Assembly (NCBI GenBank): GCA_951406725.2
Contig: OX597824.1
Span: 50,902,001 to 50,966,000 of the forward strand
DNA: 64,000 nucleotides
DNA from: Octopus vulgaris
Taxonomy: Eukaryota
Direction: 5' to 3'
The notes beneath the pieces were generated by a model. The model had not been told where the DNA came from. It searched no databases and saw only the letters and a program-made list of their open reading frames with translations. The position numbers were made by a program, and so were the translations under genes. How positions within the stretch are numbered: position 1 is the first letter of the stretch; the number at the start of each line of letters is the position of its first letter. Shown here piece after piece: positions 1 to 64,000 of this stretch.

Positions 1-189
1 CAGTTGGTTCTTTGGTTTAAAGAGGTAGGGAAAAAGATTTAACTGTTTTTTTTTAATTTATTGAATAGCAGCAAATATGTCGGCCATATTGAATAACAGC
101 TAATATATCGGCCATATTAAATCTCCGTACAATTAAAGTAGGTGACTTCCTCTAGTCTTTCATATGTATCACTATTTCTCATGACAATT

Positions 190-1095
190 TATTCTGCATA
201 TCTGTATATATATACATGTCAGCATGTATATATATACGGATGTATTATATATTAGCATGTATATGTATGTAAATATATATGTATTGCATAAAAGCATGTA
301 TGCAAATATTACACACACACACATATATATATAGGTGTGTGTATGTATATACATGTAGTGTGTATAAACATGCCTGTGTATTAATGTATATATATATATA
401 TATTTGTGTGTGTGTATTGCAAAATAAAATGCGTGTATGCGTGTATGTATGCATATATGTGCATATATATGCATATATATGTTCCCACTTTGTATGTATT
501 TTAAGTGTGTATGTAACGTGTGTATATATATATCATGTATTTAAATATGTGTAACGTATGTATGAGAGAGAAAGAAATTGATCGAGAGGTGTGTGTTTTT
601 TTATATATGTAACGTGTATTTATGTGTGTTTGTGTGTGTGCGTATCTGCGATTGTGTACACTAGCGCATAACGGTGTTTGTATGTGTGTGCTTGTTTGCA
701 TGCGTACGTATGTATATAATTCTGCATATCTCTATATATGGTTGTATGTACGTGTATCTGTTAATGTTAATGTATGTGTATGCTTGTAGGTGGGGATGTA
801 AAATTTATTTCCATCCATAGCTAAATGATTCTGTCGATCTTTTAGTTTCTTTTTATTGCTTTTTTCTCAGCTTTGTTTCTATATTTATGTGTATGTGCGT
901 TATTGTCTGTATGTGCATGTGAACTTACGAGAGTCTCTTTGTGTGTGTATGCGTCTATGCTTGAATTTACATCTGTGTTTGTACGCATGTTTATGTATGA
1001 ATGTATATTTTTGCGTATGTGTGTTTGTGTACGAATGTGTATCTATGTGTATGTGTGTCTATGCTTGAATATATATCTGTGTGTTCGTGTGTGAG
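190..1095. repeat. Degenerate (TA)n/(TG)n/(TATG)n microsatellite field
   Basis: Low-complexity dinucleotide-derived sequence; overlapping ORFs are YI/CV/HT repeats. Confidence 0.9.
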
Positions 1096-2064
1096 AGCTT
1101 TACATATTTATTTCCCCTCTTTCATTTGTTCACTTCCTCCTACAAACCTTCAAACATGTTATGTTGTAAAGAGAAACTGTGGAAATCAGAATTAACGATG
1201 AAAGATTTAACAAAATGTCCGCCTCCCGTCATTAATTTAACGCTTAAATCGGCCTCCGTTTTATTTTGTTTTTAATCCGCATGCGTTTCAAGCCAGCTTC
1301 CGGTTTCTGACTGACATTAGCCGAACATTTAAGTGTTTCTATTTGTTTGTTTGTTTGCTTGATCGCTCGTTTGTTTGTTGTTTTCTTGACATAATGTTTA
1401 CACACATTATGCAATACCGTTTGACAACGAGTAAAATGTGACAAGCAGCTGTTTTTTTTCTCTTTCTTGTTTTTAACTTTTTTTTTGAATGAGCCATATA
1501 TGTATTTTAATGCCTGTCTGTGCCTATCCTGTATGCGTGTGTTTTTGCGGGTGAATTTGTTATAAATGCTATGGTTGAATTAAATTAATTCACCGAAGAA
1601 TTAGTGGCGGTTGACAATGGATATCGCTTAGAACAGTGTAAGCTGTATTATAAGCCGTATAAAGCGTTACAATTCAATCTGATCCGATTCCAGAGACGGA
1701 CACTACGGAAAATTTCTCGGAAATTTAGCAAATATATTGAGTTGTCCTTCCTGTTCTAGTTGTCATCGTACAAGTCCTATGCTACCAAACGAGCATACAT
1801 ATAATCGTTCAAGACAATTCTACATTTTGTTTCCAAAAATTTGCATGTAGAACTAATTATCTAATTCATCCGGCAAGGTTTATTTCGAGGGGCGTTTAGC
1901 AGCTATTTCTAGCAGGTTGGCCGAATTCTTCAATTTTCTTTTGTTTAACTGCACTCAAAACCCAATGATACGATGGTCCTCAAGTTCACAAATATTATCT
2001 CCTGCTTCAATATCAGTTAAAATTTTTGTTTTTTCTCCGCATTGCCAATATGTAAAATGTCGAA

Positions 2065-2190
2065 GTGCTGGCAGAATCGTTAGAGCATCGGAAAAATTGC
2101 TTTGTGACATATCTTCCGACATTTTACGTTCTGAGTTGAAATCCCGCCAGTGTCAACTTTTCTTCCAGGAATAAAATAAAATACCAGTGA
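2065..2190 (+). mobile_element. tRNA-derived SINE family B, fragment
   Basis: gctggcagaatcgttag...ttttacgttctgagttgaaatcccgcc matches the copies at 7939, 8163 and, on the minus strand, 5695, 36600, 47550, 48712 and 55910. Confidence 0.75.
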
Positions 2191-2414
2191 AGAACTAACT
2201 CCCCACCTCACGCACCCTACAAAAGTATTTTGGGTCATGTGCTCCAAGTAAAAGATGTTATTAATAGGAAAACAGAAGTTTTCATCTATATTATTCTTTA
2301 TTCGCTCTGCTAATGGAAAAGTTTGAAAGTTCAAAATTAATTTTATGAAACATTTCTTCGGTTGTCAAGCGATAGTGGGAAGAACACAGACACACAAATA
2401 CATATATATCAATA

Positions 2415-3065
2415 TCTATATAGCTGAAATGCGAAAAAGTTGTGTGATTTCTTGGTTATTTGTCTCATGTTGGGATGGGAACGGTTTAAGGGGCGGTAGA
2501 TGGGGTCGGATTGGCACCAAAAGAGGTAAAATAGGGTGGGCAGTGGTGTGAGGAGGGCTGCAAGTCGCTCGGGGCCACCGTTTGGTTGCCATGGTGAGGA
2601 ATATGGGAAAAATTGAGTTTCATGGTATAGACAGGTTGCGCTGTTTGAATAATGGCTTTTCGTGTTGCTGCAGCGACTAGAGGCGGTTATCTTTAATTGT
2701 GGGTGTAAAAATTGGGTGGATTTTGGAAATGGGGGTAAAATTTTTCAACTTTTAAAAAGAGTACATTTTTGCCCTATTTTTAGATTTAATTTTTTTCTGT
2801 TTGCATTATTTGGTTGACATGGGTAAAAATGGCATTGTGTTAAAGGTCAAAATTTTAGCTTTCATTTACATCATGAACCGTCAAAATATACCAGAAAATA
2901 GTATCAAATTTCACAAAATTTTAAGTAATTTTGAAAGATTTTTTTTGTGATTTAAAAAGAACCAGGCAAAGAAGACGAATAAAAGAAGAAAAGGAAAAGG
3001 AGACAACATGCACACAAAAAACACCACCACCAAAACCCGAGCGAAGCATGAGTCAAAAGAGCTAG
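2415..3065 (+). mobile_element. Non-autonomous Helitron-like element
   Basis: Starts A|TCTATATAG. Ends with a subterminal imperfect hairpin (acccgagcgaagcatgagt) and CTAG|T, the canonical Helitron termini. Confidence 0.55.
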
Positions 3066-4868
3066 TCTATTTATATAAAAGTCAATGTCTGTATGTTTGT
3101 GTGTTACTTATAGACTCGAAGACTACTGGACCGATCCTAATGAACACAAAATCCAACACAAAATGCAAGCCTAGGGAGAAGAGTAATGCCGTATGTTTCA
3201 TACAATTTTGAGGGGGCATAAAGCGGGGCAGAACCCCACGTGAAAATTCATATTCTTCGGATTTTGATGAAATTTGAACCATAGATATTAGAAATAAATT
3301 TTTAAATATATTCAAATTTTCCATTTCTTTGGATGATTCTAAGACCTCCTAATGGGACCTTAACCCCCAAATTTTAGTCATTTTTCATAGACCAAAATTA
3401 CTGAATGGATCCTTACGACTTTGGAACTTAGATTCAATGCATATGGGCGGGTATAATGTAGTATGTTTGGGTTGAATTTGAGTGGGGCTAAAAGGGTGCA
3501 GAAGCCCCCATGAAAATTCATAAATTTCAACCGTAGGTAATTGATACAAATCAAGAAGTATTACCAAAGTTTCTACTTCCCATGAGGATTCAAGAACCCC
3601 TAATGGGGGCCTTAACTCCTACATTTTGGTTACTTTTTATGATCCAAAACAAGGTCAAAAGTACTGAATGGATCTTTATGAAATTTGGAAATTATATTCT
3701 ATGCATAAGGGCGGATGTAGTGCATTATATATTTGGAAGTGAAGGTCATAAATAAGGCCATAACCTCCATGAACATTAATGTATTTTGCTGAAATTTTAA
3801 CCATAGCTATTAGATACAAATGAAACAATATTCCTAAAATTTCAACTTCTTACGAGGTTAGTAAAACCCCTTAACGGCGGCTTAACTCCCACAATTTAGT
3901 CATTTTTCCAAAGCCAAGACTAATACAACTGTAGTCTTGGAAGCTGTAGAATCACCCGAGCATACAAGATGAGTGTTATTTGTAATTCAATGCTACAACA
4001 GTGTAAGAGTTTGCTTTGAGATATACTTAGATTCTGATTTCTGCAAAGTGGTACATAAATTGTCAAATAAAGGAGAGGCATCTTTGCCTCCACTTATTTA
4101 GTTGAGTAAAGTTACTTGGTTGCAGACCTCCTGGGTCAGAGATAATCCTCAGATGGTAACATTGATTTCAAGGCCTTTCCAGTTAAGTGATTGGTCATTC
4201 AAAGAGATTTATAGACTGCAAATTTATTCTGTTCATTTACTTATCGGCATAGTGATCATTGGTAAACCCCAGATGTGACACTTTCATTTCCTCTTAGGCC
4301 TCACGTCACAGAGTTGTTAATGTTTATTTGAGTTGGGTCACGCCCTTCCAATTGCTATAGATCCGTAATGCATCTTACGACTGTTCCAGTCACCTGTTTG
4401 TTGAGAAATCCTACAGCGGGTAGTGGTAACGACTAGGGTTGGGTAGCTGACTGCTTATTATGATCATTCAGTTTTTGGTTTCCTCTAGCTCTCTTTTACA
4501 AACCCAGTGAACATTCATATATTTCCGATTTCAAAGAAATTTGAGCAATAGATATTAGACACAAGTTAAAAAAGATACCCAACAATTTAACTTCTCTGGT
4601 TGACATTAAGATCCACCCCTAATAGGGGCCTTAACTCCTACATTTTAGAGCTCCATGTGCTCCATTTTTCAGGAGCAAGAACTTTGAATAGGCTTTATAA
4701 GATTATAAGATTTGGACTTTGAAATCTGTAAATGAGTAGTGTGGGATAAATATGTTATGATTAGAATTTTTGTTAGGGTATGTAAAGAGGGAAAGAACTT
4801 CAATTAAAATTCTTTATCACTGATTTTGATGAAATGCGAATCATAGGTATTCCGGTTCATTAGAGAAA

Positions 4869-4870
<2 letters not shown>
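3066..4870 (+). mobile_element. Second Helitron-like element with internal ~250-270 bp tandem repeats
   Basis: 5' TCTATTTATATAAAAG...tgtctgtatg...ggaccgatc resembles the Helitron head at 51189. Motif cctaatgggg..ccttaactcc recurs at ~3348, 3598, 3868 and 4616. Motif gattttgatgaaattt recurs at ~3260, 3781, 4528 and 4822. The 3' end was not found. Confidence 0.55.
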
Positions 4871-4951
<81 letters not shown>

Positions 4952-4952
4952 A

Positions 4953-5012
<60 letters not shown>

Positions 5013-5150
5013 TATACGACGGGCTTCTTTCAGTTTTCGTCTACCAAATCCACCCACAAGGCTTTGGTCGACTTGAGGTTATAGTAGAAGGCACTTGTCC
5101 AAGGTGCCACACACTGAAGCAAGCTACTTACCACAGAGCCACTCCTGCAA

Positions 5151-5237
<87 letters not shown>

Positions 5238-5246
5238 GATAGATTG

Positions 5247-5283
<37 letters not shown>

Positions 5284-5325
5284 CATACATACATACATAC
5301 ATACATACATACATACATACATACA

Positions 5326-5355
<30 letters not shown>
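4870..5355. repeat. Compound (TCTA)n/(TA)n/(TAGA)n/(CATA)n microsatellites around a SINE-A head (5016-5147, minus)
   Basis: Direct reading; cttctttcagttttcgtctaccaaatcc...ctacttaccacagagccactcc is the reverse complement of the SINE-A head. Confidence 0.9.
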
Positions 5356-5357
<2 letters not shown>

Positions 5358-5694
5358 AATAATATGGGTGGCTTATTAGCAACTTAACAACCTAAGGCAA
5401 GTTTATAGACATCACTAATGTGACAGGACGTGCTAAGTGGTACAAGAGTAAAAACAACTCAATAGTCACTGAAGCACTATCTTAATGACTGAAAGAGGAG
5501 ACCAGCTCCCTAGCGAACATAGCCAAAACACCAGTGATTTTGAATTTTGGTGCAGAACATTTTAATTCTCATCGGTTGCTCTTACCACGCCTAGGGTTAA
5601 ATTCAACTCACCGTGTCAGCTTATAAGAAAACCGTTGAACACATACACTAATTTCAAATATATATATAAAATAATTTCAAATATATATATAAAG

Positions 5695-5905
5695 TGATTT
5701 CAAATTTTGACTCACGGTCAGAATTTTCAGGAAGTAGGTAAATTGATTAGATCAACCCCAGTGCTCAACAGGTACTTATTTTATTGACCCCATAAGAATT
5801 AAAGGCAAAATCAACCTCAGCAGAATTTGAACTCAGAACGTAACTACGGACCAAATGTCGCTAAACATTTTGCCCGGCGTGCTACCGAATCTGCCCGCCA
5901 GTCGC
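5695..5905 (-). mobile_element. SINE family B copy
   Basis: aatcaacctcagcagaatttgaactcagaacgtaa...attttgcccggcgtgctaccgaatctgcc is the reverse complement of the family B head. Confidence 0.8.
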
Positions 5906-6039
5906 CCTATGCATGTTTGCATAATATGCATGTATGTACGTTGAATATATTTATACGTATATACATTCCATACAAATACACACATAACGCGCGCGCGCAT
6001 ACACACACACACATACATACGCATATACACACGTACACT

Positions 6040-6077
<38 letters not shown>

Positions 6078-6706
6078 CACATAAATTTGTAGTGGCCGAA
6101 CGCCCAACTGAGTACTCATTAGTTTGAATACATATGTGCATGTGTGTGTGTTTATGCATGCGTGAGTGTGTGTGTATGTGTGCATATGAGTGTGTGTGTG
6201 TGTGTGTATGTGTGTATGTCTGTGTGCGTGGTTGTGTTTTATGATTGCAGGTGGGGGGGGGGAAATAGCAAAAATAAAAGCATGAGGTGAATTTGCTGTG
6301 TAACATTCGATCTATGTGTCTATGATGGAATTCTAAACTACAACATAGTCTTCATGCTAAGAAACGATTAGACAGTTATTTGTGAGATACGGGTTGCTAT
6401 GTTAGTGTCTGGAAAGAGAGGGAGAGAGATAGAGTGAGAGAAACGGAGAGAGAAAGGGAAGTAGACAGAGAGACAAAGATATAATGAGTAAAGAGAATGA
6501 ATATGAACGGGAGTGGGGTGGGGAAGAGGAATGTAAGTTAGAGTGATTGAAAGGGGTGTGCAGAAAATGGAATAATGTTGCTTATGATGATGATGATGAA
6601 GAGGAGGGGAGGAGGAGGGGAGGAGAAGGAGGGAGGAGGTTTGTGTAATGAGGATGAAAAAGAAAACAATAGGTCGGAAGATAAGAGGAAGAGGGGGGAT
6701 CTGAAG

Positions 6707-6779
<73 letters not shown>

Positions 6780-7312
6780 GTGAAAAGAAAATGAATAAGA
6801 AAGAAGATGCGGAAGAATAGGAAAAGAAGACAGAGTGGAGGTAGGTGGTGAGAAGTTGGAGAAGTCAGAAGACAAGAAATATGAAGGTGCTTTGGAAAGG
6901 AATATGTCTGTCTGTAGCAGGCAGTGATGCGATGATGGTGGTGGTAGTGGTGAGGATGCAAGGCTATATGCAGAGGCAAGTGTGGTGTTGGAGATGGCGT
7001 AGATATTTTTGCCGCCAGCGGATGTCCTGTTGCGGCTGTTTTTCTTGGTGAATGCATAGATAAAGACGTCTTGTCATCAGCATAGATCTTAAATTGACTT
7101 ATTTGCTGAAGACAGCAATAAATAGTCCATTAATTCATTTGCCCTGACTAAACCAGCCAATTGACGAACTAATTGATGAGTGTCGTGTCAACCGGATCGA
7201 CGTGGCAGCTTCCGATTTGCTTAAATGATGTATCGTTTGGGAGAGTAGCTTTTGTGACGACACCTCCGGAAGTCAACGGAAAGATACGAGTCCTTTTTCT
7301 TGTTCACTCTGC

Positions 7313-7405
<93 letters not shown>

Positions 7406-7938
7406 GTCTCTCTATCTCTCATACATTCATTCTTTATCTCTCTTTTGTGTCTTCTTGTCTCCTATATATCTGTTTCTATCTTTCTCATCCACTCTCCAGT
7501 TATAAGTCTCTCTTCTTTCATTCATTCATTCAGTCATTCATCTCTCTCCACTGCACTTGTTTTATGCATACGTATGAATATGTGTGTGTATGTATGTATG
7601 TATGTATGTATGTATGTATGTACTTGCACTCACACACACACACACACACACATTCACACACTCAGATACACACACGTATAGAAATTTTCGGTACGTTTTC
7701 TTCATCCACACATACTTTCTAGTGAATTTGCTTTTTTATATATCTTATAAAATATATCTATGTAGTAACAAACAAATGTATGCGACTGCGGTTATCTCTC
7801 TTCATCATCATTATCCTCACCAGTAATAACATTCTCATTTCTTATTATCTGTTGTAGAAGTTTTAATAGTATTACGGAGGCAATGTTGCCTTAGTTGAAG
7901 TTGTATGCCAATTTTAGATTCCAGTATAGACTGAATTT

Positions 7939-8275
7939 AAGACGGCGTGCTGGTGAAATCGTTACCGCATCGGGCAAATTGCTAAGTGCCATTTCGTCCG
8001 TCTTTACATTTTGACTTCCGTTGAGGTCGACTTTACATTTCATCCTTCCATGTTCGATAAAATAAGTATCAGCCAAGCATTGACGTTGATATGGTCGACT
8101 ATCTTCCTCCCCACAACATTTCAGGCCTTGTGTCTAGAACGAAAAATGATTATTATCGTTATTAAGTTAGCGAGCTGGCAGAATCGTTAGCACCTTGGAC
8201 AAAATGCTCAGAAGTTTTCTTCCGGCTCTTTGCATTTCAAATTCATCTGAGATCGATTACAGCTTTCATCTTATC
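7939..8275 (+). mobile_element. Two tandem SINE family B copies (tRNA-like head plus Nin/Deu-like core)
   Basis: Heads at 7939 and 8163; core gaggtcgactttacatttcatccttccatgttcgataaaataagta resembles the Nin/Deu SINE core domain. Confidence 0.75.
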
Positions 8276-8295
8276 TGTATGAGTGTTGTTTATCT

Positions 8296-8683
8296 TTTAT
8301 TTCGTATCAGTTTCAGTCATTAGACTGCGGCCGTGCTGAAACATCGTCTTGAAGAACTTTTAGTCGAATGAATCGATCCCAGTTTATATATGTCTTATGC
8401 CTGGTACTTATTCTATCGGTCTGTTAATGCCGAACAGCTACGTTATATGGACGTAAACAAGCCAATACCAGTTGCCAAGCAGTGGCGAAGGGGATAAACA
8501 CAGACATAAAGACATACACACATGGATATACGACAGCCTTCTTGCAGTTTTCGTCTACCACATCCTCTCACAAGGCATTGGTTGGCCTGAGGTTATGGTA
8601 GGTGACACTTGGCCAAAGTGCCATGCAGTGAGGCTGAGCCTTGAAGAATGTGGTTGGGAAGCAAACTTCTTAACTACACAGCT
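8296..8683 (-). mobile_element. SINE family A, near full length, degenerate
   Basis: Tail tttcagtcattagactgcggcc, short CA tract, then head ttttcgtctacca...gtgccatgcagtg...taactacacagc; same layout as 60664-61140. Confidence 0.8.
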
Positions 8684-9143
8684 ACGATTGTTTATATTTT
8701 TTCTACAAAGATGCCACTGTAAACAAAGACAAAACTGTTGCCTCTGGCATTATTTCGGAGCTAACCACTTCGGAGCTTGCTTCAATACTGTCGCTTATTA
8801 CATGGACCACATTTGTTCGTTTAAGTGATGAAATAGATGAACATTTAGTTTCTTTCTCTCGTTGAATCTTCACTTTGGAGCCACTCTCCTAAGTGGTAAT
8901 TTTTCACATTCTTGGTGTCGCTGTGGAGCAGTTCATGTGATGGCTTTTCTTCTAGTTCTTCTATTCTTTCACAAATTACTCTGTTTTGGTTCGCTTTCTT
9001 CTCATCAAGTTCAGCACAAGTAAGTTCTAATTTTATTGCATGTTTAAGAAGCAACTTTGCATTATGTATATGTACGTGTGTGTGTGTGTTATGTGTGTGT
9101 GTGCATATGTATTATGTGTGTGTATGTCTACAAATCTATATAT

Positions 9144-9188
<45 letters not shown>

Positions 9189-9339
9189 TGAATGTGTGTG
9201 TATATATACATATATATATATATATATAGTTCCGGGTTCAAGTCGCACTGCGTGGCATTTGGGCAAGTGTCTTCTACTATAGCGTCGGGTCGACCAAAGC
9301 TTTGTGAGTGTATTTGGTAGACTGAAAGAAGCCCTTCGT

Positions 9340-9481
<142 letters not shown>

Positions 9482-9804
9482 CGAAAGTGAGTGAGACCGA
9501 GAGAAAATGAGAGGGAAAGAGTCTAGGAGCTAGTGAGAGAGAGAAGGCAAGTAAGAAGAAAAGAAGAAAAGAGTCTTGAACATAAAATGATAGAGAAACA
9601 GCGGAGGGTAGAACGAGTGAAAGAAAGCGGGAAGGTAATGGAAGAAAGCATGTAAAATTCTTTGAAGACATAAATAGGAACAGAATAAGAAAACAGTTGA
9701 ACAGGGACGATGAGTGATAACAGTGAAGAGGGGAACGCCAAAGCTATTGCATGATTATATCTATAGACGAGTGTGTGTGAGTGCGAGTAGGTATGTATGT
9801 GTGT

Positions 9805-9876
<72 letters not shown>

Positions 9877-9891
9877 GTATGTGTGTGTGTG

Positions 9892-9956
<65 letters not shown>

Positions 9957-9958
<2 letters not shown>

Positions 9959-10203
9959 AGGCGCGAGGTTTAGTGGTTAGGGTATCAGCATCATGATCGT
10001 AAGATTGTGGTTTCGATTCCGGGACCGGGCGACGCGCTGTGTTCTTGAGCAAAACACTTCATTTCACGTTGCTCCAGTCCACTGCTAGTAAAAATGAGTT
10101 ACGCTGCGATGGACTGGCGTCCCGTCCAGCTAGGGAACACATACGCCATAGAAACCGGGAAACCGGGCCCATGAACCTGGCTAGGCTATAAAAGGACGCA
10201 TTT
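9957..10203 (+). mobile_element. tRNA-derived V-SINE-like element
   Basis: A box (ggtttagtggttag), B box (gtttcgattcc), then ctgcgatggactggcgtcccgtccag, which resembles the V-domain of V-SINEs. Confidence 0.7.
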
Positions 10204-10450
10204 ATCATTATTATATATCTTTATCTCTTATCTATGTCAGTCATTAGACTACGGCCGGGCAGGGGCAGCATCTTGAAGAATTTTTAGTTGAATGAATCAA
10301 TCCCAGTACTTTTTTTAATGTCTGATACTTATTTTATTGGTCTCTTTTTGCAAAACCGCATCGTTACGAAAATATAAACAAACAACACAGGTTATCGAGC
10401 GGTTGTATCAAACAGAGATACACACATACATATATACGTATATATATGTA

Positions 10451-10541
<91 letters not shown>

Positions 10542-10555
10542 TATATATATATACG

Positions 10556-10587
<32 letters not shown>

Positions 10588-10608
10588 TATATACGTATAT
10601 ATATATAC

Positions 10609-10665
<57 letters not shown>

Positions 10666-10668
<3 letters not shown>

Positions 10669-10856
10669 AGAGTTTACGAAAAAAACAAAAGACGAAGACA
10701 GGTGGTTATAAAACAAACAGATGTATTAGTATAACGCTCAGGAATAGAAAAAAGTATTTTACGTTTCGAACCTACGCTCTTCTACAGAAAGGGACACAGA
10801 AAAAAATAAGGAGAGAAAAAATGTGTGTAGTGGCTAACTATCTATCAAGGGGACTC

Positions 10857-10858
<2 letters not shown>
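10666..10858 (-). mobile_element. ~200 bp HHR-bearing repeat (PLE terminal-repeat-like) in a (TA)n array
   Basis: Reverse complement of 19523-19730; HHR-like motif at 10756-10791; (TA)n on both sides. Confidence 0.7.
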
Positions 10859-10914
<56 letters not shown>

Positions 10915-10939
10915 ATGTATATATATAAATAAAATAAAA

Positions 10940-11228
10940 TAAAAATGCACACACGTTATATAGTTTTGATATATTTTTTCAATATATTTTATATAGTGTT
11001 TGTCGACCGATTTCGCTTTCGCTAATCATGACATTGAAATTATTATAATTTCGTATTTACTTAAGAAGATTTTAGTTCATTTTATGTGCGGAGTTCATGA
11101 ATTAATGATTAAACAAGTAGAAAAATCTAAGGGGAGGTAATTGGTGGTCGTTATTATTGGGGAAAGGGGAGGTAATTGTTCATCTTTCGGGGAAGGGATA
11201 AATATACACAGAAACTCAAAAGCTAAAG
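10940..11228 (-). mobile_element. Solo 3' terminal repeat of the PLE family at 49.6-52.8 kb
   Basis: Aligns by eye with 49633-49905 (tgtttgtcgacc...ctaatcatgacattgaaat...tctaaggggaggtaattgg...tcatctttcgggga). Confidence 0.8.
11001..11033 (-). ncRNA. Minimal type-I hammerhead ribozyme, A3-U8 core variant
   Basis: Reverse complement reads TGTC ATGATTA GC-GAAA-GC GAAA TCGG TC GACA. Confidence 0.6.
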
Positions 11229-11229
11229 A

Positions 11230-11467
11230 GGTCCCAAATGATGAAAAAATTAATATGAGAGGTATAGAAAGAATAGCAAAGTACCAGGACCTGGCCATTG
11301 AATTACAGAGGCTATGGAAAATGGGGGTAAAATGTATCCCAGTAAGTATAGGTGCATTGGGAACTATCCCTAAATATCTCTACAGATGGATAGAGGAAAT
11401 GGGCATAAAACCCAGTTTAGCACAGCTCCAGAGAACAAAGTTATTAAAGACAACTAGGATACTAAAG
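11230..11467 (+). mobile_element. R4/Dong-like LINE 3' fragment (RLE domain end)
   Basis: VPNDEKINMRGIERIAKYQDLAIELQRLWKMGVKCIPVSIGALGTIP, an RLE C-terminal motif. Confidence 0.8.
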
Positions 11468-11488
11468 ATACTATTATTATTATCATCA

Positions 11489-11570
<82 letters not shown>

Positions 11571-11599
11571 CATCATCATCATCATCATCGTCATCATTA

Positions 11600-12360
11600 T
11601 TATTTCACTAGGGCCGACATATAGGGACGATACATTAGACATGGACAGTGGGGATTTTACACAGAAACAACGATTACACAATCGTGTAACAAAAGAATAT
11701 AATAATGAAAGTTCCCCAATAGGGGTGGAAGGTAACCACCTGGAGTTGGCTCAGGTACCCCACCAATCCTGAATCACTCGACGCTTCGAGGGTTTCTGGG
11801 AAGAACAACCTTCTCAAATACACTAGCCTACAGGCGCATTATAAGAGTAGATTCACTTACACGTACCATTTTTGCTTCGTTCATCCACCTTTTAGAAAAT
11901 GTACTGGGAGGCAGCACTTCTCTCTTCCACCCTCATCTTCCTTTCCAAATTAAATTTGAAAGAATTAGATGACCCTAAGCGGTTGGTCCAGGTCTACACT
12001 GGCTCATTAGGGAAATGTCGTCAGTACCTGTCAAACAGTTGGGACTGGCTGTTCAGGTGCTTGAAGCTTTTGCACCCCTCTCTTCTATCAGCTACTCCTA
12101 CACAATCCCAGAATTGATCCAAGATTCCGTTCCAGTCCCCTACTAACAGTAAAGGGCGAGACGTACATAGAAAGTCTTCCAGACGCCTAAAGAAAGCTGT
12201 CTGATTGGCTACGGTAGGATCGTAGACGACCACCTTCACTGTTGCTGACGTTCAGAACCACCAACTTTCCGTTCGGGTCCCGGAAGATCGACTTTACCTC
12301 GAGATCCAGTTCTTTTCTAAACAGCATTGCCACTCCACCTTCCATTCCCGGCCGACTAAC
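11600..12360 (-). mobile_element. L1/Tx1-like LINE remnant (APE endonuclease fragment)
   Basis: Minus-strand GVAMLFRKELDLEVKSIFRDPNGKLVVLNV and VYDPTVANQTAFFRRLEDFL...LLLVGDWNGILD, with the APE motifs GVA and GDWN. Left boundary uncertain. Confidence 0.7.
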
Positions 12361-12419
12361 AGATGCTGTTAGTGTTTCTGCTACTATTGTTGTTACTGCT
12401 CATCAAAGAGCCAAGGTGT

Positions 12420-13255
12420 TATCTTGGCTGCTCAAGATCAGAGCTTACTGACCCGGAAGTACGAAGCCAATGTCATGAAAAATGGAGTAGACCCAAAGTG
12501 CCGATACTGCAACGATAAGATCGAAACAGTGGACCACCTAATCTCTGGGTGTACAGTTGTAGCACCGGTAGAGTACAAATCAAGACATGACAGAGTTGGC
12601 TAATATCTACACTGGATAATGCATCGGCATTATAAAATCAAAACGGATGACAAATGGTACAAACGCCACCCTGAGGCTATAACTGAGGGGGAAATGTAAT
12701 GATCTTTGGGACTTAACAGTACACACAGACCGAAGCATCAAAGCTAATAAACCAGATATTGTTGTGAAAGGCTAAAACAATAAAATATATTTATTGATTG
12801 ACATGAGCATACCTTGTGATCATACCTCGGCAAAAGAATTTGGTAAGCTCAGAAAATAAGATGTGCTCATAGAAATCGAAAAAATGTGGTATCTCAAGAC
12901 GGTTACAATACCAGTGATTATAGGAGCACTTGGAATGAGGAACTGAAATTTATTTGAGGATGATCCCATGCAGGAAGTGCAAAAGATTGCCTCAACTGGT
13001 AGGTCACGCGTATTGAGAAGAGCATTGTCACTGTGAATTTTCTTTCCTTTTTGCCATATATTTTCTGTGTTTTCTTTTTCATTTTAGCTTTTTTCCTTAT
13101 TTCCTTTTTCTATCTGTCTTTCCTCCCCTTCTATTCTTACACATGGCTCTGTAAATGAACAATCTGGTGTGTTTATTTTGATGGCCTACCAATGTATACA
13201 GTGAACTTCTTTGCCCTAGTTGTTCGAAAGACACTCGGCAAGAAATGGAAACAAA
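12420..13255 (+). mobile_element. Degenerate R4/Dong-like LINE 3' fragment (CCHC knuckle, RLE, 3' UTR) ending in (TAA)n
   Basis: AAQDQSLLTR...PKCRYCNDKIETVDHLISGC...RHDRVG...ANKPDIVV with stops and frameshifts. Confidence 0.85.
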
Positions 13256-13266
13256 ATTAAAAGAAG

Positions 13267-13988
<722 letters not shown>

Positions 13989-13989
13989 A

Positions 13990-15875
13990 AATTAACAAAG
14001 TAGCACCAACAATCATAAAATTCATAGAGCACTCTATGAATAAATGGCAAACAGTCCTACACCTCCAAACAAAAGAGGGACTCATGAAAACCAAAGACAT
14101 CCCCATTAGAAGAGGAATATTCTAGGGAGAAACGCTCTCTCCACTCCTTTTCTGCTTGACACTGTCACCTCTATCTGATATACTAAATAGAACTGGATGC
14201 GGATATAAATGTTACGGCAAAACGATCAGCCACCTTTTATATATGGATGACCTAAAACTATACGCTGCAAATGACAAACAGCTGGAAACACTATTAAAGA
14301 CAGTTCATGGATTTACCAAAGAAATAGATATGAAATTTGGATTAGAAAAATGCGCCAAAGTAACCATGAAAAGAGGAAAACTAGTTAAGAGTAGCAACAT
14401 CACACTAGATAAAACCAATGAAATAAAAGAATTAGACCAAAGCCAAACTTACAAATACTTAGGAATCCATGAACTAGATAAGACACAACACACACAAATG
14501 AAAGAGAAAATAAAAAAGAATATTATAGACGAGTTAGATCAATACTAAAAACAGAGCTCAATGCTAAAAACAAGATAATAGGTATTAACACTTTAGCTGT
14601 CCCAGTTATAAGTTACAGCTACAATATCCTTAACTGGACACGAAATGAACTGACCAAAATAGATAGGAAAACAAGAAAAATAATGACAGGATCTAGGATG
14701 CATCACCCAAAATCTGACATAGAAAGACGATATATACAACGTATAGAAGGTGGTAGAGGCTTTATACAGCTAGAAAACTACTATAAAATAACCACCATAG
14801 GACTGCAAAAATATCTACTTCAGAAGGAAGGAAAACTGATACAAATAGCGGCAAAACACGAGCAAAACAAAAAACTGTTCTCAGTATTTAAGGAAGCTGA
14901 CAAATACAAACAAGAAATCATACCACCTAATAAATATTAAGAAGAAGAAGATGAAGATGAAGAAACAACAAAAGCTATAAAACAAATGAAATCCAAACTA
15001 AAAATAGAACGATGGCAAGAAAAGCCCCTTCACGGTAAATACTGGACTAAACTAAACGCAAAAGAAATAGACAAAGAAAAATCCCAGCAATGGTTGAGAA
15101 GCTCAGGACTCAAAGCAGAGACAGAGGGATTTTTAATTGCAGCACAAGACCAAAGCCTCCCCACCAGAAATTACCAAAAACATGTAATGAAAAGAAATAT
15201 TACAAGTAACTGCAGAATATGTGGAGATGGAGAAGAAACAATAAATCATATTATCTCTAGCTGCCCAGTCCTGGCTAAGAAGGAATATATTCACAGACAT
15301 GACAGAGTTGGAACCTACATACATTGGAAGCTATGCCAACATTATGGAATAACAACAGAAAAAAGATGGTATAGGCACACACCAGAAAAGGTCACAGAAA
15401 ACGAGAAAGCAACCATACTCTGGGATATGCCGATACACACAGATAGAGAAATTAAGGCCAACAGACCAGATATAGTTGTCAGAGATCATGAAGAAAAAAA
15501 TGCTTTCTAATTGATGTATCAATACCGGCAGATGACAACGTGTCTCTAAAAGAAATGGAGAAACTCTCAAAATACAAAGACCTGGAAATAGAGGTAACTA
15601 GAATGTGGAATCTAAAAACAGAAACAATTCCTATCATAGTAGGTGCATTAGGCATGATAAAAAATATTCAGACAAATACATAACAAAAGCACCAGGACTT
15701 ACAAACACATATAACATACAGAAAATTGCACTACTAGGCACTGCACACATCCTACGCAGAACACTTTCCATACAATAACCATCAGAGCATCACAACAAAT
15801 CACAGCACATACCCAAGGCACACAGAGCTGCGCTCGGTAGTGAAGTGAAAGCACGCTATAAAAATAAAACTACTG
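13990..15875 (+). mobile_element. 5'-truncated R4/Dong-like non-LTR retrotransposon (RT, CCHC, RLE), pseudogenised, copy 1
   Basis: RT motif YMDDLKLY, GGRG thumb region, CRICGDGEETINHIISSC knuckle, RHD, RPDIVV endonuclease, 3' UTR ending in (TAA)n; has stops and frameshifts. Confidence 0.95.
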
Positions 15876-15898
15876 AATAATTATAATAATAATAATAA

Positions 15899-16444
15899 AT
15901 GCCCTGATGTAGTACCAGGCAGTGGCTCTCATGGCTTCTGATCTTAACTGATTGGAAGTACATTGTTTTGTCTTGGTATAAAAGAAGGGCTACAACAAAT
16001 ATTCTGCTCAATACTACAGATTTGCTTGTCAGTTGTTTGACCTTAACCAGTTGAGCATGTCCCTTAGTGGCTGACGATATGTGCATCTCTGATCACGAGC
16101 AGAAGTAGTGGAGGAGCATCATAGCTATGTGTTGAGAGGGATTCTTTGGGGTTTGAATAATTCACCTCTGGAAACATGGGTGGTTCTTTCAATATCCTTA
16201 AACAACCCTTATTCAGGGACCTTTTGAGCGGGATGGGCTACTCAACATGAAGAAAATTTTAACTGGGCCCCACCTGCAAGGTCATGCGCTGTTTATCTTG
16301 ATATGAGATCACCATGTCGCGCACATATGGTTGTGATGCATGTGCCTGGTGTACCCTTATCAGACGGGTAGTCATGATGGGTATATTGGGTTTCGTATAT
16401 TTTACCCCAGTGTCACTTTGATGGCATGAACTGCTCTCTCACTC
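15899..16444 (+). mobile_element. ~550 bp TAA-flanked non-coding repeat (element X), copy A
   Basis: Closely similar to 22608-23162 and 25321-25800; partial minus copy at 45591-45733; ends ctctctcactc-(AAT)n. Confidence 0.85.
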
Positions 16445-17163
<719 letters not shown>

Positions 17164-18329
17164 GCATGTATTTACCCCGTTTGGGTATATACATATACAT
17201 TCACATACATACACTCATACAAAAATACATGCACATATACATACATATACCTACATTTATGCATATATGCACATACGTAAGTGTATTAGTCCAAGTATAT
17301 ATACACATATATCTATATTTAAAGAAAAATGTCTCCATCCGACAGGATTCTGCACTGTTTCCTTACCCCCAATTTCATTCAATAGGATTGTATTGACTCG
17401 AAGCTATGGTTAAAATATACTGAGCCAAAATGCCCCATGGCAGCAACTGAGTTTTGAGAAGCGAACTTCTGAACCATTCTATCACGCTACGTCAATCTAC
17501 ATCATATACACACACACTAACTCACATCGTCACAAATCTGATGATATGCATTGACTCAAACACTAAATGTTTTGTCACTTTGTTGGTACCAGCATCACTA
17601 TCAGATGCTTTCGAGCACATTGGGCAATACGCTGAGGCCATTAGTTTTTGTTGACTGCAATTTTCTCTGCAACCAGCCAAGTGATATTGGCCTCTCTCAT
17701 GTCGGTTATGAATATTCTGCGTTTGAAAATTGTCTTAGAATGGTGTTGTTCTGGTAGGTGGAGTATATGACCTGTTAGTTTAGTCTTTGTTTTGAGAATA
17801 TTTTAGGAAGTAGTTTTGTATTGGCTTTCGTTAGAAATGTCTTTATTGATTACGTGATCTTGCCAGTACGTTCTTAAAATCCTTCTCGAGTATCGTTGAT
17901 GAACAAATCTAACTTTCTATTTATTTTTACCGTGCTCTTCCATGTCTCATTGTCATAAATAACTGTTGGTAGAACCATGCTATTACAGAACCAGATTTTT
18001 GTTGGTAACCGGTTTGAATTCTGCGAAGACGATCTTTGATAATCCTAAAGAAAGATTTATATGGGAGCCAGCAAAAAATCCTGTAGGCGAACGATCAAGA
18101 TGAAAGAAAAAACACCCAAATCTGAATCTAACTTTACCATTCTTTTCTGTTTTTCCCCCTCCCACCCTACATCTTCCTCATTCCCAATCATTTACACCAT
18201 TCGTCTCGAATTACTCTCTTATTTTTATCTTGCCTTGCATCTCCATCTCTAAGTCCTCATTCATGTTAGCTATTTCCTGCAGTTTCCATACTACCTATAC
18301 TAACACTACTAACAGTAGAATTTTTTTCA

Positions 18330-18862
18330 CCCCTTACAGTCACCAACATTTATAACTCATATAAGCATCACATCACCATGTCTTGTTCCTCAACAACAGC
18401 AACATCCCTACTGCCATCATCACCAGTTACCAAAACATCGCCATCGACCATTAACACTAACACCATCCCCAACAGCATCACCAACAGCATACTTACGACA
18501 AACATCATCTCCACTGACACCAAAATCCTACCCCACCACATACGATAAGCATCACTCCTACACAGCTAATACCAGTATTATCCACCACCATCACTACCAC
18601 CACCGTGCTGTCACCACCGCCACCACCACCACCACTACCACCACCACCACCACTACCACCACCACCGCCGCCGCCGCCACCACCACCATTAACTTCATTA
18701 TCTCCATTCCACTACCAACGTTACTATCATCAATACCACTTAGCTGCACAACCACTGCTGATATGACCCCAGTATAAACACCACAACCACCTCCGTTACT
18801 ATCACCACCAGCACTACCTGCACCACCACCACCACCACCGTCACTACCACCATTACAACCAT
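18330..18862. repeat. Degenerate (ACC)n/(ACT)n low-complexity tract
   Basis: Direct reading. Confidence 0.8.
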
Positions 18863-19315
18863 CTTCTGATTGCAGTTACTTAAACAATCGAAGACAAAAA
18901 GGAAGTTAGATGTCTTGGTGTCACGTCACTTAATCTTGTCCGCCATAAATATTAGTTTGGTTCCTGTGACCGAGGAATGATACCCAGTTTCCCGGAGACA
19001 CTGGAATCGGTGCAAGTTGGTCCACTTTGCTTCTAATGAAACACGGAACCTTCCCTTTCACTATTTCTGTTGATGTTATTGTTGCGGTTGTTGTTTTTGT
19101 TGCTGCTGACGCTGGTGTTCTAAATATCTTTTTAAACTTGTATGTGCACACATAAATATACCAATATGTAATACACACACTCTCACACACACACAGACAC
19201 ACACACACACACACACACACAAACATACACACACATACACGGAGAAATAGGCACGCACACACACACATACACACGCACAGAGAAAAACACACACACACAC
19301 ATACACATTTATATA

Positions 19316-19406
<91 letters not shown>

Positions 19407-19522
19407 TAGACAGAAAGACAGGTAGATAAATAAGCAGACAGACAGAGATACTTGAAGAATAAATATATAAATATACATATAAACACTCTTTCTCTCTCCC
19501 TCTCTAAGATATATATATATAT

Positions 19523-19730
19523 CAGTCGCCATGATAGATCGGTTGCCACTACACATATTTTTTTCTCTCCTTGTTTCTCTCCTTGTTTTTTCTGTGTCCC
19601 TTTCTGTAGAAGAGCGTAGGCTCGAAACGTAAAAGACTTTTTCTATTCCTGAGCGTTATACTAATACATCTGTTTGTTTTGTACACCACCTGTCTTCGTC
19701 TTTTGTTTTTTTTTTCGTAAAATCTCCCTA
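19523..19730 (+). mobile_element. ~200 bp HHR-bearing repeat in a (TA)n array
   Basis: Second copy of 10666-10858 in the opposite orientation. Confidence 0.7.
19600..19635 (+). ncRNA. Minimal hammerhead-like motif (core CUGUAGA, A6U variant)
   Basis: CTTT CTGTAGA A GAGC-GTAG-GCTC GAAA CG TA AAAG. Confidence 0.5.
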
Positions 19731-19884
19731 TATATGTATATATATATATATACACACACACATATACATACATACATACATACATACATACATACATACA
19801 TACATGCATGCATGCATACATACATACATACATACATACATACATACATACATACATACATACATACATACATACATACATACA

Positions 19885-19918
<34 letters not shown>

Positions 19919-22386
19919 ATTTTTTTTATTTTTTATTTTACTTATTTCAGTCATTAGACTGCGGCCATGATAGCACGACGCCATGAAGTATTTTTGTCGA
20001 ATGAATCGACCCCGATGCTTATTTTTTCAAGCCTGGTTCTTAATCTGCCAGCCTTTTTTGCCAAATAGTTATGTTACAGGGACGTAAACACACTAATACC
20101 GGTTGTCAAGTGCTGTGGAGAGGACAAACACACACACACGCACACACGCACACATACGAGGTCCGGTACTTGATTGGTACTCATATGGAGACAGTATTTC
20201 GTACTTATTTTATCGACATCGGAAGGACGAGAAGAAAAGGGTCCGTCACGGTGACATTGGAACATTGGCAAATGAGAAAATGTAGTGAAAACAAGTTTTT
20301 GCTACTATGGTTTAAATCTTAACGCTTTTAACGGAATCGTATATTCTAGTTGAAAAAATATTCGTCACTAAGTATTAATTATATAGCTAAATACCTATAT
20401 CTATCTCTATTTCAATTTAATTATATGCCAGTGTGTGGCATTGTATATGAAAATGCGACGGAAAATGCAGAGAAATTGCCAGTGGGTGGGGGAATATTCA
20501 ACACTTTGTACAAAATTCTTCTTTGGGGTAAAAATAACGGGTGGGAAATAAAAGAAAAGCAACAGGGTTTTACATCTTCTAACGACTGAGAAACCAGTTA
20601 CATGATTGTCTCAATTATACTCTGGGGTATATAACTATCCTATTTTATTTTATTCAGTCTTAAATTTTCTGTCGTACATTTTACACGTTATTCTAAGCTT
20701 TCATCCTTAGTCATTTATCGGTGAGCAGTCTAAATTGTTTTGTTATACATCGATTCAGATCCATTTATGATATTGTATCGGAGTTCCTGGGACTCTTCGT
20801 CATAATTCAGTGGGAGTTACTGCTCGCAATACACGTTAGTCATAGTTAACCCAAAATAAATCTTTATAGCGTCTGACGGATCAACATTAGTTTTAAACGC
20901 AAAATCAGTTGAGAAAAATTTTAAACCGTATTTGCTGAGAAAGGCCAACGATTCTTAAACTAAAAAAACAATATCGTTAAAAATAAAACTCTACTCTACT
21001 AGCTTTCTCGGTTTCTAGATTTGTGTAGCAGCGTGATCAATATGCATGTAATCCATTGGCCATTTGTAAGTAAATAAGAAGCATGATTCAAGGAAGATTC
21101 TTGTAGATGCTATACGTAAGAAATCGAACCTAACTGTAAGGTTAGAATTTCCGGTTACATATGGACCCCAACTGCTCTGCTGAATATAAAAGAATTTATA
21201 AAACAATTTAGACAGGAAAAGTCAATAAAGCCCAGTGACTCTCTATATATTGATGTCTTTATTAATTGCATGTCTTTCTAAATGTCACTCTTAAATATAC
21301 CAATCTTGGCAAGTCTTTAGTTCTAACCTTTAATTGGCTCTTCAGGCTGCTTATCTTTACTATACATTTTATTTTATATATTTAATGTTCTTAGCAAAAC
21401 TTCAATAGCGAAATACTCAAAGACGAAGCATTGTGGGATATTACTTCCTGTTGTTTGAATCAAAAGATTTTATCGACTTTGTTAACGGTGAGGTGACCGA
21501 TCGCACTATTGCTGATGTTGTTCTTGCGGTTATTTCTATTTTTGTTCTTGTTGTTGTTGTTGTTACTGCTGCTATTGTTGTTGGTGGTGGTGGCGGTGAT
21601 GGTGGTGCGTTGTTATTGTTAAAATTATTGATGTTTTTGTTATCGTTATTGTTATTGCTTTTGCGTTAGTACTCTTTGTTGTTATTGCGGTAACGACAAG
21701 CAGTTTGATTCTCAATGTTACCATTATTGTGAATCATAATATTTCCGTAGTTACTTAAAGCAAAAGAGTGGCAGTGTGAATAGAAGAAACAGTAAAGGGC
21801 TCTCTATAGTATATGCAATAAAATATTCCACGAATTTCTAGAATCTGCCCCATAGGGGTAGATTTCAGTCTTTACTGTTTTTTTAGAGGTGGTTCGATAA
21901 ATCACGGACCTAGTAATCTACCGATTGCATTTCTTCCCTAGAACCCTGAGACTCTCATTATTAATATAATAAGGTGGTCATCGAAACGCTACAAACGTTA
22001 CATAGTTGAGTTACAGTATAACAGTTCAGTGTTGATAAATGAAGTAACTGTTACATTTTGGTGAGGTCTCTGATATGCAAAGTTTGTCTATGAGTCTCTC
22101 TACCAGTTTGTAATGGCTAACTCCTCTTCAACAAAATTGTAAAAAGAAGCGGAGACACGAATGCACACTGTGTGACATGAAAAACCATACACACTTACAC
22201 AAAGCACACATACACTTACACAACGCACAAACATACACACACGTTGATGGTGACAGAAATTACAGAAAGACAAGATGGGATAGACAGGACAAGGTGGAAT
22301 AGAAGTGGAGACACGGAGAACAGATAGTAACTGAAGAGTTCACAGAATGTGTGACGAAATAACTCAGGCAAATGAGCATTCACTAT

Positions 22387-22605
<219 letters not shown>

Positions 22606-22607
22606 GT

Positions 22608-23162
22608 TGCCCTGATGCAGTACCAGACAGTGGCTCTCATGGCTTCTGATCTTAACTGATTGGAAGTGTTATCATGTACATTGTTTTGTCTTGGTATAAA
22701 AGATGGGCTACTGCAAATATTCTGCTCAATACCACAGATTTGCTTGTCAGTTGTTAGACCTTAACCAGTTGACCATGTCCCTTAGTGGCTGACGATATGT
22801 GCATCTCTGATCACGAGCAGAAGTAATGGGGGAGCACAATAACCGTGTGTTGAAAGGAATTCTTGGAGGTTTGGATAAGTCACCTTTGGAAACATGAGTG
22901 GTTCGTTCAACATCCTTAAACAATCCTTATTCAGAGACCTTTTGAGCGGGATGAGCTACTCGACTAGAAAAACATTCTAACTAGGCCCCCACCTGCAAGG
23001 TCATGCGCTGTTTATCTTCATATGAGACACCATGTTGCGCACATTTGGTTGTGATACATGTACTTGGTATACCCTTATCAGACGGGTAGTCATGATGGGT
23101 ATACTGGGCTTCGTATATTTCACCCCAGTGTCACTTTGATGTCATGCACTGCTCTCTCACTC
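22608..23162 (+). mobile_element. Element X, copy B
   Basis: Same 5' start (tgccctgatgcagtaccag) and 3' end as copy A; (TAA)n on both sides. Confidence 0.85.
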
Positions 23163-25883
<2,721 letters not shown>

Positions 25884-26436
25884 TAATAAAGTAAAGATGA
25901 AATAAATAGTGTGTGTGTTAATTGGCCGACTGACCGTCCCGAAATATGGCAATTGTCTAAGATATTTTTCGATCTGAAGCTATGGTAGGAACACCCGCTC
26001 AAGAAACTGCGCAGTGAGATAGAATCATATAGTTAAGACGCAAACTTCAAAACTATACCTGGACTGTATACTGCAATGGCATCTTCGCTGTGTGGTTAAC
26101 TTCAGCCCAGTTAAGTAGTCTAAGAGGGCAGTAATTCCGAGTAAGAACTGAGATAAAATACAACCTCTCTAGAACTAGAAATCTCAAAGGATCCGCATCA
26201 CAAACTACCTGCTTATCAATAACTAGCATGAAGTAGACCTTGTAGTGCTGGCCAGAAAATAAAATGTATATATTACAACTGCAAAGTTGATGATAGGAAG
26301 GGCTATCAGTTGATGAAATAATACAACAAATGAAAAATATATGGACGAGACGTAAACATTGCTAGCTGCATCGCAGACTATCTTCATAAAAGGGCAGTAA
26401 CTCTGAATAAAAACTGGTAGTGTTTAGTAGGGTTTC

Positions 26437-27130
26437 GAGGTGCGTTCAAAAGATATCCGACTTTATTTTCTCTTGCCAAACTAATGCCCAATGGACAAGA
26501 TCCTTTGGGCAGGAGGTGATGCCACCCGACCTGCGTATGCGCGTTTTTTGGGGTTTTTTTTGCTGGTAGGCCACGTTATTTAGTGCTTGTTATGCCAAGA
26601 GTACAGACGTGTAGTGCGCGCTTCTCGGATTTTTGTTTTAACCGAGCTCATCGAGCAGAGATATTGCATAAAATTTTGTCAAAAGCTTGGTGAAACTCAA
26701 GCTCAAGCTTTCAAGAAGATTCAGCAGACGTTTGGCAATGATGCTATGAGCACAACTCAGATAAAGGAGTGGTATAACCGCTTCAAACATAGCTGCACTT
26801 CGTGGAGCCGATTGAGAAGATTCGGAGAATAGCCACGGAAGACGGTCGTGTAACAATCCAGGAAATTGCACATGAAGTGGGAATAAGTACAAAACCAGAG
26901 CATTTTAAGGGAATATATGTGCGTGCTGAAAGTGTCGACGAAATTCGTCCCCAAGGTGCTGGCGGTGCAGCAGAAGGAATTTCGCATGGAAATCGTTCAG
27001 GCCATGCTGGTCTGTGCAAACTATGACCCAAACTCCATGAAGACCATCATCATTTGTGATGAGACATGGGTTTATGATGTCTGGTCGATAAGTTTGGTCA
27101 TCATACGTGAAAACGAAACTCTGACGAGCG
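26437..27130 (+). mobile_element. Mariner transposon remnant (left TIR and N-terminal transposase)
   Basis: cgaggtgcgttcaaaa TIR-like start; EQRYCIKFCQKLG...IKEWYNRFK HTH; KFVPKVL; ICDETWVY containing the first catalytic Asp. Confidence 0.85.
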
Positions 27131-27601
27131 CACACTACACGTCTGTATTCTAGGTGTAACAGCCTGGAACTGACATGGCCTACCAGTCCGAAATGTTTCT
27201 TGTTTGCGCAGGGAAGGTGGCGTCACTTTCCACCCAAAGAATTTTACCAACGTGGGGTTAGATGTGGCGAGGAAAACTAAAGTCGGACCGCTGATGGACA
27301 TTCAAACGGATCATTGTTTAACTGGGAGGTGACTTTATTGTTTTGCGCGTAAAAAAATTACGGACCTGTCATGTAGAAATGATACCAGTTGGAAGACAAG
27401 AGTAAAATATTTATATGATGATGATGATGGTGATAAGTGGAAGATGATATCAAGAGGAGTAATCGACTTACAGATGTGTTTCTTTGTACGTACGTATGTA
27501 TGCATGCATGTATGCATTTGTGTATGTATGTATGTATATAGAGATAAGAACGGTAATATTCCTAAAAATAATATTGCTGGTGTGTATACATACAAACATA
27601 T

Positions 27602-27736
27602 ATATATATGAAAGAAGGTTTGAAAATGCAATTTTAAAGATGTTTGTTCACTTGACCGGTTTCACGTTTTTAGTGAAACCGGTCAAGTGAATAAACATCT
27701 TTAAAATTGCATTTTCAAACCTTCTTTCATATATAT
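27602..27736. repeat. Near-perfect ~64 bp fold-back hairpin containing an HHR 3' half
   Basis: Arms 27602-27665 and 27673-27736 with one mismatch; GAAACCGGTC lies next to the loop. Confidence 0.9.
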
Positions 27737-27770
27737 TTCCACCCATGCGGTACCTCACAACTTCACTTTG

Positions 27771-27829
<59 letters not shown>

Positions 27830-27944
27830 AAATAATATTAAGGTAATAAGAATTTTCTACTGCTCTTTCTAGCACAAGGCTTTCCTATGATGGAAGCCTC
27901 TTAATGTATTTTAATGTACACGATATTTTATATATATATATACT

Positions 27945-28143
27945 CTTATATTCTTTTATTCGTTTCAGTCATTTGACTGGAGCCATACTGGAACACCGCC
28001 TTGAAGGGTTTCTTAGTTGAACAAATCGACCCCAGGGCATATTTTAAGCTTAGGAACTGCTTAGTTACGGGGACGTAAACATGCCAAACCAGTTGTCAAG
28101 CAGTGATGAGAAGACAAACACTGATACAAGGATGCACACACAC

Positions 28144-28175
<32 letters not shown>

Positions 28176-28340
28176 CTATATACGACAGGCTTCTTCGAAT
28201 TTCCGTCTATCAAATCCACTACAAGGCTTTGGTCTGCTCGAGGTTATTGTAGAAGACACTTGCCCAAGGTGCCATGCGGTGAGACTGAACCCGAGACTAT
28301 GTGAATGGGAAGCAAATTTATTACCACATATCCACGCCTG
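27945..28340 (-). mobile_element. SINE family A, near full length
   Basis: Tail, internal (CA)n and head in the same order as 60664-61140. Confidence 0.8.
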
Positions 28341-28359
28341 CGCCTATACACACACACAT

Positions 28360-28467
<108 letters not shown>

Positions 28468-28544
28468 ATAATAAGGGTAGAAATAGATATTAATCAATTA
28501 AAACCAGCATAATTAAAAAACCGAAGATTAAAAATTATATAACA

Positions 28545-28863
28545 TACAAAATTAAGAGGAATGACCACCAAAGTGGACTTCTAATATGCTAAATATAGAC
28601 GTCAAATCGCCATTACCATGAAGAGTGTATTCTCAAGACGAAATTTGCAGATATTTACATTCGTAAATATTAACAAGCGAAACCATGGTACGTAGGTAAT
28701 CGATTTTTATTTCTTATATTTTCATTTGTCTTGCTCATTTTTACATTCTGGCATTTTGCTGGAATTTTTTCTTGAGACACACTCTTCGTGGTAATGGCGA
28801 TTTGACGTCTATATTTAGCATATTAAGAGTCCACTTTGGTGGTCATTCCTCTTAATTTTGTAT
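28545..28863. repeat. Inverted repeat (~95 bp arms, ~130 bp spacer)
   Basis: acaaaattaagaggaatgaccaccaaagtggac...ctcaaga versus tcttgag...gtccactttggtggtcattcctcttaattttgt. Confidence 0.85.
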
Positions 28864-30204
28864 ATATATATATGTATATAAGAGTATGTGAGTTGTTTGC
28901 GCGTATAAATGTGTTTCTTTTTTAACCTTCTTACACACATGCATATTTATATAGCGAGAGAGTGGGGAGAGTAGTAGAGCTTAGCAGAGAAAGCAAGAGC
29001 ACATAAACCAGTTAACAATTTAAATGGATGTGACTTTGTGATGCTTGGGAGAGGTATGAATTCATCTAAATAAGAGTGTGATTGTGTGAGTGCATGTATG
29101 CGTGAATCTGTGTCCGAGTGTGTGAGGGAGTATGCGCGCGCACGCATGTATGTGTGCGTGAGACTGTGTTATGTTGTTGTGTCCTTCATATGAAATAAAC
29201 TGAAGGGGATAGGTAGAAAAAACCAGGAATTTCACGGGAAGATCAAATGAAGGAAGAAATCTCGTGTGTACCGGCATCTCTGCCCATTTAATAGTTTGTT
29301 AGTTTCCTCTCTCTTTCACTTTTATTTATTTTATTTCTCTGACTCTCCGTTTCTCTTTCTCGTGGCTTTCTTGGAAGTAATGTATCTATCAAATACAGAA
29401 TGTTTCTCTACACGCAATCCTTTACAAAATGTATATACAAGATTTTATCAATATTTCACTAAACGTTGAAGGAGAAAAATGTATAAACCAGTTTGTATGT
29501 CAGCCTTTTATCAATACCTTAGAAATTTTCTACCTAAAAGTAAGTATAACCGCCAACGTAAGTATTTGAAGTGTTTTATATGTTAACTTTAAATTAATTA
29601 TGCATAATGAGAAACATATGCAAAACTCACGTATATTAATATAGTCTCCTGTCGTTCACGCAGAGCCCGATTCGTAATATTATTAAAATAGTCTCACACA
29701 TGTCATCAGCTACTGAAATCTGCAATGTGATCCACGACTACAATAAAGCACTGAAAACTAGCAGGTTCAGAGACAGGATCTCACATACTCTCAGTATCCA
29801 AAAATAATAAGAGTTAAAGAAGTAGTCGACAAATGTTTCTTCTTGCCCGACAGTCATTTACTGTCGCCTCTACTCAATAGATGGCAATCTTAAACAGAGA
29901 TACAATTGCATTCCAGAATAATTTTTAACTCTTCCGTGCCATACAGCACAGTTGTCCTTTCGCGTCCAACGTGTGCTATGTTTTCTTTGAAGGATTTTGT
30001 AGCACTCTAGATGGAAAGATGTTATGATTTAGCTAAAATCCTCATCCGTGATCCTCTCACTGCGCAATGCAATCGATTTTGAAAGAGTGAGAGAGAGAGA
30101 GAGTGAGTGTGTGTGTGCGTGCGTAAAGGGGACGAAGTCCAATTTGATGACAATTCTCTAAATCAAACGCACCTAATTTGAAAACCTTTAAAAACTAAAT
30201 TAAA

Positions 30205-31246
<1,042 letters not shown>

Positions 31247-31329
31247 ACTCAAAAGAGTTGTCTCCCCTTACTCACAACACAGGAACTGAAGAACCAGAAC
31301 CACAATTACTACTACTTCCTGTCCTGCAA

Positions 31330-31700
31330 ACATGCTGAATTAAACAACACAACACATGCTCTTAATCCCTTTGGATCTTAACACCTCAAGGTAATTTTTT
31401 CGTGAACAACCATAAAACTCAAGATACACAACGAACTCACAATGTATCGGAGAACTTATTTTTTAATTTTTGTACATTTTTATCATTATTCTTTTACAAA
31501 AAACAATGCAATTTTCTTTTTTTCCCCTTTCTAATTTTTAAAAAAACTTTTTAAAACATAAATATTCTTGACAAGTCATACAATGACGAAAACCGGTTGA
31601 ATAAATATATATTTATATATTTTATCAATTTCTCATTTTATTAAAATTTTCTTTCATTTGAGCATTCTGCATTTAAAAAAAAATTTTTCCTTACTTATCA
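31330..31700 (+). mobile_element. PLE 3' end remnant with HHR
   Basis: Frameshifted IKQHNT..LNPFG-LNTSR* resembles the WIxxLxTxxPxGLN end of PLE GIY-YIG proteins; an HHR follows. Confidence 0.55.
31563..31603 (+). ncRNA. Type-I hammerhead ribozyme, U3-A8 core variant
   Basis: TATTC TTGACAA GTCAT-ACA-ATGAC GAAA (A)CCGG TT GAATA; one extra A in stem III. Confidence 0.6.
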
Positions 31701-31740
31701 TTTCTCCACGTGCGGTCAACACAACCCCACCATTTATTGA

Positions 31741-31812
<72 letters not shown>

Positions 31813-31869
31813 AATGTATATATATACATTTGTATATATATGCATACATGTGTGTATATATATATGTAT

Positions 31870-31927
<58 letters not shown>

Positions 31928-32726
31928 CTATATTGATATATATGTTTATATTATATATATATATATATACATGTATATACATGTATATATATTGATATAT
32001 ATGTTTATATATGTATATATATTTATACATGTATATATATCTATATTGATATATATGTTTATATATATGTATATATATATGTGAGTGTGTGTCTTTCTGG
32101 TGGTTGTGTGTATGTGTGTGCATTTTTGTTTTAATGTCCCTTACTTCAGCGATTGTCACCGTCATGCAATAGGTAATCTTTGTTTCTAGTCGACTTCGTA
32201 ACCGTGCCTTGGCTTCGTGAAATATTACTGTTCTTGGAAACAAGTGACGGTTGGCAACCTGAAAGTGCCTGACTCGTGAAATGATGCCAAAGCGGAGGTT
32301 TCACAGGTACTTAATACGTGGGTAATAATATTTTCGACAATATATCTGGTTGTTCAAGTGCTTCACTGTGTATGTACATAAATCGTTGTTATGTACATCT
32401 CGATTGCTAACATTTATCAAAGGTTTCTCCCATTGTCTTGATGCGCCATTTTCTATCATTAAGAACCCTCACGGCATTTTGACTACACGGTTTGCTAGTA
32501 ATAAGAACAACAACAGCAACTTCTGATGTAGGAATAACGCCGGCAATTCTAATTGGGGTATAGTCGGAGCCACTGAATCCAGTACGTGACTGGTACTATT
32601 TTTTACCGACACTGGAGGCATGATAGGCAAGTTTCACTTCGGCTGCAAGTGAATTAAAAAAAAATGTAAGACTGAAAAAAATATCATAAATAATTTATTA
32701 CGACGTTCTAGCGATTGCACCAGCTC

Positions 32727-32792
<66 letters not shown>

Positions 32793-33914
32793 CATAGAGG
32801 TTAATACACGAGCGGATAATGTATTTGACTGCCAGCTGATAGGTGATGAGTTCAACGATGTAGTCAGCGAATCTTTGAAATTTTGAACCGGACAATCAAA
32901 TGTACGTGCCTCGGTGCATATACATGTCGGAAATGGATCATATCAGATCTCCAGACTCAATTCTTTGGCTTCAACCCATCGTAGAGAAGGCAGCAGGAAA
33001 CCAATGAAGTGTAACTTTGCCTTAAGAAATCCTGTTGTTATATTTTTATTTAACACATCGCCATGGAATATATTCTGTTTTTCATATTCTCTCTCTTTCC
33101 CCTCTGTCTCCCACGCTCTCTTTCTCTCTCTTTCTCTCTCTCATATACACGCATACAAACACATATGCACATATACACATATTCATGTGTGTGTATATAT
33201 ATATACATATATATATGTATGTATAAATACATAAATGCACAGACACAGACACAGACACACACACATACACATATATAAAGAGAGAGTGTACACTCTTGAG
33301 TGTACCTGTGTGCTTGGATATGTGTGTGTGTGTCTCTCCCTCTTTATATGTGTGCGTGTAGTTAATATTCATACATGCTATATATATATCATATGCATGT
33401 TTCTATATACATACCTTTATATTTGCATGGATGTTTATGTAAACTGACACACGCTCACACACGCATTTGTAAATGTAATGTGTGCTTTTATGCATTTGCG
33501 TTTGTGCAACTCCATATTTGTGCATGTGTGAATATGCGTTAGTATATATGTGTGCGTATGTGTATGTGTATGAATGTCTGTGAGTGTATATGAGAGCGTT
33601 TATGTGCACGGGCACGTGTGTGAGTACAAATAGAAAAATATATGAATCGATTCGGAATCATTTAGACAGTTATTTATGAGAAAATGGCACATAGAGCTTC
33701 TGAAGTGATGTCACAGTAGACAAGTAACGAAAGAAAGGAAGCACTCTCACACATTCACACTCATACACACACCCACACACCCCCACTCACACACACATAC
33801 ACAGAGGCACAAACACACGCACATACACACACATATATATATACGTGTACATATATATATTCCTATATATATATGCAGATACATGTGTGTGAGTGTATCT
33901 ATGAATACAACTTT

Positions 33915-33956
<42 letters not shown>

Positions 33957-33991
33957 TATACATATATACATATATATATATACATATATAC

Positions 33992-34024
<33 letters not shown>

Positions 34025-34102
34025 CATACATACATATATATATACACATATATACATACATATATATGTAAGTATATACATATATATATACATATATATA
34101 TG

Positions 34103-34183
<81 letters not shown>

Positions 34184-34685
34184 TGAATGTTTGTGTGTGT
34201 GTGAATATGTACATAACTACAAGGTGAAAAAAGGAAAACATCAGCAACAACAACAACGATCACAAATCAAATAAGAAACGAAAACCAAAGAAAAAAAACA
34301 AACAAACAAATAAACAACCAAAAACAAATGCTAACAAAATTTCCATATAACAATAACAAGGTAAAATGACGATCAATTTTCGGAAGTAACCCGTATAAAA
34401 ATAAGAAGGAAATCAACTAAAATAGCAAATATAGCAGAGAGTCATAAATTAAAGCATAGTAATAAAAGAGAGAAGAGAAAGAGTGAAATAAAGAACTATA
34501 AAAGTGAAGAAACAGACGCAAATGGCATTCCATTAAAATCATGTGACTGTAGAAAATGGTGGCTTCTTGTTGATAATTACATTTATAGGAGACTAGGGCA
34601 GAAAAATTCATATGCTCCATAAAAATTTTTCATTTCTATATTTTTCCTTTCTTACTTTCTCTACTTCTAGCTCTTTCGTTTCGTT

Positions 34686-34724
<39 letters not shown>

Positions 34725-35182
34725 CAAGCTCACTAATTCTTTATTTTCTCTCTTCTCTCTCACTCTTTCTCTCTCTCTTTTCTCTCCTCCTTTACACACT
34801 CAAATTCATTATTTGCCACTTCAGAGGAAAGTGTGCTTTTACAAACAAATACAAATATGTATATGTGTGTATATATATATTCATGGATACACGCATAAAT
34901 ACATACATATATATATATATATCTTTAGTGAGAAAGAGAGGAGCAGACAGACAAACAGACAGACAGATATATATACAAATATATGCTGTATATATGTATA
35001 TATATGTATGTAGATATATATATATGTCTACATGTATATATGTTATGTGTGTGTATATATGTATTTATATACTCATATACATATCTATCTCTCTATCTGT
35101 CTCTCTCTCTCTCTCTCTATGTATATATATATATGTGTGTGTGTGTATAGGGAGAGAGAGAGAGAGAAGGAGAGAGTTTGTG

Positions 35183-35234
<52 letters not shown>

Positions 35235-35387
35235 ATGTATATACACACACAAACAACACACATTCACACATATATTTAAGTGCGTTTATATGCAATATAG
35301 AATCATATAAATATCAATAATAATATTAAAATTATTGATTTGAATACATGAGTTTTACAGACATGTATATATAGACAAACACATACA

Positions 35388-35422
<35 letters not shown>

Positions 35423-36599
35423 GTATTTGTATTTGTACATATATATATACATACATGTGTATGTTTATACACAATATAATTTCCTGTACATATTTTCACG
35501 CATTCACCCGTATATATAAACGCTCAATACTCATACTACGCGAGCACGTACTCACTCACCCTCTTGCTCACTCTCGCATTCATTCATTCATTCACTCACT
35601 CACTCACTCACTCGCTCACCCATCCACTCATTCAGTCATATGAATGCGCAATATACTAAATTAACACACATATAAAAATATATATATGAATAATATATCA
35701 GAGCCAAATTGTTTTTCATTGGGTTCAGAAACCTGCTGACATAATTGACATTTTTTGATGGCGGCAATGTTGCGTAGAAATTTAGTTTCAAGTTGGACAT
35801 AGCAGAAGGGTTATGAACACATATACGATTGCATCGCAAACATACAATTATATATGCACTTAAGTTTACAGCATATATACATATAGAAACTATACTACCC
35901 GTATATATACGTAACATGTATATAAATAGATACATATATATATATTTATATACATACATGCACACAAATATATAAATACAAACATTCAGACACAGATATA
36001 CATGTGTGTATGCGTATGTGCGTGTGCATGTGTGTGTGTGTGTGCGCGCGCCTCTGTGTGTGTGTGTGTGTGCGTGCGTGCGTGCGTGTGTGTGCGTGTG
36101 TGCGCGCAATATGTTTGTAGGGAGGTCAGCAATTTTCATTGATGCGTTTTTTTCAGTCACACTACAACATAACTATTCGTGTGCGTGTACATATAAGTGT
36201 TTGTGTGTGTGTGTGTGTGTGTGTGTCTGCGCGCGTGTGTGTGTGTGGTTGTCTGCGCGCATGTGTGTGTATGTGCGCGCGTGTGAGTGTCTGGATTTGA
36301 GTGTTTGTATAACTTGACTTGTGCTTGTGCCAACCATGTAAGCCAAACCAATCTGTACATGTTTGGGTGGTCGGCATCCAAACTAGCAGCCCCATCAAGA
36401 TTTATTGACGAGGAAGATGCTTTTGCAACTGTGTCATAAAAGGCGATTCATGACTCTGTCACTTGAAACCTGCAGCGTTTGCAGTCTCTAGCCATCTTCT
36501 CTCTCTTTGCTTATTGCTAGTTTAATGGCTTCAATCTTTTAATGCGAGGCACTTGTATCGCACAAGCGTTTATCGGTATAAATTTTGATGTGCTGGTAA

Positions 36600-36800
36600 T
36601 ATCAGTTTCAAAGTTTAGCATAACGCCAGCAATTTCGGGGAGGGAGTTAGTCGATTACATCAACCCCAGTGCTCAGCTGCACTTATTTTATCAACCACAA
36701 AATGATGGAAAGCAAAGCCGACCTCGGCGGAATTTGAACTCAGAACGTAAAGACGAACGAAATGCTCCTAATTCATTTGCCTGATGTGCTAACGAATCTG
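36600..36800 (-). mobile_element. SINE family B copy
   Basis: gtcgattacatcaaccccagtgctcagctg...gacctcggcggaatttgaactcagaacgtaaagacg. Confidence 0.8.
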
Positions 36801-37289
36801 TCTTATGACCAGATAATATCAATGCACTTTTTACTCAACCACAGTCAAGATGATTATTTCATGCAGCTAAAAATAGACGATTGCTCATTCATTGCGGCAC
36901 ACGAGATGTCATTCTTGTCTGCAACGACGGAATACCACCATTTTCGTAGTTTCCTCGCTTGTGTGGATGCGGGATAGGCTGGGGCAGCCGTGGTTTGGAA
37001 TGCCCATATCGAGTGAAGCTTTGTGACTAGATATGGGTTGCCGATTGCTGTGTGGAATCCATCGAATATATTCGACCTGTAATTAACTACTAATATTGTC
37101 ATACACTGTGTCAAATAAATTCTACCTGAAAATAATGCCTATGAAGCAAGCGCCAGTTCGGACACTTACATATTCACTCTGTAATTAGCTACAAACCGGT
37201 GCAGCTCCGTCCTCCATTGATATGTTATCGGTGCCTGTGGGATGAGCGTGTGTCTGCATGTATGTTCGTGTGTACATTTATATATATCT

Positions 37290-37820
<531 letters not shown>

Positions 37821-38208
37821 ATCTTATCAAATGCTGGTTGGTATCTATATATAAACGATTCTCTAAAGGAATCGAATGAAATTAAGATCACATAAGGATT
37901 TGATTGTTATTTGACCATCTCCTCCTTGGTCTACCCCCAGGTCATCTTCCCTTTCTTTTTCTATTCTATGATGACGTAAATATACTTTTTACATATATGG
38001 GCATCTATTGTTCTTTATATTGCATTTTTGTTATTAATACTGATGAAGTGAGCCGGCTACATTCTTGTTGAATAGGGCTTATAGGCTTGTTTTAACGGTA
38101 GTTTGTTTTCAGAAACTCGCGTGTACACTATATAAGGCATAAATACTGGTTAATGTTTTGTGTTCCTTTTCAATGCATATATCTTTGTACATATACACGC
38201 ACACACGC

Positions 38209-38269
<61 letters not shown>

Positions 38270-38516
38270 CACACACACATACATACACGCACACATAACA
38301 AGTGTAACAATTTAAGTTCATTCTTCGCGTTTGTTAAAATCACGTAGGTGCTACGACGTAGCAATGACTACCTATTTAGTTGTTGAGCACTCGTTGTAAT
38401 TAACATCTTATCAAAGTTCGGGCGCATCTATCTATTATGTGTGTCAGTGTGTGCGTGCGTGTGTGCATGTGCTTGTGTGTGTGTATGTGAGCCTCCATGT
38501 ATAAGTTATTTACAAG

Positions 38517-38564
<48 letters not shown>

Positions 38565-38580
38565 AATACACACCTACATT

Positions 38581-38662
<82 letters not shown>

Positions 38663-38785
38663 TATCATACATATATCTACATACTTAAATTCTCTTTACG
38701 TGAAAACCACACTTTTGTTCATATTTGTTATTTCATTATTTTTTTACTATTATTTTTACTATATATATGTGTGTGTGTATGTGTG

Positions 38786-38855
<70 letters not shown>

Positions 38856-39313
38856 ACAATCAATATAGAGCGTAGGGATGTAATGCTATTATAAAGCAGT
38901 TCGACAACTGTCCGTAGCCACCCATCATCTGCTACCCCTGTTAAAGAGACAGTCAACAGGAACAATGACGGCACATTACAAGATGTTTAAGCAAAGGCGG
39001 ACGGAAGTGAACCTAACCGGAAGTTTGTTACTCACAGCATGCTCAGTTACATCCGTCGGCAGCAATGCAATGTTAATGGTATTTTCAAATTGAATACATA
39101 ACGGAAGTGATCCTCATTTAGTTAGTAATGTTGTTATCGATGCTTCGGATTTTGCTTTGCTTCATTATTGCTTTTGTAGTATTTGTTGCTGTTGCTGTTA
39201 GTGTTGTTTTTGTTTATATGTTGTCGAGAAAGGGTCTCGTATTACTGTGATCATCATCGTTATTTTTTTGCCTATTATCATTATCAACGTCATCATCATC
39301 ATCGTTGTTGTTG

Positions 39314-39363
<50 letters not shown>

Positions 39364-39738
39364 GTTGTTGTTGTTGTTGTCGTCGTCGTCGTCATCATCA
39401 TCATCATCATCATCATAATTACTACTATTAATACTATTATTGCTAACATCAGTATGTTTTTTTTAATTATTCTTGTTTTGTTTTTGTTTTCTCTTTTTTT
39501 TTTTGCTCCTGATCACATTTACTTCTTGATGTCGTCGTTGTTGTGTTCTTTTTTCCCGTCTTTGTATCATGTAATTGTTGCTGCATGTTTCATTTTATTT
39601 CTGATTACTTTTTTTCTGATTACTTAGGGCTTGTCATGTTACCATCGTTGATAAATTCACTCGATTCTAAGTGTATGCCCACATGCATGTGTTCATACAC
39701 ACACACACACATATACAAACAAATGTGCGTATGTGTGC

Positions 39739-39808
<70 letters not shown>

Positions 39809-40412
39809 TGTATACAGGTGTGTGCGTGTTTCCATACATAGAAGGAGAATGAATGCAAGAAGTAAACTCAGGGTTGATAGTGATAGTTATATACATTACA
39901 TATACTAACACAGTCATATATGCATGCACGCACGCGCGTGTGTATGTGTGCGACTGACTTTGTGACGCTCGTTTCTTTTCTAAAGGAAACATGTGAAGCA
40001 AGAGAGGCGAATCGCTTCACACTGCAGGATGAACCCTTACTTTTGGACTTCATTTTAGTCACCGAAAAATTGCAACTCTTTTTTAATCCTAGCTTTATAG
40101 CTTTGAAACAAAAGACTGATATAGATGATGTGAGCTATCTCCGGGATTGGAAGTAAGTTTATTCGAGATGTCTGCATGGCATCTCGAATAAGCTTACTTT
40201 TCTAAATGAAAAGTCGTTCTGTTGTTTTAAAACAAAGAATACAATTCAGTGGATTCGAACACGGGATCTACATATTCGGGCTCTCTTTCTCATTTCGCAC
40301 GTATTTTTTTCTCCTTCTTCTCAAGCCACTTCTCTCTTTCTCCATTTCCCTTCACCTCTCTCTTTCTCCGTTTGTGTGAATTTCTCTTTCTCTGATTGTC
40401 TGTGTATGTATG

Positions 40413-40458
<46 letters not shown>

Positions 40459-41883
40459 AGTACATAAACATTGATAGAGATATAGAGATATACATACATA
40501 TAAGTATATACGCATACATATATATATAATTATATATACATATATATATTATACACACACACGCATATATATATGTATACGTATAGCATATAAACATATA
40601 TATATATAGGCACACACATTTGTACATAAGTGTGTGTGTATGTATGTATGTATGTGAGTGTGTTTGTGCGTGTGGTGTGTAATCACTGGTTTCCAATCGT
40701 CCATCAGGTATCGTCCAGGTATTGGCTAATGGTGTCATGGCATCAGCAGAATACGTAATTACCAGAAAAGTCACAATAATGATTTATAACGAACGAACAA
40801 AAAGGGTTTCATTTTACAACGGTGTGTATGACAATGAAAATATGGCTTCTTTCTTTCCTATCTTTCCTTTTATCTCATTTTATTTCTGTAGCATTTTCTG
40901 TCTCATTTTGTTATTTCATTTGTAATGTTCTAATAAAAAGTACTCTGCTTATTTTACACAACTGACTATTCAGCTGGTGATTGTAATCAGAAACCCCATG
41001 TCATTTTGATCCTATTAGATATGTCAATTAAACTGGGCTAGGACGAAGAACATTTGTTAAAACTGAAAAGGACCGGGGAGGAAATGAAAACAGGCAGATA
41101 AGTCTGCTTCCATGTGCTAGCAATGAATGATATTGTGGCATCTCTCTTCCGATCCTTTGACTGGATATGGAGTGCAGTGTCAACCGTTATTAAGAATATA
41201 TCTTCTGAATAACTGATCATGTATGAATATCTTGTATATAAACAATTGTAATCAAGAAAGTTCTAGCTTTTGGTTGGTGAATAAACGTTTATTTTTAATT
41301 ATATGACCATTTCCATATACACTTCCTTATCCTTATATATTTTGAAAATGAAAGCAATATGATATTTACATATCAATTGTAATTTCACAGCTACATAGTT
41401 TCCAGATTAATAACTGCTTTTCAGCAGCTCGTGGTGAGTTATGGATTTAAAATCCCCCTACAGAAGATCGTAGTCATACTACAACCTGTATCAGGCAAGC
41501 CACATATACCACTATCGAAATACATCAAAATTGTTGCTGCTATGTTGTATACGTTTCTAGTAAAAGGAGACCAATATACTTCGTAGCTTTTTTCACATAT
41601 TCAACAAATACCATTGGACAAGGCACAAACGGCAAACCTCTCCAATCGATGAAGCCAAACAAGGATCACCAATTGAAGGGTGGCTTGAATCTCTAGAAGT
41701 AAATGTATTAAACATCTGATTTTGCGAAACATAAACATGAATTCATTCACACTCAAGAAGATGCATGTGCGAGTGCACCTGCACTTATATGTATGTGTAT
41801 ACATATATATGTATGTGCTTATATGTGTGTGCGTCTCCTGCTCTTACACACACACACACACACATCCTCTCTCTCTCTCTCTC

Positions 41884-41959
<76 letters not shown>

Positions 41960-42195
41960 GTATGTTGGTGCAAACAGGAAAGACAGAACTCAAAATATGA
42001 GCATATATATATTTTTATTAATTTTTACTTGAAGCAACAGAATGACTCAAGGGCCAAGAGTTTTGTACGTTGGCACTTATCAAACTCTAAGTTTCATAAG
42101 TGCCAACTCTCCTCCCTTGAGTCACTCTTGCTTCTAATAAATATTATTAAACACACACACACACAAACGTACGCACGCACACACACACACACACG

Positions 42196-42235
<40 letters not shown>

Positions 42236-43571
42236 CACACATACATAACCAAGACATATTTTAATGTGCTTTCTTTCTCTATATCCACCAAATGCATCTG
42301 CGCAAACACACACATCTACAATAAAGCATTGCTGTGTTTAAGTTGAATGACAGCCATCTTGAAATATCGGTTCGCTATCGATGGAATGAATCATGTTGCG
42401 TTGATTCCGTTCCAGATTTAATAATGTCAAATGAAAGGATATGTGTCATGATACAGAATGGTGATGGTCGGTTAAAGATAAAAGCAATTTGTTGCCATTT
42501 TAGCTTAATACATTACATGTCTTAGGTGTTGTAACTAACATCAAACCTAAGTTCAATAGTAGGAAATAACTGTGTGGAAGAATCTCAGGTACGTAGTCTG
42601 TGTTGGTCAGTTAACTTTATGTGGATAATATAGCAGTGATGTGGCTGGCGTGTTGTAGAGTCGTCTCTGGTTTTGTTGGTTTGATAATGTAAAAGATAAC
42701 GTCGTGAATGTTTATAGAATGGAGAATAAAAGAAAATTGAATTAGTGCTTTTAGTCCAGTGTGTTGTCGCCAGTGAAATATATTCAAAGTGATGTAAGCA
42801 GGAGTTTTAACGAGAGCAGCTACAATATCGATTGCTGGTTGAAAGGAGAAGAATGAAGGAAGCTGAGGAAATAACACTGCGTGAAGAACTCCAATTGGAA
42901 AAGTTCAGAGCCCGTTAAGATAACAATGCTCTGTAAACAGAAAATATTAAGTAACTGCAGATGTATAAATAGTGGTAAAAAAGACGAAAATGAAATGTTT
43001 CCGTTTATTTGAGAGAATTATTGACGATGGAAGCTATAAGTAATCATTCATAATGATACTTATCTAATGATCTAAAATGGCGGATACAGTTTAATGGAAA
43101 ACACAATAGTGTAGAGCCTAAAAGTGACCATACCGAAAAAATACTAATACATATCCATTTTCCTAAGCATGTTTTAAATACAATTGTGCATAGTGCTGAG
43201 AAATGTACCACTGACAAGAGCTTTCTCCCTATTTAGAGCACCAAGAGCAAATCGATCTGACAAAAATGAAAGTTTCAGCTAAAGAAATTTGTCGGTTTCA
43301 CGACCATCCACTGACCGAAAGAGTTGTTCACTTAGGGGTGTCACTCATTAACAAGCAAAGCTGAATTTATCCTGTTGCATATAATTTAATAAGGTTCCTT
43401 GTTGAATAATTATTATTGCGTCACCCTATCACTTTCAAGTAACTGCAGTTGTATAGAATCACAATATTTTGAACTTTTGTAGTAATACGGTGACATTTTA
43501 TAATTGAGGCTGTGGTGAACAGTCTTATCTACGCAAAAATTTCTCCTTGCACACACACAAACAAACACACA

Positions 43572-43632
<61 letters not shown>

Positions 43633-44111
43633 GCACGCACGCCCAAACACTCGCTCACATACATACACACACACACTTATGGGCAGATAGATGTAGATAC
43701 ATATATGTGTGTCTTTTTTGTGTATGTACGCGTGTGTGCGTATGTGTGTGTCGTGTACTGTTAGCTTGTTGATAGGATCATCAAAAAGCACTGAATGAGA
43801 AATAAATATCATTTAGGGAATGCTGGTATTATACAAGAGCTACTTGATGTTTCACGTTTGGAAAGTATAGTAACGTATAGCGTACTTACCCGCCTATTAT
43901 TCTTGCTTAAAACAATATGGATTCTCCCTAAGGAAAACTGAGAAAAAATACGAGAAAAGGTAACTAGGAAAATATTAAGAATCGCAGGCATGGCCCTGTG
44001 GTTAGAAACTTGCTTCCCAAGGGCATGTGCCCTCTATTATAATCTCGGGTCGACCAAAGCCGTGTGAGTGGACGTAGTAGACGAAACTGAAAAGTCCGTC
44101 ATATATATACA

Positions 44112-44156
<45 letters not shown>

Positions 44157-44159
44157 CCG

Positions 44160-44647
44160 TCGTTCGAAAATATATATAATGTTCAAAGTGGCATACCGTT
44201 ACTGATCTAATAAATGGAAACATTATCGCTATCTTAACTTTAAGGTACTGTTACTGAACATCTCTCGTTGAGAGATTTAGGAACAGTAATGCTTCTATTT
44301 ATTAGATCATTGAATGTGTATCAGTTTGAAAATTACATATATATTTTCGAACGAGGATTTAGCAGCGCCGTCTCAGTCAAGCAGCAGCTATTCTGTACTG
44401 AAGAAGTGAAATAACCCAGAAACTGTGGTCCACAGATATTGCTTTGTGCTGGGTGGTGGTGCTAAACTCCCTGTTGGAAAATATAAGAACACAGATAGTG
44501 TGTCGTACAGCCAGCTGGAGACGATGTTTCCTGAAGCTAAACAACAGTAATATTCATCTCAACCGGAACTGCCACATTATTTTTACTTTAAGGTACTGTT
44601 ACTGAATGTCTCTCGTTGAGAGATTTAGGAACAATGATATTTCTATT

Positions 44648-44650
<3 letters not shown>
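44160..44650 (+). mobile_element. Retrozyme-like / PLE terminal-repeat unit (~348 nt period) with HHR and an inverted 5' segment
   Basis: Direct repeat 44237-44300 and 44585-44648; inverted repeat 44161-44230 versus 44286-44353; HHR at 44392-44436; (TA)n on both sides. Confidence 0.6.
44392..44436 (+). ncRNA. Type-I hammerhead ribozyme (canonical CUGAAGA core, decayed stems)
   Basis: TCTGTA CTGAAGA agtgaaataaccca GAAA CTGTGG TC CACAGA; CTGTGG could be CpG-decayed CCGCGG. Confidence 0.55.
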
Positions 44651-44704
<54 letters not shown>

Positions 44705-44709
44705 TTATA

Positions 44710-44797
44710 TATTTTATAGAAGGATCTTCTACAGGACTAGAACTGTTTCATTTGAATGAAACAGTTCTAGTCCTGTAGAAGCTCCTTCTATAAAATA
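44710..44797. repeat. Near-perfect ~43 bp hairpin
   Basis: attttatagaaggatcttctacaggactagaactgtttcatt-tg-aatgaaacagttctagtcctgtagaagctccttctataaaat, one mismatch. Confidence 0.9.
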
Positions 44798-44865
44798 AAT
44801 TAATTTACTCTGCTATGTATTGAGTACCTTATTTACTGTGGTTAACCCCGACTCAACCCGGGACC

Positions 44866-44920
<55 letters not shown>

Positions 44921-46269
44921 GTCTTTGCGGATGTGTTTGTATTGTGAAAGCCCGTTTAGTCAGACTGTTTACAAAATTTTACTTTATATACCATTGCCTT
45001 CATTATTGTTTTGTTAATCTAATTCCCTAAATATGTATTTCCATTTTGAGGTATGAAGACCATCTCCTAAAGATTTATCGTTGAACATTTACATATCATG
45101 TTCCAATAATATAAGATAACAATCAAATGTCTTGGTCTCCGGCGGTAGTATCTACAATTTCTCATTAGTTTGCTATAGATGTTTTCTTTTTCTCACATTT
45201 CTTATCTCAGACTTGAACTAGTTTAGTAGGAGACTTGATGCATACTTTGATACGGAGAATAGTACAACGGGAAAGAAGTTACTTTAGCCAATCAGCAACA
45301 AAGACAGCTATATTCTCTTCATGTATGAGAAAAACTGTTACAGTCACTTTCCTTGATTTCTAATAACAAAATATCTCTAAAATGTCTGACCTGGTCACAG
45401 ACAATTCTATAACATCTGAAACTTTATGAGTGACCAGTTCGCAGAAATTTAACAAAACATTTTAGCACCTCATAACACCGTGTGACTTGCTACCCACTGT
45501 CCTTGGATTGCAACTGTTATTTTGTATTTGCTTACCCGTAGAAAATATGAAAAATAGCTAATATTTCCTTCAAACTTTGCTTTTGTTACATTAATTCAGA
45601 CCCCCAAAGAACCCCTCTACTCCTGCTCATGATCAGAGATGTACATATTGTCAGCCACTAAGGGACATGTTCAAGTGGTTAAGGTCAAGCAACTGACAAG
45701 CAAATATGTGGTATTTGCAGAATATTTGCTGTAATGATATTTATGCTTCAGCAACTCAGCCCTGAATTTGTCTGAATTGTAATGGAAAATAGGTCAGTTT
45801 CAGAACATTGATGTCCTGGTCACAAAAGTAAAGTTTGAAGGGAATAGAAGTCATTTCCTTTGATTACTAGAAACATATAGGAAATAACACTTATTGTTCA
45901 AAGACAAAAAAGTGAAAATTTTTCTAGACGGTGTAAAATTGATAAGCAAACCGTGAATGAACGTAAATATTTTATATGTTCTTAATTGTCTAAAATGAGT
46001 CTTCCACGATTTATTATTATTACATCGTACATTTTGGTCTTTGGGACTATCCTTTCTAGGCACAGTACTCGGTCCCTACATCATTCTTCATAGGTAGATG
46101 GTATCATGATGCATGTATGTTATTTTCTCCTTTTGACTATTTAAATTCTTCCCTCAACAAAGAAGTTGGTTTTTATCAAGGAAACAAAGCTCTACCACTG
46201 GAATTTGGATAACAATACTGATGTGATCTGTTGAACTTTAGAAAAGCCGGACATATTTTTACGTTTCAC

Positions 46270-46560
46270 CTTAGATTCAATCTGCAAAGTGCGTCATCGA
46301 CGGTAACTTTCTTTGCCTGACAACACTGGTTGTTCCTGATTTTCTCTTTAACATTTATTGACAGAGCCATATGCACCAATAATTATTGGTATAAAGTGGA
46401 GTTTATAATCAAAGTAGTTGAGGAATTCAAAGTAGTTGTTCATAAATATTCTCCATCCTCTGATTTGAGAAGGAAATATTCACATCTGCGGAGCGGCTGA
46501 CCTCTATGACATGACTCTTCTTTTCTTACCCAAATAACTATATGAGATCTTTTGTGTTTG
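46270..46560 (-). mobile_element. Degenerate RLE-type LINE endonuclease fragment
   Basis: Minus strand reads HVIEVSRSADVNI...ENIYEQL...DYKLHFIPIIIGAYG; a related KENIYSKLMRN remnant lies at ~45160-45195. Confidence 0.5.
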
Positions 46561-46607
46561 CACTTCGCAGAAATATGCATGTACATATATACCAATCTAT
46601 CTATCTG

Positions 46608-46743
46608 TCCGTATGTATCTATGTGTGGGTATGCATGTGTTAAAGAATGAAGATACGTGTATATGAAATTGGATATCCGTATGTATCTATGTGTGGGTAT
46701 GTATGTGTTTAAGAATGAAGATACGTGGATATGAAATTGGATA
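46608..46743. repeat. Tandem duplication, 68 bp x2
   Basis: tccgtatgtatctatgtgtgggtatg...atatgaaattggata occurs twice. Confidence 0.9.
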
Positions 46744-47549
46744 ATCTGGACGTCTTATATAACTGGGTTGAACTGATGGCCATGTGAATATACTAAAGAA
46801 TCTGTTCTGGCTTTCAATTCACTGCATCATCATATATCGTCATGTGAAGGGTGTTAAAGTAACTATGTCCAAAGAGTGTTATATCTGAGTTAGCCTTTGG
46901 CAAGTTAAGTGGAAAGGAGGACGCAGAAACAACATTAAGTTATAGTAATCACGGCAACCATAGCTTCAGGAACCAAATTGTCAGCAAACTACAATCAAGA
47001 AAGTGACATATGTGTACCTAACAGCTCAAAAGTATAGAAGCACTTGTAGTGCAGTTAACAGAAGTAAAAGTATACTAAACAAGAAATGCCTTCTCCAGCT
47101 GCACCTCCCACAGCAGAAATAGCTGCATTAGTTAGAGAGAATGTAACAGAAACCACATGATCAGTATGTGCTACTGTTACTACACCCAGATCAAAAATTG
47201 TGTATATACTCGTTATGATAAGATCAGCAGTTACAATAACTGCCAATGTTTTCATATCTGCAGAAACAGAAAACTACAGTAAGTGCAGAAACTACAATGT
47301 TTTGTTTTAGCGAAAAGAAGAGAGAAACTGTAGCAGTTGATGCATCAACAGCTTAGACTACTCAAAATAACAGTGATTGTAATGGGAGAATAGATTGCTC
47401 AACAAGTCAGAAATAGCAGCTAAATCTTTCTGGAAAAGACAACTCTGCATAATGCAATATTAAATACGATATGTATAAATGAAATATCGGGTGATTATTG
47501 ATGGAAAATCTTGGCTTAAATTTTTCGTCAGTCTTCACCCGGGGTTAAT

Positions 47550-47765
47550 ATTGGTTTCAAATTTTGGCACAAGGCTAACAAATTTGCGGGAGGGGATAAG
47601 TCGATTACATCAACTCCAGTGTTCAACTGGTATTAATTTAATCTGCCTCGAAGAGATGAAAGACAAAGTCGACCGCAGTGGCATTTGAACTCAGAACGTG
47701 AAAACGGACGAAATGCTGCTAAGCATTTTTCTCTGTGTGCTAACGATTCTGCCAGCTTCGTGCCT
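47550..47765 (-). mobile_element. SINE family B copy
   Basis: Matches 36600-36800 and 48712-48920. Confidence 0.8.
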
Positions 47766-48711
47766 CACTCGAGGCATTACCAATGGAAGTTGCAATAAAA
47801 TGCCGTTACTGTTGCAGGAATACCAGCAATGATCTTACAACTTCAGTGTATCTGCCGTAGCAGTAACTTGTATAGTAGCCACATCGTCAAGCATACTAAG
47901 AAGCCTTTACTTGTTTTGCTTGAGATAACAGTCAAGTATTGTCAAATCACAATTCAGCGTCTGAAAAAAAGAAAAGACACACACTAGTCAATGAAGCAAA
48001 ACAAAGGCGATGGCCATGTTTGGAAGATATTTTATCATAAATCTGTTCAACGAGAGTTGATCTGGTGCTATATTGCAACTGCAACAATAACGATAATAAC
48101 AATAGCAACAACAACAATATCGACAACAGTAACAACAACAGCAATTACAAGTGCAATGAGGCTAGTTATTTGTTATAATTACCGAAAGTGTAGTAACAGA
48201 AGCAATAATAGATGCAAATGGAGTTTAACACTTTAACCACGATTTTTCTTTCTCACTTCAAATGTGTTACAGTGTGTGTGTTTTAATTGTTAGAATGACA
48301 CATAATGTAGAAGAGAGAAATAAGTCAGTAAGTATTGATATCTTGCAATATTGATATCAACCATTAGCTTTACAGCACAGTGTGTCAACAAAGACGCCAG
48401 AATATAGTGTGTCGACTTGATGAAAGGCGGGGTAGTTGTGTAGCAGAAGTGCTTTAATGAATGGACATCAGCAGTCTGAGTGGTTGACACAAGATTTCCG
48501 AATGAGTCAACACACGCAACAATCAGATCTACAAAAGTGAATTACCTGCAAGAACAATAAATGAAAATTTTCTCGAGTCAGTGGTTGGAAGAGACGATGG
48601 TCTGAATGGTTACAGGTGTTGTTTTAAATTAAGAAGAGAGTATAAAGAAAAAAAAACATTGATAAGAAACATTAAGAGGACACTAGTGCCACGTAGATCA
48701 CGGTATACATA

Positions 48712-48920
48712 TTAGTTTCAATTTTCGGAACAAGGTTACCAATGTCTGGAGAGGGTTCAGGTCGAAGACATCGACTCCAATGCTCAACTGGTACTTATTT
48801 TATCGACCTTCGGAAGGATGAATGTCAAAGTCGGCCTAAGCGGAATTTGAACTCAGAGCGTAAACCCGGACAAAATGCCGCTAAGCATTTTTGCCGGGTG
48901 TGCTAGCGACTCTGCCAGCC
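48712..48920 (-). mobile_element. SINE family B copy
   Basis: tgctcaactggtacttattttatcgacc...ggaatttgaactcagagcg...tgctagcgactctgccagcc. Confidence 0.8.
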
Positions 48921-49548
48921 TTAGATCAGGTTATACATATTATATGCTTTCTATCTTCAATGTTTGGTAGTTCAACTTTGCCGGGTGAGTGGGTTAGTTT
49001 TCTTTTGATATTATCATACATTTATCGTATAACACACTTTCTGAACTCATACAACCACGTTGCATAATAATTCGTATGGCAAAAAGTATTATGATATCTC
49101 GCTCGAATTTTGGCATTTCATGGTATTTTATCTATTAATTTCTGAACGGAAATAAGAAATTGTTTGAATTATAATTCTTTTATAATTATAATTCGGAAAT
49201 CATGATATTAATGACTGCACAGTTGAAAAACATATGTAAAAGTTATCGATAGAAGACAACGTAAGAATTTTAAGGGCGAAAAGATTAGGATGCTCTGATA
49301 TATCGTATATTGATTTTTTATCTTATATTTCACTTGTTCAGATACTGAACTGTGCGAATGAGTGGCACGCCTTGAAAGGTTTTAGCTGAACAAATCCAAC
49401 CTAGTACTTATTTTAAGGCCTGGTACTTATTTTATTGGTGGTATCTTTTCCCAAACCGCAAAGTTACAGGGAAGTAAACAGACCCACACCGGTCTTCAAG
49501 CAGTGTCGATGGGGATAAACACAAACACACGCACGCACACACACACAA

Positions 49549-49581
<33 letters not shown>

Positions 49582-51188
49582 CATATATGTCTATATAAAT
49601 AATGCAAAAAATATAAATATAAGATAAAAGAAGGAAAATGCACACACTTTACATAGTTTTAATATATTTCATACTGTGTTTGTCGACCAGTGTCTCTTTC
49701 GCTAATCATGACATTGAAATTGGAATTTTGTATTTTAAGATTTTGTTCCAAGTCGTTTGTGGAGGGGTTTATGAATGAATGATTCGACAAGTAAAAAAAA
49801 TCTAAGGGGAGGTAATTGGTGATCGTTATTATTAGGACCAGGGGAGGTAATTGTTCATCTTTCGGGGAGGGGATAAATATATATACACAAAAATTTAAAA
49901 GCTGAAGTAGTGAGATGAAATATGTACAGTGATGGGTATGTGATCATGAATTAAAATATTTATGAGATCAAAGTTGGTTATGCGTTTATATTTAGACGTG
50001 TTCTGTAGTTTTCGATGAACAAATTTTCGTTATTTAAACGTTCTTGTACAGAAATTGTTCCCGTTCACTAGTAGATGGGGAAAACTGTTAAGTTTGGTTG
50101 GATATTACCTGCACGTTTTCTATGTGTTCATTCAAAGGAATCTGTCTGTATTGTGGGAACCGGATCTGTTCGTTATGTAGTGTGGTTCTCCGTCTCAGTG
50201 TCATACTTGTCTATCCTATATAATGATGTCCACAATCTGAGCAAGTTATAACATAAATTAGATTCTCGGAAGCACAAGTGAAGTTGGTTTTAATTTGAAC
50301 GTCTCTCCTTGTTTGAAAAGGAATTCCGAAACTTCCAGTACGTTGAGGCATGTTCCACAGTTTGGACGTCCACATTTTTAACCGTTGGTTTCGTGGTTGT
50401 GTAAAGCTTGTTAGAAGTCTTTTTAGCGATTTGTGTTGCGTTTTGCATTTGATGAATTTATGTTTTTAGAATGTTGTTCATTTTAGGATCTCTAGTGAGC
50501 ATAGGTAGATTTTGTACAATAGTGTTTTACGCCTAATTGTTTTTAGGGTTGTGAGTTGACTGAGTTGATATACACAGTAGTGTTTTTACGATGAGTTGTC
50601 ATGTTATGTATTGTCACCCTTAATGTTTTAATGTCTAATTTCTTAGCACACTTAATTCCATCGTCTAAAAGTGAGGGCGGATATTATCTTTCAGTTAGTG
50701 CTGTTCTGAGGTCTTGAAGATAAAGGTCCCGCGTATTTCTCTCAGACACTATTGTGTAAATCCTTTTTGCTGAATTAAAGGGGATATTTCTTTTGATGTG
50801 TTTCGGGTGGCATGAGCTAAACAGGAGATATTGCCTCAAGTCCGTTGGTTTATGATAAATGTCAGTTATAATTTGGTTGTTGACATTTTTTTAATCATAA
50901 TATCCAAGAAAGGGAGCTCTTCTTTGCTATATTCCATTGTGAATTGAATGTTAGGATTTATATTATTTAGTATAGATTTGAATTCCAAAAGTTTATCAAT
51001 GGTCTCCTTCCAAATGATAAGCAGTCATCCAAGTATCTTTTCCAGTTCTCTCTTAAATAATGGTGAGATGGATATCCACTTCATACATATTGTGAATTTA
51101 AAATAATTCATTATTTGGTTTGCAAGAACATCGCTGCGTTCGTTCCCATCATAATTCCGCACTTTTGACGATAGTAGGTGTCATCAAA

Positions 51189-51978
51189 TCTCTCTATATA
51201 TAAACGGCAGTTTGTCTGTCTGTGTGTCTGTCAGGTTGTACCCTCACCCTGACCACGGCTTTCAACCGATTCTGATGAAACTTGACACACACATAGCCCA
51301 ATGTCATAATTCAAAACTAACGCAGCGAAAATTTTGAAAAGTTCTCCCAGTTCTGAAAAAAAATCGATAAATTCGACATGGGTCGAGAATCTAAGCTTTT
51401 TATATGCAACACATTTTCTACAGACTGTCTAGGGGACGCAACTCGACCTTTTTAACTTTCGGAACACGTGGGGTAAGTATCCCAAAATGTATAAAAATGT
51501 ACAAAAACGGCAAAAAAGCGGGCAGCAATGTGAGTGACAACAACGAAAAAGTTAAAAGTGACCAAACTGAACAAACGAATGGATAAGGTTTTTTGGTGCA
51601 CACGACAAAAGTGGTTTATAATAAACCAAGAGTTTGCAAGTAGCATCCGAGGATCCTTAGGGTACGTCAAAATTTTAAGGTAAAACGTTTGGGGTGGTAG
51701 TTATAAAGAAAGTGTAAACAAAAAAAGTATTCGAATAACTTGCGGCTGCAGCAGCTATTAGCAGAAGTGGGGGTAAAGTCTCGAATGTAATTTCTTCCTG
51801 GTAGGAATTGGTTGGGTTGAATTATCGATAGCTGTTTGATAGTTATTTGGGAGTGAAGAGAAGACATTGCAACCTACACATGCGCCTTCGTTCCCTAGAG
51901 GGAAAGGACTAGATTAGGATTAGTCGTTGCCTACTAGGGGCTCTTAAATACCCGGGCAACGCCGGGCTATGATGCTAG
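51189..51978 (+). mobile_element. Complete non-autonomous Helitron inserted in the PLE RT
   Basis: 5' A|TC; 3' hairpin CCCGG-gcaacg-CCGGG then CTAG|T; no TSD. Removing it restores NNYFLFDDTYY. Confidence 0.92.
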
Positions 51979-52702
51979 TAGGAAATAATTGTTCTGAAGT
52001 ATAAATTTTAAAGATTCAACAATAAAGACCTGGTTTATGCGTTCCGGAGGCACTTCGGGATACTTTTCCAATCAGAATTTTATTGCTTCTATTCCATAGT
52101 CATGTGGGATGTTGGTGTAAAGATTGATAACATCGAAGAAAACCAATAATGCCTCTTCATTAATTGTTTTTGGTAGGTGCTGTAGCATGTCTAAATCGTC
52201 TCTAATGAAACTTTTGATCTATTTCAGCAAGGGTTTCAGTAGGATATCTAGAAAATAGGTGAGGTGGTGGGTTTCATAGGCTATAATAGGCCTTAACTTT
52301 AAGTCTTCTGGCGCTTAAATATTTATGTATTTGCCCGGTGATTGTTTGCAGGCTTCATAACTACCTTGCTCTTGTGTATTTTAGGTAGGCACTAAAAAGG
52401 ACTTTGATCTCAGTATATATTTTGATTCATGATCACATACCCACTACTGTACATATTTCATCTTACTATTTTAGCTTTTGAGTTTTTGTGTATATTTATT
52501 TATCTCCTCCCCGAAACATGAACAATTATATTTCCCTGTCTCAAATAATAACGTTTACCAATTATCTCCCATGTCTCCAATAATAACGATCACCGATTTT
52601 CTCCCCTTTGATTTTCTACTTCTTGAATCAATTCTTCATAAATTCCACACACAACATAGACTAAAATCTTCTTAACAAAATACGAAATTACAATAATTAC
52701 AA

Positions 52703-52735
52703 TGTCATGATTAGCGAAAGCGAAACTGGTCGACA
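52703..52735 (+). ncRNA. Minimal hammerhead ribozyme, A3-U8 variant (PLE inverted terminal repeat)
   Basis: TGTC ATGATTA GC-GAAA-GC GAAA CTGG TC GACA; a decayed sister copy is at 49681-49713 (-). Confidence 0.65.
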
Positions 52736-52809
52736 AACACAAAATGAAATATATTAAAAAGTACATATTAAAACTATGTAAATTGTGTGAATTTTGCTTT
52801 TTATTATAT

Positions 52810-52914
<105 letters not shown>

Positions 52915-52922
52915 TATATGTA

Positions 52923-53004
<82 letters not shown>

Positions 53005-53011
<7 letters not shown>

Positions 53012-54366
53012 TGCCCCCTCGTTATCGAGTATGGTCATTGCACGAAGCTTAACTGTTATCGGTGCAGTGATCGAATGTGACTTTTACGAGGGGCGTTCAA
53101 TAAGTAATGCCCCTGACCCACTTCCCATAGCAGTAGAGCAACGAAACTTGGTGGCACAGTTATTATTCTTTTTCTACATAGGAACCACCCAGAGTTACGC
53201 ATTTCTCCCATTGCTTGATGCAGCTCTGGAGACCGTTTTTGTAGAAGATCCCAGCTTGGTCCTCCAACCTGAACGTGACTTCAGAAATCAAGGCTGCATC
53301 ATCTGGGAAACGCTTTCCTTTCAAAAACAACTTCATGACTGGGAAGAGGTGAAAATCAGAGGGTGCAAGGTCAGGAAAGTAGGGGGATGGGGGAGGTGTT
53401 CATAGCCATACGCCTGTGCTTCTGATCTGGCGACAAGCGAGTTGTGGACCGGAGCGTTGTCCAGCAGGAGGAGGATGCCTTTGCTGATCTTGCCCCACAT
53501 CTTTTACAAGGTCATATGATGGGGCATCATCACCATAAGTTACTTTCATTTCATCAAAAGTCTCCCGTGGTGTGCGTCCTTTCAAATACAAAAACCGGAT
53601 CACTGCTCGACACTCAACAGGCTCCATTTCACACTTGACTCGGTTCAAACACCTGTAAATCAGAAACCACAATAAATTCAGAGCTGTAATTTGCCACTTA
53701 CTCTATAGAGATATAAATGATTGCACATTTCAAAATTTCAGCTAGATCAAACAACTGCAAGTGGGTCAGAGGCATTACTTATTGAACGTCCCTCGTATTT
53801 GCTTTTTAAGGCTACAGCCAGTCATTCAGTTGAGACTCAAGGTACTATCAACAATCATGAACAATGTTGTTATCGTGCAATGCCTGTGCAAGAAGATTCT
53901 TTTTAAAATGAGGAAAGGCTGTGCACTGAGTCGATCCCACTCACTAAACTACAACAGCCATAATCCGTAAAGAAGAACAAGTCAACATCATCGGTAACCA
54001 CCGAGCTGCAGGTTTTATTTTGGAGTCATCCCAGTTACCTGAGTTACCTTCTCCTAGAAGGATGCCCTAACAAAGGCTAGGAGTTCTTCACTCTCAATGG
54101 TTTAACCGCGCGATCGGGTATTCAGTCCGATTATTTCTATGTCCCTGCGCATAATACAGCCTTAAGACATTTATTGGATGGCCGTTGACTCTCAAGTGTT
54201 CCTCCACCCTCTGACGGGTTTTGTTTTTCATCCCGCAGGGTGTCCAATAAACACCCTCCTCACCAAGCAAGTTTGGTGGGATTGCCGGTTTATTTGCCGA
54301 CGACCCGACCATGCAACAAGTTGTACTGGTTTACATGCTACCAGTAGCACTCGAAAGTGACCTGAC

Positions 54367-54367
<1 letters not shown>
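53005..54367 (-). mobile_element. RTE-like non-autonomous retroelement interrupted by a mariner
   Basis: Minus-strand ttgttagggcatccttctaggagaaggtaactc resembles RTE 5' UTR motifs; the 3' end ctcgataacgagggggcagccatc abuts (TA)n; multi-hairpin 5' end. Family assignment is from recalled motif similarity only. Confidence 0.45.
53087..53795 (-). mobile_element. Internally deleted mariner with both TIRs and TA target duplication
   Basis: TA|cgaggggcgttcaataagtaatgcccctgacccac ... gtgggtcagaggcattacttattgaacgtccctcg|TA. N-terminal MEPVECRAVIRFLYLKG is fused to LLLDNAPVH...[11 protein letters not shown]. Confidence 0.95.
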
Positions 54368-54407
<40 letters not shown>

Positions 54408-54457
54408 CATTACAACTCACCACGTGGGGATAATCGAAATTCCACCCTTTGTGTTAC

Positions 54458-54492
<35 letters not shown>

Positions 54493-54760
54493 TATATATA
54501 TATATATATAAGTGTGTGTGTGTGTGTGTGTGTGTTTGTGTGTCTATATAATACTAATAGTAGGGAATACAATTCCAAAACTTACAATTTAACAATTTTA
54601 AATCAAATTTCACAATATATAATATATGTAAGTTAGAGAAAAACCACTATTAATTAATTTCAATAAAGAAAGATGTTATTCACACCATATAGAAAACATA
54701 TACTATAAAAAACCTTATTTTAAATCAATAAAGTACAATAAATAGTAAATAGTAGTAAAA

Positions 54761-54880
54761 AGACTACGCAAGTTTCATGGCTACATTTTCAAACAGATAA
54801 TAATGATAAAATCAATTCGATTCAAAAATAAATTGAACTAAAATTAATTCTATTTAAAAATATAGTCATTCATCAGGTTT
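54761..54880 (-). ncRNA. Hammerhead ribozyme with canonical core and very long stem II
   Basis: Reverse complement: AAAC CTGATGA ATGACTATATTTTTAAATAGA...TCTGTTTGAAAATGTAGCCAT GAAA CTTGCG TA GTCT. Confidence 0.65.
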
Positions 54881-55151
54881 AAGATAATTAATAATAGTAA
54901 ATAATAAGAGAATAAATGTACTTATCGTAACTTATACTAATTATCAAATAAATATTAAAACTAATATTTTAAGAAAAGAGTTAACAAAAATCCTTCGTAA
55001 AGATAAGTTATATTTTCATTTTAAGAAAGATTGCTGAATGCTTTTCGATTATTTATAGTTAATACACGTATTTTTATATATTTATTTGATAAGCAGTATA
55101 AGTTAAGATAAGTACATTTATTCTATTATTTTTATTATTATTTATTATCTT

Positions 55152-55271
55152 AAACCTGATGAGTGACTATATTTTTAAATAGAATTAATTTTAGTTCAAT
55201 TTAATTTTGAATCGAATTGATTTTATTATTATTATCTATTTGAAAATGTAGCCATGAAACGTGCATAGTCT
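55152..55271 (+). ncRNA. Hammerhead ribozyme, sister copy with long stem II
   Basis: AAAC CTGATGA GTGACTATATTTT...AAAATGTAGCCAT GAAA CGTGCA TA GTCT. Confidence 0.6.
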
Positions 55272-55502
55272 TTTTACTACTATTTACTATTTATTGTTCT
55301 TTATTGATTTAAAATGAGGTTTTTTTTATAGTATATGTTTTCTATACGGTGTGAATAACATGTTTCATTATTGAATTACTTAATAGTGTTTTTTCTTTAA
55401 ATTATGTACATACATATATATCATTCAAAATGTGACCGCGTGTGTACCGTTGGCGATTTTTTTCCCTCTGTCTTCCCTTCTCTGGATCTTTCCTTTCCCT
55501 AT

Positions 55503-55537
55503 GTTTCCGACGAAGAGCTCCGCTCGAAACGTTAAAC
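55503..55537 (+). ncRNA. Minimal hammerhead-like motif (CCGACGA core) in a ~210 bp repeat (55425-55640)
   Basis: GTTT CCGACGA A GAGC-TCC-GCTC GAAA CG TT AAAC; downstream cctgagcgt is shared with the 19523 family. Confidence 0.55.
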
Positions 55538-55651
55538 CCTCCTTCTTTCCTTCTTTCCTGAGCGTCCAATAATACTATATTTGTTCCACGTCCTCGCGTT
55601 GTTGTGTTTTTTGTGCTTTCTTGTTTGGATTAACTTTATGTAAGTATATAT

Positions 55652-55714
<63 letters not shown>

Positions 55715-56149
55715 TACTCACGCACACACATACACATACACACACACATATATATATATATATGTGACGGGCTTCCACACAGTTTCCATTCACCAAACTT
55801 ACAAGGCTTTGGTTAGCCCCGGCTGTATTAGAAGGCACTTTCCCAACGTGAGAGACTTATTCCGAAATCACGTGGTTTCAAACCGAACTTCTTAACCAAA
55901 CAGCAATTTCGGTGAGGCGCGGTTGTTGATTATATCAACCTCAATACTCAACTGGTACTTATTTTCTCGAATTCGAAATCTCGAAAGGTAATGTCGACCG
56001 CAGCATCATTTGAACATGGAACGTAAAGTCAGAAGAGATGTCGCTTAGCAATTTGTCCGGCGCGGTAATGATTTTGTCAGCTATTTATCTTCTGCGCTTA
56101 TATTACTAAGAAGATGCTATTACCGTTGCATCAAGGAAAGTGTACTTTT

Positions 56150-56598
56150 AATTTTATTCGTTGCTCCCCAACCACATGGCTTCGAGTTCAGTTCCAACTG
56201 CGTGACACCTTCAGCAAGTGTCTTCCGTCATAGTCTCGGGCCGACCAATGCCACATGAGTAGATTTGGTAAACGGAAACTGAAAGAAGCCTGTTATCTAT
56301 GTGTGTATGTCTGTGTTTGTGTGTGCGTGTGCGTGTGTGTGAGTGTGTGTTTGTGAATGCGTGTGTATGTCTTTGTTTCTGTGTTTATTCCCACTACAGC
56401 TTGACACGTGTTGATGTGTTAATATCCCCTTTTGGTGTGTTTATGTCCTCTTAAGGTAGCGGTTCGGCAAAGGAGAGTGATAGAATAAGTACTAGGCTTA
56501 CAAAGAGTAAGTCCTGGGATTGATTTATTCGAATGAAAATTCCTCAAAGCGGTCCCCCAGGATGGTCGCAGTCTAATAACCGAAACAAGTAAAAGATA
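56150..56598 (+). mobile_element. SINE family A, full length
   Basis: Head, (TG)n, then tail ending gaaacaagtaaaagataaa. Confidence 0.8.
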
Positions 56599-57595
56599 AA
56601 TTGTAACGCTGATTTTCTTACCCTAATCCACAGTTCGTATATTCTATTGGAAATAGCTTGATGTAAATTCCTAGAGAGCAGTCAGCGGCCAAAGTTCGAA
56701 TCCTGGTGTTAGTTATTTCATTTCACTTATGTTTCAAGTGAGCTTCAGACAGGCTTGAATATCAAACAAATATTTCACTCTCACTATAAATACATGACCT
56801 TACGCTGTAACGAAAGAAGTAAGCATTATTGTTACAATTCTCAAACTGTCCAAATTAAATGATGTGGTCAATTTTACGACGTTGGACCATTTACGACTTG
56901 GCATTTCTTACCAAGCAAACAAATTTTATACTTTCAGACAAATAATATCTTTCTTTTAAAAGGACAACTTATGATATTTCTACTTTTATGGCCCCATTAA
57001 TCTAATAAAGTTAGACATTTTATGATGCGAGATGTTTAATGATATTAATTAATTCATTTACGAGTCTACTCTGGAGAAGTAGAAGTTATAGACCTGAAAA
57101 TTAAGCTGCATTGTTTGGGCTTCTGTTATGGTGCTGAGTTGACATGTAGAGACGGAAATGATGACAGGAATATAACGAAGGTCTCGCTAAATAAAGACAC
57201 TGACAAGAGCAGATGATGATGAAGATGGAGACGACGACCACGACAACAACAACAATGATGATGATGATGTTGATGATGATGATGATGATGGCGCCGACGA
57301 CCACGATGATGATAATGGTGACGATAATGATGACGACGACGAATACAATTTCAATGTAGATGATGACGATGATGATGATGATGATGGTGGTGGTGGTAGT
57401 GCTACGTCAGGGTTGCGTTGAATATTTTGTAGCTTATTCAGAATCTTGTCGACTCGGCCATTCCAAGAGCTTCTCTGATTTTAAATCAAACGAGTAAAGT
57501 TAGTTTTTATAGGATATGAGAACTTACCTGCGAATTCTCAGCTAATTGAATCTCTGCTGATATTGGAACTTTTCTAAGGAATGTATACCTTAAGC

Positions 57596-57885
57596 CAGTG
57601 CTTCTCAAACTATCTGATGTGGCGTATCAGCAGTTTTTTTTTCCAATGTGCTAGAGACCGGTAATATTTCTTAGTAATTTTGATTTATACCGGAAACAAT
57701 ATATATAATGAATATAATAAAAGTTGACATTTTTTTAATCGTATATTTATTTTGTAAACCAGTAATAGAATATTACATAAACATTTTATAAATCTTTCTC
57801 TCTTTTCTGGAAACTCGCCGCGTACCGGCAGCTGATGGCTCTCTGACCGGCACCGATCCGCGGACCATCAAGTTGAGTAGCACTG
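57596..57885. mobile_element. hAT (Charlie-like) MITE
   Basis: TIRs CAGTGCTTCTCAA and TTGAGTAGCACTG; 8-bp TSD-like flanks ccttaagc and ccttgaac. Confidence 0.8.
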
Positions 57886-58156
57886 CCTTGAACAATGAAC
57901 AGTAAAAGAAATAATTAGTCTTATTATCTGCGATGGTTTAAGGCACTGAGACATATTTTTCAAACATAGGGGAGTGTGTTCAAATATTACACGAAAAATT
58001 ATGAAGAGTTATTGTTCTTATGTGAGATTTTTCAGTGACTTTATGGTTAAGTGTTCAAGAAGATTTGACAATTTGAGAAGACAATATTTCCAACAACGTT
58101 TTTAATAACGTTGTTGTTGTTGAGAGAAAAATGCAGAGAGAGAGAAAGAGAGAGAT

Positions 58157-58195
<39 letters not shown>

Positions 58196-58274
58196 ATTGA
58201 AATTTGTTTCAAGTAAAATAAAAGGTTGTTGTTGAGAAAGAAATACAATGACAGAGGTAGAGAGAGAGAGAGAA

Positions 58275-58308
<34 letters not shown>

Positions 58309-59410
58309 TGTGTGTGTGTATGTCTGTGTGCGTGTGTATGTGTGTGTATGTGTGAAAGATAAGATAGATAGGAAGGCTGTTGTCACTAGAGTAACTAACG
58401 AGACTTTAACGATATAACAGTCTACTATTAAAAGAAGGTATGTGCATGATTAGCAGATATTTTTACAGGCAGTAAAAACCTAGTAAATATAACCAACAAT
58501 TCCGACACGTATTTCTGTAATTAGATATGCGTGAAACAAAGGGCGGTTAAGAAGTAGAGAGAAAATAGTGAGATGCTTTACAAACCTGACCAAATAGCTT
58601 ACATAACTTCCGAACGTAAATACTAATATCTATATAGAAAGCTGTAATGCAGGGATTCTATAAGCTTACTAGAGGAATCCCTTTCTGTATTGCCTATCAA
58701 AACTGCCGCCAAACGCGATAGCTGCAAAATGTGTCAGCGTCTGCGTCGATTAAGATCAAAGATGTTTTGTTGTTAGTTATGCTCAACATTACCAAATATG
58801 ATGATGTTAGTTGAAAGCCGATTCAACTTTAAACCGAGATGCTGTAAGTTCAAATCTGGGAAGTTGTCTTTTATAATGTCTTACATAGCACGGTCTTACG
58901 ATGTGATCAGTTTTCATTATGTCTCTTGATCATTCTCTCCGAAATGAAAGCAATCATCATGGTCATTACCGTGGGGCACGGTTGAGTGCACCATTTGTTC
59001 AGGAGGATGAGACCCACTGCCACCTTCTCCTCCATCTTCTGCTGCTTTACGTATCTCTTTTTTCCTTCTTCTCCCTCTTTTTCCCTGTTTTTATTTGTGT
59101 TTTAAATTTTAATAAAATATATAAATTCCTTAAAACAAAATAAAAAAACTTAACACGACATTCCAATTATGTATATTGTCGAATGACTAATAGCTCACAT
59201 CGCATATCTAGTATTGTTTAGTGTTTATAGACAACACACACACACACACATACACACACTATTTTTTTAATGGTTCAATTCACCAGTCTGTAAACAAATC
59301 TCAGAAACTGATGTATCATACTGTTACAAGGAAAGAAGGCACTATACAATTACAGTCTTTCATTTGAGTTCAACTGCTGGGATCACACCTTCCTATTTTT
59401 TTCATTTTAA

Positions 59411-59629
59411 CCTTTTAGCATTAACATTAATCTGTCAAAAGTAATGCTTATTTATTCACATTGTTTTAAATTAATCCTGCATTATTTTGTAGCTTTGAGA
59501 TCCCGAAGATGTTACTGTCAATTTTTAGAATGATACTGTAGGGTTGATGTGAAAGGCCAGATTTAACCAGTTTATGCATAAAACAGGTAAAATATTTTGG
59601 TTGGATATGACCAGATTAAATGCAAAAGG
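59411..59629. mobile_element. piggyBac-like MITE
   Basis: TTAA|ccttttagcatt ... aatgcaaaagg|ttcaa; degenerate TIR and TTAA site. Confidence 0.5.
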
Positions 59630-60020
59630 TTCAAGGAAGGAGGGATACCTATGTCCATGTCACTTACAAGACGTCCAATAGTGGTGGGGACGGGGGGGGG
59701 AGACATTCTCAAAACGGAAACATGGTCCGAATGCTTGCAGCAGAGTGGACTCTGTTAAAGACAAAATAAATTCTGCAAGGCCACCAATCCGACGTTCTTA
59801 AAATGCCGCTAATCCTTGTACTTGTACTTTATTTATCGACTCTGCCATTTCTCTGCGGTGGTTATAGCTTCGAGATGAAGCAGTTGCGATAAATAAAGAA
59901 AATCCAGCAATGGAAAGATCTGATTGAGTTAAGTAATCGATTATGCATGATACAAAGAATTCTTGGTTAATCGCTTGCATGTATGTACGTATATATGTAA
60001 TTATGTACCTATGTATATAC

Positions 60021-60051
<31 letters not shown>

Positions 60052-60663
60052 TGTATGTGTGTATGTATGTATGTGTGTATGTATGTATGTATGTATGTAC
60101 GTATGATGTATGCAAGCATGTATGTATGTATGTATGTGTGTGTGTATGTATGAACGTATGCATGCATGTATATATGTATATATGAGTATGTCTACATAAA
60201 TATGAATATGGTAAATCGCTTGCATGTATGAACATATATATGTAACTATGTACGTAAGCATGCATGTAAGTATCTATACAACTCCACTAGAATGTACGAA
60301 AGCGCTATTATATGATATATGATATATGACGTATAAAACATGTAATATACAAATAAATATCTGTAAATATAAAACCATCCGAATTTCTGAGTACCTCATT
60401 TCTTCTAATATATACGTATGTATGCATTTACGTATGTATGTATGTATTTGTACATGTATGCATGCATTATGTATGTATGTATGTATGTATGTATGTATGT
60501 ATGTATGTATGTATGTATGTATGTATGTATGTAGGTAGGTAGGTAGGTAGGTAGGTAGGTAGGTAGGTAGGTAGGTAGGTAGGTAGGTAGGTAGGTAAGT
60601 ATGCATGTATGTATGCGTATATGTGTATGTGTTTGTATGTATATATATATATCTGTATATATA

Positions 60664-60891
60664 TTCTTTTTTCTTTTATTCTTTCATTTGTTTCAGTCAT
60701 TTGACTGCGGCCATGCTGGAGCACCGCATGTAGTCGAGCAAATCGTCCCCAGGACTTATTCTTTGTAAGCCTAGTACTTATTCTATCGGTCTCTTTTGCC
60801 GAACCGCTATGTTACTGGGAGGTAAACACACCAGCATCGGTTGTCAAGCGATGTTGGGGGTACAAACAGACACACAAACATATACACATAC

Positions 60892-60982
<91 letters not shown>

Positions 60983-61140
60983 CGACGGGCTTCTTTCAGT
61001 TTCCGTCTACCAAATCCACTCACAAGGCTTTGGTCAGCCCGAGGCTATAGTAGAAAACACTTGCCTAAGGTGCCACGCAGTGGAACTGAACCCGGAACCA
61101 TGTGATTGGTAAGCAAGCTACTTACCACACAGCAACTCCG
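60664..61140 (-). mobile_element. SINE family A, best-preserved copy (tRNA-like head, internal (TA)n, tail)
   Basis: Reverse complement ggagttgctgtgtggtaagtagcttgc...ggttccgggttcagttcc (A/B boxes), an internal microsatellite, tail ...cagtcaaatgactgaaac. Other fragments at 9228, 10222, 19935, 43985, 49320 and 55765. Confidence 0.9.
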
Positions 61141-62106
61141 GCACCATATGTATGTATGTATGTATGTATGTATGTTTGTATGTATGTATGCATGCGTGTA
61201 AATGTGTGTGTGTGTGTGTTCTTAAAACTGTCAAAGTATATATCCTGAGAACTAGTGAGTCCTTTTAGATCTGTTCTACCCTCTTCATATCCAACCTGAA
61301 GAATTTCCTCTTCTCAGTGGATTTAACAATAACAGCGTTAAAGTCAAACTATGCCAAATTCTTCTCTTTTAAACAAGAAATTTTCATTATTCATCAAACT
61401 TAGAACTCAAAGAAAACCTCCCACTCTTCCTCCTCTCCAACCTCATTCTCCTCCTCATCCTTACCCATCCATCTTATTCCCGTATTACCTTCTCCTCATC
61501 AACAATATTCTGATTGTTTAGAAAGAATTATTTTAATTTACTTTTAATCCGATATCCTCAATAAAACTAACCAACCAACCAGACGAAATTATAAAAATGG
61601 TAAAAAGCCACAAACGCTGAAATAAATGGATAAAACAAATAAATAAAAACAGAAATAAACTAATCCTACCATCTCAAAAGTATCAAGATTTAAACAAAAA
61701 AAAAAGAGAAACAATCAACGAAACTAAAAAAAAAAGAACAGCAAACAAAATATAAACGCTCATTGGTAACCATGGTATTCGATCGAAGTAGCTTTGCGCC
61801 ATTCCCGTTACAAATGGACTTTAAAGTCGCTTTTGTGTTTGCTGAAAAACATGGCATTGATTAAAGTTATATATGATGCTTTGAGCAGCAATATGATACA
61901 TTGAAGGCATAACAAACAAAAGATATCTCTCTCTTTCTCACTCTTTCCTAAACTAAAGCAGCAGAAATGGGAAAAAACAACAAAATTTCATAAACAAATA
62001 CAAGAAAAGTACACACACACGAATACATACATACACATACATACTTACATATAAATATATGTGTGTGTGTATAACTGTATGCACATATACATACATACAA
62101 CCATGT

Positions 62107-62155
<49 letters not shown>

Positions 62156-62677
62156 TATATTTATATCTGTATGCATGTATATGAATATAGAAAGAAAGCG
62201 CAAGAGGGAGAGAAAGAGAGAGAGAGAAAGAGAGAGAGAGGGAGAGAGAGAGAGGTGGGGGAGACGATGAGGAAATCAAGAAATGAATAAATAAAGCAGT
62301 GGTCACGCTCTGCTTGTAGCGTCCCCTGTCTGCCGACAGGGACCATCAGGAACGATAACACCACTTTCAACAGACTGCGAAGCCGCAATGGCTGATGATT
62401 GATGGCCGTTCGATGGAAGATCGAGTCTCGATGCTGCTACGACAGACTGGCAGACGCACGCGCTCACACATACATATGTGATAATGAACACAGCATCAAC
62501 ATACATACGTACATATATACATGCATGCACACATACGTATATACATACACGCACGCATTCGTATGCGTTTATATATAGACATAAATGCGTATGTATATCA
62601 ATGTATATGCACATATGTGCATATATATACATACATACATACATACACATACTTATATGTATATTTATGCATGTAAA

Positions 62678-62744
<67 letters not shown>

Positions 62745-63677
62745 TATATATATATATATATATATATTTATTTATATATATACATATACATACATATGTA
62801 TATACACACATATATGTGTATATATATCAATGTATGTCTGAGTAGATATATATGTATGTATGGCTGTTTGTGTGTATGTGTATGTGTGTGTGTGTGTGTG
62901 TGTGTGCATGAGTGTGTATGTTTGTGTGTATGTATGTGTGTTCGTGTGTGTGTTTGTATGTGCGTGTGTTTTGACTGTGTAAATTAGAAGAGAATCACGT
63001 TCGTTATATAGATTAATGTGTCTGCTGTTTTAATGAAAAACTCTGGTCGCTAGTCTGAACAAATACACAGACCAGCAGCATCTGTTCTGTCTGAGGCAGT
63101 GTTGATAGTGCAACCTTGTGCCCCGGGGACATCTATACGATCTGATAGCAATTACATGTTGGGCTAAAGACTCGCCTTTCCATATGTTTATACATGTGTA
63201 TTCATGTGTGCAGCTTTGCTGGTGCTGATGATGCGCATATATTTGAGTGAGTGGGGAGATTTAGCAGGAAAGTAATAAGCCACGAAAAGGAGACGTTTGA
63301 ACTGTGTCTATGTGTGTATGTGTGTGTGCATGTGTGTGTGTGTGTGTGTGTGTGCGTGTGTGTGTGTGTGTGGCTGTATATGTGTGAGGCTCGATGTGCC
63401 ATGATTATTGTTTGTATGCTTGCCGGATTATGGATAAGCTGGCTACAGATGTGCGCATGCGCGTGCATGAGCACGCTGTCAATTCCGCCGTGCGCGTCCG
63501 TCCTTGAGTGTTTTTCGTGCGGCCGTTAGCACTGAGCGTGTGACGACTTAAATTGATGCATGCGTGTATATGTATGATAAAAACAAAAAAGACTCGACAT
63601 ATATAGACAGGCAAATAGCTTAGACAGGTACGTACAGAGAGGCAGATAGGCAAACTAGCTAGCTACTAGATGAATTT

Positions 63678-63679
63678 AG

Positions 63680-63770
<91 letters not shown>
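63678..63770. repeat. (GATA)n array
   Basis: Direct reading. Confidence 0.95.
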
Positions 63771-63771
<1 letters not shown>

Positions 63772-64000
63772 TGGGTATATAGATAGAAGGATACGTGTGT
63801 GCGTTTGCGTATGTGCGTGTGTGTATCAGTATATGTGTATGTATGCACATGCACTCACATACACACACACACAAACATATATATAAACGCACACATATAC
63901 ATACATACATTTATACATACATATATATGCATATGTGTACATATGAACGTGTATGTGACAGAAATGAATAGACTGCTAGATAAATATTTATATGCATATG

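What the first reader, a model, noticed from the sequence alone, without database searches (positions are those of the whole stretch)
52703..52735. PLE family with a compensatory A3-U8 hammerhead core, fixed in three copies
Seen: three copies of one PLE terminal repeat (11001-11033 -, 49681-49713 -, 52703-52735 +) give the consensus TGTC-ATGATTA-GCGAAAGC-GAAA-(T/C)(C/T)GG-TC-GACA; the 49681 copy has extra decay. This is a 33-nt type-I HHR with stem I TGTC/GACA, a GNRA-capped stem II and a GUC site, but the core is AUGAUUA instead of CUGAUGA. Known: C3 and G8 form a Watson-Crick pair in the active fold, and PLEs carry minimal HHRs with palindromic stem III. Inference: C3A plus G8U is compensatory, shared by all copies, and would be missed by CUGANGA motif searches. 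TCGG and CTGG point to an ancestral CCGG palindrome for dimeric cleavage.
Basis: partly seen in the sequence, partly recalled or inferred. Interest (0 to 1): 0.85.

Follow-up and report, generated by a model that had tools for sequence, protein, structure and literature searches.

The report
Penelope hammerhead with A-U core pair
Decayed copies of a Penelope-like jumping gene carry a hammerhead RNA motif whose central C-G pair is replaced by A-U, and related families in the same genome keep this pair matched in all four possible ways, so it likely was a working self-cutting RNA that standard motif searches miss, although cutting is untested.

Summary
All three copies read AUGAUUA in a minimal type-I hammerhead, 3' of a broken Penelope-like RT/GIY-YIG gene. 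The three copies are only two insertions of an old family, so their agreement is inheritance. Compensation shows between families. A3-U8 is the norm in this family (89 of 105 otherwise intact copies, none C3-G8), in a younger sister family (99 of the first 100 of 442) and in a third clade with different stems. Related families carry U3-A8 or G3-C8, and the protein tree needs repeated double swaps. In one fixed context, 72 of 86 copies are A3-U8 and 8 are G3-C8. An unrelated metagenome element also has A3-U8. An intact copy is predicted to fold as a hammerhead dimer; the window's CpG-decayed copies are not. Cleavage is untested, and one published screen rescued only G3-C8. Natural U3-A8 is published; I found no natural A3-U8 in print, but could not read the closest paper (Lunse 2017). 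This scan earlier noted A3-U8 in a phage and G3-C8 or U3-A8 in other Penelope elements. Verdict: new variant of a known kind.

The parts
52703..52735 (+). Minimal type-I hammerhead motif: stem I 52703-52706/52732-52735, A3 at 52707, U8 at 52712, 2-bp stem II 52714-52721, GAAA 52722-52725, decayed palindrome CTGG, predicted cut after C 52731
   Evidence: Sequence; numbering by analogy to Cervera 2014
52401..52810 (+). Inverted, 5'-truncated copy of the element's 3' end, carrying the 52703 motif and running into (TA)n
   Evidence: 47 of 350 aligned bases differ from the main copy
49600..51189 (-). Main Penelope-like element body: end of RT, GIY-YIG region (frameshifted) and 3' terminal repeat
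   Evidence: blastn to family copies at 74-82% and tblastn to the L138 protein
49681..49713 (-). Hammerhead motif of the main copy: A3 at 49709, U8 at 49704; stem II and GAAA strand damaged
51190..51978 (.). Unrelated insertion splitting the RT region
   Evidence: Gap in blastn and tblastn matches, sequence
51979..52400 (-). RT-coding part of the same element, up to the inversion junction
   Evidence: tblastn 80% identity, E 2e-48 to the L138 protein; blastn 79-89%
10856..11228 (-). Second insertion: short 3'-end fragment of the same family, ending in microsatellite
11001..11033 (-). Hammerhead motif of the second insertion: A3 at 11029, U8 at 11024, palindrome decayed to TCGG

Best explanation
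The motif is the minimal hammerhead of an old Penelope-like retroelement family in which the core C3-G8 pair is replaced by A3-U8, and in the active element it likely self-cleaved as a dimer, while the copies in this window are decayed and predicted to misfold. Shown: anatomy, position 3' of an RT/GIY-YIG gene, family-wide A3-U8, and covariation at 3:8 and in stem I between families. Inferred: two motif copies, from two terminal repeats of one transcript or from two RNAs, would pair through their ACCGGU palindromes so that stems I and III form between copies. The A3-U8 pair would position nucleotide 8 as C3-G8 does, G12 would act as general base (recalled, not from a call), and the cut would fall after GUC (52731). 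It may need the element's own protein as a helper, as reported for a lizard element. Selection appears to keep the pairing, not the letters.
For: Family A: 89 of 105 otherwise intact copies are A3-U8; the 16 others differ at one position only; none is C3-G8. Family B: 442 copies, 99 of the first 100 A3-U8, with stem I changed in a compensatory way from TGTC/GACA to TATC/GATA and with N7 and loop 2 changed. Clade C keeps A3-U8 with stems AACG/CGTT, AGCG/CGCT, AGCA/TGCT. Genome-wide CCGG-type motifs by base 3 (matches; control; partner among the first 100 listed, hand counts): U 6178; 51; A8 95. A 1498; 83; U8 88. G 248; 51; C8 51. C 238; 25; G8 58. In one fixed 30-nt context, 72 of 86 are A3-U8, 8 G3-C8, 6 unmatched. 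All 38 stem-defined groups from the fetched loci have a Watson-Crick 3:8 majority, against a shuffle mean of 15.1 and maximum of 27. The tree needs at least two U-A/A-U switches and rejects one A3-U8 clade (p-AU 0.0024); G3-C8 (L349) lies inside clade C. A distant metagenome element has A3-U8 (L272) and another has G3-C8 (L292). For an intact copy (L008) the hammerhead dimer is the minimum-energy homodimer, -14.9 kcal/mol. PLE hammerheads cleave as dimers (Cervera 2014), and a 3:8 swap partly rescues a PLE hammerhead (PMC11167929).
Against: No cleavage or RNA-end data. In a complete double-mutant screen of a type-III hammerhead only G3-C8 rescued; all other double mutants there were low (PMC9901934 passage). 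Stem II has only 2 bp. For a family B copy (L094) the hammerhead dimer lies 1.6 kcal/mol above the best fold, and for the window's copies 7-12 above it. Unpaired or wobble states also reach several copies: C3.A8 in 11 of the first 100 C3 rows, a tandem-repeat subfamily, and U3.G8 in 5 of 100 U3 rows. No A3-U8 copy with a full intact gene or with two terminal repeats around a gene was found (L073 and L369 lack a gene between their repeats); the youngest relatives, about 99% identical, use U3-A8. The 38 groups are not independent and the loci were partly chosen by A3-U8 patterns. The lizard PLE did not need cleavage for insertion in vitro.
Confidence: 0.72

Rival explanations
1. The hammerhead fold, including the 3:8 pair, is kept as a structure that the element's protein recognises (template end or dimerisation signal), and A3-U8 cores cleave too slowly to matter.
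For: Catalytic mutants of the lizard PLE hammerhead did not affect insertion in vitro and no RNA-seq reads ended at the cut site (PMC11167929 passages). Minimal PLE hammerheads cleave weakly in vitro. A3-U8 was not among the rescues in the screen. Naiad elements thrive without canonical hammerheads.
Against: The catalytic letters (U4, G5, A6, A9, G12, A13, A14, A15.1-U16.1) and the H17 rule stay fixed while H varies between C, U and A across families. The 3:8 pair is a feature of the active fold. Fungal and plant PLE hammerheads are canonical, and a fungal one cleaves fast.
Confidence: 0.18
2. A3 and U8 are two unrelated damaging mutations that hitch-hiked in one founder copy; the ribozyme was dead while the family spread.
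For: The family is old (median pairwise identity 78%), so within-family fixation says nothing about selection. A C3.A8 mismatch subfamily shows that unpaired cores can be amplified.
Against: A3-U8 occurs in at least two separate clades of this genome and in an unrelated element (L272). Stems keep covarying on A3-U8 backgrounds. Every family-level state seen in PLE bodies but one small wobble subfamily is Watson-Crick.
Confidence: 0.06
3. The register is different: C at 52706 is C3, followed by an inserted A, and G8 is simply lost.
For: A C does precede the A in families A and B.
Against: That C pairs with G1.1 in stem I, and in clade C the same position is G or A with the matching partner C or U. 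Base 3 and base 8 change together.
Confidence: 0.02

Closest known systems
Minimal hammerheads of metazoan Penelope-like elements, including the U3-A8 variant of Schistosoma Cercyon elements (Cervera and De la Pena 2014, PMC4209133)
   Same: Type-I topology, 4-bp stem I, G10.1-C11.1, palindromic stem III, position 3' of the PLE gene, mostly single truncated copies and close inverted pairs, covariation at 3:8
   Different: Purine 3 / pyrimidine 8 (A3-U8, and G3-C8 in relatives): none of the 56 motifs in their Fig. S3 has either. Stem II is 2 bp rather than 6-8, with no extra base between 9 and 10.1.
Natural U3-A8 hammerhead cores (Perreault et al. 2011, PMC3088659)
   Same: Natural compensatory change of the C3-G8 tertiary pair
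   Different: The passages read report only U3-A8 in nature; here all four Watson-Crick pairs occur in one genome
Small PLE-associated hammerhead variants that cleave as dimers (Lunse, Weinberg, Breaker 2017, PMC5785218)
   Same: By its title (reference list): small PLE-linked variants, dimer cleavage
   Different: Not held, so whether A3-U8 is among its variants is unknown; this is the main novelty risk
PAc hammerhead of the Anolis Poseidon element (PMC11167929)
   Same: PLE hammerhead in which the 3:8 pair, not the letters, supports activity (C3G/G8C partly rescues)
   Different: There the swap is engineered and the natural core is C3-G8; this element has a Neptune/Nematis-type linker
EN+ Penelope-like elements with a CX2-5CxxC linker (Neptune/Nematis type; Craig et al. 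2021, PMC8557442)
   Same: RT then C-terminal GIY-YIG, Cys linker, inverted 5'-truncated copy, insertion in (TA)n
   Different: Clade not tested against named reference elements

Membership tests
Minimal PLE hammerhead (type I) | Watson-Crick pair between positions 3 and 8 | tested here: met
   A3-U8 in 89 of 105 family copies; covaries between families
Canonical hammerhead core (CUGANGA) | Letters C3 and G8 | tested here: not met
   0 of 105 copies C3-G8; no Rfam match. Hence filed as a variant, not as canonical.
Minimal PLE hammerhead (type I) | Remaining core letters U4 G5 A6 A9, G12 A13 A14, A15.1-U16.1, H17 | tested here: met
   Present at 52703 and 11001; A14 damaged at 49681
Minimal PLE hammerhead (type I) | Stem I, supported by covariation | tested here: met
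   TGTC/GACA, TATC/GATA, AACG/CGTT, AGCG/CGCT, AGCA/TGCT
Minimal PLE hammerhead (type I) | Stem II opening with G10.1-C11.1 | tested here: met
   GC/GC, only 2 bp, shorter than the 6-8 bp described, and without the usual extra base after A9
Minimal PLE hammerhead (type I) | Palindromic 15.2-16.2 region allowing a dimer | tested here: met
   CCGG in 80 of 93 copies; hammerhead dimer is the best fold for L008 but not for the window copies or L094
Minimal PLE hammerhead (type I) | Self-cleavage as a dimer | not testable with these tools
   Needs a bench assay
EN+ Penelope-like element | One gene with RT and C-terminal GIY-YIG | tested here: met
   L138 (family B): RVT_1 E 1e-6 and GIY-YIG E 2e-6; family A pieces weaker, below Pfam cut-offs; remnants in the window
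EN+ Penelope-like element | Motif in both terminal repeats around the gene | tested here: inconclusive
   Seen for sister family E (L126) and outside element L239; no such full copy found for A3-U8 families
EN+ Penelope-like element | Inverted 5'-truncated copy at the 5' end; microsatellite targets | tested here: met
   52401-52810 inverted on the main body; ends in (TA)n/(CA)n
Neptune/Nematis clade | CX2-5CxxC linker and RT phylogeny | tested here: inconclusive
   Linker present (definition); no named reference elements in the trees
Non-LTR retrozyme | Short head-to-tail tandem repeats without a gene | tested here: not met
   Copies are dispersed and continue into RT/EN sequence

The most novel reading that the evidence does not exclude
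In this animal's Penelope-like elements the hammerhead's catalytic-core pair has flipped repeatedly among all four Watson-Crick pairs, with canonical C3-G8 the minority. A3-U8 and G3-C8 would be the first family-scale natural purine-3 cores, working because a helper (dimer plus the element's protein) demands pairing but not identity. Hammerhead censuses and statements that some Penelope clades lack hammerheads, which rest on CUGANGA, would then be large undercounts.
Probability: 0.4. Interest if true: 0.72.

Novelty: new variant of a known kind. Interest (0 to 1): 0.55.

Why it matters
The C3-G8 pair was a surprise of the active hammerhead structure, and in vitro swaps disagree on whether A3-U8 works. 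More than a thousand natural A3-U8 copies in several independently derived families, beside U3-A8, G3-C8 and C3-G8 relatives, are an evolutionary test of that contact. Two natural versions that differ only at positions 3 and 8 make it directly testable. It also bears on the open question of what PLE hammerheads are for: repeated double swaps imply strong selection on the active fold. Practically, search descriptors should allow any pair at 3:8; among CCGG-type motifs here, matches starting with C3 are about 3% of the total (238 of 8162).

Tried and rejected
Rfam: no hammerhead among the 150 best of 286 window matches listed and 0 matches around the motif. Single-strand folding gave no support for a monomer hammerhead (z -0.55 to -1.3 for the window copies), as expected for this kind. 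Two direct-repeat pairs tested as full-length elements had no gene between them (L073, L369). C3-G8 hits in L092 and L131 first looked like sister-family cores but belong to other inserted elements; L131's own motif is U3-A8. L329 was labelled G3-C8 in the tree, but its own core is G3-U8 and its branch is long, so only L349 is used. A second fixed-context pattern matched nothing. The strict filter dropped the window's three copies and this genome's G3-C8 copies. Literature searches that found no natural A3-U8. Not held: Lunse 2017, Przybilski and Hammann 2007, Nelson and Uhlenbeck 2008, Martick and Scott 2006, Arkhipova 2017, Scott 2013 and two further survey papers tried by recalled id. One of two supplement files of Cervera 2014 could not be searched, and the numeric data of the eLife screen were not seen.

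Full report
Observation. Each reads TGTC-ATGATTA-GCGAAAGC-GAAA-YYGG-TC-GACA; the 49681 copy has two more changes. The 23-mer occurs 110 times in the window's genome (2.8 Gb, 227 contigs) against 0 for the reversed control. Rfam gives nothing there.

What surrounds it. The 49681 copy ends a minus-strand element body at 49600-51189 and 51979-52400, split by an unrelated insertion; it matches an RT/GIY-YIG protein by tblastn. At 52400/52401 the sequence flips into an inverted copy of the 3' end that carries the 52703 motif. This is the arrangement described for Penelope-like elements (Craig 2021, passages). The window therefore has two insertions. The two halves of the larger one differ at 47 of 350 aligned bases, and 30 family copies have a median pairwise identity of 78%: the family is old. 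Pfam finds RVT_1 and GIY-YIG in a 635-residue frame of the sister family and weaker pieces in this family. The linker has the CX2-5CxxC form.

Is A3-U8 the family state? With stems II and III fixed and positions 3, 7 and 8 free, 105 copies match: 89 A3-U8, 4 A3 with another base 8, 12 with another base 3 but still U8, none C3-G8 (hand counts). CCGG is in 80 of the 93 A3 copies. This shows the master's state but not selection, since dead copies inherit it.

Is it compensatory? A protein search of the genome gave sister families. Family B, younger (median 88%, best hits 95%), has 442 motif copies; 99 of the first 100 listed are A3-U8, with stem I changed on both sides, N7 changed and loop 2 no longer GNRA. 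Clade C, about 58% identical in protein, has A3-U8 with three other stem-I pairings and other palindromes. Families D, E and F have U3-A8. The tree of the C-terminal 250 residues is (D,(C,((E,F),(A,B)))) (61 rows). On 26 rows A3-U8 needs two changes in every bootstrap tree, and one A3-U8 clade is rejected (p-AU 0.0024; the group was defined by the RNA trait, but after I had seen the tree). G3-C8 copies exist too and sit inside clade C (L349). Genome-wide, CCGG-type motifs number 6178 with U3, 1498 with A3, 248 with G3 and 238 with C3 (controls 51, 83, 51, 25). Among the first 100 listed of each, the Watson-Crick partner is at position 8 in 95, 88, 51 and 58 (hand counts; many of the rest look like single mutants or shifted registers of the large families). 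In one context with all other letters fixed or two-fold, 72 of 86 copies are A3-U8, 8 G3-C8 and 6 unmatched; this counts as one swap, not eight. Among 97 loci from other organisms, a descriptor with free 3:8 found 28 hits against 1.7 in shuffles: 21 C-G, 3 U-A, 1 A-U (L272), 1 G-C (L292), and 2 unpaired, both on the antisense strand. Collapsing 165 strict hits from all loci into 38 groups by their stems gave a Watson-Crick majority in 38 of 38 (shuffle mean 15.1, maximum 27); the groups are related and partly chosen by pattern, so this is descriptive. Against strictness: a tandem-repeat subfamily has C3.A8 (11 of 100 rows), and U3.G8 occurs (5 of 100).

How it would work. As a monomer the motif does not fold as a hammerhead. 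For an intact copy (L008) the best homodimer is exactly the double hammerhead, with stems I and III formed between molecules (-14.9 kcal/mol). For a family B copy it is 1.6 above the best fold, and for the window's copies 7-12 above. Cervera 2014 (main text parts 1-2 of 4 and supplement parts 1-2 of 3 read) found such motifs inactive as monomers and weakly active as dimers. The Anolis PLE hammerhead cleaves only with its protein, is partly rescued by a G3-C8 swap, and is not needed for insertion in vitro (PMC11167929, passages). I therefore infer dimeric, possibly protein-assisted cleavage after GUC in the once-active element, and inert copies here. Against it, a full double-mutant screen of a type-III hammerhead rescued only G3-C8 (PMC9901934, passages). 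I recall, without having seen the paper, that Przybilski and Hammann 2007 found all four pairs cleavage-competent with a context-dependent preference for pyrimidine 3; Perreault 2011 cites it for activity of covarying cores (passages). No RNA evidence was obtained.

Novelty. Natural U3-A8 is published (Perreault 2011; Cervera 2014). None of the 56 motifs in Cervera's alignment has A3-U8 or G3-C8, and nine searches found no natural A3-U8. Lunse 2017, the closest study, and several older papers are not held, so absence from print is not established. Other papers seen: Weinberg 2019 (passages), Cervera 2020 (passages), PMC3884650 (passages), PMC10085705 (passages and one section), a 2026 retrozyme preprint (first part). 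Earlier notes of this scan report A3-U8 in one phage hammerhead and G3-C8 or U3-A8 in other PLEs; I did not test them.

Verdict. A real feature, correctly read, and better supported than the window alone could show: a new core variant of a known kind of ribozyme, embedded in a clade that samples all four pairs. Chemistry and role are those already proposed for PLE hammerheads, and cleavage is untested. Interest 0.55.

Noticed in passing
window 31564-31602 (+), within 31245-31789: A fourth hammerhead in the window, with a U3-A8 core, in a 3' fragment 95% identical to the young intact family E; a short partly inverted piece lies at 30659-30867.
   Followed up: partly
L135, L180, L186, L196 (3' of the gene): Many clade C copies read GUAAA instead of GAAA, an extra or changed base in the second core strand on top of A3-U8.
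   Followed up: no
G000:C1:20002278-20004542 (L341-L347) and similar arrays: A tandem repeat of about 360 bp with a C3-G8 hammerhead in each unit, retrozyme-like; a subfamily has an unpaired C3.A8 core, e.g. G000:C4:80857199-80857949.
   Followed up: no
L208; five rows: U3.G8 wobble cores, including a small subfamily of family D, a possible intermediate between pair types.
   Followed up: no
L135, L137, L350-L367, just 5' of the hammerhead: A conserved short hairpin (ACACCG...CGGTGT) precedes the clade C hammerhead.
   Followed up: no
L292:113-155 and 204-2633: A metagenome PLE with an 810-residue open frame and a G3-C8 hammerhead upstream of it; a good intact test case.
   Followed up: partly
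L222-L238: PLE genes lie on contigs of bacterial genome assemblies, probably host DNA binned with symbionts.
   Followed up: no
window 14048-16534 and 22488-25889: A 87-97% identical duplicated region of about 2.5 kb, and several other dispersed repeat families across the window.
   Followed up: no
L078:4156-5034 (-): A caspase-domain frame between two duplicated blocks that each hold two family A motifs.
   Followed up: no
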